A stretch of DNA of 64,000 nucleotides. Origin: Chthonomonas calidirosea (GTDB lineage: Bacteria > Armatimonadota > Fimbriimonadia > Fimbriimonadales > Fimbriimonadaceae). Below, piece after piece: positions 1 through 64,000 of this stretch; the first letter of the stretch is position 1, and every line of letters starts with the position of its first letter. The stretch is taken from positions 109,627-173,626 of the forward strand of contig CAMAPH010000002.1 of the NCBI GenBank assembly GCA_945859975.1, read 5' to 3'. The notes under the pieces were generated by a model that was given only the letters and a program-made list of their open reading frames with translations, had not been told where the DNA came from and did not search any database. The translations under genes were made by a program, and so were the position numbers.

Positions 1-2
1 AT

Positions 3-455
3 CAGCCTGAAAAGGTCTATCAGTACCCGGCAAACAAGTTCGTTGCGGGCTTTATCGGCTCTCCTCCGATGAACTTCATCGATGCTGAGATTCGCATGGA
101 GAACGGTGTCGCGATTGTTGACGCCGGGGAGTTCAAGCTTCCGGTGCCAGATGGCAATCCTGCAGCTCACATGAGCGGCAAAAAGATCACCCTCGGCATT
201 CGCGCTGAAGACATTCACGACGCTGCCATTCCAAGCAACGTGGTTGCGACCGATGCGAATAGCGTCCAGGCAACCGTTGACGTAATGGAACCACTCGGCC
301 ACGAGTACGTTGCTTATCTGAAGATCGGCAAGATCAACCTAGTTGCTGCCATCAGCAACGAGAGTAAGGTCCGCGTCACCGAAGTCGCCAAGTTCGTGGT
401 CAACCTTGACCGCGTACACCTCTTCGATGCCGAGACCGAACAGGCAATCCGCTAA
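3..455 (+). CDS. Sugar ABC transporter ATP-binding subunit (MalK/UgpC family), C-terminal part; 5' end lies outside the window
   Basis: YQYPANKFVAGFIGSPPMNF, LGIRAEDI, EPLG and HLFDAETE are typical of the MalK C-terminal TOBE region. Confidence 0.9.
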   Translation, partial: QPEKVYQYPANKFVAGFIGSPPMNFIDAEIRMENGVAIVDAGEFKLPVPDGNPAAHMSGKKITLGIRAEDIHDAAIPSNVVATDANSVQATVDVMEPLGHEYVAYLKIGKINLVAAISNESKVRVTEVAKFVVNLDRVHLFDAETEQAIR

Positions 456-469
456 GAAACCTGAATCCT

Positions 470-508
470 AAAAGCGCGAGGTGAACCTAGGTTCCCTCGC
501 GCTTTTTT
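470..508. terminator. Bidirectional intrinsic terminator
   Basis: AAAAGCGCGAGG-T-GAAC-ctag-GTTC-CCTCGCGCTTTTTT, with an A-tract on the left and a T-tract on the right, between convergent genes. Confidence 0.85.
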
Positions 509-521
509 GCGTCTTCTGTTT

Positions 522-716
522 CCCCTAAGGGCGACGACGGGACTGACCGCGGGAAGAGTCTTGATGTTTAAGGTTTGAGGATTGAAGTCACGAACTTTGA
601 GTTTTGAGGCCATAGGCCGCTTGATCAGGTTCAATGATTCTTGTCAAGAATCAGCCAGGATTCGATGTTGATCGAAGGTGCTAAGTCAGTCGTATTCCGT
701 CAATCGCCCTTAGAGG
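522..716 (-). ncRNA. Putative structured 3' RNA with heptamer repeats downstream of the DIP1984-like gene
   Basis: Long-range helix pairing 522-547 with 685-716 (13+6+7 bp). Two pairs are G-U on the minus strand but A-C mismatches on the plus strand. Internal hairpins at 661-676, 635-653 and 608-618, and a repeat tract at 553-609. Confidence 0.65.
553..609 (-). repeat. Degenerate 7-nt tandem repeat (consensus nnUCAA(A)), about 8 units
   Basis: Minus strand reads CCTCAAA ACTCAAA GTTCGTG A CTTCAAT CCTCAAA CCTTAAA CATCAAG ACTCTTC. Confidence 0.75.
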
Positions 717-737
717 CGGCTTCATTCTATCGGTTTT

Positions 738-1187
738 TCACTCGGAAAACTCAATGGAAACGGTGGCGTTGTGCTCGTCCAGACGATCCTGAAGTTCGTC
801 GATCTCCGCTTCAAGCCGCGATACTTCTTCTTCGACTTCGCGGGCGGAAAGGGTCGCGATGTACTCCTGCGGTTCCTGCATTCCGTACGGTTGCATGAAC
901 TTTCCCGACGTGGTCGGAATCCTCCGCAAGAAGCTGATGTGACTCTTCAGTTCCCCGATGCGATAGATCGTCTCCTGAATCGGAGCATTGGCGAGGCTAA
1001 TTGCCGCTTTCAATTTCACGAGCGCCTCAGTTGCATTTCGGAGTTCAGCGAGACTTGCCGCCACATCAAACTCTTCCCTGCCGCCAACGAGGCGCGAATT
1101 GTGAGCGGTCACGATGCCCTGAAGCTTTTGAATCTTCGCCACTTGGCGATTCTTGAGCTTCAGGGCTTTCGCGAGCGAGATTGCCAT
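738..1187 (-). CDS. Small all-helical coiled-coil protein, DIP1984-like (149 aa)
   Basis: N-terminal MAISLAKALKLKNR and C-terminal LEAEIDELQDRLDEHNATVSI resemble DIP1984-like proteins. The ATG overlaps the upstream stop (TAATG at 1185-1189). Confidence 0.75.
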   Translation of the reverse strand: MAISLAKALKLKNRQVAKIQKLQGIVTAHNSRLVGGREEFDVAASLAELRNATEALVKLKAAISLANAPIQETIYRIGELKSHISFLRRIPTTSGKFMQPYGMQEPQEYIATLSAREVEEEVSRLEAEIDELQDRLDEHNATVSIEFSE

Positions 1188-3718
1188 TACTGGACGGTAA
1201 CCCAGACCGATGTGCTCGCCGAACCGAACTGAACGGTTCCGCGGGTGAACTTCCAGCAGGACTGATAGAGGCCAACGGTGTTCGGCGCCGTGAGTCGAGC
1301 CTGAACCGTGATCGTTTGGCCAGGTGCAACGTTGCTTCCGGGCGGCATTCCGAGGCGGCTCTTGCCGAATGTGGTCGACCCCACGGGCATTGAGGTCAGC
1401 GCAAGGCGCTGCACATCCGCCGAGGTCCAGTTCTGCGTACCGGCGTTTCGGAACGTGAACGCGACCGTGAAGACTTGCCCCGGTGCGACCGTGTTCGGAA
1501 CCTGCTGGGAAACAAACGCGGCATCCCATTCGGTGTTGACCGACATTGGGACCGAAATCGTCGTGGTCGTTCCGTTACCGTTGGTAACCGTTAGCGTTGC
1601 GTAGAGTTTTGCGCTAGGCGTGATAGCGGCATGATTCAGCACGACTTCATTGCTGGTCGGAGCAATTTCGGTGTTCGCGACAACATCGCCTGCGCCAGCC
1701 GTTCGACCAATCTTGATCTGGTACTTCTCGATTCCCGTCTCGGTGTCGTATGCCCAGAGCTTGAATCGAGTCGCCGAGTAGGCGCCACCCGTCGGGACGC
1801 CTTCCCAGTTGGAAAAAGCAAATCGATCCACGATCGGCGCGGTGTCATCACCGGTGTAAGTTCCGCACCAGAAGTCCGTCGCCGGTGCATCGCTGCCCGA
1901 AATGACTTCGACGCGCCGGACCTTAGTCTTCCCAAAGGCCACCGCGGTTACGGTGTACATGCCCGGTGCCAGCTGGTCGTATCGGTACGTACCGTTAGCA
2001 AGCGTCGAGGTTTGGTAGGTGATCGTGCCACCGTCCTTCTTAGCGCGAACCGTAGCGTTGCCTTGTGCAGTGCCTTCGTTGTAGACGATTCCTTCGATTG
2101 CCCCGGCGGTAGCTCCTCGGGAGTCCGCATCCTGCAACAGATAGTAAGCATCAAGCGAGCCGTAACCCTGGTGGGTCTCCCAAGAGCCTTTCGGTGCGCC
2201 GTACACGCTCAGTGCCGACCGCTGCAAGGCTCGATAGGCCCGAAGGTTCTGCATGCCCTGAGCTCGATCCATATCGTTCTTGCCGTAGTACAAGCTTGCC
2301 GCGCCCGCGACGATCGGGCTCGCCATCGATGTTCCAATCAAGTAGCCGTAGCCAAGGTCATATCCTGGCGCCCCGACGTCCATGATCGGGTTATGGGTGG
2401 TCATCGTGGTGGAGTAGATGTACGCCAGCATCGCGATCGGGTCTTCGATGTTGCTGTAATCGAGGATGATGTTTCCTCCTGGTGCAGCGAGGTCGATGTA
2501 CGAACCGGTTCCCGCGTAGTAGTCCGAGGCATGGATGTAGCCGTAGCCGTTCGCGGTGACCGCGAAAGCGCCACTGCAAGCCGCAGGATAAATCGGCCCT
2601 AAGTCACCGCCACCGGCGCCGTCCTCGTTACAAGCCACCACGACGAGGACTCCCTTCTGCCAGGCGTAGGTCACCGCGTCCTGGAAGAGCTGCGAGAAGT
2701 TTTCCGTGCCAAGGCTAAGGTTGATGATGTCCACGCCATGATCGGTCGCGTAGAAAATCGCGCCCGCCGCATCGGCGTCTGAGCCGTTTCCGGTGTCATC
2801 GAAAACGCGGAGATTGATTCCCTTGCTTGGATAGCCGAGCCCGACGATTCCCTTTCCGTTCCAGTTTCCGTTGTTCCCAGAAGCAAGGGCAAGTCCGGTG
2901 ACGTGAGTGCCGTGCCCCATCGCATCTTCGGTGGATCCTTCTTGCAGAACTTCGCCAAAGCTGAACTGGGCGTCCAGGCTCAAATCGAACTGCCCGCCTT
3001 CTTCGATGCTGCTGTCAAATCCCCCGGCGTTGATGAAGTCCGGGTGTTGTCGCTCAACTCCGGTGTCGATGACCGCGATCATCGGCACGTTCTGTGGTTT
3101 GTCGGCGCTCGTAAACCATCGATTGGGCCAATCGTTCCAAGCATCGAAAGCGCTGGTCTCGTCGAGATACCAGAGCCGGCGATACGTGACGCCCTCTCCG
3201 AGCGGAATCATTGGCTCTCCGATTTCAATAACGTTCCAGTCCCCGTCATTGGGCTCTGGCAAGAGCGGATAAATTTTGTTGAGCGGCTGTGCCGCCACGA
3301 CGTTTGGTTTGCCCTTCAGGCTTGCCGCGACCGCCTTGGGATCCTCGCCCTTTCCGAGTTGCCATACCGTCCAGCCGGACCGCTGAATCCGGTTTCGAAA
3401 ATTCTCGGAGCGCAATCCGGTAGGCACAAAACGAGCGCGCGTCGCTTCGGTTTTCGTTAGCTCTGCCGCAACCTTGGTCGGAAACTTGACCAAAACGTAG
3501 CCAGGAACGATCTCGTTCTTGCGCTTCGCGGGAATGTTTCGCTTCAAGATGCTTCGCAAAACCAATCCCAGTGGTTTCGGTGCAAAAATAGAAACGGCCG
3601 GATTACCGATGACTCGGCTTCTCCGTCCTAGCGATTCGCTCACGGGACCAACGGTCTGGGCGGGAGCAACGGCAACCAGAAATAGGCTTGCAGCCAAACT
3701 CAAAACTCTAAAATTCAT
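1187..3718 (-). CDS. Secreted S8 (subtilisin-like) serine peptidase with carboxypeptidase-regulatory-like and Ig-like C-terminal domains
   Basis: Signal peptide; catalytic motifs IDTG, HGTHVTG and GTSMASP; beta-rich C-terminus. Confidence 0.9.
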   Translation of the reverse strand: MNFRVLSLAASLFLVAVAPAQTVGPVSESLGRRSRVIGNPAVSIFAPKPLGLVLRSILKRNIPAKRKNEIVPGYVLVKFPTKVAAELTKTEATRARFVPTGLRSENFRNRIQRSGWTVWQLGKGEDPKAVAASLKGKPNVVAAQPLNKIYPLLPEPNDGDWNVIEIGEPMIPLGEGVTYRRLWYLDETSAFDAWNDWPNRWFTSADKPQNVPMIAVIDTGVERQHPDFINAGGFDSSIEEGGQFDLSLDAQFSFGEVLQEGSTEDAMGHGTHVTGLALASGNNGNWNGKGIVGLGYPSKGINLRVFDDTGNGSDADAAGAIFYATDHGVDIINLSLGTENFSQLFQDAVTYAWQKGVLVVVACNEDGAGGGDLGPIYPAACSGAFAVTANGYGYIHASDYYAGTGSYIDLAAPGGNIILDYSNIEDPIAMLAYIYSTTMTTHNPIMDVGAPGYDLGYGYLIGTSMASPIVAGAASLYYGKNDMDRAQGMQNLRAYRALQRSALSVYGAPKGSWETHQGYGSLDAYYLLQDADSRGATAGAIEGIVYNEGTAQGNATVRAKKDGGTITYQTSTLANGTYRYDQLAPGMYTVTAVAFGKTKVRRVEVISGSDAPATDFWCGTYTGDDTAPIVDRFAFSNWEGVPTGGAYSATRFKLWAYDTETGIEKYQIKIGRTAGAGDVVANTEIAPTSNEVVLNHAAITPSAKLYATLTVTNGNGTTTTISVPMSVNTEWDAAFVSQQVPNTVAPGQVFTVAFTFRNAGTQNWTSADVQRLALTSMPVGSTTFGKSRLGMPPGSNVAPGQTITVQARLTAPNTVGLYQSCWKFTRGTVQFGSASTSVWVTVQ

Positions 3719-3862
3719 GGGCAGAACCAATCCTCAGAGAGAGTTTAACGGAAAAAAGTCAAAAGACCAACCATTCCTCCCCCAGAACGTTAGCCTTTTT
3801 AGACTTGGAATAGGAAGGCGTTGTTCCGTGGCAAGTAACCTGTTTGCAGGTCGGATTTGAGC

Positions 3863-4528
3863 ATGTTTTTCTGCCTGCGAATCGATGTCGATTACGTTCC
3901 GTGGGATACGCCAGATGCGGAGGAGTTTGGGCATGGCGAGCCGGCGATGTTACTGCGAATCTTCGAGTTTGCAAAGGAGCGAGGCCTGAAGTTCCAGTTC
4001 TTCGTTTCCAACCGAGTGATCCGAGCTTTTCCCACTACCGCCGATGCCATTTTGAACGAGGGACATGATCTCGATTGGCTCTGCAAGCATCCCGATGATT
4101 CCGCCTCCCGCTACGAAGAGGCCCTTGTTCTTCTCCGGGCCATTGGACATTCGCCACGAGGCGTCGCGGTAAAGCAGGTTTGGCCAGAATCGGCAGCGAC
4201 CCAGCACTTCGAAGGCATCGAATTCCTCAGCTCCGAAGGGGCCTTTTGCCCAACCGCATGGCGGCACTTTCCGATTGAGCTGAAGCAAGCGCGTTCGGCG
4301 CAGCAAGCCGGGATGAGTGTTCGGACTTGGACCGATACGGCCAAGAGACTCGTGCGCGACGCTGCGAGCCGTAATCGCAACGTGACGATCGCGGTCCGGC
4401 CTCAAGCACTTGCTCGTTGGGACCCTCGTCTCACCCACCTCGCCGAAATCGTGGACCTCGCCACCGCCGTGATGCTGCCCGTGATGACTCTTCGTGAGGC
4501 GTTTAGCGTAGCCCAGGCAGATTCATAA
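3863..4528 (+). CDS. Polysaccharide deacetylase-like protein
   Basis: LRIDVD N-terminus; FFV...GHDL NodB-like pattern. Confidence 0.55.
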   Translation: MFFCLRIDVDYVPWDTPDAEEFGHGEPAMLLRIFEFAKERGLKFQFFVSNRVIRAFPTTADAILNEGHDLDWLCKHPDDSASRYEEALVLLRAIGHSPRGVAVKQVWPESAATQHFEGIEFLSSEGAFCPTAWRHFPIELKQARSAQQAGMSVRTWTDTAKRLVRDAASRNRNVTIAVRPQALARWDPRLTHLAEIVDLATAVMLPVMTLREAFSVAQADS

Positions 4529-4967
4529 CCACCGTCCACTCATCGGGCGTTACCGGCATGATGCTGAGGCGCTGCCCGCGCCGTGTTACGAACATTTCTT
4601 CAAGGCCCGTGGTCTGACGCAGCTCCGCGAGGGGCACGACGCGCGAAAATTTCTCAACGAATTCAACGTCTCGAACCAGCCATCGCGGGTTGTCTGGCAG
4701 GCTCTTCGGGTCGTGGTATTCCGAAGTTGGATCGAACTGCGTGGGATCGGGATAGGCCTCGCTCGAGATTCTTAGAACTCCGACAATTCCGCTGGGCGCC
4801 GAATTCGAATGATAGAAAAACGCAAGGTCTCCGATGGCCATCGAGTCTCGAATAAAGTTGCGAACCGTGTAGTTTCGGCAACCTTCCCACATTTCAGGCT
4901 TGCCCGCCTTCGCGAGATGGTCAATTGAGTAAACGTCCGGCTCGGACTTCATCAGCCAGTAGTTCAT
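4503..4967 (-). CDS. EVE domain protein
   Basis: YWLMKSEP, WEGCRNY, GDLAFFYHS and RLSIMPV. Confidence 0.92.
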   Translation of the reverse strand: MNYWLMKSEPDVYSIDHLAKAGKPEMWEGCRNYTVRNFIRDSMAIGDLAFFYHSNSAPSGIVGVLRISSEAYPDPTQFDPTSEYHDPKSLPDNPRWLVRDVEFVEKFSRVVPLAELRQTTGLEEMFVTRRGQRLSIMPVTPDEWTVVMNLPGLR

Positions 4968-5044
4968 GAAACATATTGTGCCGACCCGAGCAAAACTCGG
5001 ATCGGCATATATCACACCAGCAGGCTGGTTTATGGCAGGCTGGT

Positions 5045-6241
5045 TTACGGGAGGCTGACGTGAACGGCGATGTCGCCGGTCACCGCGCTGATGTCCAACA
5101 CGCCGGTGCCTTCGCCGATCCGGCCGGTGATCCGCTGCGCGGTTCGGTGCTCTTCTGACAGCTCACCGCTGAATGCGACTTCGCCGTTGAGCGTCGAGAT
5201 CGAAACCCGAGAATCCGAGTTCGCGGGAATCTCGATGTTCGCATCACCGGACACCGTCCGAATATTGACCGTACCGCTGACCGCATTGATGAGCGACACT
5301 GCGATGTCCCCGGAAACGGTTTCAAGCGAGATCACCTTGCTTTCCAATCGCTTGGCACTCACATCGCCGCTTGCGGTTCGAGCACTGACGTTTCCGCGAA
5401 TGTTCTCCAATGAGACGTCGCCTGACTTGTGCTCGATATTGAGGATCGTCGCCGTTACGTTTGAAACGTGAACATTTCCAGAATCGGAACTGACCTCAAT
5501 TGCGCCATTCAGCCCCGAGAGGTGAATGTCGCCGGATCGACTATTGATGCGTACGCCAGCGCCAGTCTCGTGGATGTGGATGTCGCCCGACTCGGCCCGC
5601 ACTTCGATTGCGGCAAAGCCGTTAAGATCGATGTGCAAGTCGACGTTGAGCCCGGTCATATCCGGCTGCTTGATCACGACCGCATGGTCGCTCTCCTCGA
5701 TCGTGAGGGTGTATTGGTCAGCTTTTGCCTTCGCGTCATCAAGTGACGCGCCCCGAATTGAGGCTTCGGCTCGAACGTTTCCGATCTCCTTTCCGCCATG
5801 GATATGGATGTCGCCAATCGGATTCTCGATCCGAAGCACCTTGCCGGTTGGAACCATCAACGGCAGGTCGATGCTCTTGTGCTCACTCGTTCCCAGCCAG
5901 CCAAGATTGACCGATCCCTTCGAAATGTCATCGATCGTCTCGCGAACGATATCTCGGCCACGCTTGGCGCCTTCGTTCATCTTTCGGCCAAGATCGGCCC
6001 AGTCAATGGACTCGGTCTTTTCACGCGCCATCCTCTCAAGGTCTTGGAAGAACCCAGAGATCTGATCTACGGGTGGCTTCGGGGCATCGGGCGGAGGAGG
6101 AGGAGTGCCCGCATCAGGAGCCACACGTTCGGTTTCGGTGCGTTCTCCCTGCATCAACGCCTCGATCAAATCGGCCGCTTCATCTGCGGTTAAAGCACCA
6201 TCGGCTACGAGTTGGTTGATTTTTCGAATTTGTTCTTTCAT
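5045..6241 (-). CDS. DUF4097 beta-strand repeat protein with N-terminal SHOCT-like helix (YvlB-like)
   Basis: Repeated SGDI/SGNV/SGDV units; N-terminal GALTADEAADLIEAL. Confidence 0.85.
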   Translation of the reverse strand: MKEQIRKINQLVADGALTADEAADLIEALMQGERTETERVAPDAGTPPPPPDAPKPPVDQISGFFQDLERMAREKTESIDWADLGRKMNEGAKRGRDIVRETIDDISKGSVNLGWLGTSEHKSIDLPLMVPTGKVLRIENPIGDIHIHGGKEIGNVRAEASIRGASLDDAKAKADQYTLTIEESDHAVVIKQPDMTGLNVDLHIDLNGFAAIEVRAESGDIHIHETGAGVRINSRSGDIHLSGLNGAIEVSSDSGNVHVSNVTATILNIEHKSGDVSLENIRGNVSARTASGDVSAKRLESKVISLETVSGDIAVSLINAVSGTVNIRTVSGDANIEIPANSDSRVSISTLNGEVAFSGELSEEHRTAQRITGRIGEGTGVLDISAVTGDIAVHVSLP

Positions 6242-6633
6242 CGGAGTTCCTGTAATCTTCGCTTTGCCTCTTGAGCCGACAGTTCGCCGTTCTCAAGCTG
6301 CTCGATAATTCGTCGTTTTTCATCCACAATCGCTTCCCGGCGGTTCTCTTGCTGGGGCGGGTGTAGGTCAAGTGCGGCAAGCAAGGCATCGAGTCGCCCG
6401 CGCACGGTTGGGTAGCTGATGCCAAGCTCCTTCTCTACGTGGCTGAGCATTCCGCGGCACTTCAGGAATGCTTCCAAGAATTGAACGTGCTCGGGCTCAA
6501 GCTTCGCATACCTCGGGATCTCGAACTTGCCTCGAATCGTTATCCCGGACTCTTCGCTGGCGAGTTCGCTGATGTAAAGCTCTCCGCCGGAGACCGGGTC
6601 TCGTGGTGGGATGGGATGAAGACTTGACTTCAT
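6238..6633 (-). CDS. DUF2089 family HTH protein
   Basis: EKELGISYPTVRGRLD; C-terminal GELSAQEA; ATGA overlap with the DUF4097 gene. Confidence 0.88.
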   Translation of the reverse strand: MKSSLHPIPPRDPVSGGELYISELASEESGITIRGKFEIPRYAKLEPEHVQFLEAFLKCRGMLSHVEKELGISYPTVRGRLDALLAALDLHPPQQENRREAIVDEKRRIIEQLENGELSAQEAKRRLQELR

Positions 6634-6750
6634 GGTTCTATTATTCTCGTCTTTTTAAATGTTTCACGAGATTTTAATAAGTTTTTTCAATTTTCGTCTT
6701 TAAATTATGAAGTTTTCAGTGAATTCAGGCTCACAAAGTACAATTTGGGC

Positions 6751-8229
6751 ATGGCTAATGCACTGGAGTCCCTGAAGGACCGATTGTTCGATGTGAACGC
6801 GCTCAACGTCGCGGCGGTAATCATGGACTGGGACCAGCAGACGTATATGCCAAAGCAAGGCTCCGACGCCCGTGCCGAACACATGAGCATCTTGAGCCGA
6901 ATGGCCCACGAGATGTTCGTGGCCGACGACACGCAGCGCTGGACGGAGTCTGCCCAGCCGACTTCCGAAGACGATGAAGCCCTGATTCGGATCGTCAAGC
7001 GGCAACTCCTTTTAAAAACTAAGTTGCCAAGTCGGTTGGTCGAAGAAAAAATGAAAGCATCCGTGCTTGGCCATGAAGCATGGGTGAACGCCAGAGCCAA
7101 CAACGACTTCAACGCATTCGCTCCAGTTTTGGAGAAGCTGTTTGATCTCTCCCGTGAAGAAGCGGAATGCTACGGCTATTCCGATGACATCTACACTGCT
7201 CTTCTCGATATCTACGAAGAGGGTGCCACCGCGGGCGAGGTCCGGTCCATGTTCGACGCCATCAAGGGTCCACAAGTTGAGCTCGTAAAGGCCATCGCCG
7301 CTCAGGGTCCAGTGGATGACTCCTTCCTCCACGGCGAATGGGACACCGCTGCGCAGCAGAAACTCACGCTCCACTACGTAAAGGCCATTGGCTTCGACCT
7401 TGAAAGAGGTCGGCAGGACACCGCACCACACCCGTTCTGCACCACTTTCTCGGTGAACGATGTCCGGCTTACGACCCGGTTCAAGCCGTACCTGCCAAGC
7501 AGCATTTTCGGCTCTTTGCACGAAGCAGGCCACGGACTTTATGAGCAGGGCTCGCCTAAGGCTTGGGACCGCACACCGCTCGCTGGCGGAGTTTCGCTGG
7601 GAGTTCACGAGAGCCAGTCTCGGCTTTGGGAAAACCTCGTTGGCCGATCCCCCGCCTTCTGGGAATGGGGCTATGGCGACCTTCAGAATGCCTTCCCGGC
7701 CCTGAAAGACCACTCGCTCGACAAGTTCCTCAAGGCGGTAAATCGCGTGCAGCCATCGTTCATCCGCGTGGAAGCAGACGAGCTGACCTACAACCTTCAC
7801 ATCATCATTCGGTTTGAAATCGAAAGCGCCGTTCTGAAGGGTGAGTTGGCGGTCAAAGACATTCCGGATGCATGGAACGCGAAGTACGAAGAGTATCTCG
7901 GTATCACGCCGAAGACCGACTCCGAGGGCTGCCTCCAAGACGTCCACTGGTCAATGGGCTCGATCGGCTACTTCCCTACCTACACCATGGGCAACCTACT
8001 GAGCTACCAGATTTGGGCTGCGATGCAGGCTGATCTCGGCGATCTCGATGCGCTCATCGCGGTCGGCGACTTTGCTCCGATCCTGAACTGGCTGCAGACC
8101 AAGATCTACCGACAGGGCAGCAAGTTCCCGCCGAAGGAACTGATCGCTTCGGTGACCGGCAAGCCAATGGGCGCCGAGGATTACCTAGCCGGCCTGGGTG
8201 CAAAGTACCGGAATCTGTACGGGATCTGA
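6751..8229 (+). CDS. Carboxypeptidase, family M32
   Basis: HPF, DVRLTTR, HEAGH, HESQSR, IRVEADE, GCLQDVHW and GYFPTY. Confidence 0.95.
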   Translation: MANALESLKDRLFDVNALNVAAVIMDWDQQTYMPKQGSDARAEHMSILSRMAHEMFVADDTQRWTESAQPTSEDDEALIRIVKRQLLLKTKLPSRLVEEKMKASVLGHEAWVNARANNDFNAFAPVLEKLFDLSREEAECYGYSDDIYTALLDIYEEGATAGEVRSMFDAIKGPQVELVKAIAAQGPVDDSFLHGEWDTAAQQKLTLHYVKAIGFDLERGRQDTAPHPFCTTFSVNDVRLTTRFKPYLPSSIFGSLHEAGHGLYEQGSPKAWDRTPLAGGVSLGVHESQSRLWENLVGRSPAFWEWGYGDLQNAFPALKDHSLDKFLKAVNRVQPSFIRVEADELTYNLHIIIRFEIESAVLKGELAVKDIPDAWNAKYEEYLGITPKTDSEGCLQDVHWSMGSIGYFPTYTMGNLLSYQIWAAMQADLGDLDALIAVGDFAPILNWLQTKIYRQGSKFPPKELIASVTGKPMGAEDYLAGLGAKYRNLYGI

Positions 8230-8259
8230 CCGGTCGGACGGTCGAGGGTTTTGAATTTC

Positions 8260-8316
8260 TCACACTTCTTCGAGTCCCGGTGATCCGAAACTTGAAGAAG
8301 TGTGATATCTTTTTCT
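8260..8316 (+). terminator. Intrinsic terminator after the M32 gene
   Basis: TCACACTTCTTCGAGT...ACTTGAAGAAGTGTGA 16-bp stem followed by a T-rich tail. Confidence 0.65.
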
Positions 8317-8480
8317 TGGATTGGCGGGAAACTCCGGTCTTGCCTGCGCTCGACGTTGAGCCAGGCTAAGCAATCCCTCTGCGGCCGATTTTCAGCCAAA
8401 GATTCGTTCGGTTTCTGCTTCCGAACGTTCAAGTAAGCGAGTAGATCACATTCAAACCTGCTTCCTTGGTTTAATGAACT

Positions 8481-10439
8481 ATGCTCAAATCCACCCTGTT
8501 GGATGCCCTACAAGATCGCGTGCTCATTTATGACGGCGCGATGGGGACGCAGATCCAAGGGTCGAACCTGACCGATGCCGACTTCATTCTCCGGCCGGAG
8601 CATGGCCACTCTCCTGCCCTGGCGGCTGCCGCCGAGCGACTGAATGGCACTTTGCTGGATGGCTGCAACGAAATCCTCAGCATCACCCGGCCCGAAGTCA
8701 TTCGCAATATCCACGCGGCGTACTTTGCGGCGGGTTCTGATCTGGTGGAAACCAACACGTTTGGTGGAACCTCGATTGTCCTTGCCGAATACGACATTCC
8801 CGAACTCGTTTATGACCTGAGCCTGGCGAGCGCTCGAATCGCAAAAGAAGCAGCGATCGCCGCGAGTACCACCGCCAAGCCACGATGGGTTGTTGGAGCT
8901 TTGGGTCCAGGCACGAAGCTGATCTCGCTCGGCCAGACCACTTGGGAAGAACTAGAGGAAACCTACAAAACGGGATTCGTTGGACTCATCGAGGGTGGCG
9001 CGGATGCGCTGCTTCTGGAAACTCTCCAAGACTTGCTGATGGTGAAGGCCGGGGTTGTCGCGGCCGAGAAGGCGATGGCCGAGACTGGCAAGCGCCTTCC
9101 CCTCTTTGTCCAAGTCACGATGGAGCAGACCGGAACCATGCTCCTCGGCTCCGAAATCGGCGCCGCCCTCAACATGCTGGAGGCATTCCCGAGCGTCGTC
9201 AGCTTCGGCATGAACTGCGCGACTGGCCCGGTCGAAATGGCTCCTCACGTCCGATTCCTTGGTCAGAACTCGACCCGCCCAATCGCCATTCAGCCCAACG
9301 CGGGACTACCGCAAATGGAAGCTGGGCGAGCGGTTTACAAGCTGAGTCCTGACGATCTTGCTGGCCACCACGACCGGTTCGTTTCTGAAATGGGAGTCGC
9401 CCTCTGCGGCGGCTGTTGCGGCACGACACCTGCACACCTCAAGGCGGTGGCCGATGCCGTCGGCGGTCGCCGGCATCAGGACAACGCACACTGGCAAAAG
9501 AGCCGAGCCGTGTTTCCCGGATTCGATTTTGAGATTAAGCAACCCGAGCAGGCCGATGCGTTTGCCCTCGTCGGGTGCTCGTCGCTCTACCAATTCCAGC
9601 CGTACGTTCAAGACAACAGCTACCTGATCATCGGCGAAAAGACAAACGCCAATGGTTCGCGTGCCTTCCGCGACATGCTGGCAGCGGAGAACTGGGATGG
9701 CCTGACGGAGCTCGCTCGGGAACTGGAGGGCGAAGGCTCGCACATTCTTGACGTGTGTGCCGCCTACGTTGGTCGCGACGAAGTTAGGGACATGAAGTCT
9801 TTGCTGGCCAACTACAACCAGCACATCACGGTGCCGATCATGATCGACTCGACCGAGGTTCCGGTGATGGAAGCGTCGCTTCAGGCATTGGCAGGCAAGC
9901 CGATCATCAACTCGATCAACTTTGAGGACGGTGATGACCGTGCCCGAAAGGTTCTGGGCTTAGCGCGAAAGTACGGCGCCGGCGTGGTTGCGCTGACGAT
10001 CAACGAAGACGGCATGGCCAAAACCGCCGAGAAGAAGTTGGAGATCACGGACCGACTGATCGCCCTGACTCGCGAGTTCGGATTGCCCGACCACGATGTC
10101 TTCATCGATACTCTCACCTTCACTTTGGGTTCGGGCGACGAAGAATTCCGCACCGCAGCCATTGAAACGATTGAGGCCATCAAGGGGGTTAAGGAGCGGT
10201 ACCCGAGGGTGAACCTGACGCTTGGCGTTAGCAACATCAGCTTCGGCCTCAAGCCCGCTTCGCGGCAGATTCTGAACAGCGCATTCCTGCACTTTGCCCG
10301 TGAAGCTGGGCTAACGAGTGCCATCGTCCACTTCAGCAAAATCCTTCCGGACAACCGGATTCATCCCGACATCTGGAAAATCGCTTCGGACCTCGTCTTC
10401 GATCGTCGCGAGTTTGCCGAAGCACCCGTCGAAGCATAA
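8481..10439 (+). CDS. metH: B12-dependent methionine synthase, N-terminal half (homocysteine-binding + pterin-binding domains only)
   Basis: DGAMGT, ETNTFG, GMNCATGP, GGCCGT, IGEKTN, IDST and GVSNISFG; stops before the cobalamin-binding domain. Confidence 0.9.
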   Translation: MLKSTLLDALQDRVLIYDGAMGTQIQGSNLTDADFILRPEHGHSPALAAAAERLNGTLLDGCNEILSITRPEVIRNIHAAYFAAGSDLVETNTFGGTSIVLAEYDIPELVYDLSLASARIAKEAAIAASTTAKPRWVVGALGPGTKLISLGQTTWEELEETYKTGFVGLIEGGADALLLETLQDLLMVKAGVVAAEKAMAETGKRLPLFVQVTMEQTGTMLLGSEIGAALNMLEAFPSVVSFGMNCATGPVEMAPHVRFLGQNSTRPIAIQPNAGLPQMEAGRAVYKLSPDDLAGHHDRFVSEMGVALCGGCCGTTPAHLKAVADAVGGRRHQDNAHWQKSRAVFPGFDFEIKQPEQADAFALVGCSSLYQFQPYVQDNSYLIIGEKTNANGSRAFRDMLAAENWDGLTELARELEGEGSHILDVCAAYVGRDEVRDMKSLLANYNQHITVPIMIDSTEVPVMEASLQALAGKPIINSINFEDGDDRARKVLGLARKYGAGVVALTINEDGMAKTAEKKLEITDRLIALTREFGLPDHDVFIDTLTFTLGSGDEEFRTAAIETIEAIKGVKERYPRVNLTLGVSNISFGLKPASRQILNSAFLHFAREAGLTSAIVHFSKILPDNRIHPDIWKIASDLVFDRREFAEAPVEA

Positions 10440-10468
10440 AAAATGCCCTCGGTCAAAGACCGAGGGCA
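10438..10468 (-). terminator. Intrinsic terminator for the DUF4394 gene
   Basis: AAAAAA-TGCCCTCGGTC-aaa-GACCGAGGGCA. Confidence 0.8.
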
Positions 10469-10495
10469 AACGGGCAATGGCCCTAACTCAGTTGA

Positions 10496-11281
10496 TCAGT
10501 CTCGGGTGTCGAAGCAGAAAGCGATCACTCGATCGGAGCCTCGGAAAGCTCCGTAAAGGGTAAGCGCCCCAGTTGCTAGGTCGATCTGGTGGATCGTGCT
10601 TGAGCTTGAGCCCGGAAGGTTCACAACGATGAAGCCGCGGTTCTTGCCGCTTCGGCTGTAAATATCAAAGCTCGTTCTGTCGTCCAGGTCGACGCCAAGG
10701 TTTGCAACCACGGTCAGGGTGCCATCATTGGGTGGACTCTGGAGAACGAGGGCATCGAGTTCGGAATCGATGTTATAGAGAGCGGTCGAAGTTGCACCAG
10801 CGAAGCTATTGGTGTAGGCCGAAGCGACGATGTTCGGCGCGGTTGCGGTACCGAAGGAAAGGGTTCCATCGATGAGGGCAACGCCGGTTTCAACGTTTAC
10901 GCGCAGGTTCTGGTTCTGCGTGCTGGTGATCCGAAGTCGGTCTGGGACCGGATTGAAGTCAACTCCGAACTTGGAGCCGTTCAGCATCGTCGAGATCAGC
11001 GAAGCCGGGGTTGCGTTTGCGGTGAGCGGGTTGATGGTGTACAGGTTGCCGAAGCTACCGACGCCGTAGACCATGCCGGTGGCCGGTCGCGAATCGATTC
11101 CAACGATCTTTTCATTCGGAGCAAGACCGGTAATCGCCAAGGTGTAGTAAGGCGATTGAGGTGACGTATGCTCAAAGGAAACAAAGTTTCCAGATTCCGT
11201 GACCGCGTAGGAACGAACGGCGTGAGCGCTTGCAACAGCAGCTCCAAGAACAACGAAAGCAAGGATCCGATTTGTTTTCAT
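10496..11281 (-). CDS. Secreted DUF4394 domain protein
   Basis: GIDSRPATG, GVDFNPVPDRLR, AYTNS and LQSPPNDGTL; signal peptide. Confidence 0.88.
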   Translation of the reverse strand: MKTNRILAFVVLGAAVASAHAVRSYAVTESGNFVSFEHTSPQSPYYTLAITGLAPNEKIVGIDSRPATGMVYGVGSFGNLYTINPLTANATPASLISTMLNGSKFGVDFNPVPDRLRITSTQNQNLRVNVETGVALIDGTLSFGTATAPNIVASAYTNSFAGATSTALYNIDSELDALVLQSPPNDGTLTVVANLGVDLDDRTSFDIYSRSGKNRGFIVVNLPGSSSSTIHQIDLATGALTLYGAFRGSDRVIAFCFDTRD

Positions 11282-11439
11282 AAGAATCTCCAGCAAGCTG
11301 GGCATTTTGATTATAACCTTAATTGCTCTTTTGTGCGCACTTTTTTACTTTCGTGCCTTGTTTTTGATCTTTTTCAACATCTAGTCGGAGTGAGGGTTTT
11401 TTCGATGCGCTTGGGGTATCCTTTCTTGTTCACGACGTT

Positions 11440-11724
11440 ATGGCAAACCTGAAGTCAAGCAAGAAGGATATGCGACGAAGCCGACGAAAGTCGCTCGTCA
11501 ACAAGTCGGTCAAGAGCGCGCTCAAGACCTACATCAAGAAAGTTAAGGTCGCGGCCGCAGTTGCCGCTCCGGATGCTGACGCGATTCAGAGCGCCCTTAC
11601 CCTCGCGGTGAAGGCACTGGACAAGGCTGCTCAGAACGGAACGATCCACAAGAACCAGGCGGCACGCCGAAAGAGCCGAATTGCCAAGGCTGCAAACGCT
11701 GCCAAAGCTAAGCTCGCTGCCTAA
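11440..11724 (+). CDS. rpsT: 30S ribosomal protein S20
   Basis: MANLKSSKK...KSALKT...DKAA...IHKNQAARRKSR. Confidence 0.97.
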   Translation: MANLKSSKKDMRRSRRKSLVNKSVKSALKTYIKKVKVAAAVAAPDADAIQSALTLAVKALDKAAQNGTIHKNQAARRKSRIAKAANAAKAKLAA

Positions 11725-11735
11725 ATTCACTTTCT

Positions 11736-11772
11736 AAAGCCCTCGATGAGATAACTCATCGAGGGCTTTTTT
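11736..11772 (+). terminator. rpsT intrinsic terminator
   Basis: AAAGCCCTCGATGAG-ataa-CTCATCGAGGGCTTTTTT. Confidence 0.9.
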
Positions 11773-11776
11773 ACGC

Positions 11777-12451
11777 CTACTTGATCTCGACGGCTTCGAG
11801 TTCGAACACGAGGGTTGCGTCCGGTGGAATGACCCCGCCGGCACCCTGCGAACCATAACCCAAAGTTGGTGGGATTGTGACCGTGCGCTTTTCGCCCTTG
11901 CGCATGCCGAGAATTCCTTGCTCGAATCCAGGAATGACTTGCTGCGCGCCAAGTTTCACGGCTATCGGCTCGCCGCGAGTGTAGCTTGAATCAAACTGCT
12001 TGCCACCCTTAAGCGTGCCCTTATAGTGAATCTTGACATCCGAACCGACAACGGCTGCTGGACCAGATCCCTTCTTTGTAACCTTGAACGTTGCTCGCTC
12101 GATCGCTTTAAGCGTCACATCAAACAGCAAAGTTGAATTCGCCGGGATGTCGCCCTGAGCTTGGTCACGATAGCCCATCTCCGGCGGAATACGAAGGCTT
12201 CTCTTGCCGCCAACTTTCATACCGGCCACTCCCTTATCCCAGCCCTCGATTACCTGACCGACTCCGAGGCGGAACCGGAACGGGGCACGGCCGATGCTGG
12301 AATCAAACTTCTTGCCGTTTGTGAGGGTGCCGGTGTAATCCACCACCACAAAGTCCAGCGCCTGAGCCGCTTGGCCGCTGCCTACCTTAACGTCCTTCAC
12401 TACCATCTTCTCTGCGCTCATCATCGCAATTGCCGCAACCGTGGCTAACAT
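11777..12451 (-). CDS. FKBP-type peptidyl-prolyl isomerase with two FKBP domains
   Basis: Two copies of Y.G.L..GK.FDSS...VI.G...GM..G.KR...IPP..GY...IP...TL.F. Confidence 0.93.
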   Translation of the reverse strand: MLATVAAIAMMSAEKMVVKDVKVGSGQAAQALDFVVVDYTGTLTNGKKFDSSIGRAPFRFRLGVGQVIEGWDKGVAGMKVGGKRSLRIPPEMGYRDQAQGDIPANSTLLFDVTLKAIERATFKVTKKGSGPAAVVGSDVKIHYKGTLKGGKQFDSSYTRGEPIAVKLGAQQVIPGFEQGILGMRKGEKRTVTIPPTLGYGSQGAGGVIPPDATLVFELEAVEIK

Positions 12452-12508
12452 GCTGGCAGGGTACCCGTCGATATTCTCACTGCGTTCCCTCGAAGATATA
12501 CTGACCGA

Positions 12509-13114
12509 GTGCGGAAATGGATGCCTCTGCTCGGATGGATTGCCTTGTTCTCGGCAGCAAGCGGCCAAACGGCGGTTCCACAAGGTTCAACCCCGACCGA
12601 AACGCTGAACCAATACGATGACCCCGTAGTGCGGCGTACCGTTTCGCTGGCTGGAAACTATTCCGTCACCGAAATTCTCGACTTCATGAAGTCGTTTAGC
12701 GTCAACTTCGTCGTCCCGGCACGAACGGACCTCGATACGTTCCGGCTTCGTCTGAACATCCAAGACAAGCCTCTGCGCGACATCATGGTTTGCGTTTCGA
12801 CCGCGATGAACGGCACTTGGATTTATCAAGCCGGGATTTACATCTTGCGGCTACCCGGCACTGACCTTGTTCGCACGGCCGCACCGGCGCCAAAGTCGCC
12901 CAATCCCAACGCGATTCTGCCTAAGCTGTCCGACGACGAATTCACGCGACTTCGCGAAGCCGCGGAACAAATGAAGGCGAAGCCACCAACGCCGAAGCCG
13001 GCTCCCGCCCCCAAGGTCGCGCCGAAGAAAGTGACCACAAAGAAGCCGACCACGCGAAAGCCAACGGTAAGAAGAACTTCGTCGAAGCGAAAGAGATCAT
13101 CCTCGCGGCGTTAA
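12509..13114 (+). CDS. Hypothetical secreted protein with Pro/Lys/Arg-rich tail (N-domain weakly like secretin/TonB N-domains)
   Basis: Signal peptide; low-complexity basic C-terminus. Confidence 0.65.
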   Translation: MRKWMPLLGWIALFSAASGQTAVPQGSTPTETLNQYDDPVVRRTVSLAGNYSVTEILDFMKSFSVNFVVPARTDLDTFRLRLNIQDKPLRDIMVCVSTAMNGTWIYQAGIYILRLPGTDLVRTAAPAPKSPNPNAILPKLSDDEFTRLREAAEQMKAKPPTPKPAPAPKVAPKKVTTKKPTTRKPTVRRTSSKRKRSSSRR

Positions 13115-13139
13115 GCGCCGTTCCGGGTAACACCGGCAA

Positions 13140-14141
13140 ATGGAATATCGATCCCTCGGCCGCACTGGCATCCAAGTTTCCGTTGCCTGTTTCGGCACCA
13201 TGACGTTCGGCTGGGACCCGGAAGATTGGGGCAGTTCCGAGGAGGCGTCGATCCAGATCACGAACACTGCCCTCGATCTGGGGATCAACTTTTTCGATAC
13301 CGCCGACGTGTACGCCCGCGGCGTCAGCGAAACCATCCTTGGCAAAGCTCTCCAGGGCAAGCGCGCCGAAGTCGTGCTCGCGACAAAATGCCACGGCAAA
13401 ATGTCCGATTCAGACGTGAACGCGTCGGGCAATTCGTATCGGCATATCATCCTCGCGTGCGAAGCGTCATTGAAACGACTGGGCACGGACTACATCGACC
13501 TTTACCAAATTCACCGGCCCCAGCCGAGCGTTCCCATTGACGAAACCCTCCGGGCACTGGATGATCTGCGTCGGGCCGGAAAGATCCTTTATGCGGGTTG
13601 CTCAACGTTTGCGGCATGGCAAGTCTGCGAGGCGCACTACGTAGCCAAGGAGCTTGGCGCGGCTGGATTCGTCACCGAACAACCACCCTACAACCTCCTC
13701 GATCGACGCATCGAGCGTGAGCTTCTTCCCTTCTGCCGAACGTACGATTACGCTGTCATCCCTTGGTCACCGTTGGCGGGTGGAATGTTAAGCGGCAAGT
13801 ACCTCGATGCAAAGCCGGAAGAGGGACGCTACGCCAAGAGTGATCCGGGCGGACGGCTGGCGCAGCTGCCGATGGACAAGCTTCGTGAGTTCCAAACCGT
13901 GGCGACGGAACTTGAAATGAGCATGGCCAGCCTGGCGCTGGCCTGGGTTGCGAACCAGCCAGGAATCACCAGCCCAATCATCGGAGCAAGAAGCGAAACC
14001 CAACTGAAGGAATCGGCTGCTGCCCTTGAAATCAAACTGAGCGACGAGACGCTGAAAAAGATCGACAGCATCTTTGCGCCGGCGTCGCACTCTGTTGCTT
14101 ACTACAACGCAAACTTCGGGCCGAACGCACGAACTCGATAA
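13140..14141 (+). CDS. Aldo/keto reductase
   Basis: GTMTFG, FFDTADVY, SLKRLGTDYIDLYQIH and WSPLAGG. Confidence 0.95.
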   Translation: MEYRSLGRTGIQVSVACFGTMTFGWDPEDWGSSEEASIQITNTALDLGINFFDTADVYARGVSETILGKALQGKRAEVVLATKCHGKMSDSDVNASGNSYRHIILACEASLKRLGTDYIDLYQIHRPQPSVPIDETLRALDDLRRAGKILYAGCSTFAAWQVCEAHYVAKELGAAGFVTEQPPYNLLDRRIERELLPFCRTYDYAVIPWSPLAGGMLSGKYLDAKPEEGRYAKSDPGGRLAQLPMDKLREFQTVATELEMSMASLALAWVANQPGITSPIIGARSETQLKESAAALEIKLSDETLKKIDSIFAPASHSVAYYNANFGPNARTR

Positions 14142-14189
14142 TCTTGCACCTTCTCCCCGGTAGAGAGTGTCTTGAACTTCCGGGGAAAC

Positions 14190-14873
14190 ATGTTAGCGAA
14201 GGCGCTTGTATCTGAATTCGTAGGGACGTTCGCGATTTGTTTCGTTGCGTTAGCCGTGAAGGCCAATCTCGGCGAAGTACCGGGAGGTTTGCTCGGCATT
14301 GCCCTTGCAAATGGGCTGGTGGTGGCTTGCTTCGCCACGGCGGCGGGACCGATCAGTGGTGGACACTTTAACCCGGCGGTCACGATCGGTTTTTGGGTTG
14401 TCCGCAAGATGGATCACCTTCGGGCATTGACGTACATTGGCGCTCAACTTGCTGGTGCGGTCGCCGGTTCGTTCTTCGCGAGTTCTTCGTTCACAAACGA
14501 CCCGAACGTCGCCGCGAAAGGGCTTTCGGCGGTAGAGCTTGGGTCCACCGTCGGGGCTGCATTTGTCGCGGAGATCATTGCGACCTTCATGCTGATGTGG
14601 GTCATCTATGGCACAGCCGTAGATCAGCGACAGCCGAAGTTTGGTGCCTTGTACGTCGGACTATTTGTGGCCGTTGGCATCCTTGCCGTGGGACCGATCA
14701 GCAGCGGTGCCATGAATCCTGCCCGCTGGTTTGGACCCGCGGTGGTTACCGGAGATTTCAGCGCCTTAACGCTGTTTGTTGGTGGTCCGGTTGCCGGGGC
14801 CATCTTGGCATCTGTGGTTTATTCCTGGTTCTTAAAGGAAGACGCCAATAAAAAGCCCGAAGCTATCGCATAG
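14190..14873 (+). CDS. Aquaporin (MIP family)
   Basis: SGGHFNPAVT and AMNPAR NPA motifs; multiple transmembrane helices. Confidence 0.95.
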   Translation: MLAKALVSEFVGTFAICFVALAVKANLGEVPGGLLGIALANGLVVACFATAAGPISGGHFNPAVTIGFWVVRKMDHLRALTYIGAQLAGAVAGSFFASSSFTNDPNVAAKGLSAVELGSTVGAAFVAEIIATFMLMWVIYGTAVDQRQPKFGALYVGLFVAVGILAVGPISSGAMNPARWFGPAVVTGDFSALTLFVGGPVAGAILASVVYSWFLKEDANKKPEAIA

Positions 14874-14881
14874 CTTCGGGC
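14850..14881 (-). terminator. Terminator for the minus-strand pilin/lipoprotein unit, overlapping the aquaporin 3' end
   Basis: AAAAA-GCCCGAAGCTAT-cgc-ATAGCTTCGGGC. Confidence 0.7.
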
Positions 14882-14891
14882 AACTGGAATC

Positions 14892-15188
14892 TCAGAGTTC
14901 GCCAGCGGCAGCCATCTCGGCAAGCGTTTTGTAGTGCTTGTCAGCCTGTGCAGCGTCGTTGTTGTGATACTGCAAAAACGGAGCCTTTTCGGCCTCCGGT
15001 ACGGCGGCCCAACCGGCTTGTTTCTTAGCGGTTGCGGTCATTGCAGGAAGAAGCGCCTGCTTTGCGGGATCATCGCTGGTTTTTTCGACCTTTGCGGTCG
15101 AGTCAACCTTAACATTCTGGTCGTTGTTGGGTTCACATCCAACCAAAAGGATGGAAGTGAGGGCGACAAAAAAGAGGATCTTGTTCAT
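14892..15188 (-). CDS. Small lipoprotein
   Basis: MNKILFFVALTSILLVGC lipobox. Confidence 0.8.
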   Translation of the reverse strand: MNKILFFVALTSILLVGCEPNNDQNVKVDSTAKVEKTSDDPAKQALLPAMTATAKKQAGWAAVPEAEKAPFLQYHNNDAAQADKHYKTLAEMAAAGEL

Positions 15189-15192
15189 ATAC

Positions 15193-15221
15193 AAAAAGGC
15201 CCTCCGCTTTTGCGGAGGGCC
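15193..15221 (-). terminator. Intercistronic terminator/attenuator hairpin
   Basis: Minus strand GGCCCTCCGC-aaaa-GCGGAGGGCC-TTTTT. Confidence 0.8.
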
Positions 15222-15230
15222 ATGGGCTCT

Positions 15231-16241
15231 TTAGAGCTGAACTGGGAGACCCGAGATTGGGTCGAGGATGTTCTGGTTGTTAACCGTGTACATCTGAGCG
15301 CCCCACATGTATCGGTTTGGTGCGAGGGTTGCGTTGAACTTGGAGTACTTCGCAGATCCGTCGGCCATGCCGTAGTTGTCGCCTTCGTTCCATCGGAATG
15401 CCGAGTGGTACGAGATGAGTGGGTAGGTGCCTGCTGGGTTGCTCTTGCAGTTCGCGAAGACGTTTCGGACCTGGCCGAAGTTCAGCGCGTAAAGCACAGC
15501 AGTTGCAGCGTCGGTGTTCTCACCAAGGTACTGCTGGGTGTTAGCAGCATCTCGGGTAACGGCGTTGGTGGATCGGTGCGAAGAGTTTCGGATACCGGTT
15601 CCAAGCGACTGGCCGTTCAAGCACTCGAGGTTGTCGGTGAGACCAGCGATCATGATCGTGCTGGAGACCGCTGGAAGAACGGTCTGGCTGATAACCTTAA
15701 CGCCTGCGTTGAGGTCGTTGATGTTTCGAGCTCGTGGCATAACCGCACTGTTAACGGTGTACGAAAGTCGTGGAACCTGGTTGTCGATGATGAAGCCACC
15801 GAGCGAAGGCGTTCCTGGAGGGGTGTTGCCGCTGACTGCACATCGGTCAGCCTGCTGTCCGGATGGGAAGCCCTTTCCGCTGTTGTTGTTAGCCGAAGCG
15901 AAGCACGTTGGACCGTGACCGCGGAGGGTGTCTCCTGGGCTCACGAACATGTCAACGTTCTTGATGTATGGCTGGCAAACGCCGGACCAGTGCTCGTATC
16001 CGCCAGCGGTACCGCCAAGAGCTGGGCTGAATGCGCGGTGGAAGTAAGCCGATGGAAGAACGTCATCAGCATCGCCCGAGTAGATGAGGATGCCGAGCGC
16101 GGTCTGCTTGATGTTCGAAAGATCCTGAGTCTTCTTTGCAGCAGCCTTAGCCTGTGCGAAGACAGGGAATAGGATCGCGGCGAGAATTGCGATGATCGCG
16201 ATGACCACCAAGAGTTCAATCAGAGTAAATGCCTTTTTCAT
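15231..16241 (-). CDS. Prepilin-type N-terminal cleavage/methylation domain protein (DUF1559-like)
   Basis: MKKAFTLIELLVVIAIIAILAAILFPVFAQAK...LSNIKQ; C-terminal NYGMADGSAK. Confidence 0.92.
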   Translation of the reverse strand: MKKAFTLIELLVVIAIIAILAAILFPVFAQAKAAAKKTQDLSNIKQTALGILIYSGDADDVLPSAYFHRAFSPALGGTAGGYEHWSGVCQPYIKNVDMFVSPGDTLRGHGPTCFASANNNSGKGFPSGQQADRCAVSGNTPPGTPSLGGFIIDNQVPRLSYTVNSAVMPRARNINDLNAGVKVISQTVLPAVSSTIMIAGLTDNLECLNGQSLGTGIRNSSHRSTNAVTRDAANTQQYLGENTDAATAVLYALNFGQVRNVFANCKSNPAGTYPLISYHSAFRWNEGDNYGMADGSAKYSKFNATLAPNRYMWGAQMYTVNNQNILDPISGLPVQL

Positions 16242-16279
16242 GGTTGCGTTCCTCACGCAACGTATAGAGAACCCCGGGA

Positions 16280-16319
16280 AAGTTAAGACAGGGTTAACGA
16301 AATGTTAAGGCTTCGTAAA
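16280..16319 (-). promoter_or_regulatory. Pho-box-like/OmpR-type direct-repeat array
   Basis: GTTAA at 16282, 16293 and 16304 and GTAAA at 16315, an exact 11-bp period. Confidence 0.6.
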
Positions 16320-16496
16320 TTTTGACCTTCGTGATGCATTTCTTAGATCGAATTTTAATGCTGAAAATCGATGATTTGAACCTAAGTAGGTTGTAGGTTG
16401 AACCTACTCAACGGACAGGAGTACATTTAACAATGAATCGGCCTTGTTTTACTTGTAACACTTTTCAGTGACATTGGATGACAGGCCCTCTTAACG

Positions 16497-16531
16497 AAAA
16501 AACGCCCGAAACAACTGTTTCGGGCGTTTTT
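16497..16531. terminator. clpC terminator (bidirectional form)
   Basis: AAAAAACGCCCGAAACA-ac-TGTTTCGGGCGTTTTT. Confidence 0.85.
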
Positions 16532-16550
16532 GGTACTTCGAACCGCGAGC

Positions 16551-19049
16551 TTAGTTCAGCGCGAGTTCTTTCTGTGGTTCGTTGCCGTCCGGTGTACTCT
16601 TCCGTCGAAAGATCACCGTATCGGTTCCTGGCTCAAGTTCCGCGATGATCACGTCACCAGTCTGGAATCGGCCGAGCAGCATCTCTTCGCTGAGCGGATC
16701 CTCAATGAATCGCTGAACCGCTCTTCGAAGCGGTCTTGCGCCCATGTTCGGATCGTAACCCTTGTCGACGAGAAGGTTCTTGACCTCTTCGCTGAGTTCG
16801 ATCTGAATCCCCATCGAAGTCGCCTGCTCGTTGACTCGCGCCAAGAACAGCGAAGCGATCTGGAGGATCTCTTCTCGCTTGAGGTGTTGGAACACGATGA
16901 CTTCATCGATTCGGTTGATGAACTCAGGGCGGAACGATTTTTTCATTTCGTCCAGCATCTTGGTCTTCATGTTCTCGTACACCTTCGGATCGTTGTAATC
17001 CGGTCGCGTATCGCGGAAGCCAAGTCCCTTGTCCATTTCGATCGGACGAACTCCGATGTTCGAAGTCATGATGATCAGGGTGTTTCGGAAGTCCACCGTC
17101 CGTCCCTGCGAGTCGGTCAACTGTCCATCTTCCAGAACCTGGAGAAGCAAGTTGAAGACTTCAGGGTGTGCTTTTTCGATTTCATCGAAGAGCACAACGC
17201 AGTACGGATTTCGCCGAACCTGCTCGGTCAACTGACCGCCCTCATCGTAACCCACGTATCCGGGAGGGGCACCGGTCAGTCGGCTTACCGCGAATCTCTC
17301 CATGTATTCGGACATGTCGATTCGGACCATGTTGCTTTCCTTTTCGTAAAGGTAAGCCGCAAGTGCCTTCGCGAGTTCGGTCTTACCGACACCGGTTGGG
17401 CCAAGGAAGACGAACGAGGCAATCGGTCGCTTTGGATCCTTGAGTCCGGATCGGGAACGTCGGATCGCTCGCGAGACCGCGCGGACCGCATCTTGCTGGC
17501 CGATGATTCGCTCGTGCAAGTCCTCTTCCATGCGAAGTAGCTTTTGGCTCTCGGTCTCGACAAGTCGCGTAACCGGGATACCGGTCCAGCTCTGGACGAT
17601 GCCAGCGATTTCGGGCTCACCAACGACAGGCTCCGGTTTTGGCTCGGCTGCCCAAGCTTCTTCTCTTTCGAGAATGCTAGCTTCGAGGCCTTCAATCTCA
17701 GCCTTCATCTTCTCAAGCATTTCCTGATCTTCTGATCGCTTAGAAAGATGCTCGAAATTCGTTCGAAGCTTCGTCAGCTTTTGTCGATCGGCGCGAACGT
17801 CTGCCGGCGGCAAACTCTGCTGCAAGCGAACTCGCGAAGCGGCCTCATCGATCAGGTCGATTGCCTTGTCGGGCAAAGTTCGATCCGAGATGTAGCGCTG
17901 AGACAATGAGACCGCGCTGGTGATCGCCTCGTCGGTGATCTCCACTTGGTGGTGAGCTTCGTATCGCTCACGCAAGCCGCGCAAAATCTCAATCGCTTCT
18001 TCTTCACTCGGTTCTTTGACTTTGACCGCTTGGAATCGTCGCTCAAGAGCCGCATCTCGCTCGATGTACTTGCGGAATTCGTCCTGCGTCGTCGCACCAA
18101 TGCACTGGAGTTCGCCGCGCGCCAAGGCAGGCTTCATGATGTTTGAGGCATCAATCGCGCCTTCGGCTGCACCAGCTCCCACCAAGGTGTGAAGCTCGTC
18201 GATGAAGAGAATGACTTGGCCTTCCGACTTGCGGACCTCTTCCATCACTTTCTTCATGCGCTCTTCGAATTCGCCGCGGTACTTCGTACCAGCGACCAAT
18301 CCAGCAAGGTCAAGGGAAACGATGCGCTTGTTCTTCAGGATCTCTGGAATGTCACCAGAGACGATTCGAAGGGCCAGCCCTTCGGCAATCGCGGTTTTTC
18401 CGACGCCTGGGTCACCGATGAGACAAGGGTTGTTCTTTGTTCGTCGACAAAGAATTTGCATAACTCGCTCGATTTCGGTGTGTCGTCCGACCACCGGGTC
18501 AAGCTTCCCTTCTCGTGCCAATTCGGTCAAGTCCCGACCAAATTCGTCCAGGGTCTGGGTCTTGGCGTTGGTAGTTGAAGCAGCCTTGGAGCCGAAGCCA
18601 GACTTAGCTTGCGTATCGTTGTCTTGAAGGGTCATCACCTCTCGGCGAGCCTTTTCAAGTTCAACTCCGAGTTTCGAAAGGACGCGTCCAGCTAGGCCAT
18701 CGCCTTCTCGAATCAGCCCGAGGAGCAGATGCTCGGTGCCGATGTAATTGTTGTTCAGGTTGCGAGCCTCGTCATATGCAAGATCGATCACGCGCTTGGC
18801 TCGAGGAGTCAGGGTCATATCCTGATTGGGTCTCGCATCGCCACGAGGAAGCTGCTTCTCAACCTCTGAGCGAATGCGATTTAGGCTGACGCCTAATTTC
18901 TCGAGAACGCGTGCGGCGACGCTATCCGACTCTCGTACGAGCCCGAGGAGAAGGTGCTCCGTCGAAACGTAGCCTTCCCCGAACTTCTGAGCCTCTTCTT
19001 GCGCATAGAACACCACCTTTCGGGCGCGTTCAGTAAAGCGTTGCCACAT
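16551..19049 (-). CDS. clpC: ATP-dependent Clp protease ATP-binding subunit ClpC
   Basis: Clp-N repeats; two AAA modules ([16 protein letters not shown]); GARPLRR. Confidence 0.96.
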
Positions 19050-19231
19050 ATTTATTCTTTTCCTGTTTCGAAGATGAATTCATCCCGGTTGTTTAGTTCT
19101 ACGTCGTCAGGCAAGTTGTCATTAGGACCACCTGAGCTTAGATACATGACGTGCGGGACTACTTCATCGCATCGATGTAATAAGGAGAGTACCACTGCTC
19201 CCCATAAGTTCCCAGACCCTGTTATAAGGAC

Positions 19232-19316
19232 CTAGTGGGCGCTACCGGCATCGCTTGATTCTTTTGCCGCTGGCGGCATCGGGATTCGACTTCGATGGAC
19301 GCCGATCTGAACTGTC
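19232..19316 (-). pseudogene. Displaced 3' fragment of ndh
   Basis: Encodes TVQIGVHRSRIPMPPAAKESSDAGSAH*; the first 14 codons match the C-terminus of the ORF at 20308-21645. Confidence 0.75.
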
Positions 19317-20410
19317 ATCCCTCTCCAATTCCGGGTCGACAGCGCCGCTGCCTGCCACGAAAGTCAGCCCAACCGCTTTTGGATCTCGTCAACTGCGCGG
19401 CGCAGGTCCTCCAAGGAAACTCCAACGCTAGCCAGTATTCGCGCCGCAGCGCCATCTTCCACCAGCATGAGCCCCAACAGAATGTAGTGAGAACTGAGAT
19501 TTGAGTCTCCGAGCGGTGCTTCAGCGTACGCGAACTGGATTGCTTGGTACGCATCGGCACTGAGAACGGGAGATTCGGCTCGGGAACCGGGATGCTTCGA
19601 GACTTCGGCTTCCAGAATCGTCCGAAGGTGGTCCAAATCGATCTGCAACTCGTTTAAAACGGCGATGGCACAGCCGTCTGGCACATCCAAGAGGCCCAGA
19701 AGGAAGTGATCGGTTTCGACCAGGGCTTGCCGTCTTTCAAAGGCGGCTTGGCTGGCATAGTAAACCGCCGTCCGGCCCTCGGTTGAAAATTGCAGCCAAC
19801 CGCGAAACCGGACGGAGTCGAAGCCGGCTGAATCGATCTCTGATTTTGCAATTTCCAGCCGCGCCGAGTTGACCACGACACCAAACTTGAACAATATTTG
19901 CGCAGCAGTGTTGTTACTGTGCTTGACTATGCCGACCAAGATGTCTTCCGATCCAATCTTCGATCGCCCCTGATGTTTACACTCCAACTCTGTGAGGTCA
20001 AGCGAGTCTTTCAGACCGTCGTCGAGATTGGAGAACCAACCGGCTGAGGTCGGTTGCTGGGAAATGACCCGGTGAAGCTCGTGCTGCAGCTGATCAATCG
20101 CAATGCCAAGGCTGACGAGAACACTCGTTGCCTCGCAGTTCGGCTGCTCAAGCATGCCTAGCAAACAATGAGCCGTCCCCACCTTTTTGTGTCCATATCG
20201 CTCGGCAACTTTCTTCGCCATGTAAACGGTATTCCGAGCGTCATCAGAAAGGTTCTGCCACATCGCCTATCCTCACGCAAAGCCAAGCATTACGCGATAC
20301 CTAAATTCTATTCCTTTTCCCTCAAAGGAGCAACTAAAGATTCTTCAACCTCATTTCCGATCGAGCCTGGCATCGGGATTCGACTTCGATGGACTCCGAT
20401 CTGAACCGTC
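19275..20410. repeat. 42-bp direct repeat (19275-19316 and 20369-20410) flanking a ~1.1-kb insertion
   Basis: GGCATCGGGATTCGACTTCGATGGAC[G/T]CCGATCTGAAC[T/C]GTC, 40 of 42 identical. Confidence 0.9.
19364..20263 (-). CDS. Stand-alone Clp N-terminal (repeat) domain protein, two tandem Clp-N domains, no AAA module
   Basis: GTAHCLLGML, GSEDILVGI, ETDHFLLGLL and SSHYILLGLM repeats. Confidence 0.85.
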   Translation of the reverse strand: MWQNLSDDARNTVYMAKKVAERYGHKKVGTAHCLLGMLEQPNCEATSVLVSLGIAIDQLQHELHRVISQQPTSAGWFSNLDDGLKDSLDLTELECKHQGRSKIGSEDILVGIVKHSNNTAAQILFKFGVVVNSARLEIAKSEIDSAGFDSVRFRGWLQFSTEGRTAVYYASQAAFERRQALVETDHFLLGLLDVPDGCAIAVLNELQIDLDHLRTILEAEVSKHPGSRAESPVLSADAYQAIQFAYAEAPLGDSNLSSHYILLGLMLVEDGAAARILASVGVSLEDLRRAVDEIQKRLG

Positions 20411-21645
20411 GGCACTCGCAAAAACAGGTCCAAGAACCAATCCATTGACAGCCTTAGCTTCAGCGCAAAGGTGGGCATCTTGCTGAGGTACGCCCCCCGG
20501 AACAGGAACCAACCGATCAGACCGTTGACATTGAAGCCAAACAGGTCCGCAGCTGCTTTGTATCCCCCCACGACCGCGAAAGCTCCCAAGGATCGGTATT
20601 CAAAGTTCTCGAGTGGCTTTCCGCCGACACTGCTGAGGATGTTTTTCGCCACCTGCGGACCTTGGCGAACCGCGTTCTGTGCGGTTGCGGCAAAAGGTTT
20701 CCCGTTTGGCATCGGCACCGAAGCCGCGTCACCAACCGCCCACACGTTGTCGTAGCCCTCAACGCGAAGGTCAGCCTGGGTTTTGATGTACCCGCGATCC
20801 GTCAAGGGCAAGCCTTCGATCTGGCGAAGGAGCGGAGATGGCTGAATCCCAGCCGTCCAAAACGTGCTTTCGGCAGGAACCCACTCGCCCGCTTCCGTGC
20901 GCACACGGTCGGGCAAAACCTCAACGACGCTGGCGCCAAGGTGCACAACGACCCCTCTTCGGCGCAACGTTGCGAGCGCCCAAGCCGAAGCCCGCTCGCT
21001 CATCGCGCCCAGGAGTCGACTTCCATGCTCGAAAACCATAACGGAAATGTCGGACTTCTTTAGGTTCGGATAGCCATCCACAAGCTCAAGCAAGAAGTGT
21101 TGGAGCTCACCTGCAAGCTCGGTCCCCGTAAAGTTTCCGCCCACGATCACGAACGTCAGCAGTTGCTTACGCTTCTCCGGATCTCGACACTCATTGGCCT
21201 GCTCAAGCAAAGCGATCGCGCGGTCCCGAATTCCGATTGCGTCTGCGACCGACTTTAATTCGTAGGCATTCTCCGCCAGACCAGGAATGTTTGGAAACCG
21301 CGTGACGGAGCCCATTCCGATGACCAAATGATCGAACGGAATTTCGGTTGGATTGGATACTCCGGCTGGTTGGAACCGAACAGTTTTGCGCGACAGGTCC
21401 ACGCTCAGGATTTCGCCCATGCGAAAACCGTCTCGGGCGTACGAACGGAGCGGAACAACGACATGGCGTGGCTCAATGCCACCAACCGCCGCTTCGACGA
21501 GCAAGGGATAGAAAGTGAGGTAGTTGTGCCGATCCAGCAGCACCACGTCGACTTCCCCACGTCCATGCTTCACTAATCGCTTTGCGGCTTCGGCTCCGCC
21601 AAACCCACCACCAAGAATTACAACTCTCGTTTTCGTGCTGGACAT
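20308..21645 (-). CDS. ndh: Type II NADH dehydrogenase-like FAD-dependent oxidoreductase
   Basis: GGGFGG, VGGNFTGTELAGEL, WTAG, WAVGD and ATAQNA..QG. Confidence 0.88.
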   Translation of the reverse strand: MSSTKTRVVILGGGFGGAEAAKRLVKHGRGEVDVVLLDRHNYLTFYPLLVEAAVGGIEPRHVVVPLRSYARDGFRMGEILSVDLSRKTVRFQPAGVSNPTEIPFDHLVIGMGSVTRFPNIPGLAENAYELKSVADAIGIRDRAIALLEQANECRDPEKRKQLLTFVIVGGNFTGTELAGELQHFLLELVDGYPNLKKSDISVMVFEHGSRLLGAMSERASAWALATLRRRGVVVHLGASVVEVLPDRVRTEAGEWVPAESTFWTAGIQPSPLLRQIEGLPLTDRGYIKTQADLRVEGYDNVWAVGDAASVPMPNGKPFAATAQNAVRQGPQVAKNILSSVGGKPLENFEYRSLGAFAVVGGYKAAADLFGFNVNGLIGWFLFRGAYLSKMPTFALKLRLSMDWFLDLFLRVPTVQIGVHRSRIPMPGSIGNEVEESLVAPLREKE

Positions 21646-21707
21646 CCACTCTCATGATGTCGCCAAGCCGAAGGAGCGCCTGGGCTAAGCCTCATTCCGG
21701 ATCGCCG

Positions 21708-23384
21708 CTAGCGACCTAACTGCTGGGGAATCACAACGTCGTACATCCGGCTCATAAAATCGTTGATGAACTCGCCGCCTTTCCCGCCGTCGTAAGGGCT
21801 CGCGTTGGTCATCGCGACGACCGCAACTCCGCGCACCGGGCGAATAAACATGTCGGCCGAGTTTAAGGTGTTCGATCCGCCGTGGCTCAGGTCGTATTCG
21901 CCGGTAGGATACGGTCCGCCAACTGCCCAGCCCATGCCATAGCCGTTGTGTGGAGTGTGCAGAGTTTTGAAGGTCGGTCCGGTTAGCAACGTCGGATAAC
22001 CCATCTCGGCCCGCAGGTGCAATCGGGCGAATCTAGCAAAGTCGGTCACCGTCATTTGTAGGCCCCCTGCCGGGTTCCCCCAACCCTGGTTATCGGCCCA
22101 TGCCGGCTCATACGCTTGGTTGACAAAGCGGTGACCATAGGGCCCGAGCAAGGTGCCTGGTAGGCCCATCGGGCCGTACCCGACCCAGTTGGCCCCGATG
22201 GGCTGGAACAAACGCTTTTTAATCGACTGCTCCCAAGGCTCGGCGGACAGGCGATCCAAGATTGCTCCGGCAATCACGAAATTCATGTTCTGATACTGGA
22301 ACTGAGTGCCCTGCGCGAAGGTTGGGGCTTTGCCTACTGCCTTTCTCACCGCTTCAGTCCGAAGGGCCATGAGGGAGGTGCCGGCGTAATCTGGATAACT
22401 GGTGTCCCCAGGGATTCCGGAACTGGCATGGAGCAGATTGAACAAGGTGATCTGCTTGGTGGAAGGGTGCATGGCGCTTTCCAGATCGGGGAGCAAGACG
22501 GCGAGCGTGTCGGAGAATCTGATCCGACCGGCGTCAACGTACTTGCCAAGCAACGTCGCCGTCATCGACTTTGTGTTTGAGCCGAGGTGAAAAAGGTCGT
22601 TTAGGGTGACTAGGGTTGGGCTGCCGACTCGGCGGACTCCGGTCGCGGCCGAGCAAACAATCTTGTCGTCAACGACCACCGCGCAAGTCGCTCCAGGCAG
22701 ATTGAACTTCGCGCGTGACTTCTCAAGTTCGGCCTTCACAATCGTGGCGAAGTTTGAGAATCCCGGCTCGCTCTCCAAAGTGAGTCCATTCGGGACATAA
22801 CTTGGAAGCTTGGAAGGAAGTAAAGCCATTGGCAGCTCCTGGCGGTCCAAGGGGCCACGTTTGATAAATGCGGTGAACGAAGTTAGCGAGCCTTTCGAAT
22901 CGTACGCAAATGCCGCAGGCTCCTGGAAAGCCGCGAGGGTGGACGGTAGATCAACGTTTTGTTCGGCTCCGCCATCGACTTTGATCTTCAATCGACTGCG
23001 AGTTGATGACAGTTGGACAAGCGAAACATCGATCAGAGACTCTTTCCCGTAGGCCAGCGTTGGAGCAGAAATGTTCTTCCAAACCGTGCCTTGCCAAGGC
23101 ATTTCGTAGATCACGACATTCTTGGCTCCAGGTTGTATGCCGATCACGTACCGAGGGCCGTTTGCCGCCACGGAGGATGGAATGAAGCCGAAAGTTTGGC
23201 CCTCTTCAACTCGAACCTTTGCTTGGAGCCGCGAAAACTTGATGCCTGGGGCCTCGCTTGGCAGTGCCCACGCGCTATCCCGGGCTACTTTCGCAGCCGC
23301 AACCGGGTAGCGATTGGCCACCGACCAAACGCCATCCACAAGACTGCTTTGCGCGGCGAGAAGCAACCAGGCCCCAACATACAT
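21708..23384 (-). CDS. Serine hydrolase (class C beta-lactamase-like) with N-terminal extension
   Basis: FHLGSNTK (SxxK), FQYQN (YxN), PAGG and HGGS; start codon uncertain. Confidence 0.85.
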   Translation of the reverse strand: MYVGAWLLLAAQSSLVDGVWSVANRYPVAAAKVARDSAWALPSEAPGIKFSRLQAKVRVEEGQTFGFIPSSVAANGPRYVIGIQPGAKNVVIYEMPWQGTVWKNISAPTLAYGKESLIDVSLVQLSSTRSRLKIKVDGGAEQNVDLPSTLAAFQEPAAFAYDSKGSLTSFTAFIKRGPLDRQELPMALLPSKLPSYVPNGLTLESEPGFSNFATIVKAELEKSRAKFNLPGATCAVVVDDKIVCSAATGVRRVGSPTLVTLNDLFHLGSNTKSMTATLLGKYVDAGRIRFSDTLAVLLPDLESAMHPSTKQITLFNLLHASSGIPGDTSYPDYAGTSLMALRTEAVRKAVGKAPTFAQGTQFQYQNMNFVIAGAILDRLSAEPWEQSIKKRLFQPIGANWVGYGPMGLPGTLLGPYGHRFVNQAYEPAWADNQGWGNPAGGLQMTVTDFARFARLHLRAEMGYPTLLTGPTFKTLHTPHNGYGMGWAVGGPYPTGEYDLSHGGSNTLNSADMFIRPVRGVAVVAMTNASPYDGGKGGEFINDFMSRMYDVVIPQQLGR

Positions 23385-23445
23385 CACATTGAATTTTAGC
23401 TCCAATCCACTCGTCAGTCAAACCCGGCCAAGAAGCGACTGCGCG

Positions 23446-24378
23446 CTAGCCGAGCCTCAGGCTCATCGAAGCATAGGACCGCGAGACCTCGAAACCGAAC
23501 TTGCCATAGAAATCGGTGAGCGTGGTCCAGTCGATGATGGTGCGCTGGCACCCTCGGTCCCGCAAAATTTGAAGCGCCGACCCGAGCAGATACCCTCCGC
23601 GGCCCGAACCCCGAACGGCCATCGAAACGCCAATCGGTCCGAGCGAACCCCAGTTCGGACCGAGGTCGGCATGCCAAACGGCGCCACCGATCGGATACCG
23701 ATTACTTGAGTCCTGAATTAAGGCAAATCCCTCAATTCTTTGACCACAGCGGAGCACGGCCACGCACTCCGGCCCTTCTTGGCGGACTTTCGTCAGGGTG
23801 TCGTAATGCCAGCGACCCGGAAATTCCCTTTGTAGGAACCCTTCCAGCTCCGCGATCTCAGGCTTGGACAAAACTTCGACTCGATCACCTTCGTGGGAAG
23901 GACCAGAGTACGTAAAGTCATAAAGGTCGCGCTCCATGTCGACCTGAAGTCCATGCTCCATAAATCCTTCGATTTCCAAGAACTCCTTGAGCTTTGGAAA
24001 ATCCTGCGGACATCCGGGAAAGAAGTGATTGTTGTCTTGCCCAAACACCAACCGGGTGGCGCCGCGATCCGTGAGCAACTGCCGCACATCGCTGAGCAAA
24101 TCCCCGCAGACTCCCGGCTCGGAGTACGCAACGGCACTTAGGTGGTACTGATCGATGTCGCTGACTCGGTACAGAGATGCCGACGGTCGCTTTACGAAGG
24201 CAAACCCGATCACACGCTCGTCCCGGACATAGATCGACGACGCCCCCCAGTCAAACACCGGGCAATCGACCGACTTCTGCTTCAGAAGTTCGGGCGAAAC
24301 GCGATATCGCGCGGGATAGAACTGGTTCCAGAGTTCGGCCAGTTCGGTAAACGGTGCTGAAGCGAGCGGGATTCTCAT
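23446..24378 (-). CDS. GNAT family N-acetyltransferase
   Basis: GPIGV...RGSGRG...IIDWTTLTDFYGKFGF. Confidence 0.85.
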   Translation of the reverse strand: MRIPLASAPFTELAELWNQFYPARYRVSPELLKQKSVDCPVFDWGASSIYVRDERVIGFAFVKRPSASLYRVSDIDQYHLSAVAYSEPGVCGDLLSDVRQLLTDRGATRLVFGQDNNHFFPGCPQDFPKLKEFLEIEGFMEHGLQVDMERDLYDFTYSGPSHEGDRVEVLSKPEIAELEGFLQREFPGRWHYDTLTKVRQEGPECVAVLRCGQRIEGFALIQDSSNRYPIGGAVWHADLGPNWGSLGPIGVSMAVRGSGRGGYLLGSALQILRDRGCQRTIIDWTTLTDFYGKFGFEVSRSYASMSLRLG

Positions 24379-24770
24379 CCGACCGCGCGCGCAAGCTCCC
24401 GCAAATGCTGGCCGTACAGCGTGATCGCTTGCTCAGTGCGATAAAGCACATTCATCAACTCAGCGGTATCCCGCAGTCTTGTATCTCGCAAAGCGCCAAA
24501 ATTCCCCAAAGCCTCAAAGTCCTCGATGCCGGTTACTGCGGTGTACGACCGCAGGTATTCGGCAACTGGTTCGTATTCTCCGCGATACTTCGAGCGCACG
24601 GCCCGAAATTCCGCTTCGATGACTCCAACCGGTCCGTACCGAAGGATATCTTCGATCGCCTGGCGGTATGCCTCGTAAGCGCGGCGGAAACTCGCCAGCT
24701 CATCGGTTCGTTGCTTCACCCGGTTTCGGCAAACGATGGGCCGGGTGGAAGGTCGGGACGAGTCTTTCAT
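24375..24770 (-). CDS. Hypothetical protein
   Basis: ATGA overlaps with neighbours on both sides; helical sequence. Confidence 0.6.
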   Translation of the reverse strand: MKDSSRPSTRPIVCRNRVKQRTDELASFRRAYEAYRQAIEDILRYGPVGVIEAEFRAVRSKYRGEYEPVAEYLRSYTAVTGIEDFEALGNFGALRDTRLRDTAELMNVLYRTEQAITLYGQHLRELARAVG

Positions 24771-25051
24771 GACTGAGCCCCGACGCGCTGGACGTAGTTC
24801 ACCTTCAGGTCTCGGATAGAGTTTTGCACCGTTCGCCGGTCGGCATCGTCGAGCTGCGGGATCGCGGCATCGGCGAGTTGCGAAGCAACGTCAATCATAA
24901 CCTTCGCCTGCGCAAGATCCGGTTCTATCCGACCGGTCATAAAGTCGGGTTGCAACCCAAGCTTTTGCCACGACAGTTCAATCGACTGCTGCAGCATCAT
25001 GCCAATCACATCGTAGACATCAATAGGACCCTTTTCCGGTGAATCTTCCAA
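24767..25051 (-). CDS. DUF1844 domain protein
   Basis: LG..PD..TG....DLAQAK..ID...LKVNYV. Confidence 0.8.
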   Translation of the reverse strand: MEDSPEKGPIDVYDVIGMMLQQSIELSWQKLGLQPDFMTGRIEPDLAQAKVMIDVASQLADAAIPQLDDADRRTVQNSIRDLKVNYVQRVGAQS

Positions 25052-25220
25052 AATCGCCCCCTTTACCTAGCCCTCGCTTGGCGCTTCCACGCCGTTCTTG
25101 GGCCGCAAATTGAGTGACGTTTCAAATGTCCCTCTAGCCGCCAAAACTTGAATCCCTTTCTGTCCGCGACAAGAGGGGACAGGAACCCGGTCGGTAGACT
25201 ACGTATTGGTCTTTATAAGA

Positions 25221-26150
25221 ATGGAAAATGTGATTATCATTGGCTCTGGCCCTGCGGGATACACCGCCGCTCTTTACGCCGCGCGGGCCGATCTGAAACC
25301 TCTTCTCTTCGCGGGTTGGCAGCCTGGCGGTCAGCTCATGATCACCACGGACGTCGAGAACTATCCTGGCTTTCCCAAGGGCATCATGGGACCAGAAATC
25401 ATGGAGCTGTTCCGAGAACAGGCCGCTCGCTTTGGTACCGACATTCGGGATATCAACGTTGACAAAGTTGACCTGACCGGCCCGACCTTTAAAGTCTGGG
25501 TCGGCGAGGAACTTCACGAAGCACGGTCAATCATCATCTGCACCGGTGCAAGCGCGAAGTGGCTCGGGCTGGAAGGTGAAGTCACGTTCGGCGGATACGG
25601 TGTGAGTGCTTGTGCGACCTGCGACGGGTTCTTCTTCCGAAACAAGAAGGTCGCCATCGTCGGCGGTGGCGATACCGCTATGGAAGAGGCCCTCTTTTTA
25701 ACGCGCCACGCTTCGGAAGTCCATGTTCTGCACCGACGTGACAGCTTCCGCGCCAGCAAGATCATGCAAGAACGCGTGCTAGAGCACCCAAAGATCAAGA
25801 TTCACTGGAACACGGCCGTGACCGAAATCCACGGCGAGATGGAACCGCACAAAAAGCTGAAATCGATCACTTTGCAAGATACGGTCACCAGTGACATTCG
25901 TCAGATGGAAGTTGACGGCTTGTTCATCGCGATCGGACACCAGCCGAACAGTTCGCTGTTCACCGGGGTTCTCGATATGGACGAGGCTGGCTACTTGATC
26001 ACCATGCCTGATAGCACCCGCACCAAGATCCCCGGCGTGTTTGCCGCTGGCGACGTTCAAGACAGCGTTTATCGCCAAGCCATCACCGCTGCCGGTTCGG
26101 GCTGCATGGCTGCAATCGAAGCTGAGCGCTTCTTGGCAGGGCTGCACTAG
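25221..26150 (+). CDS. trxB: Thioredoxin-disulfide reductase
   Basis: GSGPAGYTAA, CATCDG, GGGDTAMEEA, HRRD and YRQAITAAG. Confidence 0.97.
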   Translation: MENVIIIGSGPAGYTAALYAARADLKPLLFAGWQPGGQLMITTDVENYPGFPKGIMGPEIMELFREQAARFGTDIRDINVDKVDLTGPTFKVWVGEELHEARSIIICTGASAKWLGLEGEVTFGGYGVSACATCDGFFFRNKKVAIVGGGDTAMEEALFLTRHASEVHVLHRRDSFRASKIMQERVLEHPKIKIHWNTAVTEIHGEMEPHKKLKSITLQDTVTSDIRQMEVDGLFIAIGHQPNSSLFTGVLDMDEAGYLITMPDSTRTKIPGVFAAGDVQDSVYRQAITAAGSGCMAAIEAERFLAGLH

Positions 26151-26152
26151 TC

Positions 26153-27274
26153 ATGACGGGCGTTCTGTGTTATCTCGCGTTGGCTCAAGCGGTGAATCAG
26201 AAACCGCAAGACCCCAAAACGACCTACACGGAATACCGCCTGCTTCAGCCGGGGACGAACGATTCCCGGCTGAGCGTTTTCGCTTTTGACAAGCGAATGG
26301 ACCCGCCAAAGCGATCGCCGAAGAAGTTTGGCGATCCACCCTTGCAGTGGGAGTTCGACTGGATCACCGGTGGCTACGGCGTTCACCCTTCGGTGAACAA
26401 CAATCTCACCCTGCGGTTCTCCATCTTTAGTCAGCAGCGAGCTTCGAAAAACGATTCCGCACTCGATGTTGGCAAGATGCTCATGCGACTTTGGGATTTC
26501 AGTTTCCAGAGCCTCAAAATGGACCACTCGGGTGCCCTAAACAACGGGATCGTTGACGTCTACCTCTGCTGGGGCGGCAAGGCAGGCGGCGAGCAGCTCT
26601 TCGACGAGGACTATCGCGGCGGTCGCAACATCAAGGTCAACACGATCTACATCTATGACCTCGCGAGCTTCACCGATCCAGTTGAAAAAGCACGCGAGAT
26701 CGCCCACGAATACGGCCATGCGATGCTTCCGCCAGTGGGAGTTTTTACCGCGCCGGAAGATTGGTCTAACGGCTACTTGGGCGAGAAGCTTTACCTTCGC
26801 CATATTCGAGACGAAATGGCGGCCGGACGATATGGCGCGCCGGACGTGATGGGAGCCGACCTTCCCGGACTCGATAAATGGGTGAAGGCAAACGTTAACC
26901 CGATCGTTTCCAGCGCCGCTACAAACGGCCCAGCGAACAAGATCAGCGCCGGCGGCAAGCTGGCCATGGACATGTACCTCGGCCTAGCCTTGTACGTTGA
27001 CCAGATCTACGGCCACAACGTGCTCTCGCGCGCCTATCGCTTTACCGACATGACCAAGCCAGAAACCTTCTTGGACGCCGTGATGACCGCCGTCGAAGAA
27101 TTACCGAACGCCACCCTGAATTTTCCAAAGGAATGGGCCGGACGGACGGTGTGGGTTCCCGTGAGCACTTCCAACCTCACCGGGTCGGCGATTCTGGCCA
27201 AGAAGACAGGTTGGGTTCAGGTTCGAATCACCGAGAAGCCGATCGTGATCCGCTCGGTTCGTGCTGATCAGTAG
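26153..27274 (+). CDS. Hypothetical secreted protein with HEXXH motif (possible zincin)
   Basis: IAHEYGH; short signal-like N-terminus. Confidence 0.6.
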   Translation: MTGVLCYLALAQAVNQKPQDPKTTYTEYRLLQPGTNDSRLSVFAFDKRMDPPKRSPKKFGDPPLQWEFDWITGGYGVHPSVNNNLTLRFSIFSQQRASKNDSALDVGKMLMRLWDFSFQSLKMDHSGALNNGIVDVYLCWGGKAGGEQLFDEDYRGGRNIKVNTIYIYDLASFTDPVEKAREIAHEYGHAMLPPVGVFTAPEDWSNGYLGEKLYLRHIRDEMAAGRYGAPDVMGADLPGLDKWVKANVNPIVSSAATNGPANKISAGGKLAMDMYLGLALYVDQIYGHNVLSRAYRFTDMTKPETFLDAVMTAVEELPNATLNFPKEWAGRTVWVPVSTSNLTGSAILAKKTGWVQVRITEKPIVIRSVRADQ

Positions 27275-27297
27275 TTCTGCACGGTACAACCAAGCGC

Positions 27298-28659
27298 ATG
27301 AAAGCCGCACCGCGAATTCTTGTTTTCGCGGTTCTTGCTCTTTTGAGTTGGAGCATTCTGGCGTCTCACGCCTCAAGCCCATCATTGTTGCAAGACAGCG
27401 ACACGAAGGTTCTGCTCCTCAAAATTCGCGAAGTTAACGACCCAATGCGTTGGTTCTTTGGCGATTGGCCGCTGGAAAACCATTTCTACCGCCCGATTTC
27501 AACGCTGTTCTTCGAACTTGACAACGCAATTGGCGGTTCAAATGCGGCGGTCTACGGGTGGACAAACGCGATTCTTGTGACCGCGAGCATGCTGCTTCTG
27601 GTGTGGCTGGCGTTTGAGCTCTTCGCGAGCTTGCCCATCGCCATTGCTTCGGGAGTGGTCTTCACGCTCTACATCCATGACCGAACCGGCCTTGTCGGAG
27701 TCATTCCGGCGTACTTGGCCATGTTGGTTTTGGTCGTTGGGCTATTCCGGCATGGATTTGCCTTCCGGCAATACATTCCCGCCACGCTAGCCTTGTGGGG
27801 ACTACAAACCATCGCGTTCGGAGCGAGCCCGCTGTGGAACCGCATGATTGGCTGGATTCCCGGACGAACGGCTAGCGTCATGACCGTATTTGCCTTGATC
27901 GCAATGGCGGCATACGCACGGTACGAACGGCTATCTGCGGAGCGATTGCCCCCGCCAGAACCCGGTCCGCTGGACCCGCCAGCCACCCGTGGGACCAAGA
28001 AGTTTACGGCTAAGAACGGCCTTGGATGGGCGTTGCTCAGCATCGTTGCCGCCGCGCTGGCGTTTGGCAGTTATGAGCAAGCCGTGATGCTTCCGGCGGT
28101 CCTCCTTGGGACGGCCATTCTTCTGCGTTGGCAACGGCTCAAGGTTCGTTGGGGCTGGCAAGGCGCTTATTGGGCGCTCCTTGTCGGATACCTGGTGCTT
28201 CGACGGCTGATTCTCCCGACCGAGAACTCGGGTTACCAGGACCAGCAACTGCGGTTCGGACAAGGAGTTTTGATCTCGTTGCTGGAATATGCCGCTCCAT
28301 TCGCGGCCGGGTACAGCACGTTCTGGATCATTGTTACGGGCGACCCTTTGATCTGGGTCACGGGTAGCCCTTGGGCATACATCATTCGTTGGGCCTCTGA
28401 GGTCAACACCTTCGCCGCTGCCCGCAATCAGTGGATCATCTGTGCGGGCGGATATCTCATGAGCCTACTTGCGTACTTGCCGATGGCTTGGCTCCAGCAG
28501 TTCGACCACTATCACTTCTGGCCGCTTGCGCTTCGCTCAATGATGGTTGTCGGGCTCTATGCGGCGATGGTGCCGCTGGTGATTACCGCAGTATCCCGCC
28601 CAACTCAACAATCGCCGCAACGATTGCGTCCCGCGCCTGGTTCCCTTCCTCGTCCGTAA
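27298..28659 (+). CDS. Polytopic membrane protein, possible GT-C-type glycosyltransferase
   Basis: DSD, FYRP and SYEQA motifs; many transmembrane segments. Confidence 0.55.
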   Translation: MKAAPRILVFAVLALLSWSILASHASSPSLLQDSDTKVLLLKIREVNDPMRWFFGDWPLENHFYRPISTLFFELDNAIGGSNAAVYGWTNAILVTASMLLLVWLAFELFASLPIAIASGVVFTLYIHDRTGLVGVIPAYLAMLVLVVGLFRHGFAFRQYIPATLALWGLQTIAFGASPLWNRMIGWIPGRTASVMTVFALIAMAAYARYERLSAERLPPPEPGPLDPPATRGTKKFTAKNGLGWALLSIVAAALAFGSYEQAVMLPAVLLGTAILLRWQRLKVRWGWQGAYWALLVGYLVLRRLILPTENSGYQDQQLRFGQGVLISLLEYAAPFAAGYSTFWIIVTGDPLIWVTGSPWAYIIRWASEVNTFAAARNQWIICAGGYLMSLLAYLPMAWLQQFDHYHFWPLALRSMMVVGLYAAMVPLVITAVSRPTQQSPQRLRPAPGSLPRP

Positions 28660-30622
28660 GGTTCGCGCCCATCTTTCGGAACTGCAGCCCGATGCCGAGG
28701 CTGTGCTTTCCTTCAGGAATTCCGATGCCTTCGTACACGTCGAACAGCCAGCAGTTCTCTAGCAAATCGGTCGGTGCCGAAGTGATCGCCGCTTGGATTT
28801 TGTCAAATGGCACTGACTTATCGATGAGAACCGCGATATCTCGACTGACCGCTGGGTTGCGGCTAATTGATTTCAGTTGCGGATTTTCTTGAGCATTTCG
28901 GAAGGCCGGATCAAGCCAGATTTCTGCGATGAACGTCGCTTCAGGCAAGTCGGAAGCCTCGGCCACAAGCGGATGAATTTGCCCCATGACTCCGATGCAG
29001 TCACCCGCACGGTCAAAAACTAACGCCCGACGTCCTGGATGGAATCGGCCCTCGTTAGGTAACTCGTCTGCGGTGAACCGTGCCTTGATGCCAACACTTC
29101 GAAGCACCGATTCCAGTTCCGCCTTCAACGAATAGAAATCAGCAACCGGTGGCTGATCGCTCGCGCGATTTGCAGGTTGGAGCTTGCCGGTGGAGAGAAC
29201 AGCCATAAAGGCTAGTTCTCGATGTCCATCTTCATCATTCTCGAAAACCTTCCCAACCTCGAAAAGGTGAACGTCTTTGCCGCCGTTGCGCAGTGCCGCT
29301 TCCGTCAGACCCGGCAAGAGCGAGTTGCGCAGTAGCGCAAGCTCTGGCGAGCCCGGATTTCGGGGGCCAACGCGTTCGGTCGGGGCGTCCAGAGGGTGCT
29401 CCGATCGTAGCGTGTGACTGACAACCTGCACATAGCCGAGCCGAATCATGCCTTCGACGACGGCATCGGAGAGTCGATACTTGCCATGCACTCCGCCCAT
29501 CGTGGTGTGTCCAACCGGGAGTTCTTCGGGGATCCGCTGGTAGCCGTGGACTCTTCCGAGTTCTTCGACGACGTCCTCTGCGCGCACGACATCAGGGCGC
29601 CAACTTGGGACTTTCACCTTGAGCGGTTCGGTGGCGAGGATTTCGAAGCCTAGCGCCGAAAGGTAGCGACTGGCTTCATCAAGGGTGATCTCCATGCCAA
29701 GAAGCCGCGAGGCACGAGCGAGCTCAAGTTCAACAGAGACTTCTGCGGGCTCACTTCGAACGACATCGGTCAGTTCGGAGATCGAAACATCTGGCAGAAC
29801 CGTCGTCAGCAATTGAAGAAATCGCCGAATCGCGACGTCCGTGATCTTGGGGTCAACGCTGCGCTCGAATCGGTAGCTCGCCTCTGTGTTGAGTCCAAGC
29901 TGCTTTCGTGTTTTGCGGACGGAGGTGTTGACGAAGTGGGCTGATTCCAAAAGGATCGCGGTCGTTGAATCGTCCACTTCCGTGTCGAATCCGCCCATCA
30001 CTCCGGCTACTCCGACCGGTCGCGATGCGTCGCAAATCATGAGTTGGCCCGCGGTCAGGTTGCGGTCGACGCCGTCCAGCGTCTTGATCGTCTCACCGTC
30101 TCTCGCTTCGCGGACGACGATCTCTTTTCCGAGCTTTCCGAGGTCGTATGCGTGCAGCGGCTGGCCGATTTCCAGCATCACGTAGTTCGTGAGGTCGACC
30201 AGCAGGCTTATTGAGCGCATTCCGATCCGCTCAAGTCGATACTTGATCCAGTCCGGAGTGGCGGCACTAGAGATGCCGGAGACGGTCACACAGGCGAACC
30301 GATTGCATAACGCCGAATCGATGCGGACCAAAGCCTCCGCCGGTCGAGACGTAGCCACGTTTGGGAAGCCCGACTTGGCCGCAAGATAGAGTTCGGTCGG
30401 CTGGCTGTCGGCGTCCTTAGCAAGAACTTCGCGAGCGAGGCCGAGAATGCTGAGCCCGTCGCCGCGGTTCGACATCACTTTGACGTCGAGAATAGGATCT
30501 TCTGAAGTTTCCTCTTCAATCCCCTCAAGCTCAAAGCCGGCCATCGTGAGCAGGTCGCCCAGGGCTTCGGCATTAAGGGAAGTCGCGACGTAGTCGCGCA
30601 TCGTGGAGTAGGTGAACTTCAT
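28583..30622 (-). CDS. pheT: Phenylalanine-tRNA ligase beta subunit, short form
   Basis: NRGD, GQPLHAYD, GVMGG, EASYRFER, PSWRPD...DVVEE and a C-terminal FDX-ACB domain. Confidence 0.95.
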   Translation of the reverse strand: MKFTYSTMRDYVATSLNAEALGDLLTMAGFELEGIEEETSEDPILDVKVMSNRGDGLSILGLAREVLAKDADSQPTELYLAAKSGFPNVATSRPAEALVRIDSALCNRFACVTVSGISSAATPDWIKYRLERIGMRSISLLVDLTNYVMLEIGQPLHAYDLGKLGKEIVVREARDGETIKTLDGVDRNLTAGQLMICDASRPVGVAGVMGGFDTEVDDSTTAILLESAHFVNTSVRKTRKQLGLNTEASYRFERSVDPKITDVAIRRFLQLLTTVLPDVSISELTDVVRSEPAEVSVELELARASRLLGMEITLDEASRYLSALGFEILATEPLKVKVPSWRPDVVRAEDVVEELGRVHGYQRIPEELPVGHTTMGGVHGKYRLSDAVVEGMIRLGYVQVVSHTLRSEHPLDAPTERVGPRNPGSPELALLRNSLLPGLTEAALRNGGKDVHLFEVGKVFENDEDGHRELAFMAVLSTGKLQPANRASDQPPVADFYSLKAELESVLRSVGIKARFTADELPNEGRFHPGRRALVFDRAGDCIGVMGQIHPLVAEASDLPEATFIAEIWLDPAFRNAQENPQLKSISRNPAVSRDIAVLIDKSVPFDKIQAAITSAPTDLLENCWLFDVYEGIGIPEGKHSLGIGLQFRKMGANLTDEEGNQARDAIVAAIVELGGILR

Positions 30623-30637
30623 GCGTCGGACAGTTTA

Positions 30638-30665
30638 CTAGCGGCCCCTGATTTGGGGCCGCTAG
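30638..30665. other. 11-bp stem-loop between the desaturase gene and pheT
   Basis: CTAGCGGCCCC-tgattt-GGGGCCGCTAG. Confidence 0.6.
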
Positions 30666-30681
30666 GGCGAGACGGAATGTC

Positions 30682-31800
30682 TCAGCTTGGGATCAGCTTA
30701 AGGAAGGAAGTGCGCTCGGACTCAGGGACTTGGATGCCCTCTTCGTACTTGGCAATCTTCTGCCAAAGCATGTTGGCCTTCTTGGTTGCCTTCTCGTAGT
30801 CGAAGCCTTCAAACACGGCACCAGGTCGCATCTCGCCGTCGACCTCGGGCACTCGGCGCGAAGCGCGAATTCCAGCCTCAACTGCCTTCAGATCGTCAAT
30901 GCCAAGTGCTTCTAGAGCAACCTTCGCAACGTCTCGCGAATACTGTCGCATACCGAAGATCGCCGACTTGTGCAGGATCGTCGCAAACTCATCGTAGTCT
31001 GGAATGATGTGGCGGGCAGGCATCGCGAAGTGGCGAAGCACCTCGACGCAGACCTCGGTCGCTCGCTCTGGGAAGAAGTACATCAGCAACCAGCAACCTT
31101 CAAGGAAGAAGGCATAGTGGGCGCTTTCGTCCATCGCGATAAAGCGACAAGCATCGACGAAAACTGGATCGTAATCCGTCGTAAGCGTGCTTGCATTCCA
31201 GTTTCCTTTTGCTACCAAACCAAGGTTAAGGTAGTTGATCTGGGTTGCGCGTTCTTGGAAGACGGTATAGAAGAACATGTGGATGGGATCTTCCCAAGGA
31301 AGGTGCCATTGTTGTCCTCTTAAGTTGTAGCTGTACTCCTCAATCTCGTCCGTCGTCATCGCCTTCGTGAAGATGAGGGAGTTGCGCCAGAGGTCGCTAT
31401 GTCGCTCTTCCTCGGCGCCCCATCGAAGGTGGAACTGCACCCGCCCATAGCTTTGGCGGAACATCTTGAGGCCTTCCGAAACGTAGTCTGGGATGTACTG
31501 CTCGACGGCATAGAATCCACGCAGAATCGTGTTGAATTCTTCGGTGTGGTCCGTTCGAACTTTCGACCATTCGATCGACGTGTCTGGGTTCCAGTTTCGG
31601 GCACGTTGCGATTTCTCGGTGTACCACCGATAGAGACCGTAGAGGCAGCGTTCCAAACAGAGCCATCGCTCTTGAATGGAATAGTTTCCTACCGGGCCAG
31701 ACGGGAGATTATCTTCGTACCACTGGACCAGGGAGCGAGGAACGATTTCGTCCTTGTAACAATTAACTTGCGTCATTTCTATAAGTCCTGGTGTGACCAC
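30682..31800 (-). CDS. Acyl-ACP desaturase-like diiron (ferritin-like) protein
   Basis: WNP...I.W, WGAEEERH, FQERAT and IAMDESAH; start uncertain (31800 or 31776). Confidence 0.85.
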   Translation of the reverse strand: MVTPGLIEMTQVNCYKDEIVPRSLVQWYEDNLPSGPVGNYSIQERWLCLERCLYGLYRWYTEKSQRARNWNPDTSIEWSKVRTDHTEEFNTILRGFYAVEQYIPDYVSEGLKMFRQSYGRVQFHLRWGAEEERHSDLWRNSLIFTKAMTTDEIEEYSYNLRGQQWHLPWEDPIHMFFYTVFQERATQINYLNLGLVAKGNWNASTLTTDYDPVFVDACRFIAMDESAHYAFFLEGCWLLMYFFPERATEVCVEVLRHFAMPARHIIPDYDEFATILHKSAIFGMRQYSRDVAKVALEALGIDDLKAVEAGIRASRRVPEVDGEMRPGAVFEGFDYEKATKKANMLWQKIAKYEEGIQVPESERTSFLKLIPS

Positions 31801-31953
31801 TCTCGAAGATGCATTGCATCATCATCACTCGGATGTGTCATCAACTCTGCCTTCATCCCGGTGCACCCTCGGCCAAAGGTGAATGCAGCTACTGAACGTG
31901 TTTTACGTGCTGTACTACTCATTCTAGCGGTTTTCGTCTTTGCTTTTCCGAAC

Positions 31954-32961
31954 CTACGCGGCAATTCCTTGGAATTGGGACAAGAACCTCAAATCGTTCT
32001 CCAGGAACAACCGGAGGTCATCCACACCGTAGGCCATCATCGGGATTCGCTCGACTCCTAAGCCAAAGGCGAACCCAGAATACTTCTGAGGGTCGATTCC
32101 GTTGGCCTCGAGGATGTTTGGATGGATGAGGCCAGCGCCGCCAAGCTCCACCCATCGGCCGTTGAAGAGCTTCGGTGACGAAATCGCGTAATCCACGCCC
32201 GGCTCCACGAACGGGAAGAAATCGGGACGGAATCGCACCTTGACCTCCGGTCCAAACATCGCTCGGGCGAAGGTGCCCAACGTTCCCTTGAGGTGCGCCA
32301 TGGAGACGTTCTCGTCAATCATGAAGCAGTCGACCTGGTGGAACGTGTGGTTATGGGTTCGGTCGACGGCCTCGTTTCGGAAGGTTCGGCCGACGGTGAA
32401 CACTCTCAGCGGCGGCTTCTCCTGCGCGAAGATTCGGCCTTGGAGTGCGGTGCACTGGGTTCGCAGCACGAGGTCGTCCGCAACGTAGAACGTGTCCTGG
32501 TCGTCCATGGCCGGGTGATCGGGAGGGTAGTTCAGGGCATCGAAGTTGTACTTAAAGTCCTCAAGCTCTGGGCCTTCTTCGTAGCGAAATCCGAGGCCGC
32601 CGAGCACGCGCTTGATCTTGAGCGTTGTGAGGTGCAGGATGTGAGCATAGCCGACTCGGGTCTGCCGTCCTGGCATCGTGACATCGATCTTTTCGGCTTC
32701 GAAGCGATGCGCCATCTCGACATCACGCAAAGCGGAAAATCGATTGTCGATCGATTCTTGAACGGTAGCCTTTGCCGTATTGACCGCGGCCCCGAATGCG
32801 GGTTTTTCTTCGGCGGACAGCGAACCCATTTGCCGCATGAGCGAAGTGATCAGCCCGTTCTTGCCAAGATATTTGATCTCAATTTGTTTGAGATCAGCCG
32901 TAGATGCTGCGGCGGTGATTTCGTCCTGCGCCGCCAAAACCAGCGAACCTACGTTTTCCAT
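31954..32961 (-). CDS. pheS: Phenylalanine-tRNA ligase alpha subunit
   Basis: HPA, QDTFY, LRTQ, FHQVD, FPFVEP and GFAFGLGVER. Confidence 0.97.
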   Translation of the reverse strand: MENVGSLVLAAQDEITAAASTADLKQIEIKYLGKNGLITSLMRQMGSLSAEEKPAFGAAVNTAKATVQESIDNRFSALRDVEMAHRFEAEKIDVTMPGRQTRVGYAHILHLTTLKIKRVLGGLGFRYEEGPELEDFKYNFDALNYPPDHPAMDDQDTFYVADDLVLRTQCTALQGRIFAQEKPPLRVFTVGRTFRNEAVDRTHNHTFHQVDCFMIDENVSMAHLKGTLGTFARAMFGPEVKVRFRPDFFPFVEPGVDYAISSPKLFNGRWVELGGAGLIHPNILEANGIDPQKYSGFAFGLGVERIPMMAYGVDDLRLFLENDLRFLSQFQGIAA

Positions 32962-33017
32962 GTGCCGCTCATTTTGACACGATGGGCATTGGCGAAATGC
33001 GGACGCTAAACTGTGGT

Positions 33018-34241
33018 GTGGTTACCGAGCGCATCAGTCTGCATGGCGATCTTCTGGACAAGAATCTTTTGGGCCAGGTCCTAGATCTTCTGAACGCGCA
33101 CGGCGTTCAATTTGCCACCAAGAAGTTTCATGTTGGCGAGTGGAGCCAAATGCCTTCGATCATCGAGATCTCCATTTCTGCGGACACGATGGACCGCCTG
33201 AACGAGACTCTGGAGGCTCTGCGTCCCCTTGGCGCAACCTTCTCGCTCGAAAACGCTACGCTCGCCGTCGCGGAGCAAGATGGCGTTTTGCCGGAAGACT
33301 TCCACAGCACCACCAACTTCCCCACTCAGGTCCTCATTGACGGGCACCGGATCGATGTCGAGAGGCTGGAGATGGACTGTGGCATTCGAGTTTGGCAAGA
33401 CCAGGGCCGCTGGCGAGCCGAAACTTGCCCGATGCATCGCGTCATCAAGGGTGACCTATTGGTCGTCGGTTGGGATGGCGTGCGGGTGAGCCCGGAAACC
33501 GAGGAAGCCGATGAGCAGGAAGCCTTCCGCTTTATGAGCAACGACATCAGCTCAGAGCGTCCGAAGTCCCGCATGATCGCCCAAGCCGCCGCACACATTC
33601 GCGAGGCCCGTGCAAAGGGCGAAAAGGTGCTGCTCGTCGGCGGTCCCGCCATCATCCATTCCGGCTGTGGGCCGGTGCTTGCTCAGCTCATTCAGAACGG
33701 CTGGATTACGCTGCTCTTCGCGGGCAACGCACTTGCCGCGCACGACATCGAATCCGAGATGCTCGGAACGTCTCTCGGCGTTGATCTCGGAACCGGGCAG
33801 AGCAAGACTCACGGACATACCCACCATCTGCGCGCGATCAACCGTGTGCGCCGCGCGGGCAGCATTCAAGCTGCCGTTGAGACCGGCCTCATCACGGCGG
33901 GTGCAATGCATGCCTGCATCAAAACGGGCACGCCGTTTGTACTTTGCGGCTCGATTCGAGACGACGGCCCATTGCCGGATGTCATTACGGACAACGTGCT
34001 CGCCGTGGACACGATGCGCGAGCACGTCGGGAACGTTGGCGTGTGCCTGATGGTCGCGACGACCCTTCACAGCGTTGCTACTGGCAACATCCTTCCGGCC
34101 AAGGTCAAGACTTACTGCGTCGATTCCGATGCGGATACCGTGATCAAACTCACTGACCGTGGCACCCACCAGGCGGTCGGGATCGTGACCGATTGCGAGT
34201 TCTTTATGAAGGAACTGTCCGCCCAACTCGGAACCAACTGA
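33018..34241 (+). CDS. TIGR00300-type protein (LOR/SDH-like; ornithine cyclodeaminase-type domain of ArgZ/AgrE)
   Basis: FHSTTN, EMDC, FRFM...SSERPK, GNALAAHDIE, GSIRDDGPLP and LHSVATGN. Confidence 0.85.
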   Translation: MVTERISLHGDLLDKNLLGQVLDLLNAHGVQFATKKFHVGEWSQMPSIIEISISADTMDRLNETLEALRPLGATFSLENATLAVAEQDGVLPEDFHSTTNFPTQVLIDGHRIDVERLEMDCGIRVWQDQGRWRAETCPMHRVIKGDLLVVGWDGVRVSPETEEADEQEAFRFMSNDISSERPKSRMIAQAAAHIREARAKGEKVLLVGGPAIIHSGCGPVLAQLIQNGWITLLFAGNALAAHDIESEMLGTSLGVDLGTGQSKTHGHTHHLRAINRVRRAGSIQAAVETGLITAGAMHACIKTGTPFVLCGSIRDDGPLPDVITDNVLAVDTMREHVGNVGVCLMVATTLHSVATGNILPAKVKTYCVDSDADTVIKLTDRGTHQAVGIVTDCEFFMKELSAQLGTN

Positions 34242-34272
34242 AACAATTTCATCCGAAGATCCCAAAAACTGG

Positions 34273-34301
34273 CGCCTTGGTAGACACTGTCTACCAAGGC
34301 G
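34273..34301. promoter_or_regulatory. Perfect 29-bp palindrome, probable TetR operator
   Basis: CGCCTTGGTAGACA-C-TGTCTACCAAGGCG overlapping a TAGACA -35-like hexamer, 20 nt before an operon that ends in a TetR gene. Confidence 0.75.
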
Positions 34302-34321
34302 TGGTAGGGTGACGCTGGCTC

Positions 34322-35647
34322 ATGAAAATGGATCATCCGACCGTCCTCAAAGTGAAGGCGCAACCTCCGGCAGCGGAACCAACGCGAATTACTGCCCAAG
34401 AACTCCGCCAGCTCTGCCTCGATTGCGGTGCCGACGATGCCGGTGTGGTTCTCCTGGAGCGCCCGGAGCTTGATACGGAGCGTTCTTACATCCTGAAGGC
34501 CCTCCCTTCTACTCAGGCGGTCATTTCCTTTGTTGTCCGAATGTCACCCGAAGCCGTCCGCTCGACCGCCCGAAGCGTGGCGAATCAAGAATTCCATGCC
34601 GCGACCAAGGAACTCACCCACATTGCAAGGGCCATTTCGAAAGCTTTGCGAGACCGGGGGATCAGGTCGCTCCCGACCGCCGCCGGATTTCCGATGGAAA
34701 TGACGGAGCTGCCGGGCCGAAGTTGGATTGTCGCGCACAAGGTCGTGGCCGAAGCCGCGGGCATGGGCAAAATGGGGATTCACCGGAATGTCATCCATCC
34801 GATCTTCGGCAACTTCATCTTGCTGGACAGCATTCTCATCGACACGGCGCCAACCGATGACAGCCAGCCGATCGATTACAACCCGTGTCTCGAATGCAAG
34901 CTTTGCGTGGCCGCTTGCCCGGTCGGGGCAATTGCGCCAGATGGTCACTTCGATGCCGTGGCGTGCCTCAACCACAACTATCGTGAATTCTTTGGTGGGT
35001 TTATCGACTGGGTGGATACCGTCGCGGATAGCAAGAACCGGCACGAGTACCAAAGGAAGGTGGAAGACACGGAAACCGCAAGCCTTTGGCAAAGCCTATC
35101 GTTTGGTGCGAACTACAAATCGGCTTACTGCGTTGCGGCTTGCCCGGCTGGGGAGGACGTGATCGGGCCGTTTCTTCGAAACAAAGCAAAGTTCATCAAG
35201 GAAGTTTTGAATCCGTTGCAGGAGAAGGAGGAGCGAATCTACGTGGTGCCGGGAACGGACGCGGATGCATACGTGCAGAAACGATTCCCCCACAAAACGG
35301 TCCGGCACATTGGAAGCGGGATTAGGCCACGGACCCTTGCAAAGTTTCTCGAAGCGATGCCCCTTGGCTTCCAACGCGGAAAAGCCCGTGGCCTTTTGCT
35401 ACGACTGCACTTTACGTTCACCGGGCCCGAGCCTGGTCAATTCACGTTCACGATTGCGAATCAAAAGCTCAACATCGAACGCTCCCACACCGGGACTCCG
35501 GATCTTTCTGTCACCGTGAACTCCCGAGCTTGGCTGGATTTTGTTTCGAAGCGGCGTTCGTTGCCAAATCTCCTTCTCACCCGAGCCCTCCGGCTGCGTG
35601 GAAATCCCAAACACCTGGCTGCTTTTGGAAAGTGCTTCCCCGGATAA
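34322..35647 (+). CDS. QueG/reductive-dehalogenase-like Fe-S protein fused to a C-terminal SCP2-like domain
   Basis: HKVVAEAAGMG..G....VIHP.FG; CLECKLCVAACP and YCVAACP; C-terminal HFTFTG...PDL...LRLRGN. Confidence 0.75.
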   Translation: MKMDHPTVLKVKAQPPAAEPTRITAQELRQLCLDCGADDAGVVLLERPELDTERSYILKALPSTQAVISFVVRMSPEAVRSTARSVANQEFHAATKELTHIARAISKALRDRGIRSLPTAAGFPMEMTELPGRSWIVAHKVVAEAAGMGKMGIHRNVIHPIFGNFILLDSILIDTAPTDDSQPIDYNPCLECKLCVAACPVGAIAPDGHFDAVACLNHNYREFFGGFIDWVDTVADSKNRHEYQRKVEDTETASLWQSLSFGANYKSAYCVAACPAGEDVIGPFLRNKAKFIKEVLNPLQEKEERIYVVPGTDADAYVQKRFPHKTVRHIGSGIRPRTLAKFLEAMPLGFQRGKARGLLLRLHFTFTGPEPGQFTFTIANQKLNIERSHTGTPDLSVTVNSRAWLDFVSKRRSLPNLLLTRALRLRGNPKHLAAFGKCFPG

Positions 35648-35653
35648 TTGAAC

Positions 35654-36448
35654 ATGAATCAACGCCTGAAATCTCAGTACGGCCCTTGGGCCATTGTCAC
35701 TGGTGCATCCTCCGGCATCGGGCAAGCGTTTGCCACTGAGCTTGCCACCGCCGGGCTCAATGTCGTCCTGGTCGCCCGAAACGAGTCTGCTCTAGCCAAT
35801 CTCGAATTGATTCTTCGGAAGGCGCACTCCATCCAAACCCGGGTGATCGTGGCCGATTTAGCCGAGAGAGCCGGGGTGATCAGCGTTACAGAAGGCACCA
35901 AAGATCTCGAAATCGGACTACTGGTTGCATCGGCTGGGTTTGGCTCATCGGGGCCGTTCCTTGCCGCCGATATCGCGGAACACCAAAACATGCTCAGCGT
36001 CAATTGCGATGCGCTGATGACGCTGACTCACGGCATCGGGGCTCGACTCAATGCACAACGCCGAGGCGGGGTCATTCTGCTCTCCAGCCTCCTGGCTTGG
36101 CAGGGGGTGCCGAACTCGGCGGTTTATGCCGCGAGCAAGGGGTTTGTGCAATCGCTTGCGGAAGGTTTGTCGCTGGAATGGAAATCGAACGGCGTGGACG
36201 TGCTGAGTTGTGCGCCCGGGCCGGTGCTCACCGCCTTCGAAAAGCGAGCGAATATGACGATCAAGGCCGGCGCGACCGCCGAGCAGGTCGCCAAGGCATC
36301 GCTCCGCGCCCTCGGGAGGCGCTCATTGGTCATTCCCGGAGTGCTTTCAAAAGTTCTCAGCTATTCGCTATTCACCTGTCCGCGCCCTTGGCGGGTCCAT
36401 ATCATGAAGCAGGTGATGGCGGGACTCTCGAACTACGGAAAGTCGTAG
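35654..36448 (+). CDS. Short-chain dehydrogenase/reductase
   Basis: TGASSGIG; YAASK. Confidence 0.92.
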   Translation: MNQRLKSQYGPWAIVTGASSGIGQAFATELATAGLNVVLVARNESALANLELILRKAHSIQTRVIVADLAERAGVISVTEGTKDLEIGLLVASAGFGSSGPFLAADIAEHQNMLSVNCDALMTLTHGIGARLNAQRRGGVILLSSLLAWQGVPNSAVYAASKGFVQSLAEGLSLEWKSNGVDVLSCAPGPVLTAFEKRANMTIKAGATAEQVAKASLRALGRRSLVIPGVLSKVLSYSLFTCPRPWRVHIMKQVMAGLSNYGKS

Positions 36449-36462
36449 ACTTGACGTCACTG

Positions 36463-37125
36463 ATGTCGGAACTCTCCAACCCAACTCGGGCGGATCGGTC
36501 AGGGCTTGGCGTGCGCGAAGCATGTATTCAGGAAGCCCTGAACATCATCGCGACCGACGGGATTGAGAACCTGAGCCTCCGCGAAGTTGCACGCCGACTT
36601 TCGATTTCCCATCAGGCGCCATACAAGCACTTCCCTAACCGTGAAGATTTGCTGGCCGAGGTCATCGGGCGGGCATTCGACGACTTCGCGACTTTTCTCC
36701 ATTCTCGTCCGGTGGCCGAGCACCCTCAGCAGGACCTTGGCGAGATCGGCCAAAGGTATCTAACTTATGCCCGGGTAAAGCCGCTCCAGTACCGGCTGAT
36801 GTTCGAGACGCCCTTTCCAAACCTCCATCGCCACGCGGGACTAGAACAAAAGGCGACGGCCGCCTTCGGCCTTCTTCACGACGCGATTCGGCGGTTGCGC
36901 GGCAACGACAATCCCGAAGCGAACCGGGAGTTGGCGCTTTTTGCTTGGTCCACCGTACATGGTTTGGCTTCGATCACGACGAACGGCGCATTGCCGGCGG
37001 TCGGAATTTCTGCCCCGGATGCGCAATCCCGCGCGGTCGAACATGTGCTGGCCATGATCTGCAACGGCATCGTCGCGCCTTCTCCGTTCACAATATCGAA
37101 GCCCAATGAGCCAACCAAACCCTGA
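36463..37125 (+). CDS. TetR/AcrR family regulator (WHG-type C-terminus)
   Basis: LSLREVARRLSISHQAPYKHF; AWSTVHGLA. Confidence 0.9.
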   Translation: MSELSNPTRADRSGLGVREACIQEALNIIATDGIENLSLREVARRLSISHQAPYKHFPNREDLLAEVIGRAFDDFATFLHSRPVAEHPQQDLGEIGQRYLTYARVKPLQYRLMFETPFPNLHRHAGLEQKATAAFGLLHDAIRRLRGNDNPEANRELALFAWSTVHGLASITTNGALPAVGISAPDAQSRAVEHVLAMICNGIVAPSPFTISKPNEPTKP

Positions 37126-38116
37126 AAGCTGGCAGCGCATGGTGTTGAAATCCATGCCAAAACCGCTTTGGCTCACCCAAGAGGGCCCGCATCGCGATGT
37201 CTGTCTGAGCACCCGCGTTCGGATTATGCGAAACCTTGTGGGCCATCGGTTTCCTACCTTTGCCGACCCCGAGGAGCTAAATGGGATCATGGCGGAGGTT
37301 CTTGCCGCGACCGAGGTGGAAAAGTTTGAATCGACGAAAAACCTCACCAACGCGGAGCGGGACTACCTCGTTGCCTCGCGTCTCGTCAGCCCGGAATTTC
37401 CTTGGACCCTCCCCGGCCGTGCCCTGCTGACTAACCAAGAACGCAGCCTTTGCGTGATGGTGAATGAGGAGGACCACGTCCGCGCGCAGGCGATTCTCGG
37501 CGGATGGAACCTAGACGCGGCCAGCCCTTTGGTCTCGGGCCTCATCAAGCGGATGGCGGGCAAACTCGATTTCTGCACTCACCCCAAATTCGGCTACCTG
37601 GCCGCATCGCCGCCCAACTGTGGATCGGGCCGTAGGACGAGCATTTTCTTCCACCTCATCGGCCTCGCCCACTCCAAACGTCTACCATCTGTCCTCCAAG
37701 CTCTGGCAACCAAGAACATCGTTGTTAGAGGGCTCTTTGGCGAATCGAGCCGAGCGATCGGTGCCTTTTTGCAGGTGAGCGTTTTGCGAGAGGAAGACGC
37801 CGAGTTTCGGGGTGCCTGCGAATATTTGGTGCAGCAAGAGCGGATCGCCCGTGAGGACCGGCTGAGCGGGCAATTGCGAACTCGGGCCGATCAGGCTCGG
37901 GATTTTGCGCTCGCGAACCGGACTCTGTCGCTCGCCGACTCCGTCCGAATCCTTGGCTGGATTCGCTGGGCTGCCGCCGAAAAACTTTCCACCTTCCCCG
38001 CGACCGTGCTTTCGGTCGATCACGTTTTGGCATCTCTAGAACTCCGGCCAACTCTCGGTGAGGACGCGGCGGGCACCACCCGCGCCGACCTTATCCACCA
38101 ATTGTGCGAAAGCTAA
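37106..38116 (+). CDS. mcsB: McsB-like ATP:guanido phosphotransferase (protein arginine kinase family)
   Basis: STRVRIMRN, MVNEEDH, FGYL...N.GSG.R.S...HL and VRGLFGE. Confidence 0.75.
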   Translation: MSQPNPESWQRMVLKSMPKPLWLTQEGPHRDVCLSTRVRIMRNLVGHRFPTFADPEELNGIMAEVLAATEVEKFESTKNLTNAERDYLVASRLVSPEFPWTLPGRALLTNQERSLCVMVNEEDHVRAQAILGGWNLDAASPLVSGLIKRMAGKLDFCTHPKFGYLAASPPNCGSGRRTSIFFHLIGLAHSKRLPSVLQALATKNIVVRGLFGESSRAIGAFLQVSVLREEDAEFRGACEYLVQQERIAREDRLSGQLRTRADQARDFALANRTLSLADSVRILGWIRWAAAEKLSTFPATVLSVDHVLASLELRPTLGEDAAGTTRADLIHQLCES

Positions 38117-38192
38117 GGGAAAACCCGTTAGCAACCATTCCCTCTGGAAAACTCCGTGGAAAAGCTGCGTCAAACATTCGGAAAAATTATGC

Positions 38193-38245
38193 TTGACACA
38201 CAACCGCTTGTGGTTGAATAATGTTTGTAACCCAATATGTTGGGT
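38193..38245 (+). promoter_or_regulatory. nrdR-nrdJ promoter with tandem NrdR boxes
   Basis: TTGACA at 38193; boxes ACACAACCGCTTGTGG (38198-38213) and ACCCAATATGTTGGGT (38230-38245), 32 nt apart. Confidence 0.8.
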
Positions 38246-38260
38246 TGGAGTCTAAAGAAA

Positions 38261-38728
38261 GTGCGTTGTCCGTTCTGTGGTTATGTCGATCAGCGAGTGC
38301 TGGATTCACGTCCATCGCTCGAAGGCGACTCCGTTCGACGTCGCCGTGAGTGCACGGGATGCGGACGAAGATTCACGACGTTCGAAAAAGCCGAAAGGCC
38401 GCGACTATTTGTCGTGAAGCGAGATCGATCGCGAGAAGAGTTCGACCGAGACAAGGTGATGAACTCGCTCCTCCTCGCGTGCCGCAAACGCCGGATTCCA
38501 ATTGAGGACCTCCGCGCCGCCGTACAACGCATCGAACGGGACCTATTTATCGAAGCCGATGAAGAAGTGCCCACCCAAGCCATCGGAGAGCGCGTCCTCC
38601 GAGAACTTCGCCGCATCGATCAAGTCGCCTACGTACGCTTTGCCAGCGTCTACCGCGACTTCGAAACTCTCGATGATTTCATCGGCATCGTCAACGATGT
38701 CAGCGGCCGCGCAACCATCGCCGTTTAG
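38261..38728 (+). CDS. nrdR: Transcriptional repressor NrdR
   Basis: CPFC...DSR...RRRREC..C..RFTTFE; ATP-cone; VAYVRFASVYR. Confidence 0.96.
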   Translation: MRCPFCGYVDQRVLDSRPSLEGDSVRRRRECTGCGRRFTTFEKAERPRLFVVKRDRSREEFDRDKVMNSLLLACRKRRIPIEDLRAAVQRIERDLFIEADEEVPTQAIGERVLRELRRIDQVAYVRFASVYRDFETLDDFIGIVNDVSGRATIAV

Positions 38729-38790
38729 TAATCAGATCAGAATTTAGGTAGACAAAAGTCCACATATCAAGGAGAATGTAGCAGGAAGCC

Positions 38791-41700
38791 ATGCAAGTTA
38801 GTCGTTATTTCACTGTCGCCGATCAGAGTCCGTACTCAGGGATTGAGTTTGAAGCTCGAAAATCCGAAATCAAGAACACCGACGGGTCAAAGGTGTTCTC
38901 GATGGAGAACGTCATGGTTCCATCCGGATGGAGCCAAGTTGCCACCGACATCCTGGCCCAAAAATATTTCCGCAAAGCGGGCCTAACCGTCGGACAGGTG
39001 AACGGCAAAGAGTACGCCGGAGTCAATGCCGAGCACGTCACCCCAGTTGCCGAGCACGAGTCCGATTCCCGCCAGGTCTTCCACCGCCTTGCCGGCTGTT
39101 GGCGAAGTTGGGGCGAAGCGAACGCCTACTTCGATACTGCCGCAGATGCTCAAGCTTTTTATGACGAGCTCGTCCGCATGCTCGCGATGCAGGTCGCCGC
39201 GCCGAACAGTCCGCAGTGGTTTAACACCGGCTTGCACTTTGCCTACGGCATCGAAGGTGTGGCTCAAGGTCACTACTTCGTCAATCCAAATACCGGCGAA
39301 CTTGAGCGATCGGCGAACGCCTACGAGCGACCTCAGCCGCATGCTTGCTTCATTTTGAGCGTCAAGGATGACCTCGTGAACGAAGGCGGCATCATGGACC
39401 TCTGGACCCGTGAAGCCCGAATCTTCAAGTACGGCTCCGGCGTCGGCACCAACTTCTCGAAGATTCGCGGCGAGAGCGAAAAGCTGTCCGGCGGCGGCCG
39501 CAGTTCCGGCCTCATGAGCTTCCTTCGCGTCGGCGACCGATCTGCCGGCGCCATCAAGTCCGGTGGAACCACCCGCCGCGCGGCGAAGATGGTCTGCCTT
39601 GACCTTGATCACCCAGACATCGAAGAGTTCATCAACTGGAAGGTTCGCGAAGAGCAGAAGGTTGCCGCGCTAGTTGCCGGTAGCCGGATTGTTCAGAAGC
39701 ACCTGAACGCCGTCATGGCCGCTTGCACCAGCGACACGAGCGAAGGTCGATTCAACCCGCGCACGAATCCCGCGCTGTACCGCGCCGTCGCCGAAGCCAA
39801 AGCTTCCGAGGTTCCACCGAACTACATCCAGCGGGCGATTCAGTTTGCCCAGCAGGGTTACACCTCGCTGGAAACCGAGACCTACGACACCGGCTACGAG
39901 AGCGAGGCTTACCTGACCGTATCTGGCCAGAACAGCAACAACTCGGTCCGCGTTCCGAACGAATTCTTCTATGCCGTTCAGCAGGGCAAGTCTTGGGATT
40001 TGACTTCCCGAACCACCGGCAAGACGGTGAAGTCGGTTGAGGCGACCGACCTTTGGGAGCAGATTTGCGAAGCCGCTTGGAACAGTGCTGACCCAGGTCT
40101 TCAGTACGACACCACCATCAACGAGTGGCACACCTGCCCCGCCGATGGTCGAATCAACGCCAGCAACCCTTGCTCGGAGTACATGTTCCTCGACGACACC
40201 GCGTGCAACCTCGCCAGCATCAACCTGGTGAAGTTCTACAACCCGGAGACGCGAGAATTTGACATCAAGGGCTACCAGCACGCCATCCGAATCTGGACGA
40301 TGGTTCTGGAAATCAGCGTTCTCATGGCGCAGTTCCCGAGCAAGGAGATCGCCCAGCTCAGCTATGACTTCCGCACCCTCGGCCTCGGCTATGCCAACCT
40401 CGGCGCGCTCCTCATGCAGATGGGAATCGCCTACGACAGCCCAGAAGGCTTCGCGATCACCGGAGCCCTCACCGGCATCCTTGGTGGCGGCGCCTATGCT
40501 GCGAGCGCCGAAATGGCGCGAGAGCACGGACCGTTCCCGGGCTACGAGCGCAACGCGGAGAACATGCTGCGGGTCATCCGAAACCACCGCCGCGCTACTT
40601 ACAACGCGCCGAAGGACGACTACGAATCGCTCAGCGTGTATCCCGTCGGGATCGACCAGAACATCTGCCCGGCCGATATGCTCGCCGCATCCAAGGACAT
40701 TTGGGATCAGGCACTGGCCCTTGGCGAGAAGCACGGCTTCCGCAACGCTCAGGTCACCGTTCTCGCCCCAACCGGCACGATCGGTCTGATCATGGACTGC
40801 GACACCACCGGAATCGAGCCCGATTTCGCGCTGGTCAAGTTCAAGAAGCTCTCGGGAGGCGGTTACTTCAAGATCATCAACCAGGGTATTCCGGTCTCCC
40901 TTCGCGGCCTCGGATACTCGCAGGCTCAGATCGACGGAATCATCGGCTACGCGCTTGGCCACAAGACGCTCGCCGGTGCGCCGTACATCAACCACGAATC
41001 GCTGGGCATGAAGGGCTTCGGCTCCGAGCAGATCCAGGCGATCGAAGCCGCCCTTGAGTCGGCCTTCGAAATCGGCTTTGCCTTCAACAAGTTCACCCTG
41101 GGCGATGACTTCTGCCAGAACGTGCTCGGCTTCAACGCCGATCAGCTCAACGATTGGTCGTTCAGCATGCTGCAGGAGCTCGGCTTCTCCAAGGCCGAAA
41201 TCGATGCTGCAAACGAGTACGTCTGCGGAACGATGACCGTCGAAGGTGCACCAGACCTTCGACCCGAGCATCTACCGATCTTCGACTGCGCCAACAAGTG
41301 CGGAAAGAAGGGCACGCGGTTCATCCACGCCAGCGGACACATCCGACAAATGGCCGCCGCGCAGCCGTTCCTTTCGGGAGCCATCAGCAAGACGATCAAC
41401 TTGCCCGCCGAAGCTAGCATCAAGGATGTTGCCGACGCTTACTGGCTCAGTTGGAACCTTGGCATCAAGGCAAACGCCCTGTACCGAGACGGAAGCAAAC
41501 TAAGCCAGCCGCTGAACGCGAGCTCGGACGATGCTGCCGCCGCCATTCTCGACGCATCGCTCGATCACCCGGCTCCGGTCGCGGCGGTCGAAACCAATGA
41601 CGCCGTGATGGACGCCGCCACCAAGCTGGTCTATCGCTACATCAGTAAGCGCCGAAGCATGCCCGCCCGACGTCGCGGCTACACGCAAAAGGCCCGAGTT

Positions 41701-42447
41701 GGAGGCCACAAGGTCTACCTGCGAACGGGTGAGTTTGAAGACGGAACGCTGGGAGAAATCTTCGTGGATATGCACCGCGAAGGTGCCGCCTTCCGGTCGC
41801 TCATGAACTGCTTCGCCATCGCGATTTCGCTTGGCTTGCAGTACGGCGTGCCGCTCGAAGAATTCGTCGAAGCGTTTGTCTTCACCCGGTTCGAGCCAAA
41901 TGGCCCGGTCGCCGATCACCAGAACATCAAGATGTCCACCAGCATCGTGGACTACATGTTCCGCGAGTTGGCGCTGAGCTACCTTGGCCGAACGGACCTG
42001 GTTCAGGTGAAGCCCGAAGATCTGCGGAATGACACGGTTGGCCGACCAAGCCAGTACCCTGACTTCGATGATGAAGAAGTGGAAGACGAGAACTTCGCTG
42101 GCCACATCCCTGGCCGCGCCGGGACCGAGCACTCCTCGGCCGGTTTCCAAGCCCCGCTGCCTTTCGGTGACAACGCCGGAGCAACGGGTAGCCCAACCGA
42201 CACCCTGATCCGCTCCCAAGTCGGCGCGGCGGCGGTATACGAGGATCGTTTCGTGAGCGGAAACGGCGCCAATGGCCGAGCGCTGATTGAGACCTCGGCT
42301 CGGTCGGAGAGTTCGGAGAAGGTTCGAATCGCTCGCCTAAAAGGCTACGAATCCGACCCGTGCACAAACTGCGGGTCGTTCACGATGGTCCGCAATGGCG
42401 TCTGCCTCAAGTGCGACACCTGCGGCGAAACGAGCGGCTGCAGCTAG
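38791..42447 (+). CDS. nrdJ: Class II (B12-dependent) ribonucleotide reductase
   Basis: [36 protein letters not shown] and YRDGSK; C-terminal TSCPD and Zn-ribbon domains. Confidence 0.95.
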
Positions 42448-42452
42448 GAAGT

Positions 42453-43193
42453 ATGGAAGGATGTTCCCCACAAAATGTGCTCCTGGCTTTCTATGAAGGT
42501 TCCGAGCGCCTCCTAAGATCACAGTTTGATGGTCTTCGGTCACATCCTTCCAAACATCCATCTATTAGAGGACAGTATCTAGAGTCATTTGTGAGTAGTT
42601 TTCTAACGAACGTGCTTCCTGATCATGTTGGCATCAGCGCAGGAACGGTGATTTCTTCCACTGGTCAATTAATGGAGCAATCTCGTCAACACGATATAAT
42701 CGTGTACGATAAAACGGTTCCATCCTTCCGCGTGGATCCCCACAACGGGATTTTTCTTGCGGAAGGAGTGATCGCCTGCCTGGAAGTTAAGACTCGAATA
42801 GATCTTCCAGCAATTCGGCAGGCATCATCTGCAGCGACGATGTTGAAAGGAATGCCGAGGAACTATGGTTCTGGTCTAGGCTTTGAGAGCCCAGCACATG
42901 ATCCTTCTCGGTACGCTCGTCCACTATACTTCTTGGTTGGATCGGAGGGCGCAGGGTGTAGGAGTATCTCGAACGATTATATCAGCAAGTCGCTCATCGA
43001 CGCCGTAGTCATACCATGCAGCTTAAATGTAAGTCACTCAGACCTAACGTTTAGAGCTAAAAATGCATATCACCAAACGCTACTAACGAGTAGTGACCCC
43101 GTTGGCATGGGAATCATAGCCCTAAACATCTCGACTTGGGCTGCACATCGAGGTTGTAGAAACTTTTCTCTAGCACCGTACTTTAGCGAATAG
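42453..43193 (+). CDS. DUF6602-like protein, putative PD-(D/E)XK nuclease fold; low GC
   Basis: H...RG...E....FL...LP, SRQHDIIVYD and E.V.A.LEVK. Confidence 0.7.
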   Translation: MEGCSPQNVLLAFYEGSERLLRSQFDGLRSHPSKHPSIRGQYLESFVSSFLTNVLPDHVGISAGTVISSTGQLMEQSRQHDIIVYDKTVPSFRVDPHNGIFLAEGVIACLEVKTRIDLPAIRQASSAATMLKGMPRNYGSGLGFESPAHDPSRYARPLYFLVGSEGAGCRSISNDYISKSLIDAVVIPCSLNVSHSDLTFRAKNAYHQTLLTSSDPVGMGIIALNISTWAAHRGCRNFSLAPYFSE

Positions 43194-43239
43194 AATTGTT
43201 TTAGAAATATATCTTCTCTGTAGGTTTGAAAAACGAAAA

Positions 43240-43452
43240 ATGTCGGACGATAACAAAGTGAAGGGACCGGCTTCCTACTTCCCTTCAATCGAAAAAACCT
43301 ACGGCCAGCCGATCTCGCATTGGGAGACGATCCTTTCCGGGCTCGCCGACAAGACCCACATGGAGCGGGTTACGGTTCTGAAAGAGCAGCACGGATTAGG
43401 CCACGGTCACGCGAACGCTTTGGTGGCCTACTTCAAGTCGAAGGCTAGTTGA
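43240..43452 (+). CDS. DUF4287 domain protein
   Basis: GPASYFPSIEKTYG...LK.QHGLGHGHANALV. Confidence 0.88.
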   Translation: MSDDNKVKGPASYFPSIEKTYGQPISHWETILSGLADKTHMERVTVLKEQHGLGHGHANALVAYFKSKAS

Positions 43453-43454
43453 GC

Positions 43455-44192
43455 TCAGCCACCGTAGAGAAGGGCCTGGTTCACTCGGTAGGTTTCGTCA
43501 AAGCCAACGCGGATCACAATGGTGTCTCCACTCTTTGTAGTGATCACGTCAACTGGTGCGTCGCTGGCGACGGCTTTGCCTTTGACGAAAAGCACGCGCC
43601 GCTTTTGATCTTTGAATGTAAATTCGAGCGTGGCGGTCCCGCCGGTACCCCGGCGGATGACTCCGGCTTTGGCCTTCTTGATGTCCTTGTACAGGTAATG
43701 CTCAAACGGCACCTCGGCAGTGGCGTGGTATGGGGTGCCAGGGACTAGAGCATCTTTCCCGCCGGACAGCGCAGGCAGCGGCTGACCGGAAATTTTTGCG
43801 TTAAACGAGTAGTTCGTCGACTCGCCTCTCCGACCCGCGGCACGATTGATAAAGACACGAACGCGGACTGGCCCATCGATTGGCATCATGCAGGTCGCCT
43901 TGTTTCCGCTGATGTCGCTGGTAGCCATTGCGGTCTCCGTATTTGGCGCGTAGATAAGGTATCCCGCGCTCAGATTCTTTGCAGAGAAATCGAGAGAAAG
44001 GGTTTGACCCGCCTTCATTTTGATGAGGTGATCCGCCATTTGACGCCCCACCAACTTGCCCTGAACGGTCTTTGAGGTCTGCCCAGGACCGAAAGTCAGC
44101 GGCATCTGTTTTGGTGCCTGCGCATGCGCGAAGGGCGTGGCACACAGGAACGAAAGCAGAAACGCGGGCGACCAAACAAGAACTTTTTTCAT
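43455..44192 (-). CDS. Hypothetical secreted protein
   Basis: Signal peptide ending AHA; DALVPGTPYHATA segment. Confidence 0.7.
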   Translation of the reverse strand: MKKVLVWSPAFLLSFLCATPFAHAQAPKQMPLTFGPGQTSKTVQGKLVGRQMADHLIKMKAGQTLSLDFSAKNLSAGYLIYAPNTETAMATSDISGNKATCMMPIDGPVRVRVFINRAAGRRGESTNYSFNAKISGQPLPALSGGKDALVPGTPYHATAEVPFEHYLYKDIKKAKAGVIRRGTGGTATLEFTFKDQKRRVLFVKGKAVASDAPVDVITTKSGDTIVIRVGFDETYRVNQALLYGG

Positions 44193-44406
44193 CTTCAAAT
44201 TCTCTCGCAGAACGCCGCCCCCGCCGGTTCCGGCTGCGAATCGCAAACCGCCAACTGGGCGATGGCGCACGCTCAATCTAAGTTATTGGCTGATTCACGC
44301 CGGGCCGCACCAGGTTTTTGGGGCTTTCGATTTGCCAAAGTCACGTCGTCCTAGGGCTCCCGAAACTTTGTTTGAGAAATGAATGCATTGACGATAGACT
44401 ATTGCT

Positions 44407-45762
44407 ATGCCGCTCGCTTCGACGCTCAGCTTATTGCTCGTGATTGGGGCCTCCAGCGCTTCTGGGCCGATTCAGGGCCAGAAGGTGCGGACGGCGCAGG
44501 ACGATTATGCGGCGGCTGGCAAGCTGGTGCGAGGATCAATTGCGGCAACCCTGACTACCTACGACACCGTCGAGCAGCTACGCGCCTCGATGGAACAGAG
44601 TAAGCAAAGCGCGAAAAAAGAAAACGAACTTGGTATTGGCCCTGAAGAGTCAAATCAGTTTATCAAGGAACTTGAAAGAGCGCTTCGTGCCTTGCCCACT
44701 GGACCAAGGCGGCCGACTCGGCTCGACTTCGACCGGGTGATTGCCCAGGAATTCGAACCCACATGGCGCTTGATTCTGCAAGGGAATCGAAATCCTAATA
44801 TGCCTGAGCCACGAAAGGAGGCGAGCCTTGGTCTTGACTTTCCCATAAGCGCAAGTTTCAAATTTCTTGTAAAGATTGCCGTCCGAAAGGCTCGCTTTGA
44901 ACTCGCGATTGGCAACGGCGCGGCGGCGCTGCGAACCTTCCGCGAAACTTTCCAGTTCGCTCAGCGAACCAGAAATGAGTCTTACATTGATCGCCTGGTG
45001 ATGGTGGCTCTAGAAGCGATCATCTTTGCTGAGCTCGAAAAGTCCTTGAGTGCTCTTCCGTCCCAAGGACTTCCCGAGCTCATACAAGCCATTAATGCCA
45101 GCATTTCTGGCCCATCGAAGTTACAAAGCTCAATACTCGGCGAAAAACTCAATAATTTGGCGCTTATTGAAATGACGGAGAAGGGATTTGAATCTGACCC
45201 GAAAGGGTCTGCGGACTACGATTCAGATTCGGATGATGACGAGGAAAAGGATGAAGACGAACCAAAGTGGCGTGCATTGTTCCAGAGTCTTGGGAATTCA
45301 ACTCCCGCCGAGCGCCGAATCTTCTTCCAAAATACTCGCGCTCGATTGGATCAAACCTACGGAGCGTTCGGACGAATGCTGTCTCAACCGGAGTTCAACT
45401 GGAACTTCAAACCGGCATCGACGCCTTCTGAAAGCCACTTAGATTTCTACGTGTATTTCCACACACAGCTTCTTCCGAGCGTGGCTCGAGCTGATGCCGA
45501 GGCGCGAACGCGATGCCGAATCGCTGCAATCACACTGGCGGCGAGGGAGTTTGCTTGGCAGCATGGGCGGTACCCGACCGAGCTTTCGGAGTTCCTCACC
45601 AAAGCCGAAGCTCACGACCCGCTCAACAACAACCCGTTTGAGTATTCGATCGAGCAGGGCAATATCGTCGTCAAGACCGCCGTCCACCCAATCCTCGGCC
45701 AGATCACCCTCCGCAAACTCCCAGCGGACCCGGCGGCAGCGCGGCGTCCGAAGCGGCCTTGA
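44407..45762 (+). CDS. Hypothetical exported helical protein
   Basis: Signal-like N-terminus; C-terminal GRYP..L.E......DP.....F.Y is pseudopilin-like. Confidence 0.65.
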   Translation: MPLASTLSLLLVIGASSASGPIQGQKVRTAQDDYAAAGKLVRGSIAATLTTYDTVEQLRASMEQSKQSAKKENELGIGPEESNQFIKELERALRALPTGPRRPTRLDFDRVIAQEFEPTWRLILQGNRNPNMPEPRKEASLGLDFPISASFKFLVKIAVRKARFELAIGNGAAALRTFRETFQFAQRTRNESYIDRLVMVALEAIIFAELEKSLSALPSQGLPELIQAINASISGPSKLQSSILGEKLNNLALIEMTEKGFESDPKGSADYDSDSDDDEEKDEDEPKWRALFQSLGNSTPAERRIFFQNTRARLDQTYGAFGRMLSQPEFNWNFKPASTPSESHLDFYVYFHTQLLPSVARADAEARTRCRIAAITLAAREFAWQHGRYPTELSEFLTKAEAHDPLNNNPFEYSIEQGNIVVKTAVHPILGQITLRKLPADPAAARRPKRP

Positions 45763-45766
45763 TCCA

Positions 45767-46312
45767 ATGAAACCAACCCTCCTTCTCAAATGGCTTGCGA
45801 TCATTCTGGTTGGCGAATCATTGGTTTTGGCGCAAATTGCGTTTGGCGATCAGTTCCTGACGTTCTTCGTCCTGATGTTTATCCAACTATTCGCTGGCAT
45901 GTTTCTGTTCGGCGTCGTGCCTAACCTTGGCCCAGATTCAAAATCTTATCAATATTGGCTAGCTGGCGTTGTTCTGGTTGTCTGGATAACCTCGTCATTC
46001 GCTCCAGCGAGAGAAACCGTTTACTCAGCCGTACGGTTTAACTTTGTAAAGCCACAGCTCCTGCAGGCCGTTTCGGAAGCGCAGAGAGCAGCGGCCAAAT
46101 CGGGAACAGTTGGACGATGCGAATTTGAAAGAACGGATGCGCTCCGGCTTTACTGCACCGAGGGGGGAATCATCGATAACCACTTTGGCTACCTCTACGA
46201 TCCAACCGGCAAGGTTCTGACTTTGAACGGAACGGTCGAACAATGGTTTGGTGGCCGACTAATTGGCGCCCGCTCCATTGGCGGCGATTGGTACATGGTT
46301 TCCTTCACTTAG
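45767..46312 (+). CDS. Hypothetical membrane protein
   Basis: Three N-terminal hydrophobic segments; GGIIDNHFGYLYDPTG. Confidence 0.65.
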   Translation: MKPTLLLKWLAIILVGESLVLAQIAFGDQFLTFFVLMFIQLFAGMFLFGVVPNLGPDSKSYQYWLAGVVLVVWITSSFAPARETVYSAVRFNFVKPQLLQAVSEAQRAAAKSGTVGRCEFERTDALRLYCTEGGIIDNHFGYLYDPTGKVLTLNGTVEQWFGGRLIGARSIGGDWYMVSFT

Positions 46313-46601
46313 GTCGTTAGGGATCCCAAACTGGTTTCTCTGAGACAAGTTCGCGAAGATTCCCGAGGTCTCTTGGCGGTGCATACGTGAGGTTGCAGAG
46401 CCAAGTGAAATCCTGGACGGATATCACAACTCGACTTTCATGCTGAAGCGCTTGCGTCAATTTCCGATCGGCGGTTATGGGAATCGAAAGTTCATCTCGA
46501 GGTTACATGGCTTTACAAATTTTGCAAGCTGTAACGGCAGTTGTATTTCGAGCTTTTGAACAGTTTCCGAACAAACCCGAACCCAGAGGTAAAACCGACG
46601 C

Positions 46602-46979
46602 ATGAGCGAAATCGCTTTCAAGGGCGCGTTCCCGATCGGCGACACCGACGTCGCGGCGCTTCCGGTGAAGGAAATCGGCCCGGCGGTGGCCTTTTACACC
46701 CAGGTCCTAGGGTTCACCCTCGTCGAGAAAACCGCCAAAACTGCGAAGCTAAAGCGCGATGACACCGAAATCGGTGTTGCCGTTAACGGTGCAGACCCCG
46801 AGCAAGCGAGCGTGTACTTTGAGGTCGAGAACCTGGACGCGCTCCGGCAGAAGTTCGTCGATGCCGGATCGAACCCGAGCGATTTTCGGATCGACCAACA
46901 CGGCGGCAGCAAATACCGCGTCTTCTTTGATAAGGAGCCGTACGGAGTTTGTTTCTGTTTCGGCTCGAAGATCGAATGA
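46602..46979 (+). CDS. VOC/glyoxalase family protein
   Basis: AVAFYTQVLGF; YFEVENLDAL. Confidence 0.8.
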   Translation: MSEIAFKGAFPIGDTDVAALPVKEIGPAVAFYTQVLGFTLVEKTAKTAKLKRDDTEIGVAVNGADPEQASVYFEVENLDALRQKFVDAGSNPSDFRIDQHGGSKYRVFFDKEPYGVCFCFGSKIE

Positions 46980-48292
46980 TCACCGCACTACTTGCGTTCG
47001 GACTCAACAGCGTCGCTCTGAAATACGCGCCTGCCCCGGCAGATAACCCGTTGAAAGGGCTCGTTCCGTATCAGCGGCCGGTTGGCGAGTTCCCGCACAG
47101 CATGGAGTTCAATTACATTGGGCTCAACAAGCTGGTGGTCGGCAAGGACAAGTACGACTGGACGAAGTTGGAAGCCCTCCTGAACGACGTCGCTAAACGC
47201 GGAAACCAGACGATCTTCCGCGTGTTCCTGGAGTATCCCGGGCAGCCCAGCGCTATTCCGAGCTACCTGACCGACGGCGGCCTCAAGGTGCACCGATACA
47301 GCAACACAAACACCGCGCCGCATCCGCCGCAAGAGAGCATTACGCCAAATTACGAAGACCCTGAGCTTCGCCGCTGCCTGAAAGACTTCATCGCGGCGCT
47401 GGGTCGGCGATACGACGGTGATTCGCGAATCGGGTTCATCACGGCCGGCCTTCTCGGCACGTGGGGCGAGTGGCACACGTATCCGCGCGAAGACCTTTGG
47501 GCGAGCAAGGCGGTGCAGAACGAAGTGTTGGATGCGTACGAGGCGGCCTTCAAAAGCACCCGCATTCTGCTTCGCTACCCCGCTGGTCCCGCGGAGCCAA
47601 CAAAGGCTCCCACGGTCGGAAGAAGGTTCGGCTATCACGACGATAGCTTCGCTTGGGGCACGCTGGATACGCCGAGCAGTCGCGATTGGTACTTCGTACC
47701 GGCCCTGAAAGCCGCAGGTCCGCTTGCCCTTTCCGCTTGGAAGACGCAGCCCATCGGCGGAGAAATTCGGCCCGAAGCCTGGGGCAAAGTGTTCGAAGCC
47801 GACCCCGGCGATCCCCAGATTCAGGACTTCCGGACCTGCGTGGAAGTCACCCACGCCTCCTGGCTGATGGATAGCGGGATGTTCAAGGAAACCCAGAGCA
47901 AGGAGCGCATCGAGCGGGCCAAGCGTGAAGTGCAGCGAATGGGTTACGAGTTCTATGCTAAATCCGCGACGTGGTCTGTTGACGCAGGACAACTAAACCT
48001 AGCGGTGATTGTTGCCAACCGTGGTGTCGCCCCGTTCTATTACAACTGGCCAGTCGAGTTCGCCGTAGTCAACTCGGATCGAAAGGTTTTGGCTTCGCGA
48101 AAGCACACGTTTCGACTCGTCCAATTGTTGCCAGACAAGCAAACGACTTGGCGAGCGCAGATCAATCTTGGCGCGGTGACCGAGGGCACGCTCGCAATGC
48201 GGATCAAAAATCCTCTGCCAAACGGAAAGCCGCTTCGCTTCGCAAACGAATCGCAAGCCGCCGACGGCTGGCTGATTCTAGGCGAACTTTAG
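46976..48292 (+). CDS. DUF4832-like secreted glycoside-hydrolase-like protein
   Basis: NPLKG, YDGDSRI, G.WGEWH, GGE, MGY and N.GVAPFY. Confidence 0.75.
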   Translation: MITALLAFGLNSVALKYAPAPADNPLKGLVPYQRPVGEFPHSMEFNYIGLNKLVVGKDKYDWTKLEALLNDVAKRGNQTIFRVFLEYPGQPSAIPSYLTDGGLKVHRYSNTNTAPHPPQESITPNYEDPELRRCLKDFIAALGRRYDGDSRIGFITAGLLGTWGEWHTYPREDLWASKAVQNEVLDAYEAAFKSTRILLRYPAGPAEPTKAPTVGRRFGYHDDSFAWGTLDTPSSRDWYFVPALKAAGPLALSAWKTQPIGGEIRPEAWGKVFEADPGDPQIQDFRTCVEVTHASWLMDSGMFKETQSKERIERAKREVQRMGYEFYAKSATWSVDAGQLNLAVIVANRGVAPFYYNWPVEFAVVNSDRKVLASRKHTFRLVQLLPDKQTTWRAQINLGAVTEGTLAMRIKNPLPNGKPLRFANESQAADGWLILGEL

Positions 48293-48346
48293 GTCTTAGG
48301 CATAAAGATGGATTCTTAACAATTAGAGCGTATAGTGATTGGCACA

Positions 48347-48916
48347 ATGAGACGGTTCGCCCCCCTTGCGCTTGTTTTGCTTTGCGGCTGCACAGCCATG
48401 ATGCCCAGCGGACCGGCTGGCCCGAAAAAGTACTTGCCCGATACTGCGGCAGCCGAGCCAATGAAAGCTGGGCAGAACGCGCTGGCGTTTCTTGAAGGCA
48501 GTTGGGTGGAAGAGGACATCACAAAGCCAACTCTGCGCGTTTACACCTTCGAGCCAGGAGGCAATTTCATCTTTGTCATCGACGGCAAGAAGCTCGGCGG
48601 TAAGGCGAGTGTCGGGACCGACACCATCACCCTGGACTATCGCACCATCGATGACCAACCGCTTAGCGTGTTCTTAGAGAAAGCAAGGAAAGCCGAAGAA
48701 TCCGGCCGCCAGGGTGCAATCGTCGACGCCATGCTCGTCGACTTTTTGACGAAAGACTTGGATCGCCGACGGGAACTGTCGTTTAATGAAGACCTGAAGT
48801 CGGTCTTCTTCGGCCGCCCGGCTCCGCCGAGCACGGGGAACGAGGACATGATGGAAGCGCTGAACTCGATGAAGTCGGCAGGTCCAACTTTAGTGCGGGC
48901 CAAAACCGTCGAATAA
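48347..48916 (+). CDS. Lipoprotein
   Basis: MRRFAPLALVLLCGC lipobox. Confidence 0.75.
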   Translation: MRRFAPLALVLLCGCTAMMPSGPAGPKKYLPDTAAAEPMKAGQNALAFLEGSWVEEDITKPTLRVYTFEPGGNFIFVIDGKKLGGKASVGTDTITLDYRTIDDQPLSVFLEKARKAEESGRQGAIVDAMLVDFLTKDLDRRRELSFNEDLKSVFFGRPAPPSTGNEDMMEALNSMKSAGPTLVRAKTVE

Positions 48917-48939
48917 GTAGCACTGTCGGAGATCGCAGA

Positions 48940-49674
48940 ATGAAAAGAAAACCTCAATTCCTCAGGAGACTCACACTCACGGAATGCATCGCAATAGTGA
49001 TGCTGGGAGTTCTCTTCTTCGTACTCGCGACTCCAGTTGCAGGATCGGGACCGGGAAAAAGGAACCAGTGCCTGTCAAACATGAAGCAGGTCGGTCTGGC
49101 GACTTTGATATACGTTGGGGATCACGACGACCAGTATCCGACGGATGATCCGACCAAGAAGGCAATTACGGGTCGGCCACCATTTCCTAAGAACAAGCCG
49201 GAGCACGATCCGCTCACCACTGGCTGGGTGTCGGCGATCCGACCATACGTTAAGAACACGGCTATTTGGCGTTGCACCGAGGACCCAAGTAAGCCACCTC
49301 TCGACATCGATAATCCAGACCTGGCCAAAGAGTATCCGGTGTCTTACGCCATAAATGGCTGGTCAGAATATCAGCTGAAGCAAACCGACATCGCACGGCC
49401 CGAAAATTGGATTCTTCTTGGCGAAAGAAACAACTCGGTCCTTCCTGCTGCGGGCTCTTACTCGTTTTATTTCTGGTCCTGGCAGGGCTTACCGATCGTT
49501 TGGCCACCGACTGCTAATCCAGACCCAACGCAGTTAGCCGCTCAGGATCTCATCCTTGATCGGCACAACGGAAGATCAATCTGGACCTACGGTGATGGTC
49601 ACGTAAGGGCGGTGAAACTGTCAGAGTTATGGAAGCTAGGCAAGGAAAATGCCTTCTGGCCGACCCGGGACTAG
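48940..49674 (+). CDS. Prepilin-like H-X9-DG protein, copy 1 (degenerate N-terminus)
   Basis: CLSNMKQ; RHNGRSIWTYGDGH. Confidence 0.8.
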   Translation: MKRKPQFLRRLTLTECIAIVMLGVLFFVLATPVAGSGPGKRNQCLSNMKQVGLATLIYVGDHDDQYPTDDPTKKAITGRPPFPKNKPEHDPLTTGWVSAIRPYVKNTAIWRCTEDPSKPPLDIDNPDLAKEYPVSYAINGWSEYQLKQTDIARPENWILLGERNNSVLPAAGSYSFYFWSWQGLPIVWPPTANPDPTQLAAQDLILDRHNGRSIWTYGDGHVRAVKLSELWKLGKENAFWPTRD

Positions 49675-49784
49675 TTGACCGACGGATCGCTATTCTTGAA
49701 AGGAACCGAGGAAAGTCCAACTTTTATGCCCGCCAAAGCCGTCGACTCATTGCGGCGCGCCGCCACCATCTCCCGGAGATGACC

Positions 49785-50513
49785 ATGCAGCCCCAAAAAA
49801 AGAAGATAACATTCGTCGAAGGATTGGTGGCGGCGTTCTGTGGCATCGTAATTTACGTAGCTCTTTCGCCGTTCACGGCACCTCCGTATAGACCCCGGTC
49901 GCTATACCTTTCCAACATGAAGCAGGTCGGTATAGCCTTTATTCTTTACCAAGAGGCAAACGACGGTCAATTTCCGACCGACGACCCCGCAAAGAAGCCG
50001 ATTGAAGGTACGCCGCCGTTGCCGAGGGACCTTGACGTGATCAGGCCCTACTCCCCGTACTGGCTCACGGCAATTCGGCCGTTTCTTAAAGACGAGTCCC
50101 TGTTCCGATGTCCGCAAGACACAAGCCGGGCGCCAAAAGACCCGAAGAATGCGAACGCGGTTTTCGAATACAGCTCCTCCTACGCGATCAACGGCTGGAC
50201 GGAGTACCAACTAAACATAAGCGACGTCGCGAACCCAGCCGACTGGATTTTCCTGGCAGAGCGAAACAACGTTGCTAGGCCCCCAGACAAAAGTTGGTCG
50301 TTCTATTTCTGGACATGGCAAGGCACGAATCCGCTTGTTTGGCCTCCCACTCTGAGCCCCGATCCGACACCGCAGGCTTGGACGGACCTTGCCCTAACGC
50401 AGCACAACGGAAGACCGGTCTGGGCTTACGGCGACGGCCATGTTAACACTAAGAAACTCTCTGAGTTGTGGAAACCAGGCAAAGAAAATGCCTTCTGGCC
50501 TGCTCGGGACTGA
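49785..50513 (+). CDS. Prepilin-like H-X9-DG protein, copy 2 (degenerate N-terminus)
   Basis: LSNMKQ; QHNGRPVWAYGDGH; start 49779 or 49785. Confidence 0.8.
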   Translation: MQPQKKKITFVEGLVAAFCGIVIYVALSPFTAPPYRPRSLYLSNMKQVGIAFILYQEANDGQFPTDDPAKKPIEGTPPLPRDLDVIRPYSPYWLTAIRPFLKDESLFRCPQDTSRAPKDPKNANAVFEYSSSYAINGWTEYQLNISDVANPADWIFLAERNNVARPPDKSWSFYFWTWQGTNPLVWPPTLSPDPTPQAWTDLALTQHNGRPVWAYGDGHVNTKKLSELWKPGKENAFWPARD

Positions 50514-50626
50514 TCAACGCCAAGTCGAAGGGATCAAGCTGGGTCAATCTTCCTGAGGAAAGGTTGACCCGGTTGCTTTTCTGCTTGCGAATTCGCCAAA
50601 GCTAGCTTAAGCTTCACACTGTAACG

Positions 50627-51352
50627 ATGAAACGAGCCTTTACCCTGATTGAGTTGCTGGTGGTGTTGGTCGTTATCGCGATCCTCGCCGCGATCCTTTT
50701 CCCCGTGATCACCGGTGCCAAGGGATCGGGCAAAAAGGCGGTTTGCCTTAGCAACCTGAAGCAACTAGGCACGGCGTTTGCGATGTACCTGTCTGACAAC
50801 GACGGTCAGTACCCAACGTGCGACAACGATAAGGCCAAGATCACCGGCGAGCCGCCGGAGCCTGAAACGCCGGACGCCGACGGTCCGCCCGAGCGCGACT
50901 GGACCATCACGATCCAGCCGTACATCAAGAATATCCAGATCTTCCGCTGCCCGACCGATGCCAGCCGGGCCCCGCGCGATCCTAAGAATCCGGATCTGAC
51001 CCTCGAATATCGCTCGTCCTACACCGTCAACGGCTGGTCGGAATACGAACTCAAAGAATCGGCCATCACGAGACCTGCCGAATGGGTGCTGTTGGCCGAG
51101 CGGAATAACGTCTCTCGTCCGGCCAAGACGTGGTGGATGTTCTACTGGTGGACATGGCAAGGAACCGAGCCAAGAGTTTGGCCACCGACCGCTTCGCCCG
51201 ATCCGCTACCAAAGGCATCTGAAGACCTAGCCCTTAAGCGGCACGACGAACGCGCTAACTGGCTTTTTGGCGACACCCACGCTCGCGCCCTTCCGTTCGA
51301 GCAGCTGTGGCTAGCCGGAAACAAGAATGCTTTCTGGCCAAATCCAGAGTAG
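50627..51352 (+). CDS. Prepilin-type N-terminal cleavage/methylation protein, copy 3 (canonical N-terminus)
   Basis: MKRAFTLIELLVVLVVIAILAAILFPV; RHDERANWLFGDTH. Confidence 0.9.
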   Translation: MKRAFTLIELLVVLVVIAILAAILFPVITGAKGSGKKAVCLSNLKQLGTAFAMYLSDNDGQYPTCDNDKAKITGEPPEPETPDADGPPERDWTITIQPYIKNIQIFRCPTDASRAPRDPKNPDLTLEYRSSYTVNGWSEYELKESAITRPAEWVLLAERNNVSRPAKTWWMFYWWTWQGTEPRVWPPTASPDPLPKASEDLALKRHDERANWLFGDTHARALPFEQLWLAGNKNAFWPNPE

Positions 51353-51361
51353 GGTCGAATG

Positions 51362-51399
51362 AAAACCGGGGCACTTCCGGATGGAAGTGCCCCGTTTTT
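51362..51399. terminator. Terminator between convergent genes
   Basis: CGGGGCACTTCC-ggat-GGAAGTGCCCCG-TTTTT. Confidence 0.85.
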
Positions 51400-51412
51400 G
51401 TTTAAGACGAGA

Positions 51413-52483
51413 TCAGTACGTGAGGTCGACTTTCTCTTCGTTACCGGTCACGCTGGACTTGTAGATGGCATCGAAGATCGCGTTCAGGATAAGGCCGTTT
51501 TCGCCTGGTACCGGAGAAGGATCACCGGCGACGATGGCTCGAACAAACGCCTGAACTTCGGCGGTGTGCGCCGACTCGACGTTCGGAATGTTGCTCGGCG
51601 AGATGTCGAGCAACTGCTTGTTGACGTCGGAGTAGATCTTCAGACCGTTGTCAGCGCCTGGCTTGAGCTGAAAGCCCGCCTTGGTTCCGTAAAGCTGAGT
51701 TTCCCAAACGTCAGGTGCGTTCTGCATGAACGAACTTTCGAGCGAAATCACTGCACCGTTGTCGAACTTGATCATGCCAACGGCAAAATCTTCGACGGTG
51801 AACTTGTCTCGGTCGTAATCGCCCCAAGCGTTCCATCGCGTCGGGTCCTTGCCGAGGGTGTCCCAAGTCTTACCGAAGGCAGCGATTGGCTTTGGATAGC
51901 CCATTAGGAAGAGGGTGAGGTCGAGGATGTGAACGCCGATGTCGATCAGCGGTCCGCCGCCCTGAAGCTCCTTGTTGATGAAGACTCCCCAGCCTGGAAC
52001 GCCCGCTCGTCGAAGTGCCTGAGCGCGAGCGAAGTAGACATCACCCACGTTTCCGGCGGCGATGTAATCCTTCAGCCAGGTGCTGTGGCCCATGAATCGG
52101 CTCTGCAAACCAACCTGGAGGATCTTGCCGCTCTCGCGCGCCGCAGCGCACATCTCTCGGCACTCGTCGGCGTTCATACCGAGTGGCTTTTCGCACAAAA
52201 CGTGAACGCCATTAAGCAGCGCGTAAACGGTTGGGTCCTTGTGGAACTTGTTTGGAGTCGCGACAGAAACTGCATCGAGTTTCTCCTTTGCGATCATCTC
52301 CTTGTAGTCGGTGTAAGTGGTCGGAACGTTGAATTTCTCCGCCGCCGCTTTCGCCGTTGCTTCGTTCACGTCACAAGTAGCAACAATCTCACACTCATCG
52401 GGAATGCTGGCATACCCTTTCATGTGGCAGCCCTGGGCGATTCCGCCGCTGCCGATAATTCCGATTCGTAGTTTCTCCGCCAT
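51413..52483 (-). CDS. Gfo/Idh/MocA oxidoreductase
   Basis: GIIGSGGIA, HVLCEKP and GGGPLIDIGVH. Confidence 0.93.
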   Translation of the reverse strand: MAEKLRIGIIGSGGIAQGCHMKGYASIPDECEIVATCDVNEATAKAAAEKFNVPTTYTDYKEMIAKEKLDAVSVATPNKFHKDPTVYALLNGVHVLCEKPLGMNADECREMCAAARESGKILQVGLQSRFMGHSTWLKDYIAAGNVGDVYFARAQALRRAGVPGWGVFINKELQGGGPLIDIGVHILDLTLFLMGYPKPIAAFGKTWDTLGKDPTRWNAWGDYDRDKFTVEDFAVGMIKFDNGAVISLESSFMQNAPDVWETQLYGTKAGFQLKPGADNGLKIYSDVNKQLLDISPSNIPNVESAHTAEVQAFVRAIVAGDPSPVPGENGLILNAIFDAIYKSSVTGNEEKVDLTY

Positions 52484-52526
52484 CAAAAACCTATCCGGTC
52501 CCAAACTCGGGCCCGGAGTATGTTAC

Positions 52527-53405
52527 TCAGTCTGGAGTTTGGTTTCGGCGGGCAATCTCCGCCTCATCTTCGTCAGGTTCAATTTGCAAATCTTGCACGG
52601 ATTCCATGACTTCGGCATCCTCTTCGAGTGGTCCTTCCCCGGGTGGGGAATCCTTCTTTCTTAGGACCGCGATTCCGCCACCGATAATCGCAATAGCGGC
52701 GAGGCCGCTCCAAAACATCGCTTCGGTGAAGTGCGGCGGATGGAACGGCAGCAGCTTCGGGAACTGAGAATCGACCTTTTCGATCGAGTGCATCGCGAGC
52801 TTAACGCCAACCCAACCCACCAAGAGATAGGCGACGTTGTCGAGGTCTGGGAAGCGCTCCAGTAGCCGAATGAACAGCCCAGCCGCAAACCGGAGAAGCA
52901 CGATGCCGATGACTGCGCCTAAGTAGACGACCCAAATTTTGTCGTTCTGAATGCCGACGCCGGGCTTCATGATGAAGCCAATTCCGGCCAAAACGGAGTC
53001 AAGCGCAAACGCGATATCGGTGAGTTCGACCGCCACGACGGTTGCCCAAAATCCTTGATTCTTCGCCTTTGGACTGCCGTGCTCGTCGTTCCGATGCAGG
53101 AAGTGCTTAAGCGGCAGATACAGCAGGTAGAGCGCACCAAGGGCTTGTAGCCACCATTGGTTCAGAACAACCGAGGCGAACACGATGGCGATGAGCCGGA
53201 AGATAAACGCGCCGCCCAGACCGTAGAGCAGCGCCTTTTGTTGGTCCGCTTTCGGCAAGTGCCGGACCATGATCGCCATGACCAATGCGTTATCCGCCGA
53301 CAGCAGTCCCTCAAGCAAGATGAGAGCAAAAACGCTGGCGAGATCGGAAGTTGAAAAAGTCTGCGGAACCATCATTAGGCCGGTGGGAAGTTCAGATTCT
53401 GCCAC
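52527..53405 (-). CDS. TerC family membrane protein
   Basis: LEGLLSADNA; DIAFALDS. Confidence 0.92.
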   Translation of the reverse strand: MAESELPTGLMMVPQTFSTSDLASVFALILLEGLLSADNALVMAIMVRHLPKADQQKALLYGLGGAFIFRLIAIVFASVVLNQWWLQALGALYLLYLPLKHFLHRNDEHGSPKAKNQGFWATVVAVELTDIAFALDSVLAGIGFIMKPGVGIQNDKIWVVYLGAVIGIVLLRFAAGLFIRLLERFPDLDNVAYLLVGWVGVKLAMHSIEKVDSQFPKLLPFHPPHFTEAMFWSGLAAIAIIGGGIAVLRKKDSPPGEGPLEEDAEVMESVQDLQIEPDEDEAEIARRNQTPD

Positions 53406-53431
53406 AATCCAGGCGACCGAGGGAAAAACTT

Positions 53432-53740
53432 ATGCCGACCTACGTTTACGAATGTAAGGAATGCAACGAAACTTTTGAAGTTCAGCAACGAATCACCGAA
53501 GACCCCCTGACCACTTGTCGGTGCGGGGCCTCCGGCAAAATTAAGCGCGTCATCCAGCCGATCGCCGTCATGTTCAAGGGCGAAGGCTTCCACATCAACG
53601 ACTACGCGCCAAAGACCGGGGGCAGCACTGTGACCACCCCAACCGAATCGAAGCCAAGTGAACCGGCGCCGGCCGAAACGAGCACCGCGGCAACTCCTGC
53701 CACAACACCCGCTCCGGCCGCGCCGGCAGCTTCGGAATAG
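53432..53740 (+). CDS. FmdB family zinc-ribbon protein
   Basis: MPTYVYECKEC...FKGEGF..NDY. Confidence 0.9.
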   Translation: MPTYVYECKECNETFEVQQRITEDPLTTCRCGASGKIKRVIQPIAVMFKGEGFHINDYAPKTGGSTVTTPTESKPSEPAPAETSTAATPATTPAPAAPAASE

Positions 53741-53744
53741 CGTG

Positions 53745-54806
53745 TTATTTTCGCTGAGCAGCGAGGAAGGCGGAAACGTCTTCCCGCTTCTCTGGCACGG
53801 AGAACTTGCCTTCCTTGATCTGCTTGGTCACTTCTTCGAGCTTCTTTAGGTTCTCGGCGCCAATAATGTCCTTCGTGTTGGCGAAGTCCGTGAGTCCAAC
53901 GCCGTTAGCGGCCACGTCGTAGCGAACGGAGCCAGGGGTGAACTTCCCTTCGACGGCATCCTTGATGGTGGAGTAAACGGCTTCATCAACCCGCTTGACC
54001 ATCGAGGTTAGGACAATTCCCTTCTCGACGTCATCTTGGTTGCTGTCAACGCCAATCGCGAATTTCGTGATGGGTCCGCTGCCGTTGGCATCCTTTGCGG
54101 CGGAGAACACGCCAAGACCAGCTCGGCCAGCGGCATGGAAGACGACATCTGCGCCTTGGCCAAACAGCACGGAAGCGGCGGCCTTGCCCTTGCTCGTGTC
54201 ATCCCAGGAATCGGTGTACTTGGCCGGAAGGAACTGTACTTTCGGGTTTGCAAGCTGAGCGCCCGCCGAGAATCCAGCTTCGAACTTGTGGATCAGCGGG
54301 ATGTTCTTTCCGCCAACGAACCCCACCTTTCCAGTCTTACTGATGAGTCCCGCCGCGTATCCGGCTAGGAACGATCCTTGCTCCTCGGCAAAGGTGAGTG
54401 ACCGGACATTAGGCTGGTCGACGACGGCATCAACGATTGCAAACTTCGTCTCGGCAAAGTTCGTGGCGACAGTCGTTAAGGCGTTCGACTGGCCAAAGCC
54501 GACCGCTAATACGACGTTTGCGCCTTGCTCTGCCATCGCGGTGATGTTCTCTTCGTAGTCGCTTTCCTTCCGACTATCGACGGTTCGGACTTTGATGCCG
54601 AACTCCTTTTCGGCGCGCTGAATGCCGGCGTACGCACTGTCGTTGAATGACTTGTCTCCGCGGCCACCGGAATCGAAGACCATGCCGACGGTGATCGACT
54701 CTTTGGTTTTCCCTTCTCCTTCTTTGGCCTCCGTCTTCGCGGAATCCGTCGGAGCACATCCAATCATCACGAGCGCGGTGAGCGCGAGGCCAAGTAGTTT
54801 TCGCAT
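53745..54806 (-). CDS. BMP family ABC substrate-binding lipoprotein
   Basis: Lipobox; DKSFN, GSFLAG, IGVD and SMVKRVD. Confidence 0.93.
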   Translation of the reverse strand: MRKLLGLALTALVMIGCAPTDSAKTEAKEGEGKTKESITVGMVFDSGGRGDKSFNDSAYAGIQRAEKEFGIKVRTVDSRKESDYEENITAMAEQGANVVLAVGFGQSNALTTVATNFAETKFAIVDAVVDQPNVRSLTFAEEQGSFLAGYAAGLISKTGKVGFVGGKNIPLIHKFEAGFSAGAQLANPKVQFLPAKYTDSWDDTSKGKAAASVLFGQGADVVFHAAGRAGLGVFSAAKDANGSGPITKFAIGVDSNQDDVEKGIVLTSMVKRVDEAVYSTIKDAVEGKFTPGSVRYDVAANGVGLTDFANTKDIIGAENLKKLEEVTKQIKEGKFSVPEKREDVSAFLAAQRK

Positions 54807-54929
54807 CGTAAGTTTCCGGTTCTGAACCTAGGTTCGGCGCACGAAAATGGATTCGGGAGGCCGTCGCCGGGTAGAATGCTCAATTATGGCGCAGGTTTTA
54901 TCTGTTGCCAAAAACCCGGAGACCTCTGG

Positions 54930-55559
54930 TTGATTAGCTGTCAGCTCACAAAACTCGAAACCGCCCTAGATCAAATCAAAAAGCAATATCCCAAGCTGAT
55001 GCCTGCGGATGCTGCTCTTTTGACCGCTGCCCTGAGCCTCACCGGCCGGCACGCCCTAGCACTTTACGAAGAAAAATCTTACGTGTGGCCAAAGGATCTC
55101 GAAAAGATCACCGCCGACATGAGCCCGCACTTGCGCGTGGTGCAAGAAGCGATTGATGCCAACGCGCCTAAGAAGGTCTCGAAGACGGCACCGGAAGAAG
55201 AGCCTATCTTCGTGAACGTGGGTCTCAAGCCGAACTACACCGCGGGCGAAAAGATCCTCGCAGACCGCGAAGATCTCAAAACCTTGCTCAGCGACATTCT
55301 TGACGAAGGCGTTGAATTCTCCTTCTCACAGAACGACATTGGTTGGCAGTGGGCTTTGGATCGCGTCAACTGGAGCACGGTTGCCGGTTCCGACCTCAGC
55401 CGCCGCATCCGCGTTCGCGTCAGCTTCACTGAAGGTGCCGTTGGCGTGGAAGTTGGCTCTGCACCTAAAAAGCGCGCTTCGAAGAAGGTCGCCGTGCCAG
55501 ACAGCATGCCAGACCTTGAGCCAGACGTCATTCTTGACGCCGACGTCGAACTCGTCTAA
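54930..55559 (+). CDS. Hypothetical protein
   Basis: Long ORF with GGAG upstream of a TTG start; start uncertain. Confidence 0.65.
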   Translation: MISCQLTKLETALDQIKKQYPKLMPADAALLTAALSLTGRHALALYEEKSYVWPKDLEKITADMSPHLRVVQEAIDANAPKKVSKTAPEEEPIFVNVGLKPNYTAGEKILADREDLKTLLSDILDEGVEFSFSQNDIGWQWALDRVNWSTVAGSDLSRRIRVRVSFTEGAVGVEVGSAPKKRASKKVAVPDSMPDLEPDVILDADVELV

Positions 55560-55565
55560 TCTGCC

Positions 55566-56468
55566 GTGAGTCGACTCCGCGAGTGGTTTGAAGGCCAAAC
55601 TGCTCGCGGACGAATCCTTTTCTCCGGCGCTCGCCGTCGGATGACCAGCGTCACCGTGCGCGGTGACCAAATGGCCGAAGAGCTGAACGGCCTCTGTTTG
55701 CGGTCTAAGTACCTTTCCAGAGCGGCCGTCTCGTCGGCTCCCGCACTGATCTGGATCGTCGAGCCAGACCTTGACCGAGCGCGCAAGTCACCCAAGCACT
55801 GCCCTCAAATCCTTGACGTCATCAATCCGGGCGATTGGAAAACCGAGGGCGATCAGAAAGGCTTTCAGTTTTTCGAAAACTTCATTCTCAACACGGATGA
55901 ATCGGTAGAGTTTTTAGGCCCGGCTGGGCCAGATGGGCGACGGTGCTGGACCATTCCCCACCATCACTGCAATTCAGCGAACTGGACTTTGCCCATGGCC
56001 CGGGTGGAGAAACCCCGCGTTGTGGGTTATCTCGGCCAAGCCGCTCACCTGCACGATGCAGAAGAGATCGAAGACGCGGTCAAAAAGCTCGGCCTCGAAT
56101 TCCGTTGCTTCACCGACACCGATCTCCAAAGCTATCAATCGATCGACATCGGCATTGCGTGGACCCAAAGGGATGCGCAGCGCGACGCGACCCGCAGCAA
56201 CATCAAATTTGCTAACTTTGCTTCGCACGGAATTCCCAGCGTCGTCTGCGATTACGTGAGTTACCGAGCCGTGAATGAGCGCCTGAACCAACCCGCGGGC
56301 ATCGTTGCGGCGTCAATCACCGACTTCATCGAAGGGATTGCCAGGCTAGCCCAGGAAACTGAACTTCGGATCAAAATGAACGAAACCGCCCCGCTGGCTC
56401 AAAAGGTCTATTCCCGCGCCGAGATTGGGAAGGAGTATCTCGACGTGCTCGCTCAGATCCGACCCTGA
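55566..56468 (+). CDS. Glycosyltransferase-like (GT-B-like) protein
   Basis: VVGYLG, DIGIA, SNIK...F...GIP.V; glycosylation gene neighbourhood. Confidence 0.55.
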   Translation: MSRLREWFEGQTARGRILFSGARRRMTSVTVRGDQMAEELNGLCLRSKYLSRAAVSSAPALIWIVEPDLDRARKSPKHCPQILDVINPGDWKTEGDQKGFQFFENFILNTDESVEFLGPAGPDGRRCWTIPHHHCNSANWTLPMARVEKPRVVGYLGQAAHLHDAEEIEDAVKKLGLEFRCFTDTDLQSYQSIDIGIAWTQRDAQRDATRSNIKFANFASHGIPSVVCDYVSYRAVNERLNQPAGIVAASITDFIEGIARLAQETELRIKMNETAPLAQKVYSRAEIGKEYLDVLAQIRP

Positions 56469-57340
56469 GATTTCAAGATTCGCCGCTCAATACTCCGGCG
56501 GAGCTTGTGCCCGGGGGACATCCAGCCGAACGGGTGCGCTTTCTCGTAGGCCTCTAGCTTTTCTAGCTCTTTCAGCTGCTTCCAGTACACAAGGAACTGG
56601 GAGTAAAGATGGGCATGAAAAACGTATGGCCGGACAAAACGGAGCTCTCTACGGCGGCAAACGAAAGAGCATTCCGCGCGGCGAATGTTCATGCGAAGCT
56701 CGCCGATGAGGCCGACCCCGGTGTTCATGTAGTCGCGCCGATCCGGAACGCACAGCCCAAGCCCCGTTTTCGCCATCGCCAAGCTGAGGCAGGTTTCATC
56801 CGGCACATGCCCTCGGAAGGGGTTAAAGCCGGTCTGGTCGTAGGCCTGTCGATAGTGCTCCACTTGGTCCAGCACTTGGCGCGATTCGGCGCTGTTTTCG
56901 TAATACACAAGCCCACCGTTGAACTGGTTGAGCTGACTAAATCCAGTCTGGTTCAGGACCTTTGAGATATCGCCGTGCCACTCATCACCATGCGAGATCG
57001 TCCAGCCTTGCACGCCGATGGGCTGACCCGCGAACGCCTTCCAGATGGGATCAAGTCGCCGAAACACCAATGAATCGGCGTCAATGAACAGGGCCGCATC
57101 GGCATCAAAATAGTCAAACGCTCGGAATTTGGCGTGATACGGGTTTTCCGGCCGTGGAACGTAAACCACTTCGTCAAAGGCAGGCTGCCAGTCATCCCGC
57201 CGGATGTTGGTGACAACAATTCTGCGGGTCGAATCCCCAATCAATCGGAGCGATCGGCCAAGGCCGAGGGCGAACTTTGCGTACTTCGGCGCGCCGAAGG
57301 CGAGGGTGAATACCGCCGGATTCACGGACGAATCCACCAC
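56453..57340 (-). CDS. GT-A (GT8-like) glycosyltransferase, paralog B
   Basis: LFIDADSLV DxD; FNGGL; PDE. Confidence 0.7.
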   Translation of the reverse strand: MVDSSVNPAVFTLAFGAPKYAKFALGLGRSLRLIGDSTRRIVVTNIRRDDWQPAFDEVVYVPRPENPYHAKFRAFDYFDADAALFIDADSLVFRRLDPIWKAFAGQPIGVQGWTISHGDEWHGDISKVLNQTGFSQLNQFNGGLVYYENSAESRQVLDQVEHYRQAYDQTGFNPFRGHVPDETCLSLAMAKTGLGLCVPDRRDYMNTGVGLIGELRMNIRRAECSFVCRRRELRFVRPYVFHAHLYSQFLVYWKQLKELEKLEAYEKAHPFGWMSPGHKLRRSIERRILKSQGRI

Positions 57341-58194
57341 TTGATGAGCCGCTTGTGGATGGATCGTTTCAGCTTATGCCCGGGGCTCATGTAGCCAAAT
57401 CCGTGCTTCTTCTCATATTCCGAGAGCCACTTCAGCCGGTCAAGCTGCTTCCAATAGATCAGGAAGTTGATGTACCGGCTGGCGTGAAAAATGATGGGTT
57501 CGACGTAGCGCACGCCATACCGGCGGCAAAGGAAGCCGCAGCGGTTTTGCATGACATCCAGCTCCAACTTGCCGATCAGGCCGGTCGCGCTGTTCTGAAA
57601 GTCAGTGTTGTCAGGCCACAGGGTGCCGAACCCGGTCTCGGCCAAGGCAAGGCCAATGCACGGTTCATCGGGAACAAGCGGATCGTCTCGCTGGAACCCA
57701 AGCTCCTTCGCCTGCCGGCCCAGCTCATCGACCTTGGCAAAGAACGACCGGACCTCTTCTGACCGTTCGTAGTAAATCATTCCGCCATTGAACTGGCCGA
57801 TCGCTTCTACTCCTCGCGTTCGGCAGGTCTCGGCCACGTCTCCGTACCACTCACCGGAAGAAATCCATTCGCCTTGGACGCAAAAGCCTTTGCCACTCCC
57901 GGCTTCAAAAATAGTGTCTAGCCGTTTAAACACAAGCGAGTCTGAATCGATGAAAAGAATCTGGTCGGCATCGGTTCGGTCCAGTGCGGTCAGCTTCTCG
58001 AAGAAAATCCACTTGATGTCGCCGGTGTACGGAATCACCTCGTCGAAGCAGTCCGACCAAGGCATGTCCGTGAGGTCGGTCAGTACGACTCTCCGGGTCG
58101 TGTCCCCAATCAGCTTCAGGGATCGTCCGAGACCCAGCGCGCATTCGGCAAACTTCGGTTTGCCAACGGCGATGGTAAAGACAATCCGCTTCAT
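57322..58194 (-). CDS. GT-A (GT8-like) glycosyltransferase, paralog A
   Basis: LFIDSDSLV DxD; FNGGM; PDE. Confidence 0.7.
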   Translation of the reverse strand: MKRIVFTIAVGKPKFAECALGLGRSLKLIGDTTRRVVLTDLTDMPWSDCFDEVIPYTGDIKWIFFEKLTALDRTDADQILFIDSDSLVFKRLDTIFEAGSGKGFCVQGEWISSGEWYGDVAETCRTRGVEAIGQFNGGMIYYERSEEVRSFFAKVDELGRQAKELGFQRDDPLVPDEPCIGLALAETGFGTLWPDNTDFQNSATGLIGKLELDVMQNRCGFLCRRYGVRYVEPIIFHASRYINFLIYWKQLDRLKWLSEYEKKHGFGYMSPGHKLKRSIHKRLIKWWIRP

Positions 58195-58287
58195 GGGTTA
58201 GGTGAAGATCGTAGCACGAACCGCAAAGCATGACCGATCACCCGGAAGCTTCCATAGATCACCAAGGTTTGGCATACTAGCGAGCCG

Positions 58288-58857
58288 TTGAATCTTTCTT
58301 TCCCGAAAACTCGCCTCCGCCGCCGCAAGGACGTCCAAGCGGAACTTCGCTCCACCGTTTCGCAACTTCGAAATCGTGCCGGTACCAAGTTGCACCTGGG
58401 CTGTGGTGAAGACTACATCGAAGGACTGGTTAACATCGACCTCTACGCGCCTCGGGCAGACGTTCGAACGGCAGTTACAGACCTCAGTCAATTTGAAAGT
58501 GGGACGGTTGAATACATTGAAGCCAACCACGTGATCGAACATTTAACGTTCGAAGAGACGGAATCGGCACTCGCGGAATGGGCGCGGGTGCTTGCTCCGG
58601 GTGGTTGGATTGTGGTGAGTTGCCCCGACCTTGACCGGATTGTTCGACGTTGGAAGCAGCGCCCCGCGGAACGGAAGGAGTGGCTTCGCATGATTTATGG
58701 GTCTCAGGAGCATCCTGGGATGTTCCACAAATCCGGATACAACGCCGAGTTGTTGCGGGCGCTCTTTGCCCGGCATGGACTTAGCCCGGAGTTCACCTAC
58801 ACCCCTTTTCCTGCCCGACCAACACCAAGCCTTTGCATTTTTGCGAGAAAGCAATAA
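58288..58857 (+). CDS. Class I SAM-dependent methyltransferase
   Basis: LHLGCG, NID, HVIEH and RVLAPGG...CPD. Confidence 0.85.
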   Translation: MNLSFPKTRLRRRKDVQAELRSTVSQLRNRAGTKLHLGCGEDYIEGLVNIDLYAPRADVRTAVTDLSQFESGTVEYIEANHVIEHLTFEETESALAEWARVLAPGGWIVVSCPDLDRIVRRWKQRPAERKEWLRMIYGSQEHPGMFHKSGYNAELLRALFARHGLSPEFTYTPFPARPTPSLCIFARKQ

Positions 58858-58891
58858 CGCACCCGGCAGGGCGGGTAACTTTCCGCTCGTT

Positions 58892-59878
58892 ATGCCAAAG
58901 ATTGCCGTAGCCGGACTCACCCATGGCCATGTCTGGGGAATCATTGACCGATTCGCCGAAGTCGAGGGGGCCGAACTGGTCGCCGTGGCCGATCGAACTC
59001 CCCTTCTCGAAAACGCCCGAGCGCGGTTCACCACTGCCTACACCGAGTGGACCGAGATGCTTGAGAACGAAGAGATCGACGTGTTGGTCGCAACAAGCGA
59101 CAACGTCGAATCGACCGAGATTGCGATCGCGGCACTGAGCAAGGGCATTCCCGTTTTCGTTGAGAAAGCGATGGCGGCGTCCGCTGACGACGCCGACCGG
59201 ATGCTAGAGGCTGCAACCGGCGCGAAGACGCTGCTCATGATCAACTGGCCATTCGCTTGGGATAACTGGCTGCCAGATATCAAAAAGAGAATCGATGCCG
59301 GTGAGCTGGGCCACGTGTTCCACCTTCGATACCGAAACGGACACTTCGGACCGAAGGAGATCGGCTGCGACGAGTATTTTGTTGGCTGGCTGCACGATGC
59401 AACCAAGAACGGTGGTGGCGCAATCGCCGATTTCGGAAGCTATGGCGCGGCACTGGCTCGCTACTACTTTGGAATGCCAGACACCGTCTACTGCGTACGC
59501 CACAACGCCACAAAGGACTACGACATTAGCGATGACCACGCGATCATCACCCTCCGCTATCCAAAGCTGACGGTGGTCCTTGAAGGCACCTGGGCCACCA
59601 ATGGAATGGACAGCGGTCCAAACCCCGTCATCCACGGAAAGGAAGGCACGTTCGCCATTTCCGACGGAAAGATTGAGCACACCAAGGGCTGGGGGAACCG
59701 AGAAATTTTGGAACCATCGGAGATGCCAATCCGGCACCCGGCAAAGTACTTCCTGAACTGCATCTCCACCGGCACCGAGCCCGAGGGCGTTCTGAACATG
59801 GACATTTCCGCCGATGCTTGCCGAATCCTAGATGCTGCGAAGCGATCTAGCGATTCCGGCTGCGCGGAGAAGCCCTGA
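58892..59878 (+). CDS. Gfo/Idh/MocA oxidoreductase
   Basis: GLTHGH, VFVEKA and GGGAIADFGSYG. Confidence 0.88.
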   Translation: MPKIAVAGLTHGHVWGIIDRFAEVEGAELVAVADRTPLLENARARFTTAYTEWTEMLENEEIDVLVATSDNVESTEIAIAALSKGIPVFVEKAMAASADDADRMLEAATGAKTLLMINWPFAWDNWLPDIKKRIDAGELGHVFHLRYRNGHFGPKEIGCDEYFVGWLHDATKNGGGAIADFGSYGAALARYYFGMPDTVYCVRHNATKDYDISDDHAIITLRYPKLTVVLEGTWATNGMDSGPNPVIHGKEGTFAISDGKIEHTKGWGNREILEPSEMPIRHPAKYFLNCISTGTEPEGVLNMDISADACRILDAAKRSSDSGCAEKP

Positions 59879-61890
59879 TGCCTTGGGGGCCGCTGCCAAC
59901 CGATTACGCCGAACGCGTTTACGCCGGCGTGCTGGGAAAGATCATTGGCGTCTATGCCGGACGCCCGTTTGAGCAGTGGCCCCAAAAGGCAATTGAGGCC
60001 AAGTTTGGCGAAATTGATCGCTACGTAGCCGACGAGGCGGGCGTGCCGCTCATCGTCGCAGACGACGATATTTCGGGCACATTCACGTTCCTTCGCGCGA
60101 TCTTAGACTACAAGCTGACCGAACCGGACCCCGAGGCGGTGGCTAAGGTTTGGCTGGACTACATCATCGAAAACCAGACCATCTTGTGGTGGGGCGGGCT
60201 TGGAGTTTCGGCAGAGCACACTGCGTTCCTGAGACTGAAGAATGGCATCACGGCTCCGGCCTCCGGAAGTAGCGAACACAACGGCAAGATCATGGCCGAG
60301 CAGATCGGCGCGCAAATCTTCATCGATGGGTGGGGTTTGATCTGCCCTAATGCGCCGGCCGAAGCCGCGGCATGGGCCGATGCCGCCGGGCGAGTGAGCC
60401 ACGATGGCGAAGCCATTGAGGGAGCAAAAGCTGTCGCGGCGATGGTCGCGGTTGCGTTTTCGAGCCCGTCGATCGATGATCTCATCGAAGTTGCGCTGAG
60501 CGCGGTAGATCCAAATTGCCTGATCCATCAGGTCATTCGCGACGTTCGAGATTGGTATAAATCTGGGCTGACTTGGCGCGAAGGGCTAGCGAAGATTCAA
60601 ACGCAGCACGGCTACGACGTCTTTCCGGGCGGCTGCCACATTGTTCCGAACCATGCCCTCGTGATTCACGCACTTCTCCACAGTCGCGGAAGTTTTTCGG
60701 AGGGCATGCGGGTTGTCAACACTTGCGGCTACGACACGGACTGTAATTCCGCAAACGTCGGCTGCATCCTCGGCGTGCGAAACGGCCTTGCCGGCTTTGT
60801 GGACGGATACGACTGGCGGACTCCGGTGAATGATCGGCTGTTCCTGCCCACGGCCGACGGCAGTCGGTGCATCTCCGATGCGGTTATCGAAGCACGAAAG
60901 GTCATCGAAGCCGCGCGAATGATCCGGGGCATTGAGACAAACACCTCCCTTCCCCGCTTTGGTTTTGAGTTCCCAGGCTCGACTCAGGGGTTCAGCGCAT
61001 TTGGCGATGCACAAGTGAGCCACATGGATGGACTTCGGATCGTCGCAGAGAACGGCGGGGCAATCACGCCGACCTTCCTTGAACCTTCTAACCTCGGCTC
61101 AGCGGGCTATTCATTGGTCGCGTGTCCAACGCTGTATCCGGACCAGGCCGTCGTCGCAAATGTGGCCACAAATGGACCGTGCGAAATCGGTTTTGCCCTC
61201 CAGTACGCGGGCGAGAATGACGCGATCCAGACGTGGGAAGGTCCGACAACGAGGCTGCAAGAGGGCGAGGCGCTGGCACTCACGATGACCTGTCCAGAAT
61301 TCAACGGAGCTCCAATTCTAGGCATTGGATTAAAGGTCAACGGCGATGTGACGCTCAAGAGTCTTGACTGGTCGGGCGTCCCAACAACCTCATTACAGTC
61401 AACCGAATCCGGAAACTACTGGCAACACGCTTGGGTTAACGCGATGGATACCTGGCACCGCTGGAATCCGTCAGTGCCGTTCCATCTCGCTAAAAACTCT
61501 GGAACGGGATTGCTTTTCCAAGGCACCCAGGAGTGGAAGAACTATACGGTGTCGGCCCGAGGGACGTCCAACTTGGCAGACGACTTCGGCCTCGCCATCT
61601 GCGTTCGCGGGCTTCAGCGATACGTGGCCGTGCTTGTAAAACGGTCAGGTGCGGTCGAGCTCATCGAGGAGAACCACGGACGAAGAGTTCTAGCAACCGG
61701 CAACATTGCCTATGAACTCGGAGATCCGGTCAGCTTCCAGTTGAGGCAGAGCGGCTTGACGGTAGCGGCAAGAGTGAACGGCGTCGAGTTGGAGGCGACT
61801 CTCGAGAACGAAGTCTCAGGTGCGGCAGGATTCGTTATAACGAATGGCACTGCAGTCTTTGGCCCGCTCGAGATTGCGCCGGTCAGGTGA
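59878..61890 (+). CDS. ADP-ribosylglycohydrolase family protein with C-terminal beta domains
   Basis: ADDD, EQIGAQIFID, SHDGE and GYDTDCNSANVG. Confidence 0.9.
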   Translation: MPWGPLPTDYAERVYAGVLGKIIGVYAGRPFEQWPQKAIEAKFGEIDRYVADEAGVPLIVADDDISGTFTFLRAILDYKLTEPDPEAVAKVWLDYIIENQTILWWGGLGVSAEHTAFLRLKNGITAPASGSSEHNGKIMAEQIGAQIFIDGWGLICPNAPAEAAAWADAAGRVSHDGEAIEGAKAVAAMVAVAFSSPSIDDLIEVALSAVDPNCLIHQVIRDVRDWYKSGLTWREGLAKIQTQHGYDVFPGGCHIVPNHALVIHALLHSRGSFSEGMRVVNTCGYDTDCNSANVGCILGVRNGLAGFVDGYDWRTPVNDRLFLPTADGSRCISDAVIEARKVIEAARMIRGIETNTSLPRFGFEFPGSTQGFSAFGDAQVSHMDGLRIVAENGGAITPTFLEPSNLGSAGYSLVACPTLYPDQAVVANVATNGPCEIGFALQYAGENDAIQTWEGPTTRLQEGEALALTMTCPEFNGAPILGIGLKVNGDVTLKSLDWSGVPTTSLQSTESGNYWQHAWVNAMDTWHRWNPSVPFHLAKNSGTGLLFQGTQEWKNYTVSARGTSNLADDFGLAICVRGLQRYVAVLVKRSGAVELIEENHGRRVLATGNIAYELGDPVSFQLRQSGLTVAARVNGVELEATLENEVSGAAGFVITNGTAVFGPLEIAPVR

Positions 61891-62653
61891 ACAGCAAGCG
61901 AACCGCGGCAATGGCCGCCAGCGCTTGAATGAGCACGGTGAACAGTTTCTCGGGAATCTTGGCCGCGAGCGGTTTCCCGAGAAGCGCCCCGGAGATCAAA
62001 GCCGGGGCGACCCAGAGGTTCATCCAGAGAGTATCTGCTGTGATCAGCGGTCGTCCGGGATACAGCGTGTTCACTAAGAGCAATGGTGGGAGCTTAGCGA
62101 TGTTGAAAATGAAGAAGGTCCAAGCACTAGTTCCGAGCAGAACCTTCTTGCTGAATCCTGCCGAAGCCATATAGATGCCCATTACGGGGCCAGCCGCGTT
62201 GCTCGTCATTGTCGTGAATCCCGCCATCGTTCCCGTGAAAGCGGTGCCCAGTTTCGAGGTCGGAACGAGCCGATCGCCGAGTTTTCCTTTGAGCAAGCTC
62301 AGGGCAAGCATCACCAAAACGATGCCGCCGATAATCGGCGATAGAAGGTCCTTGGTGGGTTTGAGTTCCGCTAGGGCGATCAGAGCACAGGTGCCGGCAA
62401 CGATGCCAAAAACAACCCACGGACTGAGCTTCTTGATTGCATTCCAGTCCGCGTCGGCGCGATAGAACGCCACCGCAAAACAATCGGCCAGCACGAGCAA
62501 TGGCAAGGTTGCTCCTACCGAAAGTCTTCCGCCGAAGGCAAATGCCATCATCGGCACGGCGAGAATGCCAAGACCCGGCAGGCCGGTTTTTGAGAACCCA
62601 ATCAGAAATGCCGAAACCGCCGCGACGATCCACTGGATTTCGGACAATTGCAC
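61883..62653 (-). CDS. Sulfite exporter TauE/SafE family protein
   Basis: GFSKTG.PG; AGFTTM..NAAGP; multiple transmembrane segments; GTG start placed by the upstream TACAAT. Confidence 0.88.
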   Translation of the reverse strand: MQLSEIQWIVAAVSAFLIGFSKTGLPGLGILAVPMMAFAFGGRLSVGATLPLLVLADCFAVAFYRADADWNAIKKLSPWVVFGIVAGTCALIALAELKPTKDLLSPIIGGIVLVMLALSLLKGKLGDRLVPTSKLGTAFTGTMAGFTTMTSNAAGPVMGIYMASAGFSKKVLLGTSAWTFFIFNIAKLPPLLLVNTLYPGRPLITADTLWMNLWVAPALISGALLGKPLAAKIPEKLFTVLIQALAAIAAVRLLFT

Positions 62654-62710
62654 CCGCGGATTGTACTTAGCGCCGGGTGCGGATACGTTCCGCACCCGGC
62701 GATCGCCGGC

Positions 62711-64000
62711 TTACTTGAAGCCAGGCAGGAACTCGGCTTCTGCTTCAAACAGCTCATCGACCAGTGCGAAGATCTCGGCTGGGGAGCAGACCGCCGCGGT
62801 GAGCGGGTCTTGGGTGAGTGCGAGTCGAGCAAGGTGCTTCGACTTTTCGATGGCCGCATCGGCAGCGAGGTCGAACATTCGCATGTTCGAATCGCAAATT
62901 GCTGCCATTACCTTTGGCAATCGGCCAAATCGAGTCGGCTGAATGCCGTTGGCGTTGACCAAACAGGCGACTTCGACGCAGCCATCTTGCGGCAAGTTGG
63001 AGATGCAACCGTCGTTCGCCACGTTCCCATGGATGAGGAACGGCTGGTTCTTCTCGATGGATTCGATGATCCAAGCGCCGTACTCCCACGATCGTTCGGG
63101 TTTGATTTCTTCTTCCCCGGTGAACAGCTTGGTTCGGTAGTCGTCCTGATTTTTACGCCAGGTTGGCCAGTTGTTCGCGTAAAAGCTCTCTTCGCCGCGG
63201 TAACCGGTGTCGGTGTACTTATCGAGAAGGTCCTTTCGCTTTCGGTAGTACGGCAAGTATTCGCTTAGGTGACCGCTGGATTCGGTAATGAATGCGCCGA
63301 AGTGGAGCATCATGTCCGATCGCACGGGCTCTTCGGTGGCGAATTTGCTGGTCCGATCCGTTGCCTGCTCAAACAGGGTTGGGTACAGGGAATTGCCGTC
63401 GGGACCGTTAAACTCCGTGAACCAGGCAAGGTGGTTGATGCCGGCGCATTTCCACTGAACCTGCTCATAGGGCACGTCTGTATAGCCTGCGAGCATGTGG
63501 CTGGTGCCCTGAACCGAGTGGCAAAGGCCGACCATGTGCATCTTGCTGACTCGCATAGCGGCGAGCATCATGATGTTCATCGGGTTGGTGTAGTTCAGAA
63601 CAACCGCGTTAGGGCAAAGTTCTTCGGCATCGCGAAGAATCTGGAGCCAGACCGGCACGGTTCGCATGGCTTTCATCAGTCCGCCGGGTCCAATCGTGTC
63701 GCCGATGTTCTGCGAGATTCCGTACTTCAGGGGGATATCGTTATCAAATCGAACGCAGGCGAGGCCGCTGACTTCGATCGAATTGATGATGTAATCCGTG
63801 CCTGGCAGGAGCTCTCGTCGGTCGGTCGAAGCACGAATGACCCACTTGTCACCCTCGCCCACGGCCTCGAGGACCTTGACCATCAGCTTTCGGCTGAGCT
63901 CTAGTCGCTCGGCATCAATGTCGATCAGTCGGAGTTCGCCACCCACCGAGTCTGGGATAAGTACGACATCTTTGAGAACGCTGTTCGTGAAGCCGCTTCC
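62711..64000 (-). CDS. Family 4 glycoside hydrolase (alpha-galactosidase/MelA-like); 5' end lies outside the window
   Basis: DTIGPGG, NYTNPM, GLCHS, GINH, TESSGHLSEY and VEV.C. Confidence 0.93.
   Translation of the reverse strand, partial: GSGFTNSVLKDVVLIPDSVGGELRLIDIDAERLELSRKLMVKVLEAVGEGDKWVIRASTDRRELLPGTDYIINSIEVSGLACVRFDNDIPLKYGISQNIGDTIGPGGLMKAMRTVPVWLQILRDAEELCPNAVVLNYTNPMNIMMLAAMRVSKMHMVGLCHSVQGTSHMLAGYTDVPYEQVQWKCAGINHLAWFTEFNGPDGNSLYPTLFEQATDRTSKFATEEPVRSDMMLHFGAFITESSGHLSEYLPYYRKRKDLLDKYTDTGYRGEESFYANNWPTWRKNQDDYRTKLFTGEEEIKPERSWEYGAWIIESIEKNQPFLIHGNVANDGCISNLPQDGCVEVACLVNANGIQPTRFGRLPKVMAAICDSNMRMFDLAADAAIEKSKHLARLALTQDPLTAAVCSPAEIFALVDELFEAEAEFLPGFK

Follow-up and report, generated by a model that had tools for sequence, protein, structure and literature searches.

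What do a small gene of the DIP1984/DUF6847 kind and the folded, repeat-bearing segment directly behind it do together in a bacterial chromosome? The window (the whole 64-kb stretch of DNA that was analysed) carries one such pair, in the following layout.

1187 to 3730, minus strand: S8 subtilase gene, 847 aa, upstream of the DIP1984-like gene
1187 to 738, minus strand: DIP1984/DUF6847-like gene, 149 aa, stop codon TGA at 740-738
737 to 717, minus strand: 21-nt spacer separating the RNA element from the stop codon
716 to 522, minus strand: structured RNA element, 195 nt
470 to 506, minus strand: terminator-like hairpin with 12-bp arms (470-481 and 495-506), 100% complementary

The sequence-only reading of this DNA had placed an element of about 195 nt at 21 nt past the stop of the 149-aa gene and a terminator at 470-508. 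The coordinates of the former hold, and the hairpin of the latter was found, with perfect arms. T runs flank this hairpin on both strands, and it is common to the convergent MalK-like gene (plus strand, ending at 455); with a loop of 13 nt, it was passed over by a simple terminator scan. The ATG of the DIP1984-like gene overlaps the TAA of the S8 peptidase gene (TAATG), and the two genes probably belong to the same operon in the genome of the window only. The peptidase linkage is local to the lineage, being found only in two near-identical relatives (L010 and L017). No sigma-70-like promoter was detected within positions 400-1400, which suggests that the RNA is co-transcribed with the gene.

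The fold of the element can be divided as follows.

685 to 716, minus strand: 5' arm of the closing stem P1 (13 bp, 1-nt bulge, 6 bp, 5-nt internal loop, 7 bp)
661 to 676, minus strand: hairpin A of the variable region, 6-bp stem and 4-nt loop
635 to 653, minus strand: hairpin B of the variable region, 9-bp arms 635-643 and 645-653
551 to 634, minus strand: conserved core with GAU motifs, P2 hairpin and 7-nt units
553 to 607, minus strand: unit tract, 7 nt per unit, core UCAA/UUAA
522 to 547, minus strand: 3' arm of P1 (7 + 6 + 13 nt)

The outermost segment of P1 pairs 704-716 with 522-534. A closing helix of 26 bp had been described from the letters, and its 13, 6 and 7 bp do pair in that way and are reproduced by RNAfold; the two G-U pairs reported on the gene strand are present, and the short hairpins inside were recovered at 676-661, 653-635 and 618-608. 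What had been missed is that the repeat tract is not wholly free, as some of it forms part of the P2 hairpin. In the minimum free energy structure, P2 pairs 632-629 with 595-592 and 627-625 with 600-598 and encloses hairpin C (618-608), while the 3' part of the tract (587-553) is unpaired and in strict phase. The predicted energy of -68.3 kcal/mol compares with -48.3 +/- 4.2 for shuffled sequences (z -4.72), and none of 200 shuffles was as good (RNAfold).

The search was extended to homologs of the protein. R1, a sequence-only model of the RNA core built on 40 seeds with the window included, detects the core (E <= 0.01) in 92 out of 100 loci of homologs, with one copy each, directly downstream and on the gene strand; 53 of the 61 non-seed loci are among the loci matched. 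The window itself scores 40.8 bits (E 3e-11) as the sole match in its 64 kb, a match by construction since the window is a seed. The copies in G014, L020 and L010 also match, that of G014 being 98% identical to the element. An independent nhmmer profile gave 79 matches, one per locus and all on the gene strand; its iterated form was dropped when the matches fell from 73 to 68, and the first profile was kept. The eight loci without a core match comprise two that are cut by contig ends and six with divergent elements, the latter judged by eye and with the helix finder only. Among 41 related genomes, all seven that encode the protein have a near-full-length core beside the gene, and the 3.1-Mb genome of the window has one core match. 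The pairing of gene and 3' RNA that was first suspected from this one locus is therefore conserved, in the same order and on the same strand. No Rfam 15 family matches the element in E-value scans of window positions 1-3000 and 25 homolog loci, which returned tRNAs and chance matches only. The RNA is a member of a large, previously uncatalogued family of structured non-coding RNAs.

Almost every copy has the closing stem. P1 differs in sequence between clades with its pairing kept, and even in same-genus relatives the arms have a different sequence and are still complementary. RNAalifold found no pairs in A2, a cross-clade MAFFT alignment of 56 sequences; the arms cannot be aligned by sequence between clades, and alignments at the level of clades were therefore used. 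A naive column-pair screen of A2 was rejected as dominated by conserved G and T/C columns, and arm finding with RNAduplex was replaced by an ungapped helix finder as it over-extended the helices. Covariation of the closing helix was found in three clades, with 86-87% of cells paired against 30-55% in slid controls. For P1 and P2 together, clade alignment A3 has 86.7% paired cells (32-44% slid) and 59 cells changed on both sides, compared with 18-30 in slid controls; A5 has 86.1% (30-52% slid) and A6 87.3% (36-55% slid), each with 17 pairs changed on both sides. The covariation score was reached by none of 500 shuffles in each of A3, A5 and A6. Taken element by element, no more than 36 of 66 had an ungapped P1 score above every one of 40 shuffles. 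A mutual-information search for pseudoknots in the sequence-only core alignment gave no Watson-Crick covariation.

These data bear on whether the element acts as RNA at all. It might instead be a mobile inverted repeat, a site of recombination or replication, or a heptanucleotide microsatellite that has degenerated and has no function as RNA, and two features would suit such a DNA-level element: terminal inverted repeats border an AT-richer interior, and genomes of the same genus contain pure tandem arrays of CTCAATC, CTCAAGG or CTCAAAG. However, the element is single-copy in its own 3.1-Mb genome, where the other BLAST matches are of 14-29 nt with E > 0.1; a miniature inverted-repeat or repetitive extragenic element was ruled out on the basis of this one full copy. 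The G-U pairs of the helix become A-C on the other strand, and the helix score is higher in sense than in antisense in 48 of 66 elements, equal in nine and lower in nine, an asymmetry that favours an RNA on the gene strand. Together with the compensatory changes that preserve pairing, this bears out the earlier suggestion of selection on RNA structure. Conservation is moreover position-specific across phyla, and the element is present in RNA libraries. A DNA-level explanation is thus largely refuted and retains next to no probability.

The RNA libraries gave one contig in each of four runs from four metatranscriptome studies, 151-161 nt long and wholly inside the element. They span 525-677, 538-677, 532-683 and 538-698 with two differences each. 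Of a 1.3-kb query, the runs contained small shares only. Short contigs confined to the element occur in all four studies, though contigs cannot show the ends, strand or abundance of an RNA, and DNA may contaminate RNA libraries. For the same reason of data type, the missing cover of the gene body (740-1047) and of the terminator carries no meaning.

The RNA has a run of short units. In the family consensus core, three GAU motifs lie 6 nt apart and eight [U/G]CAA units 7 nt apart. The window copy was initially credited with about eight heptamers with a UCAA core, a count closer to the consensus than to this copy, which has seven YAA-centred units. Of these, four keep a strict 7-nt phase (587-560) and another two are shifted by one base. 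Periodicity across homologs is clear: counted over 70 unique family cores, two CAA motifs are 7 nt apart 104 times, 14 nt apart 87 times, 21 nt apart 54 times and 28 nt apart 29 times, whereas shuffled cores give about two occurrences per such spacing and 8-10 at most. Tandem Repeats Finder reported no repeat in the window, because the units are degenerate. Some 40 unpaired or loop positions, including the near-invariant CAA cores, are conserved across phyla.

Is the protein needed for whatever the RNA does? The RNA could act without it, by soaking up or luring away a host factor, for instance a nuclease, an RNA chaperone or an enzyme of modification, with the protein merely co-inherited or acting elsewhere. 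In G015 the protein gene has four in-frame stops, yet the core beside it is intact at 35 bits, which suggests that the RNA may work without the protein. Long tandem arrays of the same 7-nt unit also occur in related genomes that have no DIP1984-like gene, so the units may have some other reader. Assembly in the absence of protein is on record for the phage RNAs GOLLD and ROOL (PMC12286853). Against this, none of the 41 genomes searched had a full-length core anywhere but beside the gene, and order, strand and close spacing are kept in 92 of 100 loci across 32-99% protein identity. Such linkage is hard to explain without a joint function, and an RNA acting on its own is rather unlikely.

The protein partner is recognisable but divergent. 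Its match to the DIP1984 family NF038048 (E 4e-8, 33.5 bits) lies below the cut-off of 70, and that to DUF6847, PF20935 (E 1e-3, 19.3 bits), below the cut-off of 27. Both profile matches are weak but full-length, and the protein has the length of the DIP1984 family; scores under both curated cut-offs indicate a divergent branch of DIP1984/DUF6847. PF20935 is carried by eight of the 24 homologs found. The AF2 model of the 149-aa protein (pLDDT 94.5) predicts a rod of three helices, the DIP1984 fold. Its sole clear match in the PDB is 3kdq (Foldseek TM 0.70/0.69, E 2e-4; the next matches have E > 0.5), and the fold test against 3kdq gave agreement, so that fold and length are those of the family while the profile scores are not. 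A homodimer model scored 0.69 against 0.00 for the best control, on a benchmark in which the mark was reached by 20 of 30 solved pairs and one of 23 single chains. The runs agree in 100% of contacts, and the partner pLDDT is at least 88. This result may stem from the predictor having memorised 3kdq, a structure with four chains, and the homodimer is the only assembly that the modelling supports. An invariant cluster of K, N and R residues (K7-R14 and Q133-N140) lies outside the predicted dimer interface. The family is large: a profile search gave 2146 clusters at 50% identity with E <= 1e-3, 1582 of them with E <= 1e-10, and its members are mostly viral. In the literature searched on DIP1984, DUF6847 and 3KDQ, supplementary files aside, no function and no associated RNA is described.

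Short motifs at even intervals along single-stranded RNA point to a reader that is oligomeric, an idea already raised from the sequence by likeness to TRAP. TRAP and HutP recognise triplets at 5-7 nt spacing in leaders and serve attenuation. Folds, motifs and roles differ from those considered here, and the present RNA lies 3' of its gene and is closed by a helix.

A small protein gene adjoined by a repeat RNA also recalls type III toxin-antitoxin systems, to which the sequence-only reading had likened it: a harmful protein would be held inactive by the RNA, and some family members bear the automatic name 'putative septicolysin'. In ToxIN, tandem and near-identical RNA repeats of about 34-36 nt lie upstream of an endoribonuclease toxin. 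The likeness ends with a protein gene beside a repeat RNA, as order, unit length, processing and protein fold are all different. Here the RNA is downstream, and its units are of 7 nt and not about 36, degenerate and not exact copies. The predicted fold is a helical rod and not a nuclease; PADLOC gave no match to a defence or toxin model beyond coiled-coil noise (LmuB, E 0.004-0.02). The module also sits inside tRNA arrays of very large phages, and a plasmid search gave no match to it. The analogy is not supported, and an RNA-neutralised effector is very unlikely.

The genomic context, which had not been part of the first reading, is mainly that of phages. The module of gene and RNA occurs at about a hundred other bacterial and giant-phage loci; tRNA genes surround it in 37 of 96 loci, and all 167 of their tRNAs are on the strand of the module. 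The next tRNA starts 4-10 nt past the 3' end of P1 in 18 of 29 tRNA-bearing loci. No tRNA or tmRNA was detected in the window, nor on the element at other loci (ARAGORN and the Rfam tRNA and tmRNA models). Neighbouring genes in 11 phage loci scanned encode Rnl1- and PHA02142-type RNA ligases, a cyclic-phosphate Rec domain, an AAA_33 kinase, Metallophos, a CCA-adding enzyme and Ro60, each enzyme type being seen in one or two of these 11 loci only. Gene and core occur together in two huge phages, 462 and 595 kb in size. A tblastn search with three family members returned no cultured phage and only two uncultured huge phages, and PHROGs has no family for the protein. On the reading we prefer, the module is of phage origin. 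The window copy sits among ordinary chromosomal genes without tRNA, and it is proposed that this Fimbriimonadaceae copy is a chromosomal, stand-alone descendant of the phage module.

This arrangement raises the possibility of a cis-acting 3' untranslated element, in which the closing helix would shield the 3' end of a small mRNA from exonucleases and no RNA would act in trans. Protection may matter when RNase P and RNase Z remove the flanking tRNAs, and the element may also provide feedback control of the gene. The position of the RNA fits, as it always follows the gene immediately on the 3' side, at a distance from the stop of 2-72 nt in most loci, with no promoter-like site between the two in the window; so does its abutment on the next tRNA in the 18 array loci. 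However, a stabiliser requires the helix alone, and the conserved unpaired and loop positions would be left without a role. The window copy has its own downstream terminator hairpin, and the core is retained beside the decayed G015 gene. A purely cis-acting element is accordingly considered unlikely.

Three known groups of RNA invite comparison. RNAC and RNAD lie in the tRNA gene cluster of phage T4, and we know of no partner protein for either. The present element likewise occurs within same-strand tRNA arrays and abuts the next tRNA, a likeness that is drawn by description only. RNAC and RNAD are described as small phage RNAs of unknown function (PMC9697503). Among the matches listed in a literature search on phage tRNA arrays with structured or noncoding RNA, no such element is described. 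GOLLD and ROOL are also found near tRNA genes. They are structured phage RNAs too (PMC12286853), but are 3-4 times larger and assemble without protein, and their Rfam models are not matched here.

The third is the pair of Ro60 (Rsr) with Y RNA or YrlA. To our knowledge, Y RNA has no counterpart to the periodic 7-nt units or the GAU repeats. Y RNA is a stable RNA encoded beside its protein and marked by a long 5'/3' closing stem plus a tRNA-like module. The present RNA, putatively stable and likewise next to a protein gene, has such a stem in nearly all copies, whereas T-arm-like hairpins of the variable region are confined to a few members (L100, L103, L051 and L089); phage locus L102 has a Ro60 gene 1.1 kb downstream. 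The partner here, however, is a helical rod and not a TROVE ring, no Rfam Y RNA model matches the element, no TROVE protein is encoded near the element in the window, and Ro60 was found in one of the 11 phage loci scanned. Ro60-Y RNA pairs occur in bacteria and phages and are linked to RNA repair (PMC7824862 and PMC4201824).

The conservation of the pair here and at about a hundred other loci suggests that it probably makes an RNA-protein particle that has not been described. In the explanation we prefer, the RNA would be transcribed together with the DIP1984/DUF6847-like gene just upstream. A long P1 joins its ends around one to three variable hairpins and a P2 that opens with GAU repeats, followed 3' of P2 by [U/G]CAA units 7 nt apart, of which the last four or five are single-stranded. 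The RNA would then be cut out of the transcript, in tRNA arrays possibly by the processing that frees the neighbouring tRNAs, and helical protein dimers may bind it by reading the periodic units to form a ribonucleoprotein particle. The stoichiometry first suggested from the sequence, one subunit per heptamer, is putative, as is autoregulation. The position of the phage module beside tRNA genes and RNA-repair enzymes suggests that its field is likely to be conflict over tRNAs and translation. Taken as one account, a stable, excised, phage-derived RNA bound by protein dimers is slightly more probable than not.

A more specific role can be imagined in the fight of phage and host over tRNAs, with the RNA serving as a decoy or as a platform that presents its units. 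Arrayed by protein dimers, these would sequester or misdirect host defence enzymes that cut or bind tRNAs, or would bring to damaged tRNAs the ligase, kinase and CCA-adding enzymes encoded by neighbouring phage genes. On our own reading of such short motifs, the YUCAAR units may resemble the 7-nt loops of tRNA, either the T-loop UUCRANY or an anticodon loop YU-CAA-RN. We regard this role as quite improbable; if true, it would represent a new kind of anti-defence ribonucleoprotein in phage tRNA arrays.

For a large and mostly viral protein family that has a crystal structure but no function, the RNA partner is the first concrete lead. The strict 7-nt spacing offers a simple, testable model of how RNA might be read by a protein. 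Few ribonucleoproteins of bacteria and phages are listed so far, and a sizeable RNA class now joins them. The finding bears on what phages bring, besides spare tRNAs and ligases, to protect translation.

The element downstream of the 149-aa gene is a member of an uncatalogued, widespread RNA family that has a dedicated protein gene and is of phage origin. Its linkage to the gene, its structure, its conservation and its genomic context are established by the analysis.

Features of the module (gene plus RNA element) and its surroundings in the window
3730..1187, minus strand: 847-aa S8 subtilase gene with CarboxypepD_reg and N_BRCA1_IG domains, ending in TAATG
1187..738, minus strand: 149-aa DIP1984/DUF6847-like gene, its start ATG within the TAATG overlap with the S8 subtilase gene
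716..522, minus strand: RNA element, 195 nt, starting 21 bases past the stop of the 149-aa gene
676-661, 653-635 and 618-608, minus strand: inner hairpins of the element
607-553, minus strand: tract of 7-nt units with UCAA/UUAA cores, its 3' part unpaired in the minimum free energy (MFE) structure
470-481 and 495-506: arms of a perfect 12-bp hairpin beyond the element, with T runs on both strands
455: end of a convergent MalK-like gene, which has this hairpin in common with the element side
525-677, 538-677, 532-683 and 538-698: metatranscriptome contigs inside the element

The TAATG overlap (window 1185-1189) suggests, from its sequence, translational coupling of the S8 subtilase gene and the small gene; this link was found only in two near-identical relatives. 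The other genes nearby in the window are of ordinary chromosomal kinds: EVE domain, M32 carboxypeptidase, methionine synthase parts and FKBP. A promoter scan found no sigma-70-like promoter in the element region, and there is neither a tRNA within the window nor a second copy of the element in its own 3.1-Mb genome.

The MFE of the element calculated with RNAfold is -68.3 kcal/mol versus -48.3 +/- 4.2 for dinucleotide shuffles (z -4.72), and none of 200 shuffles equals it. The end pairing described in the sequence-only reading, 13 + 6 + 7 bp with two G-U pairs, was recovered, and this closing helix is found in the MFE and centroid structures alike. Neither the window copy nor the copies at 25 further loci match any Rfam 15 family. 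When window 704-709 is compared with the near-identical relatives L020 and L010/L017, one 5'-arm change, A to G, keeps wobble pairing (G-U) and another, G to A, gives an A-C mismatch, while the 3' arm is constant.

RNA libraries contain the element. Small shares of a 1.3-kb query occur in six metatranscriptome runs, each from a different study, and all four runs examined have one contig each, of 151-161 nt, that lies entirely inside the element with 2 differences. These contigs speak for presence and not for ends, strand or level; where they leave gaps, nothing follows. Contigs on the flanking genes, including the convergent MalK-like gene (window 300-460), differ by 6-10% versus ~1% on the RNA element, which suggests that related strains occur in lakes and that the RNA is more conserved.

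Protein homologs were gathered at 32-99% identity from six more same-genus genomes, three GTDB records (two Bacteroidota-like), 80 metagenome contigs, 16 IMG/VR viral contigs (up to 340 kb) and two huge uncultured phages (462 and 595 kb). Read by eye, nearly all loci with enough downstream DNA have the same plan with a differing closing-helix sequence. An nhmmer profile of the conserved core gave 79 matches, one per locus, all downstream of the gene and on its strand. A sequence-only covariance model of the core (R1; 85 positions, 40 seeds including the window copy) was used to search both strands of 100 loci (362 kb in all). The expected pairing of gene and RNA was borne out in homologs, the core adjoining the gene in 92 of the 100 loci, including 53 of 61 non-seed loci. 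The eight misses are L037 and L085, which contig ends cut, three Bacteroidota-like loci and three with divergent elements; the closing helix was nonetheless detected in the last six. There are few surplus matches: AT-rich copies give four antisense echoes, L068 one weak match and L034 one partial upstream tract. The tract in L034 (L034:1268-1328, on a 462-kb contig; model positions 20-81, 28.4 bits) is a second, partial run of 7-nt units that precedes the gene by ~170 nt. Among 41 related genomes, a near-full-length core adjoins the gene in 7/7 with the protein. The spacing of gene and RNA is not uniformly tight, since L085 and L086 have an extra short open frame between them, and there the element lies ~290 nt downstream of the gene.

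Between clades the closing-helix arms are wholly different in sequence yet complementary, and most copies keep a consistent distance of 25-37 nt from the core to the helix's 3' end. Aligning the arms by sequence across clades fails; covariation was judged on within-clade alignments, which are considered reliable. The covarying helix anticipated by the sequence-only reading is apparent in three clades, with 86-87% pairing versus 30-55% in slid controls, in which the partner arm is shifted before pairs are counted.

Pairing of the closing helix within clades
Clade A: 18 sequences; 86.7% of cells paired versus 32-44% slid; both-side changes in 59 cells versus 18-30 slid, and in the second helix segment 9/12 pairs
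Clade B: 12 sequences; 86.1% of cells paired versus 30-52% slid; both-side change in 17 pairs
Clade C (AT-rich): 10 sequences; 87.3% of cells paired versus 36-55% slid; both-side change in 17 pairs

The observed covariation score was reached by 0/500 shuffles in each of the three clades; because related sequences can beat shuffles without any structure, the slid controls were given more weight. All three clades also support an inner hairpin, P2, whose 5' strand begins at the conserved GAU and whose 3' strand contains the third 7-nt unit. Clear compensatory pairs occur in P2 of clade B (e.g., CG in 6 sequences, UA in 5), and the window MFE structure contains equivalent pairs. The asymmetry between strands that had been noted for G-U pairs extends to the family: such pairs are common on the gene strand, and of 66 unique elements 48 have a higher ungapped helix score for sense than antisense, 9 have equal scores and 9 a lower one. 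Alone this score is a weak statistic, because it beats all 40 shuffles in only 36 of the 66. That the element functions as DNA is scarcely credible, most of the defining features of such an element being missing.

Alignment of 77 unique sequences to R1 gives a core consensus of three GAU motifs 6 nt apart (the last of them GAg), eight [U/G]-C-A-(A) units 7 nt apart with one 8-nt step, and a closing CUCWU. The A following C is 97-100% conserved in six units. The reported heptamer periodicity is a property of the family: in 70 unique cores, CAA-CAA spacings of 7, 14, 21 and 28 nt number 104, 87, 54 and 29, versus ~2 in shuffles. P2 encloses units 1-2 and has unit 3 as part of its 3' strand; units 4-8 fill the stretch from P2 to the closing helix, and no covariation folding them was found in the core alignment. 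A pure mRNA stabiliser leaves ~40 conserved unpaired positions unexplained; we regard it as unlikely. In L100:4583-4797, L103:3851-4060, L051 and L089 the variable region carries a hairpin resembling a tRNA T-arm (stem of 5 bp, loop UUCGAUU); in clade A (e.g., L040, L054) it carries hairpins of 5 bp whose 7-nt loops have the form of anticodon loops (CUGAUAA, CUCCAAA, CUGCAAA).

One same-genus locus (L015, G015:C142:4394-4988) has three TGA and one TAG in frame in the protein gene, likely a pseudogene by its sequence, beside an intact RNA core (35.3 bits). Long intergenic tandem 7-nt arrays (CTCAATC, CTCAAGG, CTCAAAG; up to ~60 copies) occur just past stop codons at L116 (G017:C56:20899-21287) and L117-L121, in same-genus genomes without a DIP1984-like gene by this query; their unit matches the consensus unit of the RNA core. 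The L116 array can form a hairpin because its own complement precedes it. Genomes G003 and G004 have partial matches as well. Both the G015 locus, with its core intact beside four in-frame stops, and the shared unit in gene-less relatives favor a function of the RNA without the protein, which is nevertheless unlikely overall.

The small protein matches DIP1984_fam (NF038048, E 4e-8) and DUF6847 (PF20935, E 1e-3) over its full length, under both curated cut-offs. Its family comprises 2146 clusters at E <= 1e-3, the best 150 listed being 132-210 aa, mostly about 150. AlphaFold2 (25 sequences) predicts a confident rod (pLDDT 94.5) with helices 5-29, 42-89 and 115-142 and short strands at both termini and at 95-109. 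The sole clear PDB relative is the DIP1984 structure 3kdq (TM 0.70); prefoldin and other coiled coils have E > 0.5. A two-copy model scored 0.69 versus 0.00 for the best control (100% contact agreement between runs, partner pLDDT >= 88), at a mark reached by 20/30 solved pairs and 1/23 single chains; since the crystal structure 3kdq contains four chains, the predictor may have passed by reproducing a similar structure that it had learned. The modelled interface is antiparallel along the long helix and includes invariant N30, S31, L56, K60 and E79 and nearly invariant T92. Invariant or nearly invariant residues outside it (K7, K10, K12, N13, R14, N67, Q133, D134, D137, N140) would, by helix topology, meet near mid-rod, and this patch is a candidate RNA site in the model. 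The earlier suggestion of an RNA-neutralised effector did not hold up: most defining features of a toxin-antitoxin system are missing, and this reading is very unlikely.

The module belongs mainly to phages. Viral sequences make up 86-98% of the nearest ESM Atlas protein clusters, and tRNA genes flank 37 of 96 metagenome and viral loci (30/80 and 7/16, respectively), all 167 flanking tRNAs being on the module's strand. The next tRNA starts 4-10 nt past the closing-helix 3' end in 18 of 29 tRNA-bearing loci (L040 by Rfam tRNA match), so that the RNA sits in the array as a further stable RNA would. A Pfam scan of 74 neighbouring ORFs in 11 phage loci (list from L104, L111-L114, L101, L110, L102, L100, L123) found RNA enzymes, namely Rnl1-type and PHA02142-type RNA ligases, a CCA-adding enzyme and a class I aminoacyl-tRNA synthetase fragment, together with a cyclic-phosphate-processing Rec domain (cREC_REC), a Ro60 homolog (TROVE plus vWA) and Prok-JAB plus ThiF; AAA_33 kinase and calcineurin-like phosphoesterases (Metallophos) lie directly upstream. 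The same gene set serves RNA repair and tRNA provision in the jumbo phages described by Iyer and colleagues (PMC7824862), section 3.4.9 of which names neither a DIP1984-like protein nor an RNA like the element. Three queries from this sub-family found no cultured-phage relatives. The same-genus relatives have no tRNAs nearby, and they and the window copy look like chromosomal descendants. In the reading that we prefer, the RNA would be excised from its transcript, RNase P cleavage of the next tRNA would set its 3' end in tRNA arrays, and the protein would bind it with the 7-nt units serving as reading frame; the protein-RNA pair would act in tRNA/translation conflict.
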